From: Escherichia coli 042
Lineage (GTDB): Bacteria; Pseudomonadota; Gammaproteobacteria; Enterobacterales; Enterobacteriaceae
DNA: 64,000 nucleotides
Strand: one strand, 5' to 3'
Assembly: GCF_000027125.1 (NCBI RefSeq)
Contig: NC_017626.1
Part shown: positions 1 through 64,000 of the stretch, one piece after another
Layout: every line of letters begins with the position of its first letter
Numbering within the stretch: the first letter of the stretch is position 1
Notes under the pieces: model-generated
Databases searched by the model: none
Seen by the model: the letters and a program-made list of their open reading frames with translations, nothing else
What the model was told of the DNA's origin: nothing
Program-made: the position numbers and the translations under genes

Positions 1-36
1 CATTAAAAGCAACAGGAGTACCGCACTGGTACTCCT
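1..36 (-). terminator. Putative rho-independent terminator downstream of yhiD
   Basis: Hairpin ggagtacc/ggtactcc (15-35) followed on the minus strand by a U-rich tract; sits just 3' of the yhiD stop. Confidence 0.45.
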
Positions 37-57
37 GCGAATAAATAACTATACAGA

Positions 58-705
58 TTAGCTAATTGAAACGCCTTTCACCCCTGCCATACCTTTTAAT
101 AATCGCAACAGATCTTCTATCGACGTTGTGGCATGAAGCTGGATATCAATGGCGACCACTTCATGATCTTCATTTTCCTGCAACGAAACTAAATCAGTTT
201 TTATTTTTTGCTGCTTAAACCAGTCGAGCATTGACACCGTATTACCGTTCACTAATGTCAGCTGTAAATGGTAATTTTTGTTCATCAGGCGGAAGGTTAA
301 TTGATGGAAGACTTCCAGCACCAGTAAGGTCATCACTGAACCATAAATGCCCAGTTCGTACATACCGCTACCAATAACCATACCAATGGCGGCGGTCACC
401 CAGATATCCGCTGCCGTCGTCAGACCTACAATATTTTGGTTACGAACGAGAATGTTACCTGCACCGATAAACCCGACGCCCGTCACCACCTGAGCAGCAA
501 TACGGCTGGGGTCCAGTCCGACGTGATCTAAAGACAGCACGTCAGCAAAACCATATTTCGAAACAATCATAAACAGGGCGCTTCCCATGCCAATTAATAC
601 ATGTGTGCGTAACCCTGCTCCTTTGCCGCGCATTTGCCTTTCCATGCCAATAGCGCCACAGGCAATTGCTGCGAGTATAAGACGTATAATAAATTCTGCT
701 GTCAT
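58..705 (-). CDS. yhiD: MgtC-family inner membrane protein YhiD
   Basis: ORF 58..717 trimmed to the ATG at 703-705 (MTAEFIIRL...); the ORF-track start at 717 is a TTG. 215 aa, MgtC-like hydrophobic protein in the expected position next to hdeB. Confidence 0.9.
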   Translation of the reverse strand: MTAEFIIRLILAAIACGAIGMERQMRGKGAGLRTHVLIGMGSALFMIVSKYGFADVLSLDHVGLDPSRIAAQVVTGVGFIGAGNILVRNQNIVGLTTAADIWVTAAIGMVIGSGMYELGIYGSVMTLLVLEVFHQLTFRLMNKNYHLQLTLVNGNTVSMLDWFKQQKIKTDLVSLQENEDHEVVAIDIQLHATTSIEDLLRLLKGMAGVKGVSIS

Positions 706-768
706 ATAAAAATGCAAAAAGGAGCAGCAAGATGGCTCAACTTGCTACTCCTTTTTACTTGTACCTCA

Positions 769-1095
769 TTAATTCGGCAAGTCATTAGATGCTTGATTTT
801 TGAAGGTATACAAATTTTTCTGCGGGTTTTTCTTGCAGTATTCGATCACTTTAGGAATTTGAGTGAGATCGGTTTCATTTAAAGTAACGGTATCGCCACC
901 TTTATATACTGTTTCTTCATGCAGCATCCACCATGCAACCGGTGTCATGGCTTTTGGATTCAGATCAATAAATTCCTGGCAGGTCATATCTTTAGCGGAT
1001 TCATTGGCTGCCAGCGCAGATTGTGCGTTCACCAGTGACAAAGCCGCTACAGCGCCCATAAAAATAAACGCTTTACGGAGAGATGAAATATTCAT
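769..1095 (-). CDS. hdeB: Periplasmic acid-stress chaperone HdeB
   Basis: ORF 769..1107 trimmed to the ATG at 1093-1095 (MNISSLRKAFIFMGAVAALSLVNAQSALA, signal peptide); 108 aa; immediately downstream of hdeA on the same strand. Confidence 0.93.
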   Translation of the reverse strand: MNISSLRKAFIFMGAVAALSLVNAQSALAANESAKDMTCQEFIDLNPKAMTPVAWWMLHEETVYKGGDTVTLNETDLTQIPKVIEYCKKNPQKNLYTFKNQASNDLPN

Positions 1096-1210
1096 TTTGT
1101 AACCCATTCAATATAGAGATTATATATGAACAGGAGGAATAGCTGCTTTTAAAGAAGATATTCCGGCCTGTTCAATATGCAAGGAAGTACGATGTAACGC
1201 ATTCCCGGAA

Positions 1211-1543
1211 TTACATATCTTTCTTAATTTTGTCCCATTCGCCTTTAACTTTATCTTTAAAGTTGGCTTGTTTATCCTGAGTACAAGCCTGAACGATAGC
1301 TGGGGTTACGGTTGCAATACCCTGAACATCTAAAACCGCATCTTCTGGTTTATCTTTGTTGTTCAGCGCTTCAGCAAAACCAACTGCAGTTGGCTGGAAG
1401 GATTCGTCCACAGCCAGGAAATCTTCACAGGTCCAGGAGTTGACCGGTTTTTTGTTATCAGCTGCTTTTTGCGCATCCGCTGCATTGCTCACAACTGGCA
1501 GAAGAAGCAGACCACCAAGAATAACGCCTAATACTTTTTTCAT
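1211..1543 (-). CDS. hdeA: Periplasmic acid-stress chaperone HdeA
   Basis: 110-aa ORF MKKVLGVILGGLLLLPVVSNAADAQKAADNKKPVNSWTCEDFL... matching HdeA; signal peptide present. Confidence 0.95.
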   Translation of the reverse strand: MKKVLGVILGGLLLLPVVSNAADAQKAADNKKPVNSWTCEDFLAVDESFQPTAVGFAEALNNKDKPEDAVLDVQGIATVTPAIVQACTQDKQANFKDKVKGEWDKIKKDM

Positions 1544-1797
1544 CGTAATATCCTCAACTATAAAGTGAAAGAGCCGTCACGAATCAATTTCGACACTGAG
1601 GTTATAACCTGGTTTTCTGTATATGTCATGTTGATGGAAAATATCAAAATCAGATATTTTTATTTCAATACAATGAGTTACAGATGCATCAGATACTGTA
1701 ATTAGGAAATTTTTATTAAATCGACTGCATTCTTAGACGCGTTTTTGGCATAGATTGATAGCAGGGGATTTTCTTCTTAATTTTATAGGGTGGTTCT

Positions 1798-2370
1798 ATG
1801 TTATATATAGATAAGGCAACAATTTTGAAGTTTGATCTGGAGATGCTGAAAAAGCATCGCAGAGCAATCCAGTTTATTGCCGTGTTGCTGTTTATCGTCG
1901 GGTTGCTGTGTATCAGTTTCCCGTTCGTCTCTGGCGATATTTTAAGCACGGTAGTGGGTGCATTATTAATATGCTCGGGCGTTGCGCTTATTGTTGGATT
2001 ATTCAGCAACCGCAGTCATAATTTCTGGCCGGTATTATCCGGTTTCCTCGTCGCAGTCGCCTATTTATTGATCGGCTATTTCTTCATCCGCGCACCGGAG
2101 CTGGGCATTTTTGCCATTGCGGCATTTATTGCCGGTTTGTTCTGTGTTGCAGGGGTTATTCGCCTGATGAGTTGGTATCGTCAGCGTTCAATGAAAGGCA
2201 GCTGGCTACAGCTCGTTATTGGTGTGCTGGATATCGTCATTGCCTGGATATTCCTTGGTGCAACGCCGATGGTGTCTGTAACTTTGGTTTCCACACTGGT
2301 GGGTATTGAACTGATATTTAGCGCCGCCAGCCTGTTCAGCTTCGCCAGTTTGTTCGTTAAGCAGCAATAA
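1798..2370 (+). CDS. hdeD: Acid-resistance membrane protein HdeD
   Basis: 190-aa multi-TM ORF divergent from hdeAB; matches HdeD. Confidence 0.93.
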   Translation: MLYIDKATILKFDLEMLKKHRRAIQFIAVLLFIVGLLCISFPFVSGDILSTVVGALLICSGVALIVGLFSNRSHNFWPVLSGFLVAVAYLLIGYFFIRAPELGIFAIAAFIAGLFCVAGVIRLMSWYRQRSMKGSWLQLVIGVLDIVIAWIFLGATPMVSVTLVSTLVGIELIFSAASLFSFASLFVKQQ

Positions 2371-3166
2371 TTATCCCAGTTGTCACCCGGATCATAGTCA
2401 CTTGATGTGACTATGATCCGATTAATACTCTCTCCGCTACACAGCGTTGTAGATCAATTGCGCACTATCATTGAAATAATTACCTGCTGATGATTATTTC
2501 AACCTACTGAATTTCATCTGATTTTTTCATTCCATGGCAAATTAGCCATTTCAAACATTATCATGGCTGATATTTTCCGTAGTCAGGTTTAATGTTTTAA
2601 AAGTGCTGTGGGAAAGTGAACAAAGAGTTCCGTAAGCGTTGATGCTATGGGCGGTTAAATAAGTAATCCGGGTTCATTTTTTGCAACAGGCGTTGATTAC
2701 ATTGCATAAATATCCGTGTCTCCAGACGCTATATAAAAACCTGAAGACATGAATGAGTTATTTACTCAGGTAATTTCAATGCGTTAAAAGAAAGCTGGCA
2801 ATCCAATTGCCAGCTTAAGTCGAAACAAGGAGACTCGATATTTAAATCGGATTACATTTTAACTTTAGTAATATTCTTCAGAGATCACAAACTGGTTATT
2901 GATAACTTATTCTTGGGCAGTAATCCGCAAACGTTAACTTTTTGTTTACTATTTACAAACTGTTAACAACCAGGAATCTTACTTAGGATCAATATATGGA
3001 GTGCGTGATGGATAAATCTGAAGTATTGATTAGTGTTAATAAACGTATTAGTTCACGAAGGGCAAAGTTCTTATAGGCGTTTACTATATTGAACAACGAT
3101 TCGGACAAGGATGTAAATAATGAAAAGGATGACATGTGCGAAACGATAACGGCTAAGGAGCAAGTT

Positions 3167-3694
3167 ATGATTTTTCTCATGACGAAAGATTCTTTTCTTT
3201 TACAGGGCTTTTGGCAGTTGAAAGATAATCACGAAATGATAAAAATCAATTCCCTGTCAGAGATCAAAAAAGTAGGCAATAAACCCTTCAAGGTTATCAT
3301 TGATACCTATCACAATCATATCCTTGATGAAGAAGCGATTAAATTTCTGGAGAAATTAGATGCCGAGAGAATTATTGTTTTGGCACCTTATCACATCAGT
3401 AAACTAAAAGCTAAAGCGCCTATTTATTTTGTCAGCCGCAAAGAAAGTATCAAAAATCTTCTTGAGATTACTTATGGTAAACACTTGCCCCATAAGAATT
3501 CACAATTATGTTTTTCACATAATCAGTTCAAAATTATGCAACTGATTCTGAAAAATAAAAATGAAAGCAATATCACGTCGACGCTCAATATTTCGCAACA
3601 AACATTAAAGATTCAGAAATTCAACATTATGTACAAGCTGAAACTAAGACGTATGAGCGACATCGTCACCCTGGGTATCACATCTTATTTTTAG
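3167..3694 (+). CDS. gadE: LuxR-family acid-resistance master regulator GadE
   Basis: ORF 3089..3694 trimmed to the ATG at 3167 (MIFLMTKDSFLLQGFWQL...), preceded by AAGGAG at 3155-3160; 175 aa with C-terminal LuxR-type HTH. Confidence 0.93.
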   Translation: MIFLMTKDSFLLQGFWQLKDNHEMIKINSLSEIKKVGNKPFKVIIDTYHNHILDEEAIKFLEKLDAERIIVLAPYHISKLKAKAPIYFVSRKESIKNLLEITYGKHLPHKNSQLCFSHNQFKIMQLILKNKNESNITSTLNISQQTLKIQKFNIMYKLKLRRMSDIVTLGITSYF

Positions 3695-4032
3695 TCAGGA
3701 CATAAGCAACTGAAATTGATGGCTGGCATGACGAGGGATGCAGATGCTGATTTCATTACCCCCGGTGATTACTAAAGGAGAGGCGAAAACGACTTTATTC
3801 CCCTGGTATGTGTATCCACCAGTAGAACCCTTCGTTGCCCGAATGCTGGCAGGAACTGTTGGCAGAACGGCAACATTTTTTTTGTCGTTGACCTCACCAT
3901 GTCGATCACTATGCCTGTATCCCACCTTACTGGCTGACAACCCCACTATGCCGCTGGTCTGTAAATCCCTCATATCTCTCCTCGCGCGCAATTTAAAGAA
4001 CCGTTATTTCTCAAGAATTTTCAGGGACTAAA

Positions 4033-5190
4033 ATGAACAGAAGAAGAAAGCTGTTAATACCGTTGTTATTCTGCGGCGCGATGCTCACCGCCTGCGATGA
4101 CAAATCGGCGGAAAACGCCGCCGCCATGACGCCTGAGGTCGGTGTCGTCACGCTCTCCCCCGGTTCGGTCAATGTGTTGAGCGAATTACCCGGTAGAACC
4201 GTTCCTTATGAAGTTGCCGAGATACGTCCCCAGGTGGGCGGTATTATCATTAAACGCAACTTTATCGAAGGCGATAAAGTGAACCAGGGCGATTCGCTGT
4301 ATCAGATTGATCCTGCACCTTTACAGGCCGAGCTGAACTCCGCCAAAGGCACGCTGGCGAAAGCGCTCTCTACCGCCAGCAATGCCCGCATCACCTTTAA
4401 CCGCCAGGCATCGTTGCTGAAGACCAACTACGTTAGCCGTCAGGATTACGACACCGCGCGCACCCAGTTGAATGAAGCAGAAGCCAATGTCACCGTCGCC
4501 AAAGCGGCTGTTGAACAGGCGACTATCAACCTGCAATACGCAAATGTCACCTCGCCGATTACGGGCGTCAGCGGGAAATCGTCGGTGACCGTCGGCGCAC
4601 TCGTTACCGCTAATCAGGCAGATTCGCTGGTTACCGTACAACGTCTGGACCCGATTTATGTCGATCTCACGCAGTCGGTGCAGGATTTCTTGCGTATGAA
4701 AGAAGAGGTCGCCAGTGGGCAAATCAAACAGGTTCAGGGCAGTACGCCAGTACAGCTCAATCTGGAAAATGGTAAACGTTACAGCCAGACCGGCACGCTG
4801 AAATTCTCCGACCCGACGGTGGATGAAACCACGGGCTCCGTGACGTTACGGGCGATTTTCCCCAACCCAAATGGTGACTTGCTGCCTGGCATGTATGTCA
4901 CGGCATTAGTGGATGAAGGTAGCCGCCAGAATGTATTACTGGTGCCGCAGGAAGGTGTCACCCACAACGCCCAGGGTAAAGCAACGGCGCTCATTCTGGA
5001 TAAAGACGATGTTGTGCAGCTACGCGAAATTGAAGCCAGCAAAGCCATCGGCGACCAGTGGGTCGTCACCTCTGGCTTACAGGCTGGCGATCGGGTGATT
5101 GTTTCCGGTTTGCAACGCATTCGTCCGGGTATCAAAGCACGAGCAATTTCCTCCAGCCAGGAAAACGCCAGCACCGAATCGAAACAATAA
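4033..5190 (+). CDS. mdtE: RND efflux periplasmic adaptor (membrane fusion lipoprotein) MdtE
   Basis: 385-aa ORF with lipoprotein signal (LLFCGAMLTAC) and membrane-fusion-protein features; directly upstream of the RND pump gene. Confidence 0.95.
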   Translation: MNRRRKLLIPLLFCGAMLTACDDKSAENAAAMTPEVGVVTLSPGSVNVLSELPGRTVPYEVAEIRPQVGGIIIKRNFIEGDKVNQGDSLYQIDPAPLQAELNSAKGTLAKALSTASNARITFNRQASLLKTNYVSRQDYDTARTQLNEAEANVTVAKAAVEQATINLQYANVTSPITGVSGKSSVTVGALVTANQADSLVTVQRLDPIYVDLTQSVQDFLRMKEEVASGQIKQVQGSTPVQLNLENGKRYSQTGTLKFSDPTVDETTGSVTLRAIFPNPNGDLLPGMYVTALVDEGSRQNVLLVPQEGVTHNAQGKATALILDKDDVVQLREIEASKAIGDQWVVTSGLQAGDRVIVSGLQRIRPGIKARAISSSQENASTESKQ

Positions 5191-5214
5191 CGTTGCAGGC
5201 TTAAGGGGACTTTC

Positions 5215-8200
5215 ATGGCTAACTATTTTATTGATCGCCCGGTTTTTGCCTGGGTACTTGCCATTATTATGATGCTTGCAGGCGGTCTGGCGATCATGAA
5301 CTTACCGGTTGCGCAGTATCCGCAGATTGCGCCACCGACCATTACCATCAGCGCTACCTATCCAGGTGCCGATGCGCAAACGGTAGAAGACTCGGTCACT
5401 CAGGTGATTGAGCAAAATATGAATGGGCTTGATGGCCTGATGTACATGTCTTCAACCAGTGATGCGGCGGGTAATGCCTCTATTACTCTGACCTTCGAGA
5501 CTGGGACATCTCCTGATATCGCACAGGTTCAGGTGCAAAATAAACTGCAGCTCGCTATGCCTTCATTACCTGAAGCGGTGCAGCAGCAGGGGATTAGCGT
5601 CGATAAGTCGAGCAGTAATATCCTGATGGTAGCGGCGTTTATTTCTGATAACGGCAGCCTCAACCAGTACGATATCGCGGACTATGTAGCGTCTAATATC
5701 AAAGACCCGCTAAGCCGTACCGCGGGCGTTGGTAGCGTACAGCTCTTTGGTTCCGAGTACGCCATGCGTATCTGGCTGGACCCGCAAAAACTCAATAAAT
5801 ACAATCTGGTACCTTCCGATGTTATTTCCCAGATTAAGGTGCAGAACAACCAGATTTCTGGTGGGCAATTGGGTGGCATGCCACAGGCGGCAGACCAGCA
5901 GCTAAACGCCTCGATCATTGTGCAGACGCGTCTGCAAACGCCGGAAGAATTTGGCAAAATCCTGTTGAAAGTTCAGCAAGATGGTTCGCAAGTGCTGCTG
6001 CGTGATGTCGCCCGCGTCGAACTTGGAGCGGAAGATTATTCCACCGTGGCGCGCTATAACGGCAAACCTGCTGCCGGGATCGCCATCAAACTGGCTACCG
6101 GAGCAAACGCCCTGGATACCTCGCGGGCAGTCAAAGAGGAGCTGAACCGCTTATCAGCCTATTTCCCCGCAAGTCTGAAGACGGTTTATCCTTACGACAC
6201 CACGCCGTTTATCGAAATTTCTATTCAGGAAGTTTTTAAAACACTGGTTGAGGCTATCATCCTCGTCTTCCTGGTCATGTATCTGTTTTTGCAGAATTTC
6301 CGTGCCACAATCATCCCGACGATTGCCGTACCGGTGGTTATTCTCGGGACGTTTGCGATCTTGTCGGCGGTCGGTTTCACCATCAACACGTTAACTATGT
6401 TCGGGATGGTGCTGGCGATAGGGTTACTGGTGGATGACGCCATCGTGGTGGTGGAGAACGTCGAGCGTGTCATTGCGGAAGATAAGCTACCGCCGAAGGA
6501 AGCAACGCATAAATCGATGGGGCAGATCCAACGTGCGCTGGTCGGGATTGCCGTTGTTCTTTCCGCAGTGTTTATGCCGATGGCCTTTATGAGCGGTGCA
6601 ACCGGGGAGATCTACCGCCAGTTCTCCATCACGCTGATCTCCTCCATGCTGCTTTCAGTATTTGTGGCAATGAGCCTGACCCCTGCCCTGTGCGCCACCA
6701 TTCTGAAAGCCGCGCCGGAAGGCGGTCATAAACCTAACGCCCTGTTCGCACGCTTCAACACGCTGTTTGAAAAATCAACTCAGCACTATACCAATAGCAC
6801 CCGCTCGCTGTTGCGTTGTACCGGTCGCTACATGGTGGTCTACCTGCTGATTTGCGCCGGGATGGCGGTGCTGTTCCTGCGTACGCCGACCTCTTTCTTA
6901 CCAGAAGAGGATCAGGGGGTATTTATGACCACCGCGCAGTTACCTTCCGGTGCCACCATGGTTAACACCACGAAAGTGCTGCAACAGGTGACGGATTATT
7001 ATCTGACTAAAGAGAAAGATAATGTTCAGTCGGTGTTTACCGTTGGCGGCTTTGGCTTCAGCGGCCAGGGGCAAAACAACGGTCTGGCGTTTATCAGCCT
7101 CAAACCGTGGTCTGAACGTGTCGGTGAGGAAAACTCGGTTACCGCGATCATTCAGCGGGCAATGATTGCGTTAAGCAGTATCAATAAAGCCGTCGTCTTC
7201 CCGTTCAACTTACCCGCGGTGGCTGAACTGGGTACCGCGTCAGGTTTTGATATGGAACTGCTGGACAACGGCAACCTGGGGCACGAAAAACTGACCCAGG
7301 CGCGAAACGAGCTATTATCACTGGCAGCGCAATCACCGAATCAAGTCACCGGGGTACGTCCGAACGGACTGGAAGATACGCCGATGTTCAAAGTGAACGT
7401 CAACGCCGCGAAAGCTGAGGCAATGGGTGTGGCGCTGTCTGATATCAACCAGACAATTTCCACCGCCTTCGGCAGCAGCTACGTGAACGACTTCCTCAAC
7501 CAGGGGCGGGTGAAAAAAGTGTATGTCCAGGCAGGCACGCCGTTCCGTATGTTGCCGGATAACATCAACCAATGGTATGTACGCAACGCCTCTGGCACGA
7601 TGGCACCGCTTTCGGCCTATTCGTCTACCGAATGGACCTATGGTTCACCGCGACTGGAACGCTACAACGGCATCCCGTCAATGGAGATTTTAGGTGAAGC
7701 GGCGGCCGGGAAAAGTACCGGTGACGCCATGAAATTTATGGCAGACCTGGTCGCTAAACTTCCGGCAGGCGTCGGCTACTCATGGACCGGACTGTCGTAT
7801 CAGGAAGCGTTATCCTCAAATCAGGCTCCCGCGCTGTATGCCATTTCACTGGTCGTGGTGTTCCTCGCCCTCGCCGCACTTTATGAGAGCTGGTCAATTC
7901 CGTTCTCGGTGATGTTGGTTGTACCGTTAGGCGTCGTTGGCGCATTACTGGCCACCGATCTACGCGGCTTAAGTAATGACGTCTACTTCCAGGTTGGTTT
8001 GCTGACCACCATCGGGCTTTCCGCCAAAAACGCCATCCTGATTGTCGAATTTGCCGTTGAGATGATGCAGAAAGAAGGGAAAACGCCGATAGAGGCGATC
8101 ATCGAAGCGGCGCGAATGCGTTTACGCCCAATCCTGATGACCTCTCTGGCCTTTATTCTCGGCCTGCTGCCGCTGGTTATCAGTCATGGTGCCGGTTCTG

Positions 8201-8328
8201 GCGCGCAAAACGCGGTAGGTACCGGCGTGATGGGCGGGATGTTTGCCGCAACAGTGCTGGCAATTTACTTCGTTCCGGTCTTTTTCGTTGTAGTGGAACA
8301 TCTCTTTGCCCGCTTTAAAAAAGCGTAA
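5215..8328 (+). CDS. mdtF: RND multidrug efflux transporter MdtF
   Basis: 1037-aa ORF, AcrB-like 12-TM RND permease ([28 protein letters not shown]...). Confidence 0.96.
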
Positions 8329-8340
8329 CGTGTAAATGAG

Positions 8341-8380
8341 AGTAAGGTTGAACGTGAGGGTTCAGCCTTACTCTTTCCTG
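8341..8380 (+). terminator. Putative intrinsic terminator after mdtF
   Basis: Inverted repeat agtaaggttgaac / gttcagccttact followed by a T-rich tract, 13 nt after the mdtF stop. Confidence 0.4.
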
Positions 8381-8690
8381 CCAACCATTCACCACTCAAC
8401 AACCAGCTAACCGTCAGGAATACCAGGCTTAGTACACAGCACTGAAAGTAGAAACCACTCCAGCCATTCGTCATCAATTTGAATAACACAATAGTGACCC
8501 ACATTCCCGTAATCGTATGAATTGTCAGCTTAATAATCCCAAACATGCCGAGTCTTTTCCTCCTGAAAATACCTATACCGCCTGGCAAACTGCGAAAGAG
8601 AACTAGCCGGTAGCCCGGCAGAAATCATCAGGGAAGAGTTTCACATGAAGCAGGTGTGAGATCCTGACCAATATTCAAATGCAAAATATG

Positions 8691-9419
8691 TCAGGAAAAG
8701 GTACCTGGCGAATGTTGCGCAAACTGATGTGGCGTTACACCATAATATTGTCGAAATGTGTTTATAAAGTACGATGTACTGCTATAGCCACATTTTTCCG
8801 CAATAGTATGCAGAGGAATTTGACGTAACTCGAGTAATCGTCTGGCCATCGACATCCTGGAGGCGAGTAATATTTTACTGAAACAGGTATTTTCATCCTG
8901 CAACTTTTTTTTGATTAGACTCTCGCTGGTATACATTCTTTCCGCGATATCGCGCAGATACCAACGTTTAGCGATATCAAAGCTAATAAGGCGTTCAACT
9001 TTTCCTGAAACAGTACTGATACTATTGAAAAGTAAGGGGATCAGTTCTTTCTTATGAGAAAACATCGATAAACAGGAAAGATAGAGCATTTTGCTCAGTA
9101 TCGGCGAATTTACCCCGGAGTCATTGAAACTATCAAAAATCGCCGTCACCAGCGGCATGGGGGGTGACTGGTTAATTAACAGACGGTCTTTGCTATGTAA
9201 CCCTAAATTGCGTGGTATCTGACGAATATTTTGTAAGTAATGGCAAACTGTCAGCTCATCGATATCCAGTCGTCGCGTATCCGGTGAACAAAACGCAAAA
9301 TCGTCTGCCAAATTTTTATCCAGTAACAGGATACTCTCGTTGTGCAACGATATTTTTTGCTGTTCATGATAAATATCGAATGAACGACGAACGAGGATCA
9401 CCGAGCAGACATGAGTCAT
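8691..9419 (-). CDS. gadW: AraC-family acid-resistance regulator GadW
   Basis: 242-aa ORF with C-terminal AraC-type HTH (…YFINTFRQYYGVTPHQFAQHSPGTFS). Confidence 0.94.
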   Translation of the reverse strand: MTHVCSVILVRRSFDIYHEQQKISLHNESILLLDKNLADDFAFCSPDTRRLDIDELTVCHYLQNIRQIPRNLGLHSKDRLLINQSPPMPLVTAIFDSFNDSGVNSPILSKMLYLSCLSMFSHKKELIPLLFNSISTVSGKVERLISFDIAKRWYLRDIAERMYTSESLIKKKLQDENTCFSKILLASRMSMARRLLELRQIPLHTIAEKCGYSSTSYFINTFRQYYGVTPHQFAQHSPGTFS

Positions 9420-9665
9420 GACTATCCCTTATATTTCATTACTGCGATTATTTCAATTTCAGTATACTAATGAAATGATGCCAGACTGTTTCTTAGCGCA
9501 AAAACTGCCAGATTTGGTAGGACCAAAATTTATCCACAAAGTAGTTTTGCATAACAGTTAATTGATAATAAGTAAATGCAACACGAATATATTTTCGCAC
9601 AGCGTATAGCTTATGTTTATAAAAAAATGGCTGATCTTATTTCCAGTAAAAGTTATATTTAACTT

Positions 9666-9771
9666 ACTGAGAGCACAAAGTTTCCCGTGCCAACAGGGAG
9701 TGTTATAACGGTTTATTAGTCTGGAGACGGCAGACTATCCTCTTCCCGGTCCCCTATGCCGGGTTTTTTTT
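9666..9771 (+). ncRNA. gadY: Small regulatory RNA GadY, cis-antisense to the gadX 3' UTR
   Basis: Sequence actgagagcacaaagtttcccgtgccaacagggagtgttataacgg...cccggtcccctatgccgggtttttttt matches the GadY sequence as I recall it and ends in a GC hairpin plus T8 terminator on the plus strand, in the gadX-gadW intergenic region. Confidence 0.75.
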
Positions 9772-9787
9772 ATGTCTGAGTAAAACT

Positions 9788-10612
9788 CTATAATCTTATT
9801 CCTTCCGCAGAACAGTCAGTGCCGTAAAAATTCCCTTGCGCAACAATACTTGCCGCCGAGTCACGGTTCGACAATCCCTGCGCCGATCGCTCCTGATACT
9901 CTGTGGGCGTCATCCCATAATAATTTCGAAAGACGTAAATGAAATACGACACGCTGTGATATCCACAGGACACTGCGACTCGCTTAATTGAAAAGCCATG
10001 TATAACAATAAGTTGCAAAGCATGTTGCATTCTACACTCAGTAAGCAACTGTGAATATGAAGTCTCTTCTTCGCGCAATTTTTTCTTTAACAGGCTTGGA
10101 CTCATCAACAGCTCGCTGGCGATTCGGGCTAGTGTCCACTCATGGGCGATATTATTATTGATAACCGTACAAACTCGTGTTCGCATGTTCGGTTGCAAAA
10201 CGTTCAGAAGTAGCGGTATAAACTGCTCATCCTCCAGAAAAACAGATAACAGCGCAAAGATTAATGCTCTTTTACGTAGCGTTTCTGCATAGCGAAGATT
10301 CTTATTCTGCGATAGTTGCGCAACTTCCTGAAAAACAGGAATATCTCTGGTACAGTGATGAACGAGTAATGAAGGAACTTTTTTATGTGCATGAAGTTTT
10401 AATGCCTCCTCCTTGAGCATCGGGAGAAATAATGAAAGCGTATCCCTTGAAACTAATATGAAATGTTCACCACACTTATCTACTCGAATTTGGCTTGCAT
10501 CCGCAAAAACCAGGTCACCGCCATTAAAATAGCGATATTCACCATTAACCATGGTGAGAATATATTTATGTCTTGCGTACGCAATTAGACAATTCCCATG
10601 TAGTGATTGCAT
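9788..10612 (-). CDS. gadX: AraC-family acid-resistance regulator GadX
   Basis: 274-aa ORF MQSLHGNCLIAYARHKYILTMVNGEYRY... with C-terminal AraC HTH. Confidence 0.94.
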   Translation of the reverse strand: MQSLHGNCLIAYARHKYILTMVNGEYRYFNGGDLVFADASQIRVDKCGEHFILVSRDTLSLFLPMLKEEALKLHAHKKVPSLLVHHCTRDIPVFQEVAQLSQNKNLRYAETLRKRALIFALLSVFLEDEQFIPLLLNVLQPNMRTRVCTVINNNIAHEWTLARIASELLMSPSLLKKKLREEETSYSQLLTECRMQHALQLIVIHGFSIKRVAVSCGYHSVSYFIYVFRNYYGMTPTEYQERSAQGLSNRDSAASIVAQGNFYGTDCSAEGIRL

Positions 10613-10912
10613 AGTTGGCTTAATATTACATAAACATATTACTGTTTATTAATGTAGCACGCCGCCCTCTTAAGTCAAATTGATTGATAAATAAATTTTA
10701 ACGAAGCGGGAAAACAGGATGATAATCTACGGGCAGGATGACTGGATTTATAATACAAAAGGCGCGCTTAAGAACGCAGTGAAATTAATAATAAGCAAAT
10801 AATACCTTGTAGTGACATGAAAAATATCCGTTACATTGAATAAACATTCATATAACATATATCTTATCAACACGATGAATAGACAGCCAATATATTATTG
10901 CGATTAATAAGC

Positions 10913-10958
10913 AACCGAATGCCCAACTGTTTTTTAAAGGTTGGGCATTCGGTTTTTA
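10913..10958 (-). terminator. Putative terminator downstream of gadA
   Basis: Perfect 14-15 bp inverted repeat aaccgaatgcccaac / gttgggcattcggtt between the gadA stop and the gadX start. Confidence 0.5.
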
Positions 10959-10971
10959 CAACGTTATGTTA

Positions 10972-12372
10972 TCAGGTGTGTTTAAAGCTGTTCTGCTGGG
11001 CAATACCCTGCAGTTTCGGGTGATCGCTGAGATATTTCAGGGAGGCTTTGTAGTCTTCCAGCAACAGTTCAGCAAAGTCCATTTCGAAGCCGCGACGACA
11101 CATAATGCGCATCACCACGATGTCGGTGGCTTCACCGCCGAGAGTGAAGGCCGGAACCTGCCAGCCGCGCAGACGCAGACGTTCAGAGAGGTCGTACAGG
11201 GTGTATCCCGGATCTTCACCATCTTTCAGTTTGAAGCAAACCGCCGGGATGCCTTCGTCCGGGCGACCGGTACAGATGAACTCATACGGCCCCAGTTTGG
11301 CGATTTCATCCGCCAGATAGGCAGCGACCTGGTAGGAAGCATTCTGTACTTTGGTATAGCCTTCACGACCGAGGCGCAGGAATTCATAGTACTGTGCAAT
11401 TACCTGACCCGCCGGGCGGGAGAAGTTGATGGCGAAAGTCCCAATCTGACCACCGAGATAGTCAACGTTGAACACCAGTTCCTGCGGCAGCGCTTCTTCA
11501 TCACGCCAGATAACCCAGCCGCAGCCCAGCGGAGCCAGACCGAATTTATGGCCTGAAGCACTGATCGATTTCACACGCGGCAGGCGGAAGTCCCAGACGA
11601 TATCCGGGGCGACGAACGGTGCCAGGAAGCCACCGCTGGCGGCGTCGATGTGCATGTCGATGTCGATGCCGGTGTCGGCCTGGAATTTATCCAGCGCATC
11701 GTGCAGCGGCTGCGGGAACTCATAGTTACCGGTGTAGGTCACGCCGAAAGTCGGCACCACGCCGATGGTGTTTTCGTCGCAGGCTTCAATCATGCGTTTC
11801 GGGTCCATAAACAACTGACCGGGGCGCATAGGGATCTCACGCAGCTCCACATCCCAGTAGCGGGCAAATTTATGCCAGCAGATTTGTACCGGACCGCACA
11901 CCAGGTTTGGTTTGTTGGTCGGCTTACCTGCGGCTTCCATACGCTTGCGCCAACGCCATTTCATCGCCATCCCGCCGAGCATACAGGCCTCGGAAGAACC
12001 AATGGTGTTGGTGCCAACGGCCTGACCATTTTTCGGCGCAGGCGCATGCCACAGATCGGCAACCATGTTTACGCAACGCAGGTCGATGGCTGCAGATTGC
12101 GGATATTCTTCTTTGTCGATCCAGTTTTTATTGATCGACAAATCCATCAATTTATGGACGTTTTCGTCGTCCCAGGTCTGGCAGAAAGTGGCCAGGTTCT
12201 GACGAGCGTTGCCATCAAGATATAATTCATCATTGATAATCTGGAATGCGACATCATCGCGCATTTCGTGCAGCGGAAATCGTTTTGACTCCGCGATAGT
12301 AGAAATGGCCTTTGCGCCAAAACGTGAATCGAGTAGTTCTGAGCGGAAATCCGTTAACAGCTTCTGGTCCAT
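10972..12372 (-). CDS. gadA: Glutamate decarboxylase A (PLP-dependent)
   Basis: ORF 10972..12435 trimmed to the ATG at 12370-12372 ([21 protein letters not shown]...); 466 aa; contains the PLP-lysine region [10 protein letters not shown]. Called gadA rather than gadB from its position next to gadX. Confidence 0.95.
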
Positions 12373-12451
12373 TTCGAACTCCTTAAATTTATTTGAAGGC
12401 AATAAAAAAGTAGGATTTATCCGCAATGGAAGCAAGGCATTACAGGCTTAA

Positions 12452-12471
12452 TTTAAATAACAAAATCCTAA
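12452..12471 (-). promoter_or_regulatory. GAD box (GadE/GadX/GadW-responsive element) upstream of gadA
   Basis: Minus-strand sequence TTAGGATTTTGTTATTTAAA, an exact match to the 20-bp GAD box, about 80 bp upstream of the gadA ATG. Confidence 0.8.
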
Positions 12472-12539
12472 GCAGAAAAACGACTTTTTATAATATAAAC
12501 ATTTAACATGATAATATTAAAAACAGACTTTATTATCGT

Positions 12540-12574
12540 AATGAAAATCGCCCAAACATTCCTGTTCGGGCGAT
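12540..12574 (-). terminator. Putative terminator downstream of ccp (yhjA)
   Basis: Inverted repeat tcgcccaaac / gttcgggcga followed on the minus strand by a U-rich tract, immediately 3' of the ccp stop. Confidence 0.45.
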
Positions 12575-12582
12575 TAAATTAA

Positions 12583-13980
12583 TTATTGTTTATCCTGCAT
12601 ATACGGCGTGTAAACCCCGTTCAGACTGTGCAGGAAAGCTACGATATCATCCACATCCTCCTGCGGCAGCTCTTTGCCTACCTGATAGCGCAACATCAGT
12701 TTCACCGCCCCGTCCAGCGTCGGCACATCACCGCGATGGAAGTACGGTGCCGTTAGTGCAACGTTACGTAAACCGGGTACTTTCTGACGCAATTTATCGC
12801 GCTCTTCTTTAGTAACATTCATACGACCAATATCCGCCGCCGTAATTTCACCAAAGTTAAAGTCTTTTTTCAGCCCCAACGGTTCGAAGGAACGTCCGCC
12901 GAGAATAATACCACCATGACAAGTTGCACATTTATTATCTTTAAATAATTGATAGCCTTTTTTCTGTTGTGCCGTCAGCGCATTCTCATCTCCACGCAAC
13001 CATTTATCAAATGGGGAATCCGGCGTAATTAATGTTTTCTCAAATTCAGCAATGGCATCAGTAATATTTTCGCCACTGAAACCTTGCGGATAGACTTCGA
13101 GGAACTGCGCTTTAAGCTGCGGATCTTTTTCCAGCTTAGCAATAATTTCGTCCCAGGATTTCGACGCCATTTCAATCGGATTCAACGGCGGTCCACCAGC
13201 CTGATCCTGCAATGTTGCCGCACGACCATCCCAGAACTGCTCAACGTTAAATACTGAGTTAAATACCGTCGGCGCGTTAATCGGGCCCACTGCGCCACCA
13301 ACACCAATCGATGTTTTTCTGCCATCGACGCCCCCCGCATTCAACGCATGGCAATGAGCGCATGAAATGGTGCTATCAGCCGATAAACGGGGATCGTGAT
13401 ACAGCGCAAAACCCAACTCCACTTTTTGCGCATCGGTAGGCAGTTTTTGCGGGATGGGCTGCACCGGTTCATTGCGATGCTCCGGAGCAGTATCATTGCT
13501 GGCGTAATATTCCGCGCGCTGTTTTGCAATCCAGGCCAGTATTTCCGCCCGCTCTTCATCACTCACCTTACCCGCCCAGTGTAGCGCGGTATAACGCGTT
13601 GGCGGCATAGTTTCATACTGCATCACCCATTCAATCTTATTCAGATCGCTTTGCGAAACGGGTTTATCAGCCAACAGAGCCGCACGCACGGCCTCGAGGT
13701 TAAAAGATTTATATCCAAGCTTTATGTCGTAATCCATCAACTGTTTCGCGCCGGGAATATAATAATAGGCAGGTAATTCTGCCGAAGGCGTATGGCAATA
13801 ATCGCATCCTTTTTCGCGGAGAAAGCCTAAAACCTGATTATTTTCACTGACAGCAGATGCCTGAACATCGGCCTGTTTACTGCGTTTATTATCGTGGTAC
13901 CACACATAACCAGATAACCCTAAATAGCAAATCGCGACGCCAGCCAGGCCGATCGCGGTAATACGTGAGACCATTTTCAT
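12583..13980 (-). CDS. ccp: Di-haem cytochrome c peroxidase
   Basis: 465-aa ORF with N-terminal membrane anchor and haem-binding CxxCH motifs (CDYCH, CAHCH, CATCH); matches YhjA/Ccp. Confidence 0.92.
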   Translation of the reverse strand: MKMVSRITAIGLAGVAICYLGLSGYVWYHDNKRSKQADVQASAVSENNQVLGFLREKGCDYCHTPSAELPAYYYIPGAKQLMDYDIKLGYKSFNLEAVRAALLADKPVSQSDLNKIEWVMQYETMPPTRYTALHWAGKVSDEERAEILAWIAKQRAEYYASNDTAPEHRNEPVQPIPQKLPTDAQKVELGFALYHDPRLSADSTISCAHCHALNAGGVDGRKTSIGVGGAVGPINAPTVFNSVFNVEQFWDGRAATLQDQAGGPPLNPIEMASKSWDEIIAKLEKDPQLKAQFLEVYPQGFSGENITDAIAEFEKTLITPDSPFDKWLRGDENALTAQQKKGYQLFKDNKCATCHGGIILGGRSFEPLGLKKDFNFGEITAADIGRMNVTKEERDKLRQKVPGLRNVALTAPYFHRGDVPTLDGAVKLMLRYQVGKELPQEDVDDIVAFLHSLNGVYTPYMQDKQ

Positions 13981-14354
13981 TATTCTTCCCTCACGGTGGT
14001 GAGTTATTGTGACCCAGAAAATTTTCCAGAATGCTGCAAACGTCTCTGCGAGACAAAGCCATCATAAAAAACAGGGAGATACGCTTTTTGATAGGAATCA
14101 ATCAATTACATGAATATAAACTATCAATAAGATAGCCTGTGCCTATTACCCAGATCAGAAATGGCATATCATGATTGCGGCGAGAGCAGGATTGAATGTT
14201 CTGAAAATGAAAAACAAAACCAAATCCGTATTTTTATAAATTCCATTGATATTAGTGCGTTATATTTTTTGACAAGTTAATAAACGTGATCTACCGCACG
14301 CTTTGTCGCCCACCAGGCGGAGCGAATGACTACCCTTAAAGAAAAGCCCGATAA

Positions 14355-16034
<1,680 letters not shown>

Positions 16035-16042
16035 TATTTTTA

Positions 16043-16077
16043 CAGCCAGCCGCTAACTTCCTGCTGGCTGTAAAATT
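16043..16077. terminator. Bidirectional terminator shared by convergent treF and yhjB
   Basis: Inverted repeat cagccagc / gctggctg flanked by T-runs on both strands, between the two stop codons. Confidence 0.5.
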
Positions 16078-16084
16078 ATCCTCT

Positions 16085-16687
16085 TCAGGAGGAGATATTT
16101 AACATCATTGCCGCCTGGGTGCGATTTTTCACTTCCAGACGGCGATACAGGGATTCCAGATGCGCTTTTACCGTTCCGGTACTGATATTCAGCGCCCTGC
16201 CGATCTCTTTATTTGATTCGCCCGCCGCTAACATGGTTAAAATCTCCCGCTGGCGGGCGCTTAACGATTTGAGATCTTTAATGTCCTTTTCCGGCGTCGT
16301 CCGCCAGTCTCCAGGCAGAAACATCATCCCCATCGCCGCACTATTTACCGCCAACGCAAATGTCTCGACGGTTGAATCACGAGGCACAATGGCCAGCACA
16401 TTAAAATGGATAACTTCCTGTAACCACCGTTTATTACAATCCGTCGCCGTAATTAACACCTTAACCTCAGGAAATTGCACCACGGTTTTTTGCAGCAACC
16501 AGTAGCAAAACTCACCATCCTGATCGCCATCGAGCATCACTAAGGCTTCAGGGTAACTTTCCAGCTTTTGCCATAACTCGTCTGCCTGACCGGCCCCCTG
16601 AATACTCACTCCTGGAATACGCTGCTGTAAACTGATTTTCATTCCATGAATAAATATTGACTGCCTGTCAAACATGACTATTTGCAT
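16085..16687 (-). CDS. yhjB: LuxR/NarL-family response-regulator-like protein YhjB
   Basis: 200-aa ORF with C-terminal LuxR-type HTH (LSARQREILTMLAAGESNKEIGRALNISTGTVKAHLESLYRRLEV). Confidence 0.9.
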   Translation of the reverse strand: MQIVMFDRQSIFIHGMKISLQQRIPGVSIQGAGQADELWQKLESYPEALVMLDGDQDGEFCYWLLQKTVVQFPEVKVLITATDCNKRWLQEVIHFNVLAIVPRDSTVETFALAVNSAAMGMMFLPGDWRTTPEKDIKDLKSLSARQREILTMLAAGESNKEIGRALNISTGTVKAHLESLYRRLEVKNRTQAAMMLNISS

Positions 16688-17206
16688 AACTGAATCTCCA
16701 CCTGAATACGTTAAAAAGACTTAAGTAGTGGAAGGGTATTACCCGCGAGAAAAAATAAGAATTCGCCATTTGGCGGTGGCCATTCTACAGAGATGACGCG
16801 TAGAAAATAGTTACCGATATAAATAGTTACAGCTAAACGCCTGAAATTACATGTCGAGGGCACTATTTAAAACAATTTTGAGGATTTCCTTATATTGATG
16901 GTTAGTACGCATGCAATTAAAAATGAAACTCCGCGACCACAAGCAAAAATAACAAACGGCAATGAGACAAAAATAAGCACAAATAGCCAACACGTCCTCT
17001 GTTCACTTTAAAGGGAATCGCTGAAAAAAACGCTCTGTTTAGGGAAATTCACCTTTCTCATAAAGCTATTCCGCCCTTTTCCTGCTGAGAAATCGCCACA
17101 TTCGTCATGACAACATTGTGAAACCCGGCATAAGATGTTAGAAAAAACAATAAACAATGCGATATGCGCGCTACTGTTTCGCTGTGAACAACAATCGGTC
17201 AAAGAA

Positions 17207-18106
17207 ATGGATAAAATTCACGCAATGCAGTTGTTCATCAAAGTCGCTGAGCTGGAAAGTTTTTCCCGCGCAGCGGATTTCTTTGCTTTGCCAAAGGGAA
17301 GTGTTTCGCGCCAGATACAGGCACTGGAACATCAACTTGGCACCCAGCTTCTCCAGCGCACCACGCGGCGGGTCAAACTCACGCCAGAAGGCATGACCTA
17401 TTATCAACGGGCAAAAGATGTGTTGAGTAATCTCAACGAACTGGACGGTCTGTTTCAACAGGATGCCACCAGTATCAGCGGTAAATTACGCATCGACATC
17501 CCGCCAGGAATCGCGAAAAGCCTGTTACTGCCGCGTCTGTCGGAATTTCTCTATCTGCATCCGGGAATTGAGCTGGAGCTGAGTAGCCATGACCGTCCGG
17601 TAGATATTCTTCACGATGGTTTTGATTGCGTGATACGCACTGGCGCGTCACCGGAAGATGGCGTTATCGCCCGTCCCCTCGGCAAACTGACCGTGGTCAA
17701 TTGTGCCAGTCCACACTATCTGACGCGCTTTGGTTATCCTCAAAGCCCCGACGATCTGACTTCGCACGCAATAGTGCGTTACACACCGCACCTGGGTGTA
17801 CATCCGTTAGGTTTTGAGGTTGCCAGCGTTAATGGCGTCCAGTGGTTTAAGTCTGGCGGCATGTTGACGGTAAACAGTCGCGAAAACTATCTCGCCGCCG
17901 GTCTTGCCGGTCTGGGGATTATTCAGATCCCGCGCATTGCCGTGCGCGAAGCCCTGCGTGCCGGGCGGCTTATTGAAGTGTTGCCTGGCTACCGTGCCGA
18001 GCCGCTCTCCCTTTCGCTGATTTATCCGCAGCGTCGGGAGCTTTCCCGGCGTGTAAACCTGTTTATGCAGTGGCTGGCTGGCGTAATGAAAGAGTACCTG
18101 GACTGA
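17207..18106 (+). CDS. yhjC: LysR-family transcriptional regulator YhjC
   Basis: ORF 17135..18106 trimmed to the ATG at 17207 (MDKIHAMQLFIKVAELESFSRAADFF..., LysR HTH); 299 aa. Confidence 0.88.
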   Translation: MDKIHAMQLFIKVAELESFSRAADFFALPKGSVSRQIQALEHQLGTQLLQRTTRRVKLTPEGMTYYQRAKDVLSNLNELDGLFQQDATSISGKLRIDIPPGIAKSLLLPRLSEFLYLHPGIELELSSHDRPVDILHDGFDCVIRTGASPEDGVIARPLGKLTVVNCASPHYLTRFGYPQSPDDLTSHAIVRYTPHLGVHPLGFEVASVNGVQWFKSGGMLTVNSRENYLAAGLAGLGIIQIPRIAVREALRAGRLIEVLPGYRAEPLSLSLIYPQRRELSRRVNLFMQWLAGVMKEYLD

Positions 18107-18154
18107 CCGACTATACTTTTTAAGAATGACCACGACAGAAGGACAAAAGAGCGG

Positions 18155-19168
18155 ATGACGCAGGAAAACGAGATCAAACGTCCCACCCAGGATCTGGAGC
18201 ACGAGCCGATTAAGCAGTTGGATAATAGCGAGAAAGGCGGCAAAGTTAGCCAGGCGCTGGAAACCGTCACCACCACTGCCGAAAAAGTCCAACGCCAACC
18301 GGTTATTGCGCACCTGATTCGCGCAACAGAACGCTTTAACGATCGGCTGGGTAACCAGTTTGGTGCGGCTATCACCTATTTCTCATTTTTATCGATGATC
18401 CCGATTTTGATGGTGTCGTTTGCCGCAGGGGGCTTTGTGCTGGCCTCCCATCCGATGTTGCTACAGGATATCTTCGACAAAATTCTGCAAAACATCAGCG
18501 ATCCGACGCTAGCCGCCACGTTGAAAAACACCATCAACACCGCCGTTCAGCAGCGTACTACCGTAGGGCTTGTCGGCCTGGCGGTGGCGCTTTATTCCGG
18601 CATCAACTGGATGGGTAACCTGCGTGAAGCGATTCGCGCCCAGTCGCGCGATGTCTGGGAACGCTCGCCGCAAGATCAGGAGAAGTTCTGGGTAAAATAT
18701 CTGCGTGATTTTATTTCGCTGATTGGTTTGTTGATTGCACTGATTGTGACGCTTTCGATCACCTCGGTTGCCGGTTCGGCGCAGCAAATGATTATTAGCG
18801 CCCTGCACCTGAACAGCATTGAGTGGCTGAAACCGACGTGGCGGTTGATTGGCCTGGCGATTTCCATCTTCGCCAACTATCTGCTTTTCTTCTGGATCTT
18901 CTGGCGCTTGCCGCGCCACCGTCCGCGCAAAAAAGCCCTGATTCGCGGAACATTTCTGGCTGCGATTGGTTTTGAAGTGATTAAAATCGTGATGACCTAC
19001 ACCCTGCCATCGCTGATGAAATCCCCCTCTGGCGCAGCATTTGGTTCCGTGCTGGGACTGATGGCGTTTTTCTACTTCTTCGCCCGTTTGACGCTGTTTT
19101 GCGCGGCGTGGATTGCCACCGCCGAATATAAAGATGACCCGCGAATGCCGGGGAAAACGCAGCGGTAA
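18155..19168 (+). CDS. yhjD: Inner membrane protein YhjD (YihY/virulence-factor BrkB family)
   Basis: 337-aa polytopic membrane ORF MTQENEIKRPTQDLEHEPIKQLDN... Confidence 0.9.
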   Translation: MTQENEIKRPTQDLEHEPIKQLDNSEKGGKVSQALETVTTTAEKVQRQPVIAHLIRATERFNDRLGNQFGAAITYFSFLSMIPILMVSFAAGGFVLASHPMLLQDIFDKILQNISDPTLAATLKNTINTAVQQRTTVGLVGLAVALYSGINWMGNLREAIRAQSRDVWERSPQDQEKFWVKYLRDFISLIGLLIALIVTLSITSVAGSAQQMIISALHLNSIEWLKPTWRLIGLAISIFANYLLFFWIFWRLPRHRPRKKALIRGTFLAAIGFEVIKIVMTYTLPSLMKSPSGAAFGSVLGLMAFFYFFARLTLFCAAWIATAEYKDDPRMPGKTQR

Positions 19169-19559
19169 TTCAATGGTTTATAATGCCTGATAAACGCACG
19201 GTCGATCCCCTCGCCCCTTCGGGGAGAGGATTAGGGTGAGGGGGTACAAGCCAGCCAGAGACCAGGCAATGACATGCACATAACCACCTGAAACTACATT
19301 TCTTCAGGAGCAAACAATTTCATACCAACTCATAACCCCAGCATATAAATCCAGTTGGTAACTTTTATTTAACCTGAAACCAGTTTTATCCACTATTTAT
19401 AAAATTATGTGAAGCATTTCATAGAAGAAAAATCACTGGCCTAAACATTATCCCCTTTTTGCCTGGTTTTTGACCATTTCCGCGATTTGTTACACATTGA
19501 AATATCACTTTTGCTGTGCGTAATATGGCTATTCGTTAGCCAAAAAATAAGAAAAGATT

Positions 19560-20882
19560 ATGCAAGCAACAGCCACAACACTCGACCACGAGCAAGAATA
19601 CACGCCGATCAACTCGCGTAATAAAGTCCTTGTCGCCTCTCTCATTGGCACGGCCATTGAGTTTTTCGACTTTTACATTTACGCCACTGCGGCCGTTATT
19701 GTGTTTCCGCATATCTTCTTCCCGCAGGGCGATCCTACGGCAGCAACGCTCCAGTCGCTCGCCACCTTCGCCATCGCCTTCGTCGCGCGCCCCATTGGCT
19801 CTGCCGTTTTTGGTCATTTTGGCGATCGCGTTGGGCGTAAAGCGACGCTGGTCGCCTCGTTGCTAACGATGGGGATTTCGACCGTGGTGATTGGTCTGCT
19901 GCCGGGCTATGCCACGATTGGTATTTTCGCCCCGCTGCTGCTGGCGCTGGCTCGATTTGGTCAGGGTCTGGGCTTAGGCGGTGAATGGGGCGGCGCGGCG
20001 CTGCTGGCGACTGAAAACGCCCCACCGCGCAAACGTGCACTGTATGGCTCCTTCCCGCAGCTGGGCGCACCGATTGGCTTCTTCTTTGCCAACGGCACTT
20101 TCTTGCTGCTTTCCTGGCTACTGACCGACGAGCAGTTTATGAGCTGGGGCTGGCGTGTGCCATTTATCTTCTCAGCGGTGCTGGTCATTATCGGCCTGTA
20201 TGTTCGCGTGTCGCTGCATGAGTCGCCGGTGTTTGAGAAAGTCGCTAAAGCGAAAAAGCAGGTGAAGATCCCGCTGGGTACGCTGCTGACCAAACACGTA
20301 CGCGTCACGGTGCTCGGTACCTTCATCATGCTGGCAACCTATACGCTGTTTTACATCATGACGGTCTACTCTATGACCTTTAGTACCGCCGCCGCGCCAG
20401 TTGGGCTTGGCCTGCCGCGTAACGAAGTGTTGTGGATGCTGATGATGGCAGTTATTGGTTTTGGCGTGATGGTGCCAGTCGCCGGATTACTGGCTGATGC
20501 CTTTGGTCGCCGTAAAAGCATGGTAATCATCACCACGCTGATCATCCTGTTCGCGCTGTTCGCCTTTAACCCGCTGCTCGGTTCTGGCAACCCGATTCTG
20601 GTTTTTGCCTTCCTGCTGCTGGGGTTAAGTCTGATGGGACTGACCTTCGGGCCGATGGGCGCGCTGTTACCAGAGCTGTTCCCGACAGAAGTGCGTTACA
20701 CCGGAGCATCGTTCTCTTACAACGTAGCGTCGATTCTCGGGGCTTCCGTTGCGCCGTATATCGCAGCCTGGTTGCAGACTAACTACGGGTTAGGTGCGGT
20801 GGGGTTATATCTGGCGGCGATGGCTGGCTTGACCTTAATCGCCCTACTGCTGACCCATGAGACGCGACATCAATCGTTGTAA
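19560..20882 (+). CDS. yhjE: MFS transporter YhjE
   Basis: 440-aa 12-TM ORF with MFS signature (GHFGDRVGRK). Confidence 0.92.
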   Translation: MQATATTLDHEQEYTPINSRNKVLVASLIGTAIEFFDFYIYATAAVIVFPHIFFPQGDPTAATLQSLATFAIAFVARPIGSAVFGHFGDRVGRKATLVASLLTMGISTVVIGLLPGYATIGIFAPLLLALARFGQGLGLGGEWGGAALLATENAPPRKRALYGSFPQLGAPIGFFFANGTFLLLSWLLTDEQFMSWGWRVPFIFSAVLVIIGLYVRVSLHESPVFEKVAKAKKQVKIPLGTLLTKHVRVTVLGTFIMLATYTLFYIMTVYSMTFSTAAAPVGLGLPRNEVLWMLMMAVIGFGVMVPVAGLLADAFGRRKSMVIITTLIILFALFAFNPLLGSGNPILVFAFLLLGLSLMGLTFGPMGALLPELFPTEVRYTGASFSYNVASILGASVAPYIAAWLQTNYGLGAVGLYLAAMAGLTLIALLLTHETRHQSL

Positions 20883-20894
20883 TAAGAGTGAAAA

Positions 20895-21057
20895 GCCTGA
20901 TGCGCTACGCTTATCAGGCCTGAATTTCCATACAATATATTGAATTCGCAAAGATTTGTAGGACGGATAAGGCGTTCACGCCGCATCCGGCATGAACAAA
21001 GCACACTTTGCCAACACTCTAAATCTGTTTAATTGCCGGATGTCAGACATCCGGCAA
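20895..21057. repeat. REP/BIME palindromic element cluster
   Basis: Three REP-type palindromes: gcctgatgcgctacgcttatcaggcc, gtaggacggataaggcgttcacgccgcatccggca, ttgccggatgtcagacatccggcaa, between convergent yhjE and yhjG. Confidence 0.75.
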
Positions 21058-21063
21058 TTATCA

Positions 21064-23124
21064 TCACTTCTTCATCTGCGACAATATCGTCCGACACTGA
21101 TTAGCCTCCCCTTCGGAAGGTGAGATCAGCGCCAGTAACGCCGCCGCTGGCGTAACCAGCGTTGCCAGTGCCGCCGCAACGGCTCCGCGAGCAATCAACG
21201 GCCCGGCTTTCACCCCAGCCTGCGGATTTTTAAACGTCCCACGCACATACAGCGGCGAACGCAGTGTGATAATCCGAATTCCTTTACTCTCCGGATCAAT
21301 AGTCAAATCCAGCTGTTCCGAAGCAAAACTTGCCGTGCCGGTAATGTTAATCAACGCGTTCTCAGTATCGAAAGCAAAAATCTGCGGACGCGCCACGCCG
21401 TTGGCAATATCCAGATTCGCCGCCGCACAGTTCACCCGCACCTCATCGTCACCAAATATCGCACCGACAATGTAGTTACCGACATTCAGCCCGACAATCT
21501 CCATCAGGTTGCGGCTCACCAGCCCGTCATTCATCAGCAGTTTCAGGTTGCCGTTACTGTTGCCTAAAAGCGCCGCCACCGAGTTACCGCTACCGCGTAG
21601 TTCCGCGTCACCGTTCATTTCCCCCAGCGTCTTCTGCATCAGTTCTACATCGGGCATCAGTTCTTTCAGTTTCAGCCGACGAGCCTGAATATCCGCCCGC
21701 CCCTGCATCGGTTTTTTATCGCCCTCCAGATGAATATTCGCCGCAATGCTGCCGCCCGCCATGCCAAATTTCAGCGGTTGCAGGCGCAGGTCAGCATTTT
21801 TGAGGATGATATGAGTAGAAAGATCGCTAATCGGCAGGCTACTGCCATGCTCAATGCGCCGCCCTTTGAAGCGAACATCGGCATCCATAACGTCCCATTT
21901 ATCGGTTTCGAAGCGGTCATAAGGCAGCACTTTGCCCGCAGGCTGAATGCTTTTTTCACCCTTCTTCTGTTCAGACCGTTTCGACTTTTCAGCTCCTTTC
22001 CCGGAATCAACGCCAATCAACGGTCCCAGGTCCACCAGCCGCAATTGCCGCGACTCGACATCACCTTCTAGTTTTGGTCGTGGCTTGCCGGTGGTGTAGA
22101 CCAGAGAACCGTGGATATCGCTATCGCCAATGCGCCCATTAAAACCGCGATAATCAAAGACCGACGATTTTTCAGTGTCGATTTTCGCTACCAGCCGACC
22201 ATCCGTTTCAAACGGCGGGGTATCGGGCAGCAGAACGCCCGTCAGTTCATAGAGATCACCCAGCGAATCGCCAGAAAATTTAAGCCGTAAATCGACACCA
22301 CCCATCTTCATTGGGTCATTCACAACGCCATCAAAAGCAACACGGGTGTTACCAGAGCGGAAATCAGCCTGTACCGGAAACGGCGTCCCTTCGCCACGCA
22401 GCGCCAGCATACCGCCAATTTTCCCCTTACCCGCGAGCGGCTCTCCGTTATAACGTCCCTGCGCCTTCAGGCCAAAAACGTAATCGCCCACCTTTTCTTT
22501 ATCCGCTTTACCTTTCGATCCAGTAACTTCGCTGAACGGCAGCGGCTTGCCTAACGGATCGACAAAAATTTCCAGATCCGCTTTGCTTACTTTGTCATCA
22601 ATGGCGATCCGCCCTTGATCGAACAGAATATTATCCAGCCGAAACGACCATGCCGACGGCTTTGCATTCGTGTCTTTGTTGTCATCGTTGGCGAGATTAA
22701 AGGTCCAGTTATTGTTCTTTTCAGAGAGGCGAATCAGGCGTGCGTCGGGCTTTTCCAGTTTGATCCACGGTAGCCAGACCGTTTTGGTCAGCAGCGCCAA
22801 CGGTGCCAGCGTTGCCTCTACGCGTGGCAAATGCACCATCGTGACTTCGGGAATATCCGGTGGATTGCCAAGAATGATGTCTTCCGCGTGTACATGGGGC
22901 CACGGCACCCAGCTGCGCCAGCCAGTTTCTTGTTTTTGTCGCTCCCACTCCACGCCCAGATCGCCACGGATAGCGAACGGACGATTCAGTTCAGTAGAGA
23001 CTTTCTGGTTGATGGTCGGTTTAAGGCGATTCCAGTCAAAAGTTGCAATCAAAATGATCGCCACGACAATCAACAACAAGAAAGCCCCTGAAATCGCAGC
23101 GGTTATTTTGCCTGCCTTGCTCAT
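21064..23124 (-). CDS. yhjG: AsmA-family outer-membrane biogenesis protein YhjG
   Basis: ORF 21064..23139; start placed at the ATG at 23122-23124 (MSKAGKITAAISGAFLLLIVV...) because AGGAAG lies 6 nt upstream; the alternative ATG at 23139 gives 691 aa. Confidence 0.88.
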   Translation of the reverse strand: MSKAGKITAAISGAFLLLIVVAIILIATFDWNRLKPTINQKVSTELNRPFAIRGDLGVEWERQKQETGWRSWVPWPHVHAEDIILGNPPDIPEVTMVHLPRVEATLAPLALLTKTVWLPWIKLEKPDARLIRLSEKNNNWTFNLANDDNKDTNAKPSAWSFRLDNILFDQGRIAIDDKVSKADLEIFVDPLGKPLPFSEVTGSKGKADKEKVGDYVFGLKAQGRYNGEPLAGKGKIGGMLALRGEGTPFPVQADFRSGNTRVAFDGVVNDPMKMGGVDLRLKFSGDSLGDLYELTGVLLPDTPPFETDGRLVAKIDTEKSSVFDYRGFNGRIGDSDIHGSLVYTTGKPRPKLEGDVESRQLRLVDLGPLIGVDSGKGAEKSKRSEQKKGEKSIQPAGKVLPYDRFETDKWDVMDADVRFKGRRIEHGSSLPISDLSTHIILKNADLRLQPLKFGMAGGSIAANIHLEGDKKPMQGRADIQARRLKLKELMPDVELMQKTLGEMNGDAELRGSGNSVAALLGNSNGNLKLLMNDGLVSRNLMEIVGLNVGNYIVGAIFGDDEVRVNCAAANLDIANGVARPQIFAFDTENALINITGTASFASEQLDLTIDPESKGIRIITLRSPLYVRGTFKNPQAGVKAGPLIARGAVAAALATLVTPAAALLALISPSEGEANQCRTILSQMKK

Positions 23125-23193
23125 CGTTCGCTTCCTCATATTCTTCCTGTGCCAGTCCTAAAGATAGTCCAGCCAGGCGGAAAATGAGGCAGC

Positions 23194-23961
23194 TTATAGC
23201 GCCAGAACCGCCGTATTCAGCGTTTCTATCGGTGCCGGGCGTGAAAGAAACCAGCCTTGTGCGGCGAATGCGGGCGAGTTCTGAACATCACGCCACTCTT
23301 CCGGCGTTTCTACGCCCTCGACGATCACCCCGCGACAATAGCGATTCATGAGATGTAAAAGCTGAGAAAAGAGTGTGCGTCCTTCCGGCGACTGACGCAG
23401 CATCACAAACAGCTCTCGCGCGATTTTGATGTAGTCATAACGCACTTCACTTAGCGCAGAGAAATTTGCCATCCCGGTGCCAAAATCATCCAGCCACAGC
23501 GGGCCAAATTCACACATCGAGGCAAAGGTTGAATCTTTCGGCAGACGGATGTGTTCCACCAGTTCGAAACGCAGCCAGGGAAGACGCTCAATCTGGCGCA
23601 GGATTTTTGGTTGCTGACGCAGGGCGATGAGCGTAGGGCCATCAATATTGACCGATGCCAGCAGGTCGTGCTCTACAAAGAAGTCGGCTTTTTGCGCCAG
23701 CAAATCAATCTGCTCTTTCACAACCTCCATCCGATAGCTGACGGTGATTTCAGTAAAATAGCGATCCGGCGGCAGGCGTTGCGAAGGGTTCAAGGGATGC
23801 GTGACCACCGTTAATAGCTCCACGGCCATTAACCGCCCGCATGTTTGATAGATCGGCTGCCAGGTGTAAGCACGCTCACACTGCAACCAAAAACGCCGTT
23901 CCTGCAAGCTCTCGATGCTTGCTTCAGGGTTGCTTATTCGCTGGATAACCTGCCTTATCAT
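23194..23961 (-). CDS. pdeH: c-di-GMP phosphodiesterase PdeH (EAL domain)
   Basis: ORF 23194..24006 trimmed to the ATG at 23959-23961 (MIRQVIQRISNPEASIESLQERRF...); 255 aa; EAL-domain protein. Confidence 0.92.
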   Translation of the reverse strand: MIRQVIQRISNPEASIESLQERRFWLQCERAYTWQPIYQTCGRLMAVELLTVVTHPLNPSQRLPPDRYFTEITVSYRMEVVKEQIDLLAQKADFFVEHDLLASVNIDGPTLIALRQQPKILRQIERLPWLRFELVEHIRLPKDSTFASMCEFGPLWLDDFGTGMANFSALSEVRYDYIKIARELFVMLRQSPEGRTLFSQLLHLMNRYCRGVIVEGVETPEEWRDVQNSPAFAAQGWFLSRPAPIETLNTAVLAL

Positions 23962-24009
23962 CAAAGATGTCCTGTGTTTAAAAGTGATGCTGCCCGGACT
24001 CGACAAAGA

Positions 24010-24036
24010 TTATCGGCGCGCAAGGGCAGAACTTTA
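24010..24036 (-). promoter_or_regulatory. Sigma-28 (FliA) promoter for pdeH
   Basis: On the minus strand TAAAGTTC-N11-GCCGATAA (consensus TAAAGTTT-N11-GCCGATAA), about 40-50 nt upstream of the pdeH ATG. pdeH is a known class 3 flagellar gene. Confidence 0.65.
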
Positions 24037-24108
24037 CCGCCTGGCCGGGTTAAATTTCCCCACTCCACAACGGAATCTTTCAGGAATACGTTCTGGCTCA
24101 AAAAAATA

Positions 24109-24126
24109 ATGGAACACTGTTTTAAT
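24109..24126 (+). promoter_or_regulatory. Putative KdgR operator upstream of kdgK
   Basis: ATGGAACACTGTTTTAAT resembles the KdgR palindrome ATGAAACAnTGTTTCAT (about 15 of 17), about 70 bp upstream of the kdgK ATG. Confidence 0.4.
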
Positions 24127-24192
24127 ATGGTTGACCAGCAAACCACCACAGCGCAAACTAACGCTAATTTTTTACAGATCAGGTTCACGACT

Positions 24193-25122
24193 ATGTCCAA
24201 AAAGATTGCCGTGATTGGCGAATGCATGATTGAGCTTTCCGAGAAAGGCGCGGACGTTAAGCGCGGTTTCGGCGGCGATACCCTGAACACCTCCGTCTAT
24301 ATCGCCCGTCAGGTCGATCCTGCGGCATTAACCGTTCATTACGTAACGGCGCTGGGAACGGACAGTTTTAGCCAGCAAATGCTGGACGCCTGGCACGGCG
24401 AGAACGTTGATACTTCCCTGACCCAACGGATGGAAAACCGTCTTCCGGGCCTTTACTACATTGAAACCGACAGCACCGGCGAACGTACGTTCTACTACTG
24501 GCGTAACGAAGCCGCCGCCAAATTCTGGCTGGAGAGCGAGCAGTCTGCGGCGATTTGCGAAGAGCTGGCGAATTTCGATTATCTCTACCTGAGCGGGATT
24601 AGCCTGGCGATCTTAAGCCCGACCAGCCGCGAGAAACTGCTTTCTTTGTTGCGCGAATGCCGCGCCAACGGCGGAAAAGTAATTTTCGACAATAACTATC
24701 GTCCGCGCCTGTGGGCCAGCAAAGAAGAGACACAGCAGGTGTACCAGCAAATGCTGGAATGCACGGATATCGCCTTCCTGACGCTGGACGACGAAGACGC
24801 GCTATGGGGTCAACAGCCGGTGGAAGACGTCATTGCGCGCACCCATAACGCGGGCGTGAAAGAAGTGGTGGTGAAACGCGGGGCGGATTCTTGCCTGGTG
24901 TCCATTGCTGGCGAAGGGTTAGTGGATGTTCCGGCGGTGAAACTGCCGAAAGAAAAAGTGATCGATACCACCGCAGCTGGCGACTCTTTCAGTGCCGGTT
25001 ATCTGGCGGTACGTTTGACGGGCGGCAGTGCGGAAAACGCGGCGAAACGCGGGCACCTGACCGCAAGTACCGTTATTCAGTATCGCGGCGCGATTATCCC
25101 GCGTGAGGCAATGCCGGAATAA
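24193..25122 (+). CDS. kdgK: 2-dehydro-3-deoxygluconokinase
   Basis: ORF 23845..25122 trimmed to the ATG at 24193 (MSKKIAVIGECMIELSEKGADVKRGFGGDTLNTSVY...); 309 aa; PfkB sugar-kinase family. Confidence 0.93.
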   Translation: MSKKIAVIGECMIELSEKGADVKRGFGGDTLNTSVYIARQVDPAALTVHYVTALGTDSFSQQMLDAWHGENVDTSLTQRMENRLPGLYYIETDSTGERTFYYWRNEAAAKFWLESEQSAAICEELANFDYLYLSGISLAILSPTSREKLLSLLRECRANGGKVIFDNNYRPRLWASKEETQQVYQQMLECTDIAFLTLDDEDALWGQQPVEDVIARTHNAGVKEVVVKRGADSCLVSIAGEGLVDVPAVKLPKEKVIDTTAAGDSFSAGYLAVRLTGGSAENAAKRGHLTASTVIQYRGAIIPREAMPE

Positions 25123-25678
25123 TGGTTTTTGACGGAGAACGGGTAGATATTCGTTCTCCGTTAATCGCCTTGCAGGGGTGAACCGAACTATGCTGATAAT
25201 TTGAAGTAAACTGCTGACGCATATCATTCAAACTACGCGTAAATTTAAGCGGGTTCTCACCTTTAATTTCGACCGTGACGAAGACATTCCCATTGTTGTT
25301 AAAGAAGCCAAAATAATAGTCATGTTGATGACGACGATTGGTTTTAAATTGACGAAATGATAAATAGCAGCGGTTATCGTAGGTAATTAAAAAATCATTT
25401 TCTCCGTATTCGTTTATCATCTTATTTTTCAGGCTACCATCGAAGAGCACTGCATACTTATCTTTGTCAGCAAATAATTCGGCATCAGTTTCTCGGTTGA
25501 TCGTGTTGACGCTGATACCGAATTCTATTTTTACCTTGTCTTTATCGATATTATTTCTTGTGCTGACATACATATTATTGGCATCCCAGAGTAAGAGAAA
25601 GTTTTTGTTGCAGGAATAAAGACCTGTTAAGCAAAGAATGACTGTTAGCAAGAATAGTATGCGTTTTTTGTTACGCAT
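25094..25678 (-). CDS. Hypothetical lipoprotein (islet ORF A); 3' end reads across the islet junction into kdgK
   Basis: ATG at 25676-25678 preceded by AGGAG with 5-nt spacing; N-terminus MRNKKRILFLLTVILCLTGLYSC looks like a lipoprotein signal. The frame stays open across the junction near 25167 and ends inside the kdgK 3' end, so the native C-terminus may be truncated. Confidence 0.45.
   Translation of the reverse strand: MRNKKRILFLLTVILCLTGLYSCNKNFLLLWDANNMYVSTRNNIDKDKVKIEFGISVNTINRETDAELFADKDKYAVLFDGSLKNKMINEYGENDFLITYDNRCYLSFRQFKTNRRHQHDYYFGFFNNNGNVFVTVEIKGENPLKFTRSLNDMRQQFTSNYQHSSVHPCKAINGERISTRSPSKTIIPALPHAG
25133..25160 (+). terminator. Hairpin downstream of the kdgK stop (putative kdgK terminator)
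   Basis: Inverted repeat cggagaacg / cgttctccg starting 11 nt after the kdgK stop. Confidence 0.4.
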
Positions 25679-25739
25679 TTATACTCCTGAAAATGCGTTG
25701 AGGTCGCAAATATAATTAAATAGTCTGACATAAATAAAA

Positions 25740-26060
25740 TTAATTCCCTATCAATAATACATCTGCGACTTTTCTTGGTCCTTCGTAGATCTCAAATGCC
25801 TCGTACTTAGTCATCCATTGTTCAGGGGCGGTATCGAAAAGGAACTGAACGCACCCCATTGAAACGATACGTCCATCGGTTACATTAGGTTTTTCCAATT
25901 CAAAAACAACGCTCCATGCATTATTTTGCCAGTCAGTTTTCTCCTCTGGAAACCTGGAGACGGGATAATATCTACCGATAGGAGGTGCGCTCCTTCTGCC
26001 ACCTTCATTTTCTGTAAGCCAAACAACCTTTACACGATACATATGTTTCCATTCATTCAT
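25740..26060 (-). CDS. Hypothetical protein (islet ORF B, 106 aa)
   Basis: ATG at 26058-26060 lies 3 nt after the ORF C stop (TAA-TTA-ATG), suggesting translational coupling; no family recognised. Confidence 0.4.
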   Translation of the reverse strand: MNEWKHMYRVKVVWLTENEGGRRSAPPIGRYYPVSRFPEEKTDWQNNAWSVVFELEKPNVTDGRIVSMGCVQFLFDTAPEQWMTKYEAFEIYEGPRKVADVLLIGN

Positions 26061-26063
26061 TAA

Positions 26064-26543
26064 TTAAATTAAGTGTGAATTATATAATATTGCCACCCCA
26101 TGCGATCTTTCCCATTTTAGTCCATCAACTAATAATGATAGAAAAGAATACTGGAAGCTTATATTTTTAATCACTTCTATTTTTTCATCATCTAATGACA
26201 AGATTACCCACCCCCCGTAATTTTTGCTAACCAGGTTGTTAATAAATTTAATTATAGGATTGGTTGAAATATCCTTTCCTTTATTCACAGCCATTTCCAG
26301 GTCATCGACTAAAGAACCATTGAAGTTGTAAACATGATATTCATTAAAGTCTATGTGCTCATCTAAAGGTGGGCCATAAGTAATCGGTAGATTGCATCTC
26401 TGCAAAAGATGATGATTACACCAGGCGTATACCGGAGGGTCGCGATGAAAGGTTTCCCCACCCCAGTGAACCATAACCTCTTGTAGATCTAGTTCCTCTG
26501 GAGCGAATCGTGTAGGGAGTAAAATATCCAAGTGAAAATCCAT
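26064..26543 (-). CDS. Hypothetical protein (islet ORF C, 159 aa)
   Basis: ATG at 26541-26543 preceded by AGGATAGG; no recognisable motif; AT-rich codon usage. Confidence 0.45.
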   Translation of the reverse strand: MDFHLDILLPTRFAPEELDLQEVMVHWGGETFHRDPPVYAWCNHHLLQRCNLPITYGPPLDEHIDFNEYHVYNFNGSLVDDLEMAVNKGKDISTNPIIKFINNLVSKNYGGWVILSLDDEKIEVIKNISFQYSFLSLLVDGLKWERSHGVAILYNSHLI

Positions 26544-26642
26544 AGCCTATCCTAAATTTGGCACCCATAACATAAACTGTGTAAGAATCAACGACTGCCC
26601 CCCCAAAAATGGGAAAATTTACTTATTATGCAAAGTTACTTA

Positions 26643-26897
26643 TTAAGAAGCCCATTCCTCATTTTTTGGCAAATAGCCCTTTCGCCAACAGGTCAGAATC
26701 TTAAAACTCGCTCGCAAATAAAATTTATTAGCCGAATCGTTTTTAACCATTCTGACTAATGTCATCTCACCCGTTCTTTTATCTATCACGAACTCGCCGT
26801 AATCAGATCTACAATAGTCAGAAGATGTAGGTCCAAATTCATATTTTACTACTTTATCAGTTTCTTCAATTTTCAATATTTCTATATGATAGGCCAT
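26643..26897 (-). CDS. Hypothetical protein (islet ORF D, 84 aa)
   Basis: ATG overlaps the ORF E stop (TAATG, 26895-26899), a classic translational-coupling arrangement; no family recognised. Confidence 0.4.
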   Translation of the reverse strand: MAYHIEILKIEETDKVVKYEFGPTSSDYCRSDYGEFVIDKRTGEMTLVRMVKNDSANKFYLRASFKILTCWRKGYLPKNEEWAS

Positions 26898-27322
26898 TAT
26901 TTAACACCATCTATTGCCTGGCATCGTATACAGCTAAAACCAGTAGCTAAAATCTCAACATAACTATCATAACCTGCTATAATATAATGTTTTAACTTTA
27001 ACCGTTTTTTAGGGTCATATAATCTCTCTTTTTCTTCAAGCGGTACAGAATTCATTACTTGATATATACCGGAGTCCAGATTTTCACCATCAACCTTCTT
27101 AATAACAATATTGTTATAGTTGGCTTCATGAAAATTGACGGTAGCACACTTAACTTCAGCAACTGTAGTGAAGACCAGTTCAATTTGAACATAATCTTTC
27201 TCTGTTGATATTAACTCCAGAGCATCTACTTTAATGTTGACGCCATCAGACTCTGTATATGTTAAAGATAAATAAGTTGTGGAAATCCTGAATCCAATCG
27301 ATTGTGATTTTAACACAAGCAT
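26897..27322 (-). CDS. Hypothetical protein (islet ORF E, about 141 aa)
   Basis: ORF 26897..27346 starts at a GTG; the in-frame ATG at 27320-27322 (MLVLKSQSIGF...) has AAGGAG 7 nt upstream and is preferred. First gene of the minus-strand cluster. Confidence 0.45.
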   Translation of the reverse strand: MLVLKSQSIGFRISTTYLSLTYTESDGVNIKVDALELISTEKDYVQIELVFTTVAEVKCATVNFHEANYNNIVIKKVDGENLDSGIYQVMNSVPLEEKERLYDPKKRLKLKHYIIAGYDSYVEILATGFSCIRCQAIDGVK

Positions 27323-27489
27323 AAACTCACTCCTTCCAGTAGGCACAGGTATAATTTATTCAGCTAATAAATAATTAAACCCACTCTACGGTAAGTTTAT
27401 TTTAATAATGAATGGTTATCTGCGCGCTACCGCCGTGCCCGGAAAAATATCTGCGGTTATATCACGGTAACTAATTTATTACCGTTAAT

Positions 27490-27518
27490 CCCGGCAGCGC
27501 AGAAGAAACGCTGCCGGG
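27490..27518. terminator. Terminator hairpin at the yhjJ 3' end
   Basis: Inverted repeat cccggcagcg / cgctgccggg followed by ttatttatt on the plus strand, abutting the yhjJ stop; it looks like the original convergent kdgK/yhjJ terminator, now separated from kdgK by the islet. Confidence 0.5.
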
Positions 27519-27525
27519 TTATTTA

Positions 27526-29022
27526 TTACTGTGCGGGGGGAATATCCGTCACTTCAGGATGTACGTCATCCGTGGCGACAGAGGTGGTCGCAGCGGCGGT
27601 AGATGGGGTCATGATTTGATCCCAGGCCGCCTGCAACGCTTTCATGTTAAATTCCGGCTCGCCTTTCGGCTGCAGAAGTATTAACGCCATATCATTCGAC
27701 AACTGCTGACGCAGATCCTGATTTAACATCTCCACCGTCAGGCTGTTAAGGAAGTCCTGGCGCAGTTTCTGATATTGCTCCGGCGCGATATCAACGACCT
27801 GATTTTGCAACGAACGCATCCGCTGACCCATCAGAATATCGGTATCAGCTCGCGCATAGGCGGCAAACAGTTTCTGCAGCTCCAGTTTCTTTTGCGCCAC
27901 TAACGCATTGAACTCTTCTTCCGGCAGACCTTTATCGCGAACCTTCGCCAGTTCACGCGCCACCAGATTAAGGTTGCTGCTCAGCTTGTCGTTTGGTGAT
28001 TCGATGTTAATGGCACACTGCGCACGCAGATACAGCACACGACAGTCAAATCCAAGACCGATATCTTTGCTGTTACTGGCGCTTAACGCTTGCTGAACAT
28101 GCCAGAACAGCGCCTCACGGGCCAGGTCCGCACGCCAGTAGCGCAGCAGTGCGGCTGATTCACGAATCGGCTGCCACGGCGTATCCCACATGATTGATAA
28201 CCGGTCCTGACGCACCGCGTCAGTCATAATACTCACCGCTTCCGCACGCAGCGGAGAAAGCGTCGGCACCGGAGCCGGTGTTTCACGTTTGCCTTTCAGT
28301 TCGCCAAACGTTTTATTGATTTGGTCGACGACCGAGCGCGCATCCACGTTTCCCACCACCAGCAGCGTCATTGCATCCGGGGTATACCATTTCTGATAGA
28401 AATCTTTAATCTTTTCCGCTTCAACGGGTTGTTTCAGCGGATCGGCAGGATCGTGACCTAACAAGGTTGATCCTTTCAGACGATAGCGCCACCAGCCCTC
28501 TTTAGTATCGGCAGGCCAGGTTGCCACCATGTCCTGACTTTGCAGCGCGTGGTTGATGGTTTCTGGCGTGATAGTCAGTTTGCCAGTGGCATTTGCCAGA
28601 TAAGAGAGCGCTTCTTTCAGCAAGTCGTTACGGTTATTGGGCAAACTCAGATTAAACAGCGTGGTGTCATAAGAGACAATTACCGGCGGCATCGGGCGTT
28701 TAGGGTCGATCCCCTGCTGCCACAATGAACGCGCCTGTGCTGCTTCAAGGCCACCGCTTTGCGTTAACGCAATACGAGGGATGGCGTGGCTGTAACCGCT
28801 CTGTTGTGTACTTTCGGCGAGCGAACCGGTATTAACCAGCAGGCGAATTTCAACACGATCGCTGGGACGCTGGGGTGTGGTCAGCACTTGCCACTGTAAA
28901 CCGTTGGAAAGCGTCCCCTGTTGCCATGCTGGATCAGGCTGGAGCGCATCTGCCTGCACATAGCCAGCAGTGGCCATCATCAGCAAACCGCCCGCTAAAA
29001 GTCGAATTTTTGTGCCCTGCAT
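27526..29022 (-). CDS. yhjJ: Periplasmic M16-family zinc peptidase-like protein YhjJ
   Basis: 498-aa ORF with signal peptide (MQGTKIRLLAGGLLMMATAGYVQA). Confidence 0.9.
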   Translation of the reverse strand: MQGTKIRLLAGGLLMMATAGYVQADALQPDPAWQQGTLSNGLQWQVLTTPQRPSDRVEIRLLVNTGSLAESTQQSGYSHAIPRIALTQSGGLEAAQARSLWQQGIDPKRPMPPVIVSYDTTLFNLSLPNNRNDLLKEALSYLANATGKLTITPETINHALQSQDMVATWPADTKEGWWRYRLKGSTLLGHDPADPLKQPVEAEKIKDFYQKWYTPDAMTLLVVGNVDARSVVDQINKTFGELKGKRETPAPVPTLSPLRAEAVSIMTDAVRQDRLSIMWDTPWQPIRESAALLRYWRADLAREALFWHVQQALSASNSKDIGLGFDCRVLYLRAQCAINIESPNDKLSSNLNLVARELAKVRDKGLPEEEFNALVAQKKLELQKLFAAYARADTDILMGQRMRSLQNQVVDIAPEQYQKLRQDFLNSLTVEMLNQDLRQQLSNDMALILLQPKGEPEFNMKALQAAWDQIMTPSTAAATTSVATDDVHPEVTDIPPAQ

Positions 29023-29241
29023 GTGAACCCCTGATCAACTATCCTGGTAATAAAAAACTGCCCGTTGTCGGTCAGTCTAAATGACGTTAAAAACACTTCG
29101 TGTTAGACCGCAAGAACATGAAAATGTCACGGAAGAAGTGAAATAAACCTGAACTCACCCAGGTGGTAAGTTCAGGCACAGGGGTCAATTATGCGCAAAC
29201 ACCCGCACTCGGGGAAGGGAGTGCGGGCATAAGTGATGAGA

Positions 29242-30564
<1,323 letters not shown>

Positions 30565-30710
30565 TTATGGGGTACCTGCGGCCTTAAAATAACACCCAGA
30601 CAACATCACAGAAATGTACCTGGATCATAATTGAAACAAAAAGGTTAAAAAGTTTGAGCTGGCTCGCACAAACCAGCACTTTTTAAAGTTTTGTAATCAG
30701 TTTGGGGTAG

Positions 30711-32699
30711 CTACTTTTCTTCCAGGTAACTCTCTTCGAAGATTTCAATAGGGAGTGGGCGAGCAAAAAGGAAGCCCTGGGCAATACCAACGCCCGCTTT
30801 TGCCAGCCAGTCGCGTTGTGCTTCAGTCTCCACGCCTTCGGCAATCATTTGTAAGTTCAGGCTTTGCGCCAACATGATAATTGCAGCAATCATGCTGCTA
30901 TCTTCCGGCAAGCCTTCAACAAACATTTTGTCGATTTTTAACACGTCGATTGGCAACGATTTCATATGCTGCAGCTGACGCAGCCCTGCGTAGCCCATGC
31001 CGAAATCATCCAGCGCCACCCGAACTCCGGCATTGCGCAGCGGACGGAGGATTGCCACCGCAGCATGAGGGTCGTCAATACGTCGGCTTTCTGTCACTTC
31101 CAGAATCAGTGTTCCCGGCTGAATGCGATAGCGGGTTAACAGTTCCAGCATATCCGCCACCATATTCGGGTGCATCAGTTGCAGCGCAGAGAGGTTTACC
31201 GACAAGGGCAGCATAATGCCGCGCTCTTGCCAGGCTGCAAGCAATCGACAGGACTCTTCCAGCACCCAGTGACCGACGGTAACCATCAGCCCACAGCACT
31301 CAATGCGATCGATTAAGCCATCCGGCAGATCCCAACTGCCATCCGGTTGCTGGATACGCAGTAACACTTCCGCACTGACCAGTTTACCGCTGTTCATCTC
31401 GACCTGTGGCTGTAACCAAATCGCAAACTGATGATTTTCCAGCGCATTAAGGATATCGCTCTCTTCCGTCAACCGCTGCTGGGCGGCTTCCATCTGCTGC
31501 GGATCAAAGAACTGAATCTGATTCTTGCCTTTATGGCGAGCGGTAAATGCCGCAGAAATAGCGCGACTGTAAAGCTGTTCGGCGGTGAGATCGCCGTAGA
31601 ACATCGCCACGCCAATGCTACAGTGCGGACGGAGTTGAATACGTTCAATCGGCAGGCGCTCGCTCATGATAGTGAGCACTTGCTGACCTAAAGTGATTGC
31701 GTGCCACGGTTCCTGTACACCATTGGCAATGACAGCAAAGTCATAACCACTAATCTGCGCGAGGATCATACGTGGCGACAGTACCGATTTGAGTTTTTCC
31801 ACCAGCGTCAGCAGCAGAATTTCTCGTTGCGCCTCTTTCAGCACGCCCGCAGTATCACGCAGGGTTTCACAGGTGATGATCATCAGCGCGGTGGTTTGTT
31901 TACGCGCGACAACCTGCTCCAGCATCTCCATCAGCAAGGCTTTGTTCGGCAAATCCGACACCGGGAAGCGCATCGCGTTTTCGTTCTGTTCTTCATAATG
32001 GCGCTGCAGCAATTGCTGGTTGAGGTTGTAACTGCGCACCAACATACCGATTTCATCATCCTGATGCAGACGCGGTAATGCCAGTTGGTGACCAACAAGC
32101 TCCTGGGCTGGGATGGCGTTAAGTTCGCGAGCAATATTGCGTAAAGGATGTAAAATCAGTCGATTAATACACCAGCTGATGGCGACGGTCAGGATAAGCG
32201 ACAAAAGTAAGTAAATGGTCACTAACGTTGAGAGGGTGCTCATCACGAACTTATACATGCGGAAGGAATCCGCCTGTAGCACCAGATAGGCAATTGGCTG
32301 CGGGTTTGCCGGACGTTCCAGCGAGTAAACGCCCAGCGAGATTTGCACCGGTAGCTCAAACAGGCGAGTAACCATTACCGGCACCGGACGCTCTGGAATA
32401 AAACTTTTACGCAGTGCCTGGAACTGGTTGGGCAGCACCACATCGGCACGGCTGACCACGCCTGCCGGTTTAATGCTGGCAAGAATAGCTTCCGCTTCGG
32501 GAATATCGCCTTTCAAAATAGCTGAAGATAAGGGTTCGCGGACAGAGCGAGCAATGCTTTCCAGTTGCGTAGCCGTGTTATAGCGATTCTGCTGGACCAG
32601 ATGGAACAGCAAAACGGTGCAAAAAATAAAAACGAACACCAGGACAACGGCTGCCACCATTGCCATCTGCTTGATTGTTAACGAGCGACTTACGCGCAA
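30711..32699 (-). CDS. pdeK: c-di-GMP phosphodiesterase PdeK (HAMP-GGDEF-EAL membrane protein)
   Basis: 662-aa ORF from a TTG at 32697-32699 preceded by GGAGA; in-frame ATGs at 32666 and 32660 are alternatives. EAL-domain motifs in the C-terminal half. Confidence 0.85.
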
Positions 32700-32780
32700 A
32701 TTGTCTCCCCCCGGAAATCCCAGATTGCCGCCCGAGTATACCCGATCGCAGCGGCATTAAGAGAGGCGCTATCTGAAAAC

Positions 32781-35700
32781 TTACCAGTCGGCGTAAGGTA
32801 TCAGCGGCTGCGGCGGTAAATCCATGTCACCCTGCCATCCGGCGGCGGAATAACGTACGTAGAGCAGGAAATGGCTGGGTGCGTAATCTTTCGCCTGCTG
32901 GATATCAATTGCCGTGCCGACAAACCAGTTGGAAGTAACACGTCGTTCAAGTAATGCCCGCGCCGTGTAGCCAAAGCCCTGACTGCTGCCGCCATCGTTC
33001 GATTGCCGCGCAGCTTCTTCCTGCCAGTCGGTCGGGATCAGATTCATCAGCGGATAACGCGGCATGGTTTTGGTGCGTGAATGCGACCACGAGCCAGACG
33101 CCCCCAGCTCCCACGACCAGTTTTCCGTCCGCTCCCGCCACATCACCGGTATGGCAAACGACAGGTATTCCTGCGGGCTGTAGTAACCGCCCTGACCAAG
33201 TGAGTAGCCACTCAGGTCTTTGTCGTAATGCCAGATCATGTTGTTCAGGCCGATGGTGACGCGGCGATTGTTCTGGTTAATGACCTTATAGTAATAGCCC
33301 GTCATCCAGCGCACGCGCCAGTTATCTTCGACATTTTTACCGGTTAACTGATCACCGCTAAGCGATGCCCAGACGCCGTTTGCTTCACCTTTATCGTAGC
33401 TCAGGCTTAGCCCCACGCCGTCGGCACGCACGCCGCCCCATTTTTTCCCGGTATTGCTCGGGGAGTCTTTTTGCCCGCCAAAGGCCAGCAAAGAACTGGA
33501 GATGGGCCGACGATGGGCGTTAACGGTGTAACCCAGCGGCCCGATATCATCGCTGTAACTGATGCCGCCGACCACATCCACCACATTGAAGCCCATCGGC
33601 GTAGTGCCGATATCCCAGCTCCAGACGTCATTTCGCCAGCCGACCGCCACGCTGGCACCGGAATCCGACTGGCTGCGGTTGCCGCTACAGTCTTGTAATG
33701 TACAGGTGCCCCAGTTGTCATCCCATTTGCCATCGGCATTAGTGGAAAAACTGCCGACGTTCATATTGACGAAATCACTACGAAAGAACATCCGCCCGTC
33801 AGAATACGGCGCATCCACCTGCAACATAGTGGTGTGCGCTTTCAGATCGGAGTAACCACCGGTGCCGCTCGAACCCCAGTAATCGTGCTCGAGGGTGACA
33901 TTAAGATCCTGCTGACGATAGAGGTCCGCCGCATCGCTGCGCACGCCGCGTTTCAGCCAGTCATCTTTCTCGTCATTGCGGGTCAGTCGGGTAAAGGTGT
34001 CGTTATCCTGTGGACGCATCGTGGTCACACCGGATGCAACCATGGCGTCTTTGTAGGTTTCCAGCGCCTGCGTTGGATCGCCCGCCTGCGCTTCAAACTT
34101 CGCACCGTCGCGCAGTACCATCGCGCTTTCCATCGACGGCGGCTGAGATTTTGCCTGCGGGATCAACTTATTAAACGTCTGCTGCGCCGCTGCGGTATCG
34201 CCAAGCTGCGCCTGTGCCAGCGCCACGCGCCGCTGTGTGTTCAGCGAGGCGTTATCGGTAGCGGGCAGTTTCGCCAGCTGGCTACGTGCCGCCGCTTTGT
34301 CACCGGCAGCAATATCCACTTCCGTCAGACCAAGAATGGCATCGGCGTTAGTTGGCTCCCGCGTCAGGACATTCTGATATGCAGCGCGAGCGGCGGTGTA
34401 ATCACGTCGTTGTTGCGCCCAGTCAGCCAGCGTGAGGTCTATGCGCGTGGAAGGTGGTTGCTGGCGCAGCATCGCTTCCGCTTCAGCTTCTTTGCCGCTT
34501 TCTCGCAGGCGATTAGCGGTTTCCAGTACCTGATTGCTTTGCAGTCGATTAACCAGCTCCTGAATATTGCTGCTCCACTGCGCGCGCGGCAGGCTGTTGA
34601 TATGCGCCAGCGCCGCTCTGTCCTGGTCATGACCAGAGAGATACAGCCCGTAAGCGTAAACCTGCTCCGGGTCGTTCGGCTTCTGCTGCGCCAGATTACG
34701 CATTAACGTATCGGCCTGGCTGCGTTGTCCGGCCTGCCAGAGATCCTGCGAAAGTCGGTAAGTAATCCATACGCTGCCGGGGTCCAGCGCCAGTCGTTGC
34801 CGCTGAAGTGCTGCCGCCTGCGCCCATTTGCCCTGGTTTTCCAGTGCCTCTGCCTGCTGTGCCAGACGGTCGTTTTGCAGGCTGCGTTCGATATCATCAA
34901 TGCTTCGCCGCTGACTGGCAGAGAGCGAGGCGATAAACGCTTCAGCTTTTTCTGGCGATTGCTGGCGGTATATATTCGCCAGCCCGCGCACGGCGTTAGT
35001 GTTGCCGCTGTCCATACGCAAGGTCTGCTGATAATAACGTTCGGCGGCGGGATAATCTTTTCGCGCCATCGCCACATCGCCCAGCCCCAGCACTGCATAG
35101 CTGTCGGTGTTATCGACATTACGCGCCTGCTGGAACAGGCGTTCTGCCCGGTCAGGATTATTGGCTTTCAGCGCAGCATCGCCCTGCTGGATCGCCAGCC
35201 AGTAGCGGTTTACTTTCAGGAGACTGTTCCATTTGTCGTTGTTGCTGCTGTGCGGATCCAGGGCGAGGGCTTTTTCCAGATTCGCCACCGCATTGGCGCG
35301 ATCGCCTTTCTGAGAATACGCCTGGCCCAGCGCCCCCAGAGCCTCACTGTCTTTCGGGTTCGCCCGCACTGCCTGTTGTAGTTCGGGAATGGCTTTACCC
35401 GCCATACCAGAGTCCACCGCCGCTAAACCTTGCGCACGAGCGCGGAAAGCAGGGTCGGCCAGCTGTTTTTGCTGTTCTGCCAGTTGCGATTGCGCCGCAG
35501 CTACGCTATCGCCATCACTAAAGATCGAGAGATATTTTTTCAGCGCCGACACACTGGCATCGCTGACGGGCATGTCTTTAATCTGCCCGTACCAGATTTT
35601 AGAGGCCCCTTCGCGCCCGGCGTTTGATTTCGCCATCTGTTCCAGGACGGCAAAACCTTCGTCACGGCGATCGCTACTAAACAGCAATAGCGCCAGATTG

Positions 35701-36254
35701 TTTTGTAGGCCCGTATTGCCCGGCGTATCCGCATTAATGCGTTTTAGCTGATTAATCGCTTCGCCACGGCGAGCCGGAATTTTCGCCACCGTACTCCAGT
35801 ACTCGACGGCAATGTCACCTTCCGGCGGCGCACCGTTGAACAGTTTGTTGTAACTCGCCACAGCTTCTTCTGCATGACCGGTCGTCGCCTGCAATCTTGC
35901 CTGTTGCAGTGCCTGACGACCATCCGGCGTGGAAAGCAACATTGTGGTCCGCGACGATTTATACGCATTTGAACTCGGCGCTAACTGCGACAGCCGATCG
36001 AGCTGTTTTTGCGCGCCATCAATATCGCCCTGACGTAACAGAGAACGGAAACGGGCGGCAACGACGTCCGGGTTATTCGGATCAATAAGTTCCAGACGAT
36101 ACAACGACTGTTGCACCAGGTCTTCACGATGGGTCGCTTCGCCTAACCGAACTTGCTCCAGCAACTGTTGCTGAGCGGTTGGTGCTGCCTCGACCATCGG
36201 CATGACGGCCAGACCGAGAGAAAGCGTGAATATGTTTAGTGTGAATTTGCGCAT
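32781..36254 (-). CDS. bcsC: Cellulose synthase outer-membrane subunit BcsC (TPR repeats plus beta-barrel)
   Basis: 1157-aa ORF with signal peptide, extensive TPR region and C-terminal beta-barrel; last gene of bcsRQABZC. Confidence 0.95.
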
Positions 36255-37342
36255 TCCTGGCCCCAGTCAGGTAATAACTCACCTTTTGTCGAGAAGCGGA
36301 AACGGTGTTGATCCCAGCCTTGTCCAAACAGGGTCAGCACATAGTTGTAATAGGCATCGCTGCCGGGAAAGTTATCGGCCACGCGCTGGCGCTGAACGGC
36401 CTGCGCATCGCGGTTTTGTAAAAAGGGCAGCATGGCGGCAGAAAAACCGACCGGTCCTTTACCCTGCGCTTTCCCCGTAGCCACATCCACTTTTTCTGGC
36501 GGATAGCCGTTTTTCTCGGTGAATGTCGCCATCGGTTTAAACCGGTTGAGCATCCGCGCTTTTTGCGGATCGCTGTCAGGCATCATGCCTACCCACATGT
36601 AAACGCGGATCGCGTCGTAGCTGCTGATCAATGTTTTTTCGGCTTTTAGCTGCCAGCCTTTGTCTTTCTCATAGCGCACCCAGTCTGGCGAAAAGCCTTT
36701 CGGGGCGGTTTCCAGCAATAAACGTTGATTGGTTTCGCGCAGCGTAGTCCACGGCGCGCCAAAGCGGGTGAAATACTGCGCCAGCGTCGGCGGCAGGTAG
36801 CTGGGGTTAAAACGCCAGCTGTTATCCTCAGCAAAACCCACTTTGCCCGGTAACAACATGGAACCCAGCCCAGGCACCGTCACCACTTCCTCCCGCGCGA
36901 TACGTTTTAACAACGCGCTGCCGATGTCGGTATAACGCTGCTCTTTCCACAAACGCCCCGCCTCCAGCAACGACCAGGCCATCCAGACATCACCATCGGA
37001 GGCCGAATTGCTGTCCAGCACTTCCCACTTACTGTTCTCTTTCTTGCCCCACAGCCAGGCAGGCAAACGTTCTTTTAAAGAACCCTGAGCGAGATTGTTC
37101 TGCGTCCAGTCGAGAATATTATCGAAAGCTGCACGGTCGTTAGCCGCCAGGGCAAAGAACATGCCGTAACTTTGCCCTTCGGAGGTGGTGATTTTGCGCG
37201 CGTCGCTGGGGTCGATGACGCGCCCTTCCTGACTGATGTAATCCTTTTTAAACTGCTCCCAGGCAGGCCAGGTACAGGCTGCCTGAACACTAAAGGCAGC
37301 CAGCAGCAGCATCGTCACGAGTCCACTACGCAACACATTCAT
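36236..37342 (-). CDS. bcsZ: Periplasmic endo-1,4-beta-glucanase BcsZ (GH8)
   Basis: ORF 36236..37348 trimmed to the ATG at 37340-37342 (MNVLRSG...); 368 aa; overlaps the bcsC start by 19 nt. Confidence 0.93.
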
Positions 37343-37348
37343 CTTCAA

Positions 37349-39688
37349 TTACTCGTTATCCGGGTTAAGACGACGACGGCTGATAATACGCAGCAGACGC
37401 CACAGTACCCATGCCAGCAGCACGACGCTGATTGCCGCCAGCACCGCCAGCAGAATCGGATGGTTTGCCAGCGCATACCATAAGCGTTCGAACCACGGCA
37501 GATGGCCAACGTAATAGACGTCGCCAACGCGTAGGCTATTGATACCGGACTCGCGGATCACCGCGACCGAACCGAACATGGTGGCGCGTTTGCCGCTATC
37601 GTTCACCGCATCGTTAAGCATTTCATAACCGCGTGGGCTATCTGCCAGCAGCGCAATCACGCTGCGCTGGTCGTTATACGGCGACTGGAAGCCAATCACC
37701 GCCGCCATCGCACCGGAAGAGGTCAGCGTTGACTGGGTTTCTGCCGCGCGATCGCTCTCGTCCGGAACAATGCCGGGGAACGGGGTCTGGCGCATCGGCG
37801 TTTTCACCCAGCTTTCGGTCGCCTGCACCAACAGGTCGATCTGCTTGTCGTCTTTCAGTTTGTCCGGGATACCACCGATGATCATGATGTCGGCATCTTT
37901 GCCCTGAATGGTGCTGCCATCATCGGTCACCGTCAGATTAATCGCCGGGAAGCCCGTCTGTGCGCCGATAAAACCAACAGTATTCAGCAAGGTTTCCATC
38001 TGTGCTTCGTTAGGCGTTTTCGGCATCACGGTGATGGTTTGCGACAGATCCGCCATCCGGCTGAACGGGAAGCCCGCGTTAGCAAAGGCGCGTAGATCCG
38101 GCATCGGGATGAAGTGGTAATACTTCGAGAAGTCGATGGTGGAGTCGTCACCAATCACCACATGATTCTGCACCGGCTGGAAGGTAATACAGTTATCCAC
38201 CGAACCGCCAGGCATCGGGTTCATATACTCAAAGTCAAAGCGCAGCTGGTTGGTCGCGCCCAGTTTCAGCGCCGGAATAGAGACATCCGTTTTGCCATCC
38301 AGCAAACCTTGTAATACCGGAATCCGCAGCAGCAGGCGGTTCGCCTCCTGTTTGCTGCTCAGATTGAATGATTGCAGGAACTGGTTATTCAGGCTGATAT
38401 CCATCCGCGAACTGTCTTTCACCGGCGGCATGGTGTAGCGATAGTTGATATCCATATCAATGCCGGTACTACGCATCAAGTAGAGATCTGGCGGCAGGTT
38501 TAGCGAAACATTAATCGCTGCTGGCTCAAGACCGCTGGATTGCAACTGTTCTTCATAGGTTTTCAGTTCACCAAAGGTGACCGGACGATCGGTACGCACC
38601 CAGTTCGGCGCATCGTACGGCTTACGCGGTAGCAGCGGTTTCACTTCATTCACTACCACGCTTTCACCACGGAACAGAATGTTACCCTGAGCGATACCTT
38701 TCGCTGCCTGCAACAGGTCTTTGTCGTCACGACCAAACACCACCAGCAGTTTGACGTAAGGATTCTGCGGATGGTTGATCATCTCAATCACCGGGGCTTT
38801 TACCGCCGGATGATCGCGCAGGAAGTCCGGCCGTTTGTCGTTGGTTGCAAAGACAATGGCATTGCGATCCGGCAGTTGGTTATAGAGCACCGGGAAGTTC
38901 TGCCCACGCCAGCCAGAACGCGAACCAAACCACGAGGCAACAATGGCAGATGCTTGTTGCAGCCCAACATCCGGCGCACCCGCAAAGACCATCGGCAAGG
39001 TGTTAGTACGGTTATCACGCGGGTCAAAGAATGGTACCGGGAAGTGTGACAGGTCATTCTTCACATTCAGGGTCTGATAGGTCAAATCCAGTCCACTGCT
39101 CCGCCCAACATCCAGCCAAAGCGTGGTGCTGGCCGGGTTTTCGCACACGTCCTGATAATGGCCGACAAACTCCAGCCGCACACGGTTGAAATCAGTAATA
39201 AACAGCGGGTTAATGGGCATTTGTGCCAGCGTTTTTTTACCCAACTGTTCTTTGGTCACTGGCAGCACGCCCATCAGTTCATCATTGAGATAAACCTTTA
39301 ACTGCGACTGGACAGGCAGTAACGATGGCGATGGCGTGTATTCGAGATTGAGCATCGCCTTCGTCACCACTTCATCGCTGCGCATACCAAACTCAATGCT
39401 GCCGTTCGGGTTAATGCCACGTAGCACCATGCTGCCCGGCGGCGGCGCAATTTGCGCAAAGGTCAGCTTCACATCACGCGAAGGACCGTTCTGCGCCACG
39501 ACTGGCGCATCAGCGCCCTGCACGCCTGGCATCACTTGTCCCACCTGCGGATTTTGTTCCGTCTGGGCGGCTACAGCTGGCTCAGCATTGATCAGTGGTT
39601 GCGTTGCTGGCGTCGCCTGCGTCATGAAAGAGGGGAACGCACTCATCCCCATAGCCACTGCACAAATCCAGAATAGTTTTCTTTTCAT
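37349..39688 (-). CDS. bcsB: Cellulose synthase periplasmic subunit BcsB
   Basis: ORF 37349..39775 trimmed to the ATG at 39686-39688 (MKRKLFWICAVAMGMSAFPSFMTQA...); 779 aa; C-terminal TM anchor. Confidence 0.94.
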   Translation of the reverse strand: MKRKLFWICAVAMGMSAFPSFMTQATPATQPLINAEPAVAAQTEQNPQVGQVMPGVQGADAPVVAQNGPSRDVKLTFAQIAPPPGSMVLRGINPNGSIEFGMRSDEVVTKAMLNLEYTPSPSLLPVQSQLKVYLNDELMGVLPVTKEQLGKKTLAQMPINPLFITDFNRVRLEFVGHYQDVCENPASTTLWLDVGRSSGLDLTYQTLNVKNDLSHFPVPFFDPRDNRTNTLPMVFAGAPDVGLQQASAIVASWFGSRSGWRGQNFPVLYNQLPDRNAIVFATNDKRPDFLRDHPAVKAPVIEMINHPQNPYVKLLVVFGRDDKDLLQAAKGIAQGNILFRGESVVVNEVKPLLPRKPYDAPNWVRTDRPVTFGELKTYEEQLQSSGLEPAAINVSLNLPPDLYLMRSTGIDMDINYRYTMPPVKDSSRMDISLNNQFLQSFNLSSKQEANRLLLRIPVLQGLLDGKTDVSIPALKLGATNQLRFDFEYMNPMPGGSVDNCITFQPVQNHVVIGDDSTIDFSKYYHFIPMPDLRAFANAGFPFSRMADLSQTITVMPKTPNEAQMETLLNTVGFIGAQTGFPAINLTVTDDGSTIQGKDADIMIIGGIPDKLKDDKQIDLLVQATESWVKTPMRQTPFPGIVPDESDRAAETQSTLTSSGAMAAVIGFQSPYNDQRSVIALLADSPRGYEMLNDAVNDSGKRATMFGSVAVIRESGINSLRVGDVYYVGHLPWFERLWYALANHPILLAVLAAISVVLLAWVLWRLLRIISRRRLNPDNE

Positions 39689-39698
39689 CGCGTTATCA

Positions 39699-42317
39699 TC
39701 ATTGTTGAGCCAAAGCCTGATCCGATGGTTGTGCCGTTTCGCTCCGCTCCGGGCGGCGCGGAATAAACGATACAACCCAGGAAACCAGAGAAGTCAGCAC
39801 ACGGAATATGCCCTTCACCGAAGAAGGCGCAAACTCCGCCAGATGGCGGTAGCCACGGAAGCCGAGCTTCAGAATATCCAGCAGACTTTCCAGCGGCTTA
39901 TCTTCCGGGTAGCTGTCCTGCCAGAGCGCCCATGTATCCGCACGGGCAAACGTACACTGCACAAAATCGATATGTTGCTGGGTGGTGAGCGGCATTAATT
40001 TCAGCCCAACTTCATTACCCATCACGCGCGCCACCTGGGTGGGGAAGACGTATTCCTGCTGACCGCGTTTAAGCAACAGATTCACTTTCTGCCCTTCCAG
40101 AATCTGCGCCTGACCGTTGATCTTGATCCCCAAACCACCGTCGGAGAAATCCTGAACGGTACACGAGAAGAGGTGACCATCTTCGCGGGCAATTGCCGCG
40201 GGCATCGTCATCTCCACGCGGTGCGATCGGCGTACCTGTTTGCTTTCTACCGATACCGCAACTGCGCCGCCAAGAACAATCAGGTTGTAGAATACCCACA
40301 CCATACTGACGACCACGGTGAGCATCTCGGTTGGCGGGCCATAGAAGTAGCGCCAGATGCCTACCGCAACGCCCACCAGGTTGAGCAGAACAAGGAAGAT
40401 GTAGGGCCGCGAGATCACCCAGTCGACGTACTCTTCTTCCACCAGTCCACCTTTGGCGGTAACGTTAAATTTGCCTTTGTGCGGGTTAATCAGCGCCACC
40501 AGCGTCGGTGGTGCGATATACCACGCCAGCACCGTTTCGTAGATTTCACTCCAGAAAGAGTGGCGATATTTGCCCTGGATCTTCGAGTTGGTCAGGCTGG
40601 CATGAATCATATGCGGCAGCACGAACAGGGCGATCATCAACGCTGGCGCATAGATGATGTAGGCATGAAGCAGTAGGAACGCCAGCGGCGCAGTCAGGAA
40701 GATCAGCCGTGGAATGCCCGACAAGAAGTGGAACATGGCGTTGACGTAACATAGCCGCTGAGCAAACTTCAGCCCTTTACCGGTGAGCGGGTTATCGAGA
40801 CGGAAGATTTGCACCATCCCGCGCGCCCAGCGAATACGCTGACCGATATGCGCCGACAGACTTTCGGTCGCCAGCCCCGCCGCCTGCGGAATACGCATAT
40901 ACGCGGAGGTATAGCCACGACGGTGCAAACGCAGAGAAGTATGCGCATCTTCAGTCACGGTTTCGACAGCAATGCCGCCAATTTCATCCAGCGGCTTACG
41001 GCGAATCACCGCACAGGAACCGCAGAAGAAAGTGGCGTCCCACATATCGTTGCCATCCTGCACCAGACCATAGAACAGCGTGCCTTCGTTCGGTGTTTTA
41101 CGGAAACGTCCCAGGTTGCGTTCAAACGGGTCCGGTGAGAAGAAGTGGTGCGGCGTCTGCATCATCGCCAGTTGTTTTTCTTTCAGGAACCAGCCCATGG
41201 TCATTTGCAGGAACGATCGCGTTGGTACGTGGTCGCAGTCGAAAATCGACACGAACTCGCCTTTGGCATATTTCAGCGCATTGTTGATGTTGCCCGCTTT
41301 CGCATGTTCATGAGTGGTACGGGCGATATATTTCACCCCCACGTTTTGCGCAAACTGGCGAAACTCTTCCCTGCCGCCGTCATCAAGGATCCAGATGTTC
41401 AGCTTGTCTTTCGGCCAGTCGATACCCAGCGAGGCGTAAATGGTATTTTTCACCACGTTGAGATCTTCGTTGTAAGTCGGGACAAAGATATCCACCGACG
41501 GCCACAACGACATATCTTTCGGCAATGGCACCGGCTGACGATTCAGCGGCCATACTACCTGGAAGTAGCCGAGCACCAGCACAATCCACGCGTACGTTTC
41601 GGCGAACAGCAGAATAAGCCCGCACACCAGGCTGACCGGATCGTCCCAGTTCAGCGTAGAGGTGTAGCGCCACCAGATATAACGGCAAGAAACGGTCAGC
41701 GACAGCACAATCAACATTAGCGCCGAGAAGCGCCCCGGCATCCGCCGTACGATCAGCGCTACCCCCCACAGCAGCATCAGGAAGATAAACTGCGCCAGCG
41801 GGTTAAACGGCTGAGTAACGCAGATTAACGCCAGAATCAGCGAGAAGGTGACGATGATACCGAGGATCAACCGCCGCGCCCCGGCACTCAAATGGCCGAG
41901 CTCTTTTTTCTCATCAAGATGCTGTGTTTTATGGCTAACGCGCTCAGGCAGCTCGTTCATCCATTGATGGTAACGTCCACGAATATTTTGCAGACCTGAA
42001 AATGCCCGCCTGCGCGGTTTCGGCGTTTCTTTGCGCGATGCACCGATCAGTAACCAGCATGTTTGAATGAGATAACGGACCGGATCCAGCGGACGCGGAC
42101 GCGAGGCGTTGATATGCGGATACAGGTTTTTATGTTCTGCGCGAATACGCTGCCAGCGCGGGTGCTCCAGCGGAATAAAAATCCAGGCCAGGATCAACCA
42201 AAAACAGCCGAGCGTCGCGCTGAAAGCCGACGCGCCATGACGACGATAATCGCGATAACGCCCGATAAGCCGCGCGTTGACCGGCGGGATAAGCAACCAC
42301 CGGGTCAGGATACTCAT
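39699..42317 (-). CDS. bcsA: Cellulose synthase catalytic subunit BcsA (GT2, C-terminal PilZ domain)
   Basis: 872-aa ORF with a GT2 region (DCDH, QRIRWARG) and a C-terminal PilZ c-di-GMP-binding region. Confidence 0.96.
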   Translation of the reverse strand: MSILTRWLLIPPVNARLIGRYRDYRRHGASAFSATLGCFWLILAWIFIPLEHPRWQRIRAEHKNLYPHINASRPRPLDPVRYLIQTCWLLIGASRKETPKPRRRAFSGLQNIRGRYHQWMNELPERVSHKTQHLDEKKELGHLSAGARRLILGIIVTFSLILALICVTQPFNPLAQFIFLMLLWGVALIVRRMPGRFSALMLIVLSLTVSCRYIWWRYTSTLNWDDPVSLVCGLILLFAETYAWIVLVLGYFQVVWPLNRQPVPLPKDMSLWPSVDIFVPTYNEDLNVVKNTIYASLGIDWPKDKLNIWILDDGGREEFRQFAQNVGVKYIARTTHEHAKAGNINNALKYAKGEFVSIFDCDHVPTRSFLQMTMGWFLKEKQLAMMQTPHHFFSPDPFERNLGRFRKTPNEGTLFYGLVQDGNDMWDATFFCGSCAVIRRKPLDEIGGIAVETVTEDAHTSLRLHRRGYTSAYMRIPQAAGLATESLSAHIGQRIRWARGMVQIFRLDNPLTGKGLKFAQRLCYVNAMFHFLSGIPRLIFLTAPLAFLLLHAYIIYAPALMIALFVLPHMIHASLTNSKIQGKYRHSFWSEIYETVLAWYIAPPTLVALINPHKGKFNVTAKGGLVEEEYVDWVISRPYIFLVLLNLVGVAVGIWRYFYGPPTEMLTVVVSMVWVFYNLIVLGGAVAVSVESKQVRRSHRVEMTMPAAIAREDGHLFSCTVQDFSDGGLGIKINGQAQILEGQKVNLLLKRGQQEYVFPTQVARVMGNEVGLKLMPLTTQQHIDFVQCTFARADTWALWQDSYPEDKPLESLLDILKLGFRGYRHLAEFAPSSVKGIFRVLTSLVSWVVSFIPRRPERSETAQPSDQALAQQ

Positions 42318-43066
42318 GATTTACTCCCGACTGGCGTTTTCAGCCCGGAATAGTTCAACAGGCACCAGTTAGCCAGCGTCAGTATCTCTTCAGCGGCCAG
42401 CGCATCACTGCGATATTCACCGACTGGTTGCTTAGCCGCCAGGCATTCAGCCATCGCTTCATCACGATGAATGAGCATTGGCAGTAATCGGCGCTGGCTT
42501 TGCAACCAAAGCTGGTAAATATCGTCCTGAACTTGACTGCCGATACGGAAGTCATTAATCAAAATATGCGCGCCATCCGGCAGCGCCTGCTGATGCAGCC
42601 GGATATGGCAGTTGGCATCCACATTGACGATTGCCAGCGAGTGATCGCACAAACTCAGCAGCTGGTGGGTTATCTGCGAGGAATCACGCGGTAAGTCGAT
42701 TAAAATCCACTGGTAACGCCCGCTGGCTTTTAGTTGCTGTAAGCCGGAGCAAATATCGCTCAGCCGGGTTTGCCAGTGCTGTGGATTTTCTTGTTCTTCA
42801 ATGGATAACTGACCAAAAGGCAGCAAATCGAGCTGCGAGGTATAGCGCAACCCGGCGTCACGCCAGTCCTGGTCATCCAGCATAGCTCTGGCCCAGCCCT
42901 GACGGTGGGTAAAATCAACGTTAAATGACAGGCGCAACAAGTTGTCCGGGCAGGCATCGACCACCAGGACATTTTCTCCCAACATTTGTAATGACCAGGC
43001 TAATGCGGCGGTGATGGTTGTTGTCCCCACGCCTCCCCGCACCCCCTGCAATCCCAGTACGGCCAT
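42314..43066 (-). CDS. bcsQ: Cellulose biosynthesis ATPase BcsQ (MinD/ParA family), intact
   Basis: 250-aa uninterrupted ORF MAVLGLQGVRGGVGTTTITAAL... with a deviant Walker A. Codon 6 is TTG (Leu), not the TAG I recall for K-12. Confidence 0.9.
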   Translation of the reverse strand: MAVLGLQGVRGGVGTTTITAALAWSLQMLGENVLVVDACPDNLLRLSFNVDFTHRQGWARAMLDDQDWRDAGLRYTSQLDLLPFGQLSIEEQENPQHWQTRLSDICSGLQQLKASGRYQWILIDLPRDSSQITHQLLSLCDHSLAIVNVDANCHIRLHQQALPDGAHILINDFRIGSQVQDDIYQLWLQSQRRLLPMLIHRDEAMAECLAAKQPVGEYRSDALAAEEILTLANWCLLNYSGLKTPVGSKS

Positions 43067-43077
43067 TCACCAATCCC

Positions 43078-43266
43078 CTACTTTTGTTGCGCAAACTCTG
43101 CCAGCAACGGCCAGCGTTTTAATGCCGCGGCCAACTGTTCGCGTTGGGAAATATCGGCATAATCAATATCAGGCAGTGAAAATGCCTGCTTTAACGCCAA
43201 AATATCATTCTGGAAGATATAGCCTATCGCGGGATCAGGCAGAGTATCTGGTTCATTGTTATTCAT
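43078..43266 (-). CDS. bcsR: Cellulose biosynthesis small protein BcsR
   Basis: ORF 43078..43308 trimmed to the ATG at 43264-43266 (MNNNEPDTLPDPAIGYIFQNDILALKQAF...); 62 aa; directly upstream of bcsQ. Confidence 0.85.
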   Translation of the reverse strand: MNNNEPDTLPDPAIGYIFQNDILALKQAFSLPDIDYADISQREQLAAALKRWPLLAEFAQQK

Positions 43267-43537
43267 TTGCTTGATCCCTATGAAATAACCGTACCGTTCA
43301 TGAGACAATTCTAACCGTGAGCATTTCGCCGGTTTATTGTTTACGGCGAGACGGGAATTTGCTCACTTTTTGACTTTCCGTTACGCAACAAAAAAAGTTA
43401 AAAACGAAAAGACTAAAATCACACGTCTTGTGACCTGCTAAATTGATTCACATGCTAAATCTGATAAGTTTTAATTTCAATGGTAGGTTTATTTCTTAGC
43501 TTTCGCTAGTAAACTGATAATCAGACAAAATGATGAC

Positions 43538-45109
43538 ATGAGGGACATTGTGGACCCTGTATTCTCTATCGGTATCTCATCATTATGGGATGAGCTGCGA
43601 CATATGCCAGCAGGCGGCGTCTGGTGGTTTAACGTCGATCGCCATGAAGATGCTATCAGTCTGGCGAATCAAACAATTGCATCCCAGGCTGAAACCGCAC
43701 ACGTCGCGGTCATTAGCATGGACAGCGATCCGGCGAAAATCTTTCAATTAGATGATTCTCAAGGACCGGAAAAAATAAAATTATTTTCAATGCTAAATCA
43801 TGAAAAAGGTCTATACTATTTGGCCCGTGATTTGCAGTGTTCTATTGATCCCCATAATTACCTTTTTATTCTTGTTTGCGCAAATAACGCATGGCAAAAC
43901 ATTCCTGCCGAGCGGCTTCGCTCATGGTTGGATAAAATGAATAAATGGAGCAGGTTAAACCATTGTTCGCTTTTGGTAATTAATCCCGGAAATAATAACG
44001 ATAAACAATTTTCATTGTTGCTTGAGGAATACCGTTCACTTTTTGGTCTTGCCAGTTTGCGTTTTCAGGGCGACCAACATTTGCTGGATATTGCCTTCTG
44101 GTGCAACGAAAAAGGGGTTAGCGCCCGTCAGCAGCTTAGCGTTCAGCAACAAAATGGTATCTGGACATTAGTTCAAAGCGAAGAGGCGGAGATCCAACCA
44201 CGCAGCGACGAAAAACGCATTCTGAGTAATGTTGCTGTACTGGAAGGTGCGCCGCCGCTATCAGAACACTGGCAACTGTTCAACAATAACGAAGTCCTGT
44301 TCAATGAAGCCCGTACCGCTCAGGCGGCGACGGTGGTCTTTTCTTTACAACAAAATGCGCAAATCGAGCCACTGGCCCGCAGCATTCATACTCTGCGTCG
44401 CCAGCGCGGTAGTGCGATGAAAATCCTCGTACGGGAAAATACCGCTAGCCTGCGCGCCACCGATGAACGTTTGTTATTGGCCTGCGGTGCAAATATGGTT
44501 ATCCCATGGAATGCCCCACTCTCCCGCTGTCTGACGATGATCGAAAGCGTGCAAGGGCAGAAGTTTAGTCGCTATGTGCCGGAAGATATCACTACCTTGC
44601 TGTCAATGACCCAGCCGCTCAAACTGCGTGGTTTCCAGAAGTGGGATGTGTTCTGTAATGCCGTCAACAACATGATGAATAACCCTCTATTACCTGCCCA
44701 CGGTAAAGGCGTTCTGGTTGCCCTACGTCCGGTACCGGGTATCCGCGTTGAGCAAGCCCTGACGCTGTGTCGCCCTAACCGCACCGGCGATATCATGACT
44801 ATTGGCGGTAATCGGCTGGTGCTGTTTCTCTCATTCTGTCGGATTAACGATCTGGATACCGCGTTGAATCATATTTTCCCATTGCCGACTGGCGACATTT
44901 TCTCAAACCGTATGGTCTGGTTTGAAGATGATCAAATCAGTGCCGAGCTGGTGCAGATGCGCCTGCTTGCCCCAGAACAATGGGGCATGCCGCTGCCTTT
45001 AACGCAAAATTCTAAACCGGTCATTAATGCCGAGCACGATGGTCGCCACTGGCGACGAATACCAGAACCAATGCGACTGTTAGATGATGCTGTGGAGCGC
45101 TCATCATGA
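43538..45109 (+). CDS. bcsE: c-di-GMP-binding cellulose biosynthesis protein BcsE
   Basis: 523-aa [36 protein letters not shown]..., divergent from bcsR. Confidence 0.93.
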
Positions 45110-45297
45110 TGACCATCAGCGATATCATTGAAATTATTGTCGTTTGCGCACTGATATTTTTCCCGCTGGGCTATCTGGCGCGGCACTCTTTGCGACGCAT
45201 TCGCGACACCTTACGTTTGTTCTTTGCTAAACCTCGTTATGTTAAACCGGCCGGGACGTTACGCCGCACGGAAAAAGCCAGGGCAACCAAAAAATGA
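45106..45297 (+). CDS. bcsF: Small membrane protein BcsF
   Basis: 63-aa single-TM ORF overlapping the bcsE stop and the bcsG start by 4 nt each. Confidence 0.88.
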
Positions 45298-46973
45298 CTC
45301 AATTTACGCAAAATACCGCCATGCCTTCTTCCCTCTGGCAATACTGGCGCGGCCTTTCCGGCTGGAACTTCTATTTTCTGGTTAAGTTCGGCCTGTTGTG
45401 GGCGGGATATCTTAACTTCCATCCGCTCCTCAATCTGGTGTTTGCCGCGTTTCTGCTGATGCCCATTCCGCGCTACAGCCTGCATCGCTTACGCCACTGG
45501 ATTGCCCTGCCGATCGGCTTTGCTTTGTTCTGGCATGACACCTGGTTGCCTGGCCCGGAAAGCATAATGAGCCAGGGTTCGCAGGTGGCGGGGTTCAGTA
45601 CCGATTATTTAATCGACCTTGTCACACGCTTTATTAACTGGCAGATGATTGGGGCCATTTTTGTTTTATTAGTGGCCTGGTTATTCCTGTCACAATGGAT
45701 TCGCATTACCGTTTTTGTGGTTGCCATTCTGCTATGGCTGAACGTACTTACCCTGGCGGGACCAAGTTTCTCCTTGTGGCCAGCCGGTCAACCGACGACC
45801 ACTGTAACAACGACGGGTGGCAACGCAGCGGCAACCGTTGCGGCGACGGGTGGCGCACCGGTAGTGGGTGATATGCCCGCACAAACTGCACCGCCAACAA
45901 CGGCGAACCTTAACGCCTGGCTGAATAATTTCTATAACGCGGAGGCGAAACGTAAATCGACCTTCCCGTCTTCGCTGCCCGCTGATGCTCAACCATTTGA
46001 ACTACTGGTGATTAATATCTGTTCGCTTTCCTGGTCGGATATTGAAGCCGCCGGGTTGATGTCGCATCCGCTGTGGTCGCATTTCGATATTGAGTTCAAG
46101 AACTTTAACTCCGCCACCTCCTACAGTGGCCCGGCGGCGATCCGTTTACTGCGCGCCAGCTGCGGGCAGACTTCGCACACTAATCTGTATCAACCGGCAA
46201 ATAATGACTGCTATCTGTTTGATAACCTGTCGAAACTGGGCTTTACCCAGCACCTGATGATGGGACATAACGGCCAGTTCGGCGGTTTTTTGAAAGAAGT
46301 TCGCGAAAATGGCGGCATGCAGACCGAATTGATGGATCAAACAAATCTGCCGATTATTTTGCTGGGCTTTGATGGTTCGCCGGTTTATGACGATACCGCC
46401 GTGCTTAACCGCTGGCTGGACGTTACCGAAAAAGATAAAAACAGCCGTAGTGCCACGTTCTACAACACGCTTCCACTGCATGACGGCAACCATTATCCGG
46501 GCGTCAGCAAAACAGCGGATTACAAAGCGCGGGCGCAGAAATTCTTTGATGAACTGGACGCCTTCTTTACTGAACTGGAGAAATCGGGTCGTAAAGTGAT
46601 GGTGGTCGTGGTGCCGGAACACGGCGGCGCGCTGAAGGGCGACAGAATGCAGGTATCTGGCCTACGTGATATCCCTAGCCCGTCTATCACAGACGTCCCC
46701 GTTGGGGTGAAATTCTTCGGCATGAAGGCACCACATCAGGGGGCACCGATTGTCATCGACCAACCGAGCAGCTTCCTGGCTATCTCCGATCTGGTGGTTC
46801 GCGTTCTTGATGGCAAGATTTTCTCCGAAGACAATGTTGACTGGAAAAAACTCACCAGTGGGTTGCCACAAACAGCACCGGTCTCCGAGAACTCAAATGC
46901 AGTAGTTATTCAATACCAGGATAAACCGTACGTTCGCCTGAACGGCGGCGACTGGGTGCCTTACCCGCAATAA
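45294..46973 (+). CDS. bcsG: Cellulose phosphoethanolamine transferase BcsG
   Basis: 559-aa ORF with N-terminal TM helices and a C-terminal alkaline-phosphatase-like domain. Confidence 0.93.
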
Positions 46974-47059
46974 GAACGAAAAAGGCCGCAGAGTTTCACC
47001 CCTGCGGCCTGATCCGGGCGCAAATTGCCATTACGGCAGCCTGACGCCCGCATGACACG

Positions 47060-47167
47060 TTACTTCCGCTTATTCAGCGAGTTCACGATCAGACTGGCAA
47101 GAATGCCAGCAATGACCGGAGCCGCTAAATCATGCCAGAAGGCCATGCCCAGTTCTGCGAGCGTCAT
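47060..47167 (-). CDS. ldr: Ldr-family type I toxin peptide (35 aa), copy 1
   Basis: MTLAELGMAFWHDLAAPVIAGILASLIVNSLNKRK; ATG at 47165-47167. The ORF-track 80-aa ORF is an upstream in-frame extension. Confidence 0.85.
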   Translation of the reverse strand: MTLAELGMAFWHDLAAPVIAGILASLIVNSLNKRK

Positions 47168-47215
47168 ATAGCCGCCTCTGTTGTAATGACAACGTTTCGC
47201 GGCTATTCTTGAGTT

Positions 47216-47283
47216 GTTTGGGTTCAAGATTAGCCCCCGTGATGTTGTCAGGTGCATACCTGCAACGTGCGGGGGTTTTCTCT
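47216..47283 (+). ncRNA. rdl: Rdl-family antisense RNA, copy 1
   Basis: Plus-strand element ending in the hairpin gcccccg...cgggggttttctct within the ldr leader; coordinates inferred from my recollection of RdlD. Confidence 0.55.
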
Positions 47284-47542
47284 CTCCAGCAACCAATGCC
47301 ACCAGGGATTAAGCCCCCGCAACATTGCGCCTCACCGGAACCCTTCCGGCTTGCCGCTGATTCTACGGCCATTTTTGTTCGTCGAAATCCATCACTTCTT
47401 CACTCTGTGCTGCGCATTCCGCAGAATATTATCCGCTTGCAGCCGTTGCATTTTTCTTACGAAAAAGGCCGCAGAGTTTCACCTCTGCGGCCTGGTCCGG
47501 GCGCAAATTGCCATTACGGCAGCCTGACGCCCGTCTGACACG

Positions 47543-47650
47543 TTACTTCCGCTTATTCAGCCAGTTCACGATCATGCTGGCAAGAATGCCAGCAATGACC
47601 GGAGCCGCTAAATCATGCCAGAAGGCCATGCCCAGCTCTGCGAGCGTCAT
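47543..47650 (-). CDS. ldr: Ldr-family type I toxin peptide (35 aa), copy 2
   Basis: Same frame and length as copy 1; C-terminus ...ASMIVNWLNKRK; not reported separately in the ORF track. Confidence 0.8.
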   Translation of the reverse strand: MTLAELGMAFWHDLAAPVIAGILASMIVNWLNKRK

Positions 47651-47698
47651 ATAGCCGCCAGTGTTGTAATGACAACGTTTCGCGGCTATTCTTGAGTT

Positions 47699-47766
47699 GT
47701 GTAGGTTCAAGAATGGCCCCCGTCATATTGTCAGGTGAATACCTGCAACGTGCGGGGGTTTTCTCT
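47699..47766 (+). ncRNA. rdl: Rdl-family antisense RNA, copy 2
   Basis: Repeat-unit copy of the rdl element with terminator hairpin. Confidence 0.5.
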
Positions 47767-48025
47767 CTCCAGCAACCAATGCCACCAGGGATTAAGCCCC
47801 CGCAACATTGCGCCTCACCGGAACCCTTCCGGCTTGCCGCTGATTCTACGACTGTTTTTCTGTTCCGAAATCCATCACTTCTTCACTCTGTGCTGCGCAT
47901 TCCGCAGAATATTATCCGCTTGCAGCCGTTGCATTTTTCTTACGAAAAAGGCCGCAGAGTTTTATCCCTGCGGCCTGATCCGGGCGCAAATTGCCATTAC
48001 GGCAGCCTGACGCCCGTCTGACACG

Positions 48026-48133
48026 TTACTTCTGCTTGTTCAGCCAGTTCACGATCATGCTGGCAAGAATGCCAGCAATGACCGGAGCCGCTAAATCGTG
48101 CCAGAAGGCCATGCCCAGCTCTGCGAGCGTCAT
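48026..48133 (-). CDS. ldr: Ldr-family type I toxin peptide (35 aa), copy 3
   Basis: MTLAELGMAFWHDLAAPVIAGILASMIVNWLNKQK. Confidence 0.85.
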   Translation of the reverse strand: MTLAELGMAFWHDLAAPVIAGILASMIVNWLNKQK

Positions 48134-48181
48134 ATAGCCGCCTCTGTTGTAATGACAACGTTTCGCGGCTATTCTTGAGTT

Positions 48182-48249
48182 GTGTAGGTTCAAGAATGGC
48201 CCCCGTGATGTTGTCAGGTGCATACCTGCAACGTGCGGGGGTTTTCTCT
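48182..48249 (+). ncRNA. rdl: Rdl-family antisense RNA, copy 3
   Basis: Repeat-unit copy of the rdl element with terminator hairpin. Confidence 0.5.
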
Positions 48250-48508
48250 CTCCAGCAACCAATGCCACCAGGGATTAAGCCCCCGCAACATTGCGCCTCA
48301 CCGGAACCCTTCCGGCTTGCCGCTGATTCTACGACTGTTTTTCTGTTCCGAAATCCATCACTTCTTCACTCTGTGCTGCGCATTCCGCAGAATATTATCC
48401 GCTTGCAGCCGTTGCATTTTTCTTACGAAAAAGGCCGCAGAGTTTCACCTCTGCGGCCTGGTCCGGGCGCAAATTGCCATTACGGCAGCCTGACGCCCGT
48501 CTGACACG

Positions 48509-48616
48509 TTACTTCCGCTTGTTCAGCCAGTTCACGATCATGCTGGCAAGAATGCCAGCAATGACCGGAGCCGCTAAATCATGCCAGAAGGCCATGCCCA
48601 GTTCTGCGAGCGTCAT
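48509..48616 (-). CDS. ldr: Ldr-family type I toxin peptide (35 aa), copy 4
   Basis: MTLAELGMAFWHDLAAPVIAGILASMIVNWLNKRK. Confidence 0.85.
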   Translation of the reverse strand: MTLAELGMAFWHDLAAPVIAGILASMIVNWLNKRK

Positions 48617-48664
48617 ATAGCCGCCTGAGTTGTAATGACAACGTTTCGCGGCTATTCTTGAATG

Positions 48665-48732
48665 GTCTAGATGCAAGAATGGCCCCCGTGGTGTTGTCAG
48701 GTGCATACCTGCAACGTGCGGGGGTTTTCTCT
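48665..48732 (+). ncRNA. rdl: Rdl-family antisense RNA, copy 4 (RdlD-like)
   Basis: gtctagatgcaagaatggcccccgtggtgttgtcaggtgcatacctgcaacgtgcgggggttttctct, the copy closest to the RdlD sequence as I recall it. Confidence 0.6.
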
Positions 48733-48991
48733 CTCCAGCAACCAATGCCACCAGGGATTAAGCCCCCGCAACATTGCGCCTCACCGGAACCCTTCCGGCT
48801 TGCCGCTGATTCTACGGCCATTTTTGTTCGTCGAAATCCATCACTTCTTCACTCTGTGCTGCGCATTCCGCAGAATATTATCCGCTTGCAGCCGTTGCAT
48901 TTTTCTTACGAAAAAGGCCGCAGAGTTTTATCCCTGCGGCCTGATCCGGGCGCAAATTGCCATTACGGCAGCCTGACGCCCGTCTGACACG

Positions 48992-49099
48992 TTACTTCTG
49001 CTTGTTCAGCCAGTTCACGATCATGCTGGCAAGAATGCCAGCAATGACCGGAGCCGCTAAATCGTGCCAGAAGGCCATGCCCAGCTCTGCGAGCGTCAT
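48992..49099 (-). CDS. ldr: Ldr-family type I toxin peptide (35 aa), copy 5
   Basis: MTLAELGMAFWHDLAAPVIAGILASMIVNWLNKQK. Confidence 0.85.
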   Translation of the reverse strand: MTLAELGMAFWHDLAAPVIAGILASMIVNWLNKQK

Positions 49100-49147
49100 A
49101 TAGCCGCCTCTGTTGTAATGACAACGTTTCGCGGCTATTCTTGAGTT

Positions 49148-49215
49148 GTGTAGGTTCAAGAATGGCCCCCGTGATGTTGTCAGGTGCATACCTGCAACGT
49201 GCGGGGGTTTTCTCT
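49148..49215 (+). ncRNA. rdl: Rdl-family antisense RNA, copy 5
   Basis: Repeat-unit copy of the rdl element with terminator hairpin. Confidence 0.5.
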
Positions 49216-49574
49216 CTCCAGCAACCAATGCCACCAGGGATAAAGCCCCCGCAACATTGCGCCTCACCGGAACCTTTCCGGCTTGCCGCTGATTCTACGA
49301 TTGCTTTTTACCGTCAGCACCCGGCAATCTTCCTCATTGCGCGATGCCTTCCAGCTTAATTTCTTTATTTGCAATAGTTGCAGTTCATATCCGGGCTGAC
49401 TCCAGACTGGTAGTGAAATGCGCAATTTTGTAGAATTGCGCCTCCTCGCGACCTCCCCAGTGAATCTGTTGCCTCATTTTTTACATACTGCGTATTCGAC
49501 TTCTCCACCTGTTGCGCAAGAGAAACTGGGTTTATTCATTTTTGCGAGGCCGACTTCTTTCTGGACAGGACTTT

Positions 49575-50846
49575 ATGCAGCACAACACACTACCGAAACA
49601 CGATCAGAAATTGCCGTTTACACGCTACGACTTCGGCTGGGTTTTATTATGCATAGGCATGGCGATTGGTGCCGGAACCGTGCTGATGCCAGTACAAATT
49701 GGCTTGAAGGGAATTTGGGTATTTATTACCGCAGCGATCATTGCTTATCCTGCCACCTGGGTAGTGCAGGACATTTATTTAAAAACCCTTTCTGAAAGCG
49801 ATTCCTGTAATGACTACACCGATATTATCAGTCATTACCTGGGGAAGAACTGGGGAATTTTCCTCGGGGTTATCTACTTTTTGATGATTATCCACGGGAT
49901 TTTTATCTACTCTCTCTCCGTGGTTTTCGACAGCGCCTCGTACCTGAAAACCTTCGGTTTAACCGATGCCGATCTTTCACAATCTCTACTTTATAAAGTC
50001 GCCATTTTCGCCGTACTGGTGGCGATTGCGTCTGGTGGTGAACGATTACTGTTTAAGATTTCCGGGCCAATGGTGGTGGTCAAAGTAGGGATTATTGTCG
50101 TGTTCGGTTTTGCGATGATCCCGCACTGGAATTTCGCCAATATAACCGCCTTCCCGCAAGCCTCCGTCTTTTTCCGCGATGTCCTGCTTACCATTCCATT
50201 TTGCTTCTTTTCTGCAGTATTTATTCAGGTACTTAACCCAATGAATATTGCCTATCGTAAACGGGAAGCAGATAAAGTACTGGCAACCCGGCTCGCGCTG
50301 CGTACCCACCGAATTAGTTATATCACGCTCATCGCGGTGATCCTGTTTTTTGCCTTTTCGTTTACCTTCTCAATTAGCCACGAAGAAGCCGTTTCTGCCT
50401 TTGAACAAAATATCTCGGCACTGGCACTGGCCGCGCAGGTGATCCCTGGACATATCATTCATATCACCTCGACGGTGCTGAATATCTTTGCCGTACTGAC
50501 CGCATTCTTTGGCATTTATCTCGGTTTCCACGAGGCCATTAAAGGCATTATTCTCAATCTGTTAAGCCGAATCATTGATACCAAGAAAATTAACTCACGC
50601 GTGCTGACTCTGGCGATCTGCGCTTTTATCGTCATTACGTTGACGATTTGGGTTTCGTTTCGTGTATCGGTGCTGGTGTTCTTTCAGTTGGGAAGCCCGT
50701 TATATGGCATTGTGTCGTGCCTCATTCCATTTTTCCTGATCTATAAAGTCGCACAACTGGAAAAACTTCGCGGGTTTAAAACCTGGCTGATTCTGCTGTA
50801 CGGCATTTTGCTATGCTTGTCGCCACTGTTGAAGCTGATTGAGTAA
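49575..50846 (+). CDS. yhjV: Amino acid permease-like inner membrane transporter YhjV
   Basis: ORF 49512..50846 trimmed to the ATG at 49575 ([36 protein letters not shown]...); 423 aa; polytopic. Confidence 0.9.
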
Positions 50847-50875
50847 ACCGGAGCGCACGGCCCCGGTTTTGTGAG

Positions 50876-51880
50876 TTAACGCTGCGGATTTTCATCCTGA
50901 TCAACAGCAAAACAAGCTACCAGTTGACCGCCGTAGTCTTTTAGCTGCGGCTGCAACTGGGTGCAGGGGCCGAAGCGCCGACGACAGCGGGCGTTAAACG
51001 CGCAGCCCGGCGGTGGATTGAGCGGGCTTGGCAGTTCACCGGTGAGCTTGATGCGCTCGCGGCGATCGTCCGGGTTCAGGCGCGGCGTCGCGGAGAGTAG
51101 CGCCTGAGTGTACGGATGACGCGGGTTATTGAAGATTTGGTCCTTCGTTCCCTTCTCCACGCAGCGGCCCAGGTACATCACCATCACTTCATCGGCAATG
51201 TGCTCAACCACTGACAGGTCGTGCGAGATAAAGACATAAGACAGCCCCAACTCCTGCTGCAAATCCATCATCAGATTCAGCACCTGCGCACGCACTGAAA
51301 CGTCCAGCGCGGAAACCGGTTCATCGGCAATCACCACATCCGGGTCGAGCATCAGACCACGGGCAATGGCGATACGCTGACGCTGACCGCCGGAGAACAT
51401 ATGCGGATAGCGGTCGTAATGCTCGGTTTTCAGGCCGACTTTCGCCATCATCGACAGGGCTTTTTCCCGACGCTGTTCTTTGCTTAAGCTGGTGTTGATC
51501 AGCAGCGGTTCTTCAAGAATTTGCCCGACTTTTTTACGCGGATTCAGCGAACCGTAGGGATTCTGGAAGACGATCTGGATTTTCTGCCGACGCAGCTTCT
51601 GCGCCTGCGGATCGTGCTTGAGCAGATCCTGCCCCTGGTAATACAGCTCACCGCCGGTGGGCGTTTCGATCATCGTAAGCAACCGACCGAGGGTAGATTT
51701 ACCGCAGCCGGATTCACCTACTACCGCCAGCGTTTTGCCACGTTCAAGGTTAAACGAAACGCCATCCAGCGCCTTCACCAGACGTTCCGGCGCGAACATA
51801 CCTTTCTTCACCGGATAATGTTTTTTCAGGTCGATAGCCTGCAACAGCGGTTGTTGCGAGGTGGCCTCATGCGTACTCAT
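50876..51880 (-). CDS. dppF: Dipeptide ABC transporter ATP-binding protein DppF
   Basis: 334-aa ORF with Walker [10 protein letters not shown] and ABC signature. Confidence 0.95.
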
Positions 51881-52860
51881 AGTGTCGGCCTCCCGGCATC
51901 ATCAAGTGGGTAATGGCATTTGGACTGACGCCCGTCAGAGAGCATATTCAGCGCCGGTTCTTCAGCGCGACATCTGTCAGTGGCATAGGGGCAGCGCGGG
52001 TTAAGCAGGCAGCCGTTCGGGCGGTCATACTTGCCGGGAACAACACCTGGCAACGACGCCAGACGTTCTTTGTCCTGAGCAAATTCCGGCAGCGCACGCA
52101 GCAATGCCTGAGTATATGGATGACGCGGCGCATGGAAGATGGCGTGGGCATCGCCCGTTTCCACCACCTGGCCTGCATACATCACGATGATTTTATGTGC
52201 CGCTTCCGCCACCAGTGCCAGGTCATGAGTGATCAACACCAGCGCCATGTTCTCTTTCTGCTGTAGCTCCAGCAGCAGTTCGATAATTTGCGCCTGAATG
52301 GTCACGTCCAGCGCAGTGGTTGGTTCATCGGCAATCAGCAGCTTTGGCCGACAGGCAATCGCCATGGCGATCATCACGCGCTGGCTCATGCCGCCGGAAA
52401 GCTGATGCGGGTAAACATCCAGACGCGATGCCGGATCGGGAATACCGACCTGATTCAGCAGGTCAATCGCCCGCTGACGGCGGGTACTTTTGTTGCCGCC
52501 CTGATGCACCTTAATCGCTTCCATAATCTGGAAACCCACGGTGTAGCACGGGTTAAGGCTGGTCATCGGGTCCTGGAAGATCATCGCCACTTCGGCACCC
52601 ACCAGGTTGCGGCGCTCTTTTTCTGAGATACGCTGTAAATCCTGACCGTTAAACTCCAGCTTTTCCGCCATTACGCGGCCCGGATAATCAATCAGCCCCA
52701 TAATCGCCAGCGAACTGACCGATTTACCAGAGCCGGACTCACCCACAATCCCGACCACTTCGCCCTGTTTTACGCTGTAGCTGATGCGGTCTACGGCGCG
52801 GAACGGTGCGCTTTCGTCGCCGAAATGCACCGATAATTTATCTACATTTAATAACGCCAT
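51877..52860 (-). CDS. dppD: Dipeptide ABC transporter ATP-binding protein DppD
   Basis: 327-aa ORF with Walker A GESGSGKS and signature LSGGMSQR; overlaps the dppF start by 4 nt. Confidence 0.95.
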
Positions 52861-52870
52861 CTCGAACCTC

Positions 52871-53773
52871 TTACTGCTTCAGTTTGGGATCGAGCGCGTC
52901 ACGCAGACCGTCACCCATCAGGTTAAATGCCAGCACCGTCAGCAGGATCGCCAGACCCGGGAAGGTCACGACCCACCAGGCGCTTTGCGCGAACTGCAAC
53001 ACGTCGGAGAGCATGGTGCCCCACTCCGGCGTTGGCGGCTGCGCCCCCATGCCGAGGAAACCAAGAGCAGCCATATCGAGAATGGCGTTAGAGAAACCGA
53101 GCGACGCCTGAACAATCAGAGGCGCAAGGCAGTTCGGGAAGATGTTAATAAACATCTGACGCATCGCCCCGGCACCTGCCACGCGAGACGCGGTAACGTA
53201 ATCGCGATTCACCTCCACCAGCACGGCGGCGCGTGTTAAGCGCACATAGTGCGGCAAGGCAACGAAGGTCAGCGCCAGCGCGGCGTTACCAATCGACGGG
53301 CCGAAAATCGCCACCAGCACCAGTGCCAACAGCAGACTTGGTAGCGCCAGCATGATATCGACCACGCGCATGATGATGTTATCGACCAGGCCGCCGAAGT
53401 AACCGGCGATCAGGCCGAGAATAACGCCCATAATCAGCGATAACACAACTACCAGACAGCCAACCAGCAGTGACAATCGCGCACCGTACATCAGACGCGA
53501 CAGCACATCACGGCCTACGTCATCGGTGCCCAGCAAGTGCGCCATGCTGCCGCCTTCCTGCCAGGCTGGCGGGGCGAGCAGTGCATCGCGGAACTGTTCC
53601 GCCGGGTTATAGGGTGCAATCCAGTTGGCAAAGATCGCGATAAACAGCACGATGACGACGTAAACCAGCCCGACGACCGCGCCTTTGTTGCGTTTAAAAT
53701 AGTGCCAGAACTCCTGTAACGGGGTCATCGGCACCGGTGCGCTAATCACTTTATTTTCAGTAACCTGTGACAT
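52871..53773 (-). CDS. dppC: Dipeptide ABC transporter permease DppC
   Basis: 300-aa polytopic [34 protein letters not shown]... Confidence 0.95.
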
Positions 53774-53782
53774 GATGTCCCC

Positions 53783-54802
53783 TTACTTCTTATGACGAAT
53801 ACGCGGGTTCACCACGCCGTACAGCAGATCGACCAGCAAGTTGACGAGGATAATCATCGTCGCCACCAGCAATACGCCGCCCTGCACTACCGGATAGTCG
53901 CGGCGTTGCAGTGCGTCAATCAACCAGCGCCCCAGACCGGGCCACGAGAAGATGGTTTCGGTCAGAATCGCCCCCGCCAGCAATGTTCCCACCTGGAGGC
54001 CGATAACGGTCACTACCGGCAGCATCGCGTTACGCAGCGCATGGACGATAATCACCCGCATGCGGGTCAGCCCTTTGGCGCGCGCGGTGCGGATATAATC
54101 TTCACCTAGCACTTCCAGCATCGAGGAGCGTGTCATACGCACAATGACCGCCAGCGGGATAGTACCCAGCACAATGGCGGGCAAGATCATATGGGCGACG
54201 GCATCGATAAAGTTACCGTCTTCACCCCAGATGGCGGTGTCGATCAGCATAAAACCGGTTAACGGATTGGAATCATCGAGGAACACCATGTCGCTCACGC
54301 GACCGGAGACGGGCGTCAGGTTCCAGTGCACCGAAACCAGCATGATCAGCATCATGCCCCACCAGAAGATAGGCATTGAATAACCTGTCAGCGCCAGGCC
54401 AACCGCCGTGTGATCGAAAATGGAACCGCGTTTAACCGCAGCCAGCACACCAACCGGAATACCGACTGCCGTAGCAAAAATCATCGCGCAGACGCCAAGT
54501 TCCAGCGTGGCCTGAAAGCGCGGCACGAACTCTTCCCATACCGGGATGCGGCTTTTCATCGAAATGCCTAAATCGCCGTGCATTACGCCCCAAATGTAAT
54601 GGAGATACTGCTGCCACATCGGTTTATCTAAGCCGAGTTCAGCCAGCAGCTGCGCGTGACGCTCTGGGGAGATCCCACGCTCGCCCGCCATGATCATCAC
54701 CGGATCGCCCGGGATCATGTGGACAAAGGCAAATGTGAGAAGGGTAATACCGATAAACGTGGGGATGACGAGTCCCAAACGTCGGAGAATAAACTGCAAC
54801 AT
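53783..54802 (-). CDS. dppB: Dipeptide ABC transporter permease DppB
   Basis: ORF 53783..54958 trimmed to the ATG at 54800-54802 (MLQFILRRLGLVIPTFIGITLLTFAF...); 339 aa. Confidence 0.93.
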   Translation of the reverse strand: MLQFILRRLGLVIPTFIGITLLTFAFVHMIPGDPVMIMAGERGISPERHAQLLAELGLDKPMWQQYLHYIWGVMHGDLGISMKSRIPVWEEFVPRFQATLELGVCAMIFATAVGIPVGVLAAVKRGSIFDHTAVGLALTGYSMPIFWWGMMLIMLVSVHWNLTPVSGRVSDMVFLDDSNPLTGFMLIDTAIWGEDGNFIDAVAHMILPAIVLGTIPLAVIVRMTRSSMLEVLGEDYIRTARAKGLTRMRVIIVHALRNAMLPVVTVIGLQVGTLLAGAILTETIFSWPGLGRWLIDALQRRDYPVVQGGVLLVATMIILVNLLVDLLYGVVNPRIRHKK

Positions 54803-54900
54803 AACCCGGATTCTCTGTAGTGACCCGCAGCCTGGAACTGCGTGTCTGTATTGCTCACAAATCAATTCCCGCCCGTGCCGGACAGGGAATGAAGTATTGC

Positions 54901-55072
<172 letters not shown>

Positions 55073-55108
55073 AGTTTTGCCTTTGCCATCAGTCTTGTAT
55101 GGCTTTAA

Positions 55109-56716
55109 TTATTCGATAGAGACGTTTTCGAAGTGATGTTTGCCTAATGGATCAACCACATAGCCTTTAACTTCTTTGCGTACCGGTTCAAACACGGTGG
55201 AGTGAGCGATGATCAGTGCCGGAGCCTGATCGTGCATCACCACCTGTGCTTGCTTATACAGCTCAATACGCTTGTTGTGGTCGTCAGTAGCACGTGCCGG
55301 TTGAATCAGATCTTCAAACGGCTTGTAGCACCATTTTGAGTAGTTGGAACCTTGTTCAGAAGCAGCGCAGCTGAACAGGGTGGCGAAGAAGTTATCCGGA
55401 TCCCCGTTGTCGCCAGTCCAGCCCATCATTACCGTCTGATGCTCGCCATCTTTCGCGCGCTTGAGGTACTCACCCCATTCGTAGGTGACGATTTTGGCCT
55501 GTACGCCCACTTTCGCCCAGTCTGCCTGAATCATCTCCGCCATGCGGCGAGCGTTCGGGTTATACGGACGTTGTACCGGCATCGCCCACAGGTCGATGGA
55601 GAAACCTTTTTCCAGACCCGCTTCTTTCAGCAAGGCTTTCGCTTTTTCGGGATCGTAGGTGTAGTCCTGAACGTCGTCGTTATAGCCCCACATGGTTGGC
55701 GGGATCAGGTTTTTCGCTGCCACGCCCGCGCCCTGATAAACCGCTTTGATGATCGCGTCTTTGTTCACCGCGTAGGTCAGAGCCTGGCGAACTTTCACAT
55801 CATCGAGTGGTTTTTTCTGCACGTTATATGAAAGATAGCCGACGTTCAGCCCCGGCATTTCCATCAGGTTGATGGATTTATCCTGCTTCATGCGAGCGAT
55901 GTCTGCCGGGTTCGGGTACGGCATCACCTGGCATTCATTCTTCTGCAATTTCGCGTAACGCACGGAAGCATCAGGGGTAATAGAGAAAACCAGCGTATCG
56001 ATCTGCGGTTTGGTGCCCCAGTAGCCATCAAACGCTTTGTAGCGGATACGGGAATCTTTTTGGTACTGCTGTAACTGGAACGGACCGGTGCCGATTGGGT
56101 TGAGGTCCAGTTTTTCCGGTGTACCGGCTTTCATCATCGCGTCAGCATATTCTTTTGACAGAATAGAGGCGAAGTCCATTGCCAGATCCGCGAGGAACGG
56201 CGCTTCCGGGCGAGTCAGCACGAACTGAACGGTGTTATCGTCCACCTTTTTCACTTCGCTGATCAGCTCCGGCAAGCCCATGCCTTCGAAGTATTCGTAG
56301 CTGCCGCCAGAAACTTTATGGTACGGGTTTTGCGCGTTTTTCTGACGATCGAACGAGAACACCACGTCATCGGCGTTCAGTTCGCGCGTCGGTTTGAATT
56401 CTTTATTGTCGTGCCACTTCACACCTTTACGCAGATGGAAGGTATAGGTTTTACCGTCTTCGCTGACTTCCCACTTTTCAGCGAGGCCCGGGATCACTTC
56501 GGTGGTGCCGATTTTAAATTCAACCAGGCGGTTATAAAGCGGCACGGAAGAGGCGTCATAGGTAGTACCGGAGGTAAACAACTGCGGGTTAAACCCTTCC
56601 GGAGATCCTTCTGAGCAATAAACCAGAGTTTTAGCCTGAACACTTGCTGCGACGGTCATAGCCACCAGGCTGAGACCAAGCTTCAGCATCCCTGACTTTT
56701 TCAAGGAAATACGCAT
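55109..56716 (-). CDS. dppA: Periplasmic dipeptide-binding protein DppA
   Basis: 535-aa ORF with signal peptide (MRISLKKSGMLKLGLSLVAMTVAASVQA); first gene of dppABCDF. Confidence 0.96.
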   Translation of the reverse strand: MRISLKKSGMLKLGLSLVAMTVAASVQAKTLVYCSEGSPEGFNPQLFTSGTTYDASSVPLYNRLVEFKIGTTEVIPGLAEKWEVSEDGKTYTFHLRKGVKWHDNKEFKPTRELNADDVVFSFDRQKNAQNPYHKVSGGSYEYFEGMGLPELISEVKKVDDNTVQFVLTRPEAPFLADLAMDFASILSKEYADAMMKAGTPEKLDLNPIGTGPFQLQQYQKDSRIRYKAFDGYWGTKPQIDTLVFSITPDASVRYAKLQKNECQVMPYPNPADIARMKQDKSINLMEMPGLNVGYLSYNVQKKPLDDVKVRQALTYAVNKDAIIKAVYQGAGVAAKNLIPPTMWGYNDDVQDYTYDPEKAKALLKEAGLEKGFSIDLWAMPVQRPYNPNARRMAEMIQADWAKVGVQAKIVTYEWGEYLKRAKDGEHQTVMMGWTGDNGDPDNFFATLFSCAASEQGSNYSKWCYKPFEDLIQPARATDDHNKRIELYKQAQVVMHDQAPALIIAHSTVFEPVRKEVKGYVVDPLGKHHFENVSIE

Positions 56717-56728
56717 TATTCTGCTCCA

Positions 56729-56750
56729 ATTGTGATGTTTGTTGTTTTAA
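56729..56750 (-). promoter_or_regulatory. C/A-rich element in the dppA 5' leader, probable GcvB sRNA target site
   Basis: Minus-strand aaaacaacaaacatcacaa immediately upstream of the GGAGCAG Shine-Dalgarno and the ATG; dppA is an established GcvB target through such a C/A-rich site. Confidence 0.5.
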
Positions 56751-57295
56751 CCCTTTGCAGTGGGTTGTCGCTGCCTGACCTTTTTTGTTTTTTGCCCGGT
56801 CGGGTCAACGTTATGAGGTGGGGATGCCGTACTAATTAACATCAGTGTAACAGTGCGGATCCTCCATAAAATGCCCCTCGTGACCTACAATCTGTCAACA
56901 GAATGTGAAAACGTCAATACAGCCAACCGGGATTTACACCAACGGTGAGAATCCACAAACAAAGATTAAAAAAACTTCAAACAGCTATTTGCAGCAGAGA
57001 AATTTGTGCTACTCCAACATGACCAGAACAATCAGCTTAATATTTAGCAACAATTGGTGATTAAGTTTTATGCATTTTGTGAAAAAAATCTGAGGAAAAG
57101 GTGGATATCTGAGCGATTAATACCATGAACGCTAAAACGCACAGCGGAAAATGCCAGCGCCAGCCATAAGTAACGCAAAAAAAAATTTAAGCAAATATAA
57201 AAAAAGACAATGGTTTCTGTCACAAATCCGTTAATGGATAGTGAGATATGGGCGCAAATTTGGCAGGAAAATGTGTGGTGTGTAGGTCGAATAAG

Positions 57296-57794
57296 GCGGT
57301 CGCGCCGCATCCGACAATGGGCCGGCACATTTGCCTGATGCGACGCTGGCGCGTCTTATCAGGCCTACGTCGAATCGAACCTCCCTGCCCCCGGAAGTTC
57401 TCATCCTCTTCAGGCCGCAGAAAGCAAAAAACCAGCCCGTAGGCTGGTTTTTCTAAATTGGTCGGTGATAGAGGATTACTCGCCACTTCGTGGCTCGCCC
57501 TGCGGGCCGTTGCTGGCGCAACGTTCTCTCGCTTCGCTCGAGTCGAATCTCCCTGCCCCCGGAGGTTCTCATCCTCATAGGCTACAAATGCAAAAAAGCC
57601 TGCTCGCTGAGCAGGCTTTTCGAATTTGGTCGGTGCCAGAGGATTACTCGCCACTTCGTGGCTCGCCCTGCGGGCCGTTGCTGGCGCAACGTTCTCTCGC
57701 TTCGCTCGAGTCGAACCTCCCTGCCCCCGGAGGTTCTCATCCTCATGGGCTACAAATGCAAAAAAGCCTGCTCGCTGAGCAGGCTTTTCGAATT
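57296..57794. repeat. Three tandem imperfect direct repeats (about 150-185 bp), each ending with a terminator hairpin plus a roughly 20-nt copy of the proK 3' end
   Basis: Units at about 57296-57479, 57480-57648 and 57649-57794. Each contains tcgaa(t/c)ctccctgcccccgga(a/g)gttctcatcctc, a hairpin (aaaaaaccagcccgtaggctggttttt or aaaaaagcctgctcgctgagcaggctttt) and aatttggtcggtg(at/cc)agaggatt, which matches the proK 3' terminus. Confidence 0.7.
57762..57790 (-). terminator. Rho-independent terminator of proK
   Basis: On the minus strand aaaagcctgctcagcgagcaggcttttttg, 5 nt after the tRNA 3' end. Confidence 0.65.
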
Positions 57795-57871
<77 letters not shown>

Positions 57872-57962
57872 AATGCGGGGCGCATCTTACTGCGCAGATA
57901 CGCCCTCGTCAATCCCTTAATAGCAAAATGCCTTTTGATCGGCGAGAAAGTCAGCAGGCCTC

Positions 57963-59654
57963 TTAGTTAGCCGCTGCCTCTTTTGCCTGCGGGATGTGAC
58001 ACCAGTTGTTGTTTTCGTTAATTCCACCATCAGGTGAAGTATAGCCAAGACACCCCATGATGGTGTCGTACAGCTCTACGTGACGGCGTGGCACTTTCAT
58101 GTCGGCTTCTTTTTTCAGCTGCGCAAATGCCTGCGCATTGGCCGGATTTTCCAGATATTTATCCGACATCCAGACCATCATCGGCACACGGAACTGTTCC
58201 GGCGGTGCCAGTTCACGCGGCGTGCCGTGCAGGTGCTCGCGTTCGTTAATTGACTCACCGTGGTCAGCTGCGTAGAACACAATCGCTTTCTTATCGCGAA
58301 CCTGATCAATCACGCTGGAGATAAAGTGATCCACATAGGTCACCGAGTTGTCATAGGAGTTGATCATCTGCGCTTTGGTACAGCCGCTATCAACACCAAT
58401 ACATTCCGGCTTCCACTGCGCAAAGCTGCGCGGGTAACGCTGGGTGTAGTTAAAGTGCGAACCTTTGGTATGCAAAATGATCAGATGCTTGCCATCCGGG
58501 TTGCGCCCCAGCGATTGCTGCATTTCGTCTACCAGCAACATATCATCTACCGGCTTGCCACGGTTACGTGGCTCCGCACCAATCTGCTCACGATAAGCAA
58601 TGTTGTCCGCCATCGTGTTGCTGTAGAACCACATTTCGCTCTGCATAGCGTAGAGGTCAGAACTGAATCCTAACTGCTTCAGCACCGCGAAAATGTTCTG
58701 TTCTTTTAATGTGCGCTGCGGATTATCTTCCGCTCCACCCTCTCGTACAAACATGCAACGCAGAGAAAGTTTGGTCGCCGTGTCACAAGAATAGCCACGG
58801 AACGCCGCCAGATTTTTCTCCTGGGCCAGCTTCGGCGTGGTATTACGCTCATAGCCGAAAATGCCCATATGGTCCCAACGCGTAGTTTCACCGATGATAA
58901 ACACGACATAAGTGTCATCAACGTTTTGCGGTGCCTGATAAGTGAATTTCTTCGCCGGATTAAGCAATGAATTGTTATCGGAAGATTCATCGACCCGCGC
59001 CCAGGCATACAGCCCCAATGCCGAAAGCCAGTTTGATGGCAGATAAGAGTTCGCTACGACGCCGCCATAGCTTGGCAAATCAACACCGGTCGCCCTCTCC
59101 ACTTTCTTCTGCTGGATATCCAGCAAACGAATCGGTGCCCAAACCATAATACCCGCTAGCACGACGACCGCCAGGCTGCGAATACGCTGTCCAGGGGTTC
59201 GCAGCTGTCGGAGCAAGGTGTAACGACAGCGGTTATTCCAGATAAGGATAAGAGGCAATGCACTTACGGCGATTAACCAGAGAATAAAGTTCAGACCAAC
59301 AACTTCTTTTGACAGGTCGATATCGGTGGTCATGACGGAAGCGATGATGCCATAACCAATGACCACATTAAGGAAGGTCATGTAATAGCTGGCACCTGCG
59401 GAAAAGAGCACCACCAGCGACGCCAGAATACGCCAACTGCGGCGGCCAAACAGCGAAAGAAGACGTAGTAAAAAGAAGGTCACCAGTACGGTGGCGGCCA
59501 GTTCAACAACAGCAGAAATGCCTTTCCAGACGGTAAAATCGTGCGCATAGCTGCCGAAGCGGCGGTAAAAAACCGCGCCATTCATAAAAAGGCCAATATA
59601 GATTGCAAGCAAAAAGCTCAGCTTCTGCTGTGTAATCGATTTGATGTATCTCAT
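57963..59654 (-). CDS. eptB: Kdo(2)-lipid A phosphoethanolamine transferase EptB
   Basis: ORF 57963..59687 trimmed to the ATG at 59652-59654 ([26 protein letters not shown]...); 563 aa; N-terminal TM helices plus sulfatase-like domain. Confidence 0.92.
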
Positions 59655-59869
59655 GCAAACAAACCCTGGGCAAACAGGTGATAACACCCTGCTTAGTGGC
59701 TTTTCAGGCCAGGCAGGGGAAAAGTGCGGAGGTAGTCAGATAAGTAAAATCTACACGCGCGAATAAGTAGACCACAGCAAAGGGAAAAAGTGTGGGGAAA
59801 GAGTGTGCATGAAGCACAAATTTACAAAAATGCAAGTTTGAAAAGAGACTTTAGCGTTACAAAAAGCAG

Positions 59870-59900
59870 TAAAAAGGGCCAGTTAACTGGCCCAAATTTT
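59870..59900 (-). terminator. Putative terminator downstream of yhjX
   Basis: Palindrome gggccagttaactggccc followed on the minus strand by tttttactg. Confidence 0.45.
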
Positions 59901-59977
59901 ACGCGTTATTGTTTATACATTTCGTTGATGCGTTTGATGCATACTGAAGCTGAAGCCCAGTAGCTCACGGCTGAGCA

Positions 59978-61186
59978 TTAAAGGGAGCCATGCGCCTCAC
60001 GCAACACTTTCTGCTCTGGCTGACGAATCGTCGTAGAGAGCGCCAGTGACAGAATCAGCAGGGCGAAAATCACGTAGAAGGTCACATAGAAGCCGCCAAA
60101 CAGTGAGGCGATAATCGACCCACAAATGCTGCCGATACCGAAACCGAGATAAATCACACCGTAGTTTTTCGCCAGGTTATTGAGGCCGAAGAACTCACTG
60201 ACCAGTGACGGGAACACCGTGATAGTGCCGCCAAAGTTAAACGCCACGCAGGCAATCGCTGCAAAGAACGTCACTGCATTCAATGGTGCAAACAGCAGGG
60301 CCGCCATACCCACCAGCGAAATCACCTGACCAATAGTGATAACACGGATACGGGCGATTTTGTCAGACAGTATCCCCAGAACCAGACGACCTGAAAGGTT
60401 GGCGATGGAAATAACAGTGACTGCATTAGCTGCGGAAACCACATCAAGGTGTGCCAGACTTTGGGCGATATCTTTCGCTACTCCAATCACGTACAGACCG
60501 CTCATGCAGGCAGTCAGGAACATTACCGCTAACATCCAGTACTGCGGTTTACGCATCGACTCTGCCAGCGTGTAATCTTTCTCCACCACACCATTGCTGG
60601 TTTTCACTTCCTGTTTTGGTGCGTCTTTCATTAACGTTGCGCCGAAAACAATCATCACCAGCGCAATCGCTCCCCAAATCACAAAGGTTTTTTCCAGACC
60701 CACCGTTTCGAGCAGCTGCGTGTCGATAAATTTGAAACCCAGGCTACCCAGACCATAAGAACCGATAGCGAACGCGGAGATCAGACCTTTACGCTCCGGG
60801 AACCACTTCACGCAGTTTGAGAGCGTCAGCAGGTAGCCCGCACCATCCGCCAAACCGACCAACACACCGGCGCTTAACCACAGCATCATCAGGTTGTCAG
60901 AATGCGCTGTCAGGAAGAAGCCTAATCCCAGCAAAATGCCGGAAGCCATAGTGACGCGTTTAACGCCAAAACGTTCCTGCAATTTGCCCGCAACAGAAGA
61001 TGAAATTGCCAGCCCCAGACTTAACAAGCCGAAAGAGAAAGCGACCTGGCTTACCGGCGCATCCAGCTTGGCAGAAAGCGCGCCGTTAAACAGGCTCCAG
61101 GTATAAACCGACCCAAGGGCAAACTGGGTAATGATAGTACCGATGAGTGTCAACCAGCGGGTACGCTGATAATTTGAAGGTGTCAT
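59978..61186 (-). CDS. yhjX: MFS (oxalate/formate antiporter family) transporter YhjX
   Basis: ORF 59978..61231 trimmed to the ATG at 61184-61186 (MTPSNYQRTRWLTLIGTIITQFALGSVYTWSLF...); 402 aa. Confidence 0.92.
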   Translation of the reverse strand: MTPSNYQRTRWLTLIGTIITQFALGSVYTWSLFNGALSAKLDAPVSQVAFSFGLLSLGLAISSSVAGKLQERFGVKRVTMASGILLGLGFFLTAHSDNLMMLWLSAGVLVGLADGAGYLLTLSNCVKWFPERKGLISAFAIGSYGLGSLGFKFIDTQLLETVGLEKTFVIWGAIALVMIVFGATLMKDAPKQEVKTSNGVVEKDYTLAESMRKPQYWMLAVMFLTACMSGLYVIGVAKDIAQSLAHLDVVSAANAVTVISIANLSGRLVLGILSDKIARIRVITIGQVISLVGMAALLFAPLNAVTFFAAIACVAFNFGGTITVFPSLVSEFFGLNNLAKNYGVIYLGFGIGSICGSIIASLFGGFYVTFYVIFALLILSLALSTTIRQPEQKVLREAHGSL

Positions 61187-61414
61187 GGCAGTATTCCTGC
61201 AGTAATAAAAAGGAAAAATCTCTGCTGACAACCATAACGAAGTGCACTTTATGCCTGGGGAAAAACGGCATGAAATGCCATCAGAACGGAATGAAATGCC
61301 TTAGTTCAGGAATGAATGACGTGACAATTATTCACCAAATTTATTATTTGGTAAGTTAGCACCCACTATCGCCACAACTGCTGTTATTCAATGGTTTTAA
61401 TTGTGACTGTTACG

Positions 61415-62113
61415 TTAAAATCTGGCACTAACCCCCATCGTATACAGATAGTCGCTATTGTTAGTGGTATTTTCTGCCTGAGATAGCGCCGCATAGGCGG
61501 CAATATTTTGATTGAGCAACATATCAGCGCCTACGGTGACATCCAGCCAGTTGCCGTTCTGGTTTGTCGCCGTCATCCGGCTCAGGCCTGATTGCGCCTT
61601 CCAGATATTCTCGCCAAATTGCTGGTTATAGCTGATTTGCGCCCAGGGTCGGAGATCGCCAAGCCGGGAGTCAACACGCCAGCCTAAGGTACTCACGCTG
61701 GCATGCCATAACGGATCGGCCAGCGTGGTAGTACTGTCGCCAAACTCGTTATACATCGAGGTGGTTGTGCCATCGTAATGTAATGCCGCGACCGGGCCGG
61801 TTGTAACCTGCTCATATAAAGGAAAATTCCAGCCCATACTCATACTGCTGGTCACATCCACAGGGGTTTCTTCCGCCAGATTGACTTCCAGTCCCAGCGC
61901 CCTTTGGCTACTTTGAATACGTTGCGACAAAATATCGTTGTAATCAGGTTGATGATCGCTATCCCAGGTGTAACGCTCTGTGGAATGTCCGGGTTGCGTA
62001 TCAACGATATATTCTTGTTGCCAGGCGTAAGCTGTGTTGAGAAAAAAGGCACTGATTACCACGCTCACCAGCAGGCTTAGCTGCCAGCGACCACCGCTTT
62101 TTTTTATGATCAT
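61415..62113 (-). CDS. yhjY: Outer-membrane beta-barrel (autotransporter-domain-like) protein YhjY
   Basis: ORF 61415..62119 begins at a GTG; the ATG at 62111-62113 gives 232 aa (MIIKKSGGRWQLSLLVSVVISAFFLNTAYA...), signal peptide, C-terminal aromatic residue. Confidence 0.85.
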   Translation of the reverse strand: MIIKKSGGRWQLSLLVSVVISAFFLNTAYAWQQEYIVDTQPGHSTERYTWDSDHQPDYNDILSQRIQSSQRALGLEVNLAEETPVDVTSSMSMGWNFPLYEQVTTGPVAALHYDGTTTSMYNEFGDSTTTLADPLWHASVSTLGWRVDSRLGDLRPWAQISYNQQFGENIWKAQSGLSRMTATNQNGNWLDVTVGADMLLNQNIAAYAALSQAENTTNNSDYLYTMGVSARF

Positions 62114-62270
62114 TAACACGACTCCAGGGAAGAGCCGAATTCGGCAATATTATTGTCATTGTATGAAGGATATCGGGCATAGTAGCCCTGTATTAAATAT
62201 TGACTTTTTCACCGATGCGTCAAGAAAAGCGGCTGAAATTTTTACGATCGGGTACATAGCGAGGGAAAGT

Positions 62271-62834
62271 ATGGAACGTTGCGGCTGGGTGAGTCAGGAC
62301 CCGCTTTATATTGCCTACCATGATAATGAATGGGGCGTGCCTGAAACTGACAGTAAAAAACTGTTCGAAATGATCTGCCTTGAAGGGCAGCAGGCTGGAT
62401 TATCGTGGATCACCGTCCTCAAAAAACGCGAAAACTATCGCGCCAGCTTTCATCAGTTCGATCCGGTGAAGGTGGCTGCAATGCAGGAAGAGGATGTCGA
62501 AAGACTGGTACAGGACGCCGGGATTATCCGCCATCGCGGGAAAATTCAGGCAATTATTGGTAATGCGCGGGCGTACCTGCAAATGGAACAGAACGGCGAA
62601 CCGTTTGCCGACTTTGTCTGGTCGTTTGTCAATCATCAACCACAGGTGACACAAGCCACAACGTTGAGCGAAATCCCTACATCTACGCCCGCCTCCGACG
62701 CTCTATCTAAAGCCCTGAAAAAGCGTGGTTTTAAGTTTGTTGGTACCACAATCTGTTACTCCTTTATGCAGGCATGTGGGCTGGTGAATGATCATGTGGT
62801 TGGCTGCTGTTGCTATCCGGGAAATAAACCATGA
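62271..62834 (+). CDS. tag: 3-methyladenine DNA glycosylase I
   Basis: ORF 62034..62834 trimmed to the ATG at 62271 (MERCGWVSQDPLYIAYHDNEWGVPETDSKKLFEMICLEGQQAGLSWITVL...), preceded by GAGGGAAAG; 187 aa. Confidence 0.94.
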   Translation: MERCGWVSQDPLYIAYHDNEWGVPETDSKKLFEMICLEGQQAGLSWITVLKKRENYRASFHQFDPVKVAAMQEEDVERLVQDAGIIRHRGKIQAIIGNARAYLQMEQNGEPFADFVWSFVNHQPQVTQATTLSEIPTSTPASDALSKALKKRGFKFVGTTICYSFMQACGLVNDHVVGCCCYPGNKP

Positions 62835-63271
62835 TTCGGGAAGCGCAACGTTCAGAACTCCCCGCGATCCTCGAACTGTGGCTGGAAAGTACAACCTGGG
62901 GGCATCCCTTTATAAAAGCGAATTACTGGCGTGATTGCATTCCGCTGGTGCGGGATGCCTATCTTGCCAACGCGCAAAACTGGGTCTGGGAAGAAGACGG
63001 TAAGCTTCTCGGTTTTGTCAGCATTATGGAAGGCCGATTTCTGGCTGCAATGTTTGTCGCACCGAAGGCCGTCAGACGCGGTATTGGTAAGGCGCTAATG
63101 CAGTATGTGCAGCAGCGCCATCCCCATCTGATGCTGGAGGTTTATCAAAAAAATCAACCGGCGATAGATTTTTACCATGCGCAGGGTTTTCACATTGTCG
63201 ACTGCGCATGGCAGGATGAAACCCAACTACCCACCTGGATTATGAGCTGGCCGGTGGTTCAAACGCTGTAA
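62831..63271 (+). CDS. yiaC: GNAT-family N-acetyltransferase YiaC
   Basis: 146-aa ORF overlapping the tag stop by 4 nt; GNAT acetyl-CoA-binding motif (RRGIGKALMQY). Confidence 0.9.
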   Translation: MIREAQRSELPAILELWLESTTWGHPFIKANYWRDCIPLVRDAYLANAQNWVWEEDGKLLGFVSIMEGRFLAAMFVAPKAVRRGIGKALMQYVQQRHPHLMLEVYQKNQPAIDFYHAQGFHIVDCAWQDETQLPTWIMSWPVVQTL

Positions 63272-64000
63272 GTGTCAGTTCCGGACCGTTGTATTTTTCT
63301 AGCCATGCCAAAGCCGTGTTGCCTGCACAACCATTCCCCAGCCGCGAGCTGGGGAGGTCTTTAGTCAATACATTCACTGCGCCGTTTTTACAAATGCCGT
63401 CAGCGGTTAAATCCAGATCCGGCCATGCCCCTTCGTGAATACAAATCACGCCAGGTTTAATTCCCTCGCTAATGACTGCCCCGGCAAGAATTTGCCCGCG
63501 TGCGTTCCACAGCCGAACAGTATCGCCATCTTGTATGCCGCGCGCCTGAGCATCGTCAGGATGAATGGTGACAGGCTCACGATTTGCCACCGCGTACAAT
63601 TCGCGCAGAGAACTGTAATTCAGCTGGCTGTGCAGACGATGTGCCGGATGAGCAGAAAGTACCTGCAACTGTTCCGGTTCGGCATTGCCCTGCCATTCGT
63701 CCGGCTCCAGCCACATTGGATGCCCAGGGCAATCCGGATAAGCGTAATCGGCAATACGCTGCGAGAAGATTTCAATCTTGCCGCTGGCGGTTTTTAATGG
63801 ATGCGCCTGCGGATCGCGGCGAAAATCGGCGAAGCGAATAAACCGCTCGCTGTCCGGGTTTTCCGGCATCTCAATTAACTGGTTGGCTTGCCAGAACTCA
63901 GCAAATGGCGGCAATTCAACCTGCTGGCTTGCCCCGCGCTGCCGGGCAACGTTATAAAACGTTTCCAGCCATTGCAGCTCACTTTTTCCTTCCGTAAACC
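63240..64000 (-). CDS. bisC: Biotin sulfoxide reductase BisC (molybdopterin oxidoreductase), C-terminal part only; gene continues beyond the window end
   Basis: Minus-strand frame encodes the C-terminal domain of a DMSO-reductase-family enzyme (…PDDAQARGIQDGDTVRLWNARGQILAGAVISEGIKPGVICIHEGAWPDLD…). The ORF-track Met at 63914 is internal, and the frame is open to position 64000. Confidence 0.85.
   Translation of the reverse strand, partial: FTEGKSELQWLETFYNVARQRGASQQVELPPFAEFWQANQLIEMPENPDSERFIRFADFRRDPQAHPLKTASGKIEIFSQRIADYAYPDCPGHPMWLEPDEWQGNAEPEQLQVLSAHPAHRLHSQLNYSSLRELYAVANREPVTIHPDDAQARGIQDGDTVRLWNARGQILAGAVISEGIKPGVICIHEGAWPDLDLTADGICKNGAVNVLTKDLPSSRLGNGCAGNTALAWLEKYNGPELTLTAFEPPASS

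Follow-up and report, generated by a model that had tools for sequence, protein, structure and literature searches.

The site at which the small RNA GcvB acts on dppA is already known and is among the best-characterised target sites of bacterial sRNAs. Work on this pair is said to include the studies of Urbanowski in 2000, Sharma in 2007 and Pulvermacher in 2008, and compensatory base-pair changes that restore regulation are part of the literature for this class of GcvB targets. In both E. coli and Salmonella, dppA is catalogued as a "Verified" target of the R1 region of GcvB (Miyakoshi et al., 2021; PMC9299463, Table 1), and the pair is recovered in thousands of RIL-seq chimeras as well as in CLASH and MAPS signal (PMC9299463). 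Tree et al. (2014; PMC4104026), citing Sharma et al. (2007), attribute the demonstration of a direct interaction with the R1 seed to a GcvB R1-deletion mutant and to footprinting. They also showed that a fusion carrying the dppA leader of O157:H7 is responsive to AgvB, an antagonist of GcvB (PMC4104026). Yang et al. (2014; PMC3879156) located the target in dppA to a 15-nt stretch close to the Shine-Dalgarno that contains four ACA motifs. In Salmonella, deletion of this 15-nt ACA segment lowered expression by 96%, and randomising the ACAs left 0.5-5% of the wild-type expression (PMC3879156). The oligonucleotides of Yang et al. give the Salmonella core as ACAACATACATCACA followed by ATTGGAGCAGAAGAATG (PMC3879156, Table S2).

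The E. coli locus studied here carries the core ACAACAAACATCACA followed by ATTGGAGCAGAATAATG and shares all four ACAs with Salmonella; it differs from the Salmonella core in having an A for the T at the seventh position, which is one spacer base. The sequence, the R1 complementarity and the ranking of sites, the predicted accessibility, the conservation and the leader identity with published strains were computed here, and the in vivo repression, the footprint, the dependence on Hfq and the enhancer activity (Salmonella experiments) are taken from the literature.

The dppA locus

The window, by which we mean the whole 64-kb stretch of DNA that was analysed, carries on its minus strand, in this order, eptB, proK, two full RtT-family repeats, a REP element, an AT-rich spacer and dppA. 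Of the 5426 complete E. coli genomes, 4872 match at least 80% of the 1.55 kb around the element. Strain MEW is 99.9% identical over this 1.55-kb dppA region, and its annotation names the dppA product as the periplasmic binding protein of a dipeptide ABC transporter. The gene is the orthologue of a validated GcvB target and, like typical targets, which belong to amino-acid or peptide transport or metabolism, it is a peptide-transport gene. The features in and next to the gene are the following.

55109..56716, minus strand: dppA coding sequence, 535 aa (open reading frame and annotation in matching E. coli genomes, MEW; b3544 in K-12)
56714..56716, minus strand: dppA start codon ATG (sequence, open reading frame and MEW annotation)
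56724..56727, minus strand: Shine-Dalgarno GGAG, 7 nt before the ATG
56730..56748, minus strand: C/A-rich element AAAACAACAAACATCACAA, that is AAAACAACAAACAUCACAA, at -32..-14 relative to the A of the AUG
56726..56747, minus strand: predicted duplex with GcvB nt 62-83 (R1), covering dppA -31..-10 (accessibility-aware prediction)
56769..56810, minus strand: leader hairpin with the A-rich loop CAAAAAACAAAAAAGG at 56797..56781 (MFE fold)
56689..56707, minus strand: small early-coding hairpin UCCUUGA/UCAGGGA at +10..+28, dppA codons 4-10

A C/A-rich element lies just upstream of the dppA Shine-Dalgarno

Read on the minus strand, the region before the gene runs GGGTT, AAAACAACAAACATCACAA, TT, GGAG, CAGAATA, ATG. 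The first-pass annotation had put a C/A-rich run directly before GGAGCAG-ATG; the run and the order of the parts are as it described, but the adjacency is looser, with TT standing before GGAG and AATA between GGAGCAG and the ATG. Eighteen of the 19 bases of the element are A or C, and four ACA motifs are packed inside 15 nt (56745..56731, -29..-15), 3 nt from GGAG.

A 19-mer of this type (at least 18/19 A or C and at least four ACAs) is unique in the 64-kb window when both strands are considered. The density of ACAs, taken alone, does not exceed what chance would give: fifteen-mers with at least four ACAs occur at two loci in the window, and a Markov-1 simulation produces on average 11.7 of them for every 128 kb. 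The other ACA-dense stretch, CCTACACACCACACATT (57269-57286, minus strand), lies beside the REP/naRNA4 element, ~390 nt upstream of the putative dppA transcription start, with no gene start nearby, and is probably a chance occurrence.

The GcvB R1 seed is predicted to pair with the C/A-rich element

No GcvB match was found within the 64-kb window, and we took the GcvB query from K-12. Since gcvB is near-universal in E. coli (5425 of 5426 complete genomes) and at least 99% identical in 5389 records, the K-12 RNA can be used as the query, and judging from these genomes the source strain almost certainly carries gcvB. The pairing search combined a windowed duplex energy with the opening energies of both RNAs and covered the leader plus 60 nt of coding sequence. 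The best site pairs dppA -31..-10 with GcvB nt 62-83 through 20 pairs and one bulged GcvB G, and extends to the first G of the Shine-Dalgarno. A hybridisation energy of -24.6 and opening energies of 1.0 (mRNA) and 7.6 (GcvB) add up to -16.1 kcal/mol, which puts this site 8.6 kcal/mol ahead of the runner-up site (-7.5 kcal/mol) in the leader plus 60 nt. The interaction prediction, a check that could have gone against the first-pass annotation, thus places the best GcvB site on the C/A-rich element and none comparable elsewhere in the leader. The published GcvB site on dppA, which reportedly spans about -31 to -14, would agree with this prediction. The predicted duplex stops short of GcvB nt 84-88, a stretch that Yang et al. 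likewise place outside the dppA pairing (PMC3879156).

The energies themselves discriminate less well. When the leader was dinucleotide-shuffled and scored with accessibility, 2 of 133 shuffles equalled the native energy (z = -2.6), and the raw R1-leader duplex energy was equalled by 28 of 1000 shuffles. By raw R1 hybridisation energy, many unrelated places in the window score better than the dppA site, and this quantity was dropped as a measure of specificity. An unrestricted RNAduplex run of the whole leader against the whole GcvB was also discarded, as it returned a meaningless 280-nt duplex of -103 kcal/mol. Almost any RNA containing C, A and G can pair with a G/U-rich seed, and the shuffles retain the A/C richness of the leader. 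Taken alone, the computed pairing is only moderately strong, and energy-based prediction alone is weak evidence.

The element is held at a fixed position across the Enterobacterales

We retrieved 120 dppA loci from species-representative genomes with a degenerate pattern for the DppA peptide CSEGSPEGFNP and anchored them on the start codon; 115 distinct loci from the Enterobacterales underlie the conservation counts. Immediately before GGAG, an element rich in C/A and dense in ACAs is present in Escherichia, Citrobacter, Enterobacter, Klebsiella and Kluyvera, in Yersinia, Serratia and Rahnella, in Erwinia, Pantoea, Dickeya and Pectobacterium, and in Photorhabdus, Xenorhabdus, Edwardsiella, Hafnia, Proteus and others, while the remaining leader sequence diverges freely among these loci. 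In the start-codon-anchored comparison the ACA element was missing from the dppA loci of insect symbionts with reduced genomes and of Vibrionaceae.

ACA coverage over the 115 loci reaches 0.75 at -30..-21, with 0.32 at -20..-11 and 0.22 at -40..-31, and stays between 0.03 and 0.13 throughout the region upstream of -40. At least three ACAs fall within -40..-11 in 102 loci, and the best duplex with the E. coli R1 overlaps -40..-5 in 109. The Shine-Dalgarno segment TTGGAGCAGAA hardly varies among 37 Enterobacteriaceae leaders. The position-specific conservation of the ACA element is clearly non-random and provides the strongest evidence from this analysis that the C/A run is functional. It is conservation, and not pairing energy, that sets the dppA site apart from the background expected for a G/U-rich seed.

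The element is predicted to be single-stranded

We folded the putative 165-nt leader together with 30 nt of coding sequence. In the MFE structure, nucleotides 56748..56725, from the C/A run through UUGGA, are unpaired between two hairpins, and the C/A element is unpaired also in the consensus fold of 37 Enterobacteriaceae leaders. The hairpin at 56769..56810 is the sole internal helix kept in that consensus, with compensatory changes at three pairs. Its A-rich loop (56797..56781) is a candidate Hfq-binding site; binding of Hfq to the dppA 5' region has been published (PMC2515195, PMC4104026).

The promoter, the extent of the leader and the repeats after proK

The following features lie upstream of the gene.

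56717..56881, minus strand: putative dppA 5' leader, ~165 nt, its start placed from the conserved promoter and a reported mapped start
56889..56917, minus strand: putative dppA promoter, with -35 TTGACG (56917..56912), a 17-nt spacer and an extended -10 TGaCAGATT (56897..56889)
57285..57365, plus strand: REP element scored as naRNA4 (Rfam)
57370-57813, minus strand: RtT-type repeat array with a 168-nt unit, comprising two full Rfam RtT matches and a partial third unit
57762..57627 and 57592..57459, minus strand: the full RtT-family repeats (Rfam matches)
57795..57871, minus strand: proK, tRNA-Pro(CGG)

The start of E. coli dppA transcription was reportedly mapped 165 nt upstream by Abouhamad and Manson in 1994. 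For Salmonella, the dppA RNA made in vitro for the Hfq-binding work begins at -163, a position given as the transcriptional +1 (PMC2515195). Among relatives in Escherichia, Citrobacter, Kluyvera and Enterobacter, the promoter block ctgtattgacgttttcacattctgttgacagattgtagg hardly varies. A consensus promoter scan left the dppA promoter below its threshold, as its rules exclude a -10 hexamer with 3/6 matches. From the promoter sequence, we infer that dppA transcription starts near 56881; an overlapping TTGACA (56897..56892) might instead direct initiation ~20 nt further downstream. The promoter plus leader (261 nt) is found in 5422 of the 5426 complete E. coli genomes, and the copies of O157:H7 and BL21(DE3) show 100% identity to it.

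Each unit of the RtT array opens with a copy of the tRNA-Pro 3' end and closes with a terminator hairpin. Direct folding gave three terminator hairpins with a U run (-19.6, -19.6 and -18.5 kcal/mol), and none of 200 shuffles was as stable; a consensus terminator scan missed all three of these hairpins after proK and the RtT units, as its rules exclude stems that absorb the U run. The repeats (57443-57813) lie 3' (downstream) of proK and more than 540 nt upstream of the putative dppA start, from which they are separated by the three hairpins, the REP element and the conserved promoter. The distance from proK to dppA is 1078 nt here versus 910 nt in K-12, which has one RtT unit fewer; the copy number varies among strains ("RtT x2" or "RtT"), while the leader is invariant.

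The first-pass annotation had the leader extending into a repeat-rich region upstream of proK. Both parts of that claim fail: the repeats stand more than 540 nt above the putative start and behind three terminators, the REP element and the promoter, and they are 3' of proK (57871..57795), not upstream of it. A long dppA leader that continues from the proK/RtT region and holds the repeats within its 5' UTR would draw on the shared minus-strand orientation of proK, the repeats and dppA and on the lack of any gene between them. We consider it highly improbable, given the strong terminator hairpin and U run that close each repeat unit, the conserved promoter block at 56917..56889, a number of repeats that varies by strain while the leader is invariant, and the -163 start of the Salmonella transcript (PMC2515195).

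An upstream open reading frame that begins with the ATG at 56867 on the minus strand (MEDPHCYTDVN, 11 codons, stop TAG at 56834..56832) was examined as a conserved feature and set aside, the ATG being ACG, AAG or AGG in many genera. A GAGG lies 6-8 nt upstream of this ATG. Judged from the alignments, the frame at 56832-56867 is probably not a conserved leader peptide.

Other conserved features of the leader and the early coding region

About 30 nt at the 5' end of the leader (56850-56881, minus strand; GAGGGGCAUUUYAnGGAGrAUCyGC) are nearly invariant in 37 Enterobacteriaceae. RNAalifold matches leader nt 12-19 to positions +12..+19 of the coding sequence; as neither side varies, covariation lends this pairing no support. 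In 93 Enterobacterales loci the synonymous codons of the early coding hairpin are near-fixed (AGT 98%, ATT 96%, TCC 92%, TCA 81% and the rare GGG 91%), compared with 35-50% for most dppA codons from 19 to 44. The +10..+28 hairpin is paired in 77% of cells versus 34-56% with slid partners, and variants such as UCCCUGG/CCAGGA preserve the pairing. We found no description of the leader 5' end, the +10..+28 hairpin or the long-range pairing in the dppA/GcvB literature examined. That these three, the long-range pairing being itself only possible, form a second, GcvB-independent layer setting basal translation or mRNA stability is a speculative and rather unlikely proposal, and the invariant 5' end might just as well act at the DNA level, as an operator around +1.

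Elsewhere in the window

At positions 46976-49309 a 483-bp unit is repeated in tandem (4.8 copies, 95% identical), and an rdlD antitoxin RNA lies in every unit (five Rfam matches, at 47216, 47699, 48182, 48665 and 49148). By its sequence this is an expanded array of the ldr/rdl type I toxin-antitoxin kind; in K-12 the locus carries just one ldrD/rdlD copy. Matches at the Rfam gathering level were also obtained on the plus strand for GadY (9663-9776), ES205 (3812-3883) and ES036/CssrF (55009-55051), the last lying between dppA and dppB on the opposite strand to these genes.

Discussion

We are very confident that, in the E. coli dppA mRNA, this element serves both as the binding site of GcvB and as a translation-enhancer module. 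A GcvB-type target just upstream of the dppA RBS, as the first-pass annotation had proposed, is borne out by the predicted pairing, the accessibility, the conservation and the published experiments (PMC9299463, PMC4104026, PMC3879156, PMC2515195). In this mechanism, the last ~35 nt before the dppA start codon, AAAACAACAAACAUCACAA followed by UUGGAG, are predicted to be single-stranded. Earlier work has established that GcvB, which GcvA induces when amino acids or glycine are plentiful, binds at this place, aided by Hfq, and stops initiation, and that the ACA motifs stimulate initiation in the absence of GcvB. The partners would be the G/U-rich R1 of GcvB (~nt 62-83) and dppA -31..-10; their duplex would mask all four ACAs and the 5' side of the Shine-Dalgarno and so block 30S initiation, DppA synthesis would drop and fewer dipeptides would be imported. 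Repression by direct occlusion together with loss of the enhancer is proposed, as the duplex extends to the first G of GGAG and lies inside the 30S footprint.

Two other readings of the C/A run have to be weighed against this one. The run could be a translation enhancer only, with GcvB acting on dppA through another site or indirectly, and such a reading can point to the requirement of the ACA motifs for expression independently of GcvB (PMC3879156) and to the modest specificity of pairing energies for a G/U-rich seed. Against it, no other site in the leader or the early coding region comes close (-7.5 versus -16.1 kcal/mol). Published footprinting and R1-deletion evidence supports direct pairing at this site (PMC4104026, PMC9299463), and enhancer and target are known to be one and the same (PMC3879156), which leaves this reading with a very small likelihood. 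That the run is a chance low-complexity stretch of an A-rich leader, with no specific role, would fit the observations that ACA-dense 15-mers are no rarer in the window than a Markov-1 model predicts and that some dinucleotide shuffles of the leader pair equally well with R1. It is already refuted by the conservation profile, in which an ACA-dense element keeps the same position 5' of GGAG in 102 of 115 species-level loci while its flanks diverge, and deletion of the segment in Salmonella abolishes expression (PMC3879156); we regard its probability as practically negligible.

With the combined target and enhancer as the preferred reading, the locus re-identifies from raw sequence one of the founding examples of sRNA control through C/A-rich elements. 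Its use is that of a positive control, the first-pass annotation having picked out a real RNA regulatory site, and it changes nothing in what is known about the system.

The closest described systems are GcvB-dppA of E. coli K-12 and O157:H7 and of Salmonella Typhimurium, with which this locus shares the gene, the R1 region and the four-ACA core of 15 nt beside the Shine-Dalgarno. Compared with dppA of O157:H7 and BL21 the leader is identical and nothing of substance differs. Among the other C/A-rich targets of R1 (oppA, gltI, argT, livJ, livK and yifK), the dppA site is distinguished by abutting and touching the Shine-Dalgarno, the class described as "inside the RBS", whereas the GcvB sites of gltI, argT and livJ lie further upstream than that of dppA (PMC2639303). 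Finally, the element resembles the ACA/CA-rich translation enhancers, in which ACA motifs immediately 5' of the Shine-Dalgarno raise initiation (PMC3879156); it differs from plain ACA enhancers in that the presumed enhancer of this E. coli allele doubles as an sRNA target.

Follow-up and report, generated by a model that had tools for sequence, protein, structure and literature searches.

Tandem repeats downstream of proK in Escherichia coli 042 as a probable array of RtT elements, a known tRNA-linked repeat family

What are the repeats that follow proK in Escherichia coli 042, where pieces of the tRNA gene recur downstream of the gene itself? In the 64,000-nt stretch of contig NC_017626.1 analysed here (the window), proK encodes tRNA-Pro(CGG) at 57795–57871 on the minus strand (ARAGORN; Rfam tRNA model, 60.7 bits) and lies between eptB (57963–59687) and dppA (55109–56716), both also on the minus strand. 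A promoter-like site for proK at 57884–57912 (minus strand; TTGACG, 17 nt, TAAGAT; consensus scan) is placed in agreement with the 4–6-nt 5′ leader of K-12 proK (PMC5291269). An earlier note, made from the sequence alone, had described three imperfect direct repeats downstream of proK and attributed them either to serial integration and excision at a tRNA att site or to the decay of tandem tRNA genes. Our analysis leads elsewhere: the repeats very probably form a tandem array (VNTR) of RtT elements, a tRNA-linked repeat family, and as such the array is real but ordinary and already known.

Read along the minus strand from the 3′ end of proK, the array consists of unit 1, unit 2, a truncated unit 3 and a REP pair. 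Unit 1 (168 nt; 57627–57794) comprises the trailer AAUUCG, terminator T1 (57760–57788; hairpin GCCUGCUC-AGC-GAGCAGGC, then six U) and RtT copy 1 (57627–57762), and unit 2 (168 nt; 57459–57626) likewise contains a trailer, terminator T2 (57592–57620) and RtT copy 2 (57459–57592). Truncated unit 3 (89 nt; 57370–57458) carries the trailer AUUUAG, a terminator T3 (57426–57452) that differs from T1 and T2, and only the 5′ part of RtT, stopping at GGAGGUUCGAUUCGA; all of these features lie on the minus strand. Tandem Repeats Finder gives a period of 168 nt over 57370–57813 (2.6 copies, 91% matches, score 730), and a second repeat search returns two 168-nt copies of 95% identity together with three-copy sub-blocks in an agreeing register. 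The array is therefore where the three repeats had been placed, but it is made of two complete units and one truncated unit rather than three equal ones. The REP pair (BIME; 57285–57365, no strand assigned; naRNA4 model RF02564, 70.5 bits against a threshold of 59.5), which had been assigned to the inside of one unit, is present, but it adjoins truncated unit 3 as the distal neighbour of the array and lies outside the repeat unit.

The T arm and 3′ end of proK are the source of the tRNA-derived copies within the repeats. An exact search for the proK 3′-end pattern AATCCTCT(AT/GG)CACCGACCA finds exactly three sites in the 64-kb window, at 57459, at 57627 and in proK itself at 57795, where the chance expectation is none; the tRNA 3′-end copies of the earlier note are thus genuine. 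The tail of RtT copy 2 (57459–57477) matches the proK 3′ end exactly, and that of copy 1 (57627–57645; AAUCCUCUGGCACCGACCA) is the two-base 'GG' variant. The T-loop-like motif reported in the repeats is also there: GGAGGTTCGA, which spans the 5′ strand of the T stem and half of the T loop, has four sites on the minus strand between 57375 and 57822, at 57375, 57543 (with one mismatch) and 57711, and in proK at 57813.

The sequence between these copies identifies the array. RtT copies 1 and 2 match Rfam family RF00391 with 100.2 bits (E 1e-20, full model length) and 96.8 bits, respectively, against a gathering threshold of 45, covering model positions 1–130 of 130. Both are members of this family, and each full unit has the same anatomy, in which RtT occupies 134–136 nt and runs from a 5′ arm GAGGAUGAGAACCUCC through a loop, GGAGGUUCGA, a hairpin core of ~66 nt and GAGUAAUCC to the proK 3′ end, closing with CCA. 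The RtT family was first described behind tyrT and is curated as RF00391. In keeping with it, the proK units lie directly 3′ of a tRNA gene, on the same minus strand, from 57794 downward; they are repeated in tandem with a unit of ~170–180 bp (a 168-nt period here; four copies at tyrT in K-12); and they have a secondary structure with covariation, in which helix P1 covaries and hairpins Hb and Hd show compensatory changes. Covariation support for the RtT structure has been reported previously (PMC7657543). RefSeq places one or two 'RtT sRNA' features beside tRNA-Pro, including at a 99.9% identical locus in strain MEW, and thousands of E. coli genomes are annotated with RtT at the proK locus; the proK elements thus belong to a family already recognized there. 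A hammerhead-like reading of GAUGAG...CGA was rejected, as essential core bases mismatch and no ribozyme family scored in Rfam.

Integrative elements classically insert at tRNA 3′ ends, and the 19-nt copies are genuine; repeated insertion into the proK 3′ end and excision from it, with a copy of that end remaining each time, could produce such a pattern. The units are nevertheless exactly 168 bp long, contain neither integrase nor cargo, and have ORFs that are not conserved; strains differ by whole units, that is, by multiples of 168 bp. The copies are separated by a conserved RtT RNA that tyrT and many other tRNA loci share, the similarity often runs past CCA through trailer and terminator as expected of tandem duplication, and the locus is syntenic across genera. 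We therefore set aside the att-site proposal, and consider such scars very improbable.

The RtT array varies among E. coli strains in the manner of a tandem repeat. The sequences that flank the locus were recovered from 5,425 of 5,426 complete E. coli genomes. In a sample of 60 records, evenly spaced from 5,445 ranked records and scored by RefSeq annotation, ~48% have no annotated RtT at proK, ~43% have one and ~5–7% have two, and locus lengths among the sampled genomes differ by 168 bp. Copy number thus moves between 0, 1 and 2 full units in 168-bp steps: ATCC 25922 has none, K-12 has one, and E2863, JCH8249, MEW (near-identical to the window) and the window itself have two. The truncated unit beside the REP accompanies 3 of the 4 other E. 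coli strains compared (K-12, ATCC 25922 and E2863, but not JCH8249), as well as MEW and the window. Units are more similar within one genome than between genomes, and the two units of E2863 are identical; for this reason we infer that the array grows and shrinks by unequal homologous recombination between 168-bp units, and that gene conversion homogenises the units and their tails. An rtT VNTR is on record in Salmonella Paratyphi A (PMC2658671). The order eptB-proK-RtT-dppA is conserved in E. albertii, Citrobacter, Pluralibacter and Pseudescherichia. Matches of at least 99% to the allele of the window come from just 4 E. coli records. An apparent covariation of CCC/CCU with the GG/AU variants between the two window copies was dropped, since JCH8249 shows the opposite combination.

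This variation bears on function. Because about half of the sampled E. coli genomes have no intact copy, RtT at proK is dispensable. Copy 1 folds with −55.9 kcal/mol (z −2.6), whereas copy 2 folds more weakly (z −0.85), no better than shuffled sequences, and carries a G-to-A change in the conserved GGUUCGA. The mutation and weak fold of copy 2 and the roughly half of sampled genomes without an intact unit, together with the missing read-through RNA discussed below, fit a neutral passenger as well as they fit a functional RNA.

Beyond proK, we scanned one genome per species with an RtT-core pattern and recovered at least 120 loci, mostly in Gammaproteobacteria. Among the matches listed, the core lies within 600 nt (typically 110–140 nt) 3′ of a same-strand tRNA in 107 cases, behind tRNAs of at least 18 anticodon classes that include Tyr, Pro, Arg, Ser, Gln, Glu, Asp, Lys, Thr and Val. 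In 77 of these 107 listed cases, the stretch of 18 nt that follows GAGUA repeats the 3′-terminal 18 nt of the element's own tRNA exactly, while just 2.5% of mismatched tail–tRNA pairings among the listed matches reach 90%, and in many of the listed loci the similarity runs on beyond CCA through trailer and terminator. Relatives behind Gln, Lys, Arg and Val tRNAs reach the Rfam threshold, and those behind Ser, Thr, Asp, Glu and some Arg tRNAs fall below it; we treat tRNA-linked elements below the RF00391 threshold as relatives, not as curated members. A tRNA-matching rule for RtT ends was not found described in the searchable literature, and this family-wide rule, by which RtT ends track the neighbouring tRNA, may be the only part of the present analysis that is new.

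The helices of these elements are conserved by compensatory change. In the outer helix P1, the 5′ arm pairs with AUCC, the copied T-stem 3′ strand and inner acceptor bases, and this arm covaries with tRNA identity. Among the matches listed, P1 pairing stands at 84%, compared with 70% in shuffled pairings and at most 54% when the arm is slid, and double-sided changes number 27 versus 12, a value reached by 0 of 500 shuffles. On the tRNA-sense strand, G:U pairs outnumber A:C pairs by 10 to 3. Hairpin Hd reaches at least 4 bp in 80% of the listed units versus 2.3% of shuffles, with 35 different 5-nt strands. P1 alone was scored by pair counting, as MAFFT misaligned the variable hairpins, which were tested by script.

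These observations also bear on whether the units descend from tandem tRNA-Pro genes that have decayed, the second proposal of the earlier note. The units do keep GGAGGUUCGA and AAUCCUCU..CCGACCA, which correspond to both T-arm halves of proK and its acceptor 3′ strand, and the tRNA-derived T-loop halves and 3′ tail prove to be a genuine feature of the whole family. At other loci the core is even joined to a degenerate tRNA 5′ part. The tRNA and covariance-model search that had been suggested, however, detects no tRNA fold in the units (ARAGORN; Rfam tRNA model, E up to 10) and finds only proK, even though the tails do copy the tRNA 3′ end. Similarity to proK is confined to GGAGGUUCGA and the 19-nt tail; the ~66-nt core, a conserved RtT module, and the GGAUGAGAAC arm are not tRNA sequence, and each is conserved, through compensatory changes, where the tRNAs in front are unrelated. 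The T-stem 5′ strand of the tRNA is matched in just 10 of 95 units among the matches listed, a count on which we also rejected the idea that the RtT 5′ flank is the tRNA's own T-stem strand. The fused forms (L034, 79–206; L059, 131–275, minus strand; L114, ~2130–2165, minus strand) combine a degenerate tRNA-Tyr or tRNA-Ser 5′ part with the core, and their fusion point is the T loop (TTCGA, core, ATCC); in appearance they are deletion products, a tRNA and its RtT having lost what lay between their GGUUCGA repeats, rather than ancestors. Decay of tRNA-Pro copies is accordingly an improbable origin for the units, although it correctly recognizes their tRNA-derived ends.

The tRNA-tracking ends of RtT elements invite a functional reading, which we put forward tentatively and on balance doubt: RtT could be a tailored mimic of the acceptor and T-arm 'top half' of the tRNA that it follows. 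Given the tail copy and the covarying 5′ arm, such an element would display the single-stranded ...NCCA end of that tRNA on a conserved core. It might then serve as an isoacceptor-specific decoy or sensor, for example for 3′-end processing enzymes or in the starvation response, and the 0–2-copy variation at proK would amount to dosage variation.

The core is found behind tRNAs of at least 18 anticodon classes, between GGUUCGA and AAUCC, the two universal halves of the T loop, and core-like copies occupy multiple non-tRNA sites in some MAGs; both facts could alternatively point to a small, non-autonomous mobile element with tRNA T loops as its target. Yet the cores group by tRNA type across genera and not by genome, from which we conclude that inheritance is mostly in place; the proK copy keeps its synteny from one genus to the next, and no recombinase is associated. 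The one inter-locus move seen took tRNA and RtT together, as homologous conversion would. At the eptB-dppA locus of Silvania confinis (L100, 9323–9570), the tRNA is tRNA-Pro(UGG) instead of Pro(CGG), and the RtT behind it has a UGG-type tail and is ~95% identical to the two RtT units behind argX-hisR-leuT-proM in Escherichia sp. ESNIH1 (L032, 10163–10572); this resemblance suggests that tRNA and RtT may have been exchanged as a block between loci. We rate a T-loop-targeting mobile element as quite improbable, a minor possibility beside RtT inheritance in place.

Multi-copy elements with the 3′ half of the RtT core (GAAC-hairpin-GGCCCGNAGGGCGAG-hairpin-GAGUAAUCC) occur in Rhodanobacteraceae and other Gammaproteobacteria MAGs (L012–L014, L019, L045–L050, L003, L004, L089, L110 and L122). 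They lack GGUUCGA as well as a tRNA neighbour and a tail that resembles a tRNA, and Rfam reports no family at threshold for the seven such loci searched (L003, L012–L014, L047, L049 and L110). These elements may be an undescribed relative.

The repeats of tyrT encode the small arginine-rich protein Tpr, and a similar product of the proK units might be supposed from the ORFs of 41 and 54 aa that begin at the AUG of GGAUGAG in each unit, with weak similarity to K-12 Tpr (6/12 residues, E 0.003). Over 49 distinct units, however, the frame is not conserved (22, 16 and 11 units in the three modulo-3 classes), and an early stop interrupts 28 of the 49, in 15 of those after 5 codons. The variation instead takes the form of compensatory base pairs and hairpin length. 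As the reading frame is not conserved, a Tpr-like peptide is scarcely credible.

We next consider what the array would do when proK is transcribed. T1, T2 and T3 fold with −21.9, −21.9 and −19.8 kcal/mol (z ~ −5; −5.2 for T1), each followed by U6, which upholds the reiterated strong terminators of the earlier note. A consensus pattern scan for terminators listed none at the array, and folding and published mapping were used instead. The K-12 counterpart of T1 is near-identical, differing in one loop base, and has been verified by experiment (PMC5291269). The sequence of T3, AAAAACCAGCCUACGGGCUGGUUUUUU, is closer to the proK trailer of Citrobacter werkmanii (L005) than to the usual E. coli trailer. 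In K-12, the primary proK transcript is ~113 nt long and ends at the first terminator, RNase E cleaves between GACCA and AAUUCG, and northern blots show no read-through or longer species (PMC5291269). Carried over to the window, this measurement would mean that nearly all proK transcription stops at T1. Because K-12 proK transcripts end at the first terminator, RtT-Pro RNA would be made by read-through only; its expression is probably poor, and at the proK locus it may not be produced at all.

The tail of unit 1 is followed by the trailer AAUUCG and a near-identical terminator, and that of unit 2 by AUUUAG and a different hairpin. With trailer and terminator repeated after each tail, any read-through RNA would be cut after CCA as proK is and then stopped again, so that the terminator stack would also insulate the dppA promoter region. 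The K-12 rttR annotation, which begins immediately behind tyrV and ends with the CCA of the repeat, would fit processing at the CCA site. Release as a stable RNA from a tRNA operon transcript is known for tyrT only (Bosl and Kersten 1991, as cited in PMC4986893), and secondary citations link tyrT rtT to the amino-acid starvation response. A literature search found nothing on proK together with RtT, nor on the dppA leader.

Insulation could even be the sole selected function, with three terminators shielding dppA from the proK promoter and RtT as a passenger. The three hairpin-plus-U6 terminators, the efficiency of T1 in K-12 (PMC5291269) and the dispensability of RtT copies in about half of strains agree with this. 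Strains with zero full units, though, still have a single terminator and a single truncated unit, which makes additional copies unnecessary; tyrT-type RtT units have no intrinsic terminators; and the RtT helices are kept by covariation independent of terminators. Insulation as the only selected role is therefore unlikely, a minor possibility.

The array had also been placed in a long dppA leader, from where it might affect dppA or proK transcription. It lies ~650 nt upstream of the dppA ATG (56716), and −35-like hexamers at 56893–56925 lie between the two. With a dppA leader of ~165 nt, the array would be upstream of the dppA promoter and is probably outside the leader; the earlier placement is probably wrong.

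Several neighbouring features were noted. A promoter-like site at 57194–57223 (minus strand; GTGACA, 18 nt, TATATT; 10/12 matches) sits between the REP pair and the dppA promoter region and is directed at dppA. A 230-aa ORF at 57220–57912 (minus strand), which crosses proK and all units, is an artefact of stop-free repeats. Farther away, 46976–49309 is a 483-bp tandem array (4.8 copies, 95% matches) with five rdlD antitoxin RNA matches (47216–49213); it is an expanded LDR (ldr/rdl) toxin–antitoxin repeat, at a position where K-12 presumably has a single ldrD/rdlD. Other Rfam matches in the window, GadY (9663–9776), ES205 (3812–3883) and ES036 (CssrF; 55009–55051), are ordinary E. coli sRNA loci.

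For the window, then, the array is of little consequence: an annotated, polymorphic, dispensable and probably weakly transcribed family member. It also serves as a caution that a tRNA 3′ end repeated next to a tRNA gene need not be an integration scar. The RtT family itself remains a small puzzle 35 years after its discovery, a conserved structured RNA in many Gammaproteobacteria whose ends track the neighbouring tRNA, and the natural 0-, 1- and 2-copy proK alleles would allow simple isogenic tests.

Among known systems, the closest counterpart is the RtT array at tyrT-tyrV (rttR; 178-bp repeats). K-12 has one RtT at proK and four at tyrT-tyrV, one of which is annotated rttR; the K-12 proK and tyrT cores are 76% identical, and each tail matches its own tRNA. 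Like the tyrT-tyrV elements, the proK units give a full-length covariance-model match on the same strand directly after a tRNA, form tandem units of ~170 nt that each end with the 3′ end of the neighbouring tRNA and CCA, and contain the core hairpins and the GGAUGAGAA...GGUUCGA...GAGUAAUCC motifs. Unlike them, the proK units carry a proK-specific tail and arms and a strong intrinsic terminator, which the tyrT units lack, and the proK array ends in a truncated unit beside a REP. Among the tRNA 3′ external transcribed spacer RNAs, 3′ETS-leuZ resembles RtT-Pro in that its RNA comes from the trailer of a tRNA transcription unit and is freed by tRNA processing enzymes, as is predicted for RtT-Pro; it differs in being a short, Hfq-dependent sponge that is not repeated in tandem and carries no copy of a tRNA 3′ end. 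attL/attR repeats share a duplicated tRNA 3′ end downstream of an intact tRNA, whereas the proK array has no element between the copies, a fixed 168-bp period and a structured RNA between them, and its duplication runs on through trailer and terminator. Finally, the palindrome pair at 57285–57365 matches the REP-derived model as REP/BIME elements do, and stands beside the repeat unit rather than forming part of it.

Follow-up and report, generated by a model that had tools for sequence, protein, structure and literature searches.

The convergent genes yiaC and bisC of Escherichia coli 042 share the last 32 nt of their coding sequences. This overlap is genuine and ancient, and it is probably locked in, with antisense pairing of the two transcripts as a by-product rather than as a dedicated regulatory device. 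The DNA analyzed was a stretch of 64,000 nt from contig NC_017626.1, referred to here as the window, and positions are those of the window unless K-12 coordinates are given. The yiaC-bisC overlap is already known: it is present in the reference annotation and in catalogues of RNA overlaps, and both an RNA duplex from it and Rho termination nearby have been published. The value of the present analysis is modest and lies in a clean worked example of a tail-to-tail overlap becoming locked in, in which each of two conserved protein ends fixes the degenerate sites of the other and one stop codon moves by changes that are silent in the partner. The locus would be of greater interest if reciprocal regulation of BisC versus Tag/YiaC were true.

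Organization of the yiaC-bisC junction

The junction involves tag and yiaC on the + strand and bisC on the - strand, with the following features.

62271..62834, + strand: tag coding sequence (3-methyladenine DNA glycosylase I), with a translation corresponding to the 187-aa Tag protein (K-12 and RefSeq annotation)
62831..63271, + strand: yiaC coding sequence, 146-aa GNAT lysine acetyltransferase (ORF list, Pfam GNAT, homology to the YjaB structure, AF2, annotation)
63269-63271, + strand: yiaC stop codon TAA (ORF list)
63240..64000, - strand: 3' part of the bisC coding sequence (biotin sulfoxide reductase, a molybdopterin enzyme; ORF, Pfam Molydop_binding, alignment, annotation)
63242-63240, - strand: bisC stop codon TAA, the reverse complement of TTA (ORF list)
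63240..63271, both strands: 32-nt yiaC/bisC dual-coding overlap (ORF coordinates)

The bisC reading frame extends past the end of the window. The original prediction placed the yiaC stop (63271) 32 nt inside the 3' end of bisC on the opposite strand, and this was borne out by the ORF coordinates and by independent annotation. The same 32-nt overlap was found in K-12 MG1655 (yiaC, 3713652..3714092; bisC, 3714061..3716394) and is also annotated in a RefSeq PGAP genome. When a 51-nt probe spanning the junction was compared with 5426 complete E. coli genomes, 5420 matched, and the matches carry the annotation of both genes. The region 62000-64000 of the window is 97% identical to K-12 MG1655 and 98.5 to 98.7% identical to the best complete E. 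coli genome. As derived from the coordinates, yiaC codon positions 1/2/3 face bisC codon positions 1/3/2.

At the other end of yiaC, the tag stop codon TGA and the yiaC start codon ATG share 4 nt on the same strand (ATGA, 62831-62834), which suggests translational coupling. This 4-nt overlap and the tag-yiaC operon, with tag as the upstream gene, have been described, and the lysine acetyltransferase activity of YiaC has been published (PMC6199490).

Both stop codons lie within the true coding sequence of the partner gene

The last 252 residues of BisC aligned with solved DMSO/TMAO reductases (E = 1e-57 to 1e-73; Pfam match Molydop_binding) to within 2 to 3 residues of their C termini. The alignment with the R. 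sphaeroides DMSO reductase reached residue 778 of 780 (VTVFDTPK aligned with LTAFEPPA), and tail alignments revealed conservation of the BisC tail in 71 orthologous loci. Alignment had been proposed in the original prediction as a check of the bisC stop, which it sustained; the circumstance named there as overturning the overlap, a true bisC stop further upstream, does not hold, since the BisC tail aligns to the C termini of solved homologs.

A second, BisC-like paralog of approximately 62% identity was observed in Citrobacter and Trabulsiella (loci L075-L082), where it has no yiaC neighbor. The tail of these paralogs is of unchanged length (...KLTAFDEPAIVTL), and a canonical intrinsic terminator, consisting of a hairpin and a T-run, is located directly 3' of the stop. 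Because the paralogs without yiaC keep an equal tail length, the BisC tail is ancestral and not an extension.

YiaC matched Pfam GNAT families and is homologous to the YjaB structure 2kcw. An AF2 model based on 50 orthologs gave a predicted structure with a pLDDT of 95.6, in which two C-terminal elements were distinguished.

63227..63250 (codons), + strand: final beta-strand of YiaC, residues 133-140, LPTWIMSW (AF2 secondary structure)
63251..63268, + strand: six-codon C-terminal tail of YiaC, PVVQTL (AF2, tail alignments)

Residues P134, T135, W136, M138 and W140 of the final strand were invariant in the 50 orthologs. The codons for I137-M138-S139-W140 (63239-63250) face the bisC stop and the three last BisC codons, so at least 11 nt of the overlap are structurally required by both proteins. 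The following tail is encoded antisense to LTAFDPPA, the conserved motif at the BisC C terminus. In most genera, the YiaC tail reads QADQTP(xx), and PVVQTL is found in the window strain. The last 6-residue block was predicted with low confidence (mean pLDDT, 63), and in the model the tail is probably disordered. A YiaC variant of 193 aa (protein P0004; 11 member sequences, E. coli) is frameshifted directly after ...TWIMSW. It points to an indel within the overlap in a few strains, in which case the BisC tail should change too; the variant could reflect mutation or assembly error. Searching for YiaC homologs outside the bisC context revealed none among the 120 best matches listed. These were 143, 146 or 148 aa long, as are the orthologs, or were fragments or variants, and the named organisms among them were all Enterobacteriaceae except for one "unidentified bacterial endosymbiont."

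Both stop codons are thus real, and each lies inside the true coding sequence of its partner. An annotation or sequencing artefact, in which the true bisC (or yiaC) stop is located upstream and there is no real overlap, is extremely improbable. Long convergent overlaps (>60 nt) often stem from misannotated 3' extensions (PMC2478687), but here the BisC tail has its homologs at the very C terminus of solved family members and is conserved in 71 loci, and the last structural strand of YiaC is already 11 nt into bisC. Moreover, the junction is identical in 5420 genomes, and its degenerate sites carry the dual-coding constraint described below.

Conservation of the overlap in Enterobacteriaceae

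For a comparative scan, the BisC C terminus was compared with one genome per species, and the best 80 of 99 loci were kept. Of these 80 loci, 73 carried yiaC and 71 were interpretable. The genera covered were Escherichia, Citrobacter, Salmonella, Klebsiella, Raoultella, Enterobacter, Kosakonia, Kluyvera, Leclercia, Lelliottia, Trabulsiella, Cedecea, Shimwellia and others. The convergent yiaC-bisC overlap was kept in all 71 interpretable loci among the best 80 of 99. Its length was 32 nt in 29 loci, 38 nt in 37 loci and 23 nt in 5 loci; the phase is constant, because 23, 32 and 38 all leave a remainder of 2 when divided by 3.

The bisC stop was fixed in all 71 loci, and the yiaC stop alone shifted, by synonymous or conservative changes in bisC. 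The Leu codon of the BisC motif LTAFDPP has bases in common with the yiaC codon at 63269-63271. Where this Leu is encoded by CTT or CTC, yiaC reads TAA or TGA and the overlap is 32 nt; where it is encoded by CTG or CTA, yiaC reads Ser or Leu and the next stop follows 6 nt on, giving the 38-nt overlap. In Kluyvera, an Asp-to-Asn change in BisC replaces CAA (Gln) by the stop TAA in yiaC and produces the 23-nt overlap. The fifth 23-nt locus, from Shimwellia (L070), has Thr at this BisC Asp position. The position of the yiaC stop thus behaves as a passenger of sequence change in bisC.

Apparent overlaps of 361 and -189 nt were observed in Trabulsiella odontotermitis strain 01 (L060) and Citrobacter amalonaticus AUH_CA_2023_1 (L073), respectively. 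These were the only yiaC-bearing loci without the standard overlap among the 73, and one reading frame appears to be disrupted in them. They are probably frameshifts, pseudogenes or assembly errors.

The 32-nt length is in itself unremarkable by chance, because a few further sense codons are expected before a stop in the antisense frame once the last structural yiaC codons face the bisC stop. What exceeds the chance expectation is the retention of the overlap in every one of the 71 interpretable loci, which represent many enterobacterial genera. The distribution indicates that the yiaC-bisC arrangement would predate the radiation of the sampled Enterobacteriaceae. Such deep conservation is also expected under selection for antisense pairing, and the data fit either passive retention or selection.

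Dual-coding constraint in the shared segment

The entropy of third codon positions inside and outside the overlap was compared in 72 distinct sequences by the Mann-Whitney test. It was 0.55 bits inside versus 1.25 bits outside for bisC (p = 2e-4), 0.15 versus 1.11 bits for yiaC (p = 3e-5), and 0.67 (n = 5) versus 1.36 bits (n = 40) for 4-fold degenerate BisC codons with a conserved amino acid (p = 0.001), with p values that are optimistic and indicative only, because the sites are few (9 or 5) and the sequences are related by descent. Site 63249, which faces the middle base of the YiaC Trp140 codon, was the only invariant one among the 45 4-fold BisC sites. The direction of the entropy drop and the site-by-site logic are nevertheless clear.

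These observations are consistent with a simple model of how the arrangement is maintained. The codons of the YiaC TWIMSW strand face the bisC stop and the three final BisC codons, which leaves no spacer between the genes, and the YiaC tail is then read from the antisense of BisC LTAFDPPA until a chance stop is reached. With yiaC positions 1 and 3 opposite bisC positions 1 and 2, and position 2 of yiaC opposite the wobble position of bisC, sites that would otherwise be free in one gene are frozen by the other. The arrangement probably persists across Enterobacteriaceae because the genes freeze each other and their separation would need duplication of the shared segment. Within this frame, the yiaC stop drifts among three positions by changes that are silent or conservative in bisC.

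Transcripts and RNA pairing at the junction

Because yiaC and bisC have no intergenic spacer, neither transcription unit can end before entering the other gene. The statement of the original prediction that the two mRNAs are antisense at their 3' ends thus follows logically, and it is further supported by published RNA data, namely, the MG1655 excludome (PMC12288877) and a duplex at 63239-63259 (PMC7373196). A scan of 62000-64000 revealed no terminator-like site on the - strand past the bisC stop. A bidirectional intrinsic terminator was not found between the stops; the sole nearby hairpin on the + strand lies inside bisC and has a weak T-run. The Rfam scan of 62000-64000 at E <= 1 revealed no RNA family.

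The RNA evidence was obtained in all cases from K-12 and not from the window strain. The yiaC-bisC pair is among the 165 convergent excludons detected by ExcludonFinder in at least 50% of 58 MG1655 RNA-seq sets (PMC12288877), under a transcript-overlap criterion that any CDS overlap passes almost by definition. A p19-captured 21-bp duplex annotated as "bisC yiaC" (AUUAUGAGCUGGCCGGUGGUU / CCACCGGCCAGCUCAUAAUCC) was reported by Huang et al. (PMC7373196 Table S3). Its abundance was 184 and 90 reads, corresponding to 2.2 and 1.1 RPM, in a data set with a listing threshold of 1 RPM, a level attained by 87% of genes (PMC7373196). The duplex was mapped onto the window as follows.

sense 63239-63259, antisense 63237-63257: RNase III-cut 21-bp duplex with 2-nt overhangs (PMC7373196 Table S3)

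The mapped duplex falls essentially within the 32-nt overlap. Overhangs of 2 nt are typical of RNase III. A second p19-captured 21-bp RNase III duplex is annotated to the interior of bisC (K-12 U00096.2, 3713191-3713212; 3.1 and 2.0 RPM). It is located approximately 1.1 kb upstream of the bisC stop, beyond the end of the window, and implies antisense RNA deep in bisC.

A BCM-sensitive region of termination by Rho has been mapped to K-12 position 3714344, on the + strand and in antisense orientation to bisC (Rho score, 7.3; p = 5.5e-14; Adams et al., PMC7815308 Supplementary file 2). Such a location is typical of Rho at work on untranslated RNA beyond a stop codon. By coordinate mapping, this peak lies approximately 252 nt past the yiaC stop, at about position 63523 of the window, a location that is imprecise given the 800-nt windows used. 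The curated Term-seq tables of the same study contain no 3' end entered for yiaC or bisC. The RNA ended by Rho is presumably the tag-yiaC mRNA, given a published table that lists strand and position only, and the corresponding feature is as follows.

63272..63523 (end approximate), + strand: putative untranslated 3' extension of tag-yiaC, antisense to bisC (Rho peak, PMC7815308)

On these grounds, the true RNA overlap probably spans a few hundred nucleotides. Termination on the + strand about 250 nt past the yiaC stop resembles the Rho-dependent termination of antisense read-through in E. coli. Unlike spurious antisense RNA ended by Rho, the RNA concerned here is presumably an operon mRNA at its normal 3' end, where no space is left for a terminator of its own.

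The pair also resembles convergent excludons, being opposite-strand neighbors with overlapping transcripts that are listed in the MG1655 excludome and yield an RNase III-cut duplex. It differs from them in that the overlap is coding, which makes transcript overlap unavoidable rather than a matter of regulated read-through. Reciprocal expression is the defining feature of excludons, and the assignment of yiaC-bisC to this class rests on the published transcript overlap and duplex. A selected convergent excludon, in which polymerase collision and RNase III cleavage make tag-yiaC and bisC mutually exclusive and the arrangement is conserved for that reason, is unlikely. It would account for the place of the pair in the excludome, for a duplex lying exactly in the overlap and for retention of the overlap in 71 loci, and synteny is higher for excludon pairs as a class. 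However, the duplex, at about 1 to 2 RPM, is near the listing threshold that most genes reach, the excludome criterion is passed automatically by every CDS overlap, the dual-coding constraint alone accounts for the conservation, and the overlap length varies (23, 32 or 38 nt). Furthermore, the literature search found no study dedicated to yiaC-bisC and no reciprocal-expression experiment on the pair.

According to the published data, transcription of the + strand past yiaC runs approximately 250 nt into antisense bisC before being stopped by Rho, and the overlapping RNAs pair at a low level and are cut by RNase III. The proposal of the original prediction that the overlap could couple the expression of yiaC and bisC is speculative. 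Under the preferred reading of a locked-in overlap, we infer that any effect on expression would be a mild mutual antagonism arising as a by-product, rather than a selected or positive coupling.

Comparison with other convergent overlaps

In E. coli, 58 convergent overlaps have been counted, and phase (123:132) is the most frequent one (49%) among convergent overlaps of 5 nt or more (Lillo and Krakauer, PMC2174442). Convergent pairs made up 7% of overlaps between well-characterized genes in 338 genomes, and most putatively real long convergent overlaps were kept only in very close species (PMC2478687). The yiaC-bisC overlap corresponds to prokaryotic convergent overlaps in being short (tens of nucleotides), in its phase (123:132), in the location of each stop inside the partner coding sequence and in its retention in related species. 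Real genes, genuine stops, conservation in other species and a dual-coding signature, the last at few sites, were all found for this pair. It is conserved more deeply than many prokaryotic convergent pairs; otherwise there is no essential difference, and yiaC-bisC is an ordinary member of the class of short convergent overlaps.

Hairpins within bisC and yiaC

The terminator-like scan detected one element on the + strand inside bisC.

63334-63356, + strand: GC-rich stem-loop in the bisC coding sequence, 63 nt beyond the yiaC stop and with a weak T-run 3' of it (terminator-like scan)

The stem-loop folds with -17.6 kcal/mol (z = -3.05). In 59 distinct sequences, standard pairs occupied 87% of cells, a count that is inflated because the structure was taken from the window. 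The pairs of the stem connect third codon positions of bisC. One of them covaries as CG/GC/UA at two synonymous sites, and a rare Pro codon CCC is retained in the stem. Outside the overlap, low entropy at 4-fold sites was confined to two positions, of which 63339 is one. In Klebsiella and Raoultella, the stem is disrupted. The element could act as a weak terminator or as a stabilizer of the tag-yiaC 3' end, or it could be a structure of the bisC mRNA.

A stronger reading of this element, in which an intrinsic terminator at 63334-63356 inside bisC ends the tag-yiaC RNA and selection keeps an RNA overlap of about 120 nt short, is fairly unlikely. The match in the scan, the stable fold, the extent of pairing with its compensatory CG/GC/UA exchange, the retained Pro codon and the low entropy at 63339 argue for it, but the T-run is weak (TCTTTAGTC) and the stem is disrupted in the two genera named above. 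In addition, PMC7815308 lists no Term-seq 3' end for either gene, and the + strand RNA ends in a Rho-dependent manner further downstream. The stem may equally form in the bisC mRNA, and the derivation of the structure from the window inflates the pairing counts. An extension of the excludon reading to the Enterobacteriaceae would make BisC (methionine/biotin sulfoxide repair) and Tag-YiaC (DNA alkylation repair and lysine acetyltransferase) exclusive, with the stem-loop at 63334-63356 and Rho tuning the reach of the antisense RNA; this is very unlikely.

A perfect 10-bp inverted repeat (CCATGCGCAG...CTGCGCATGG) was observed at 63176-63212, within yiaC and, read on the - strand, shortly after the bisC stop, and it folds as a hairpin in - strand RNA. 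It was rejected as a stabilizer of the bisC 3' end: K-12 has two mismatches in it, and the repeat follows the conserved YHA/AW codons, to which it is probably incidental.
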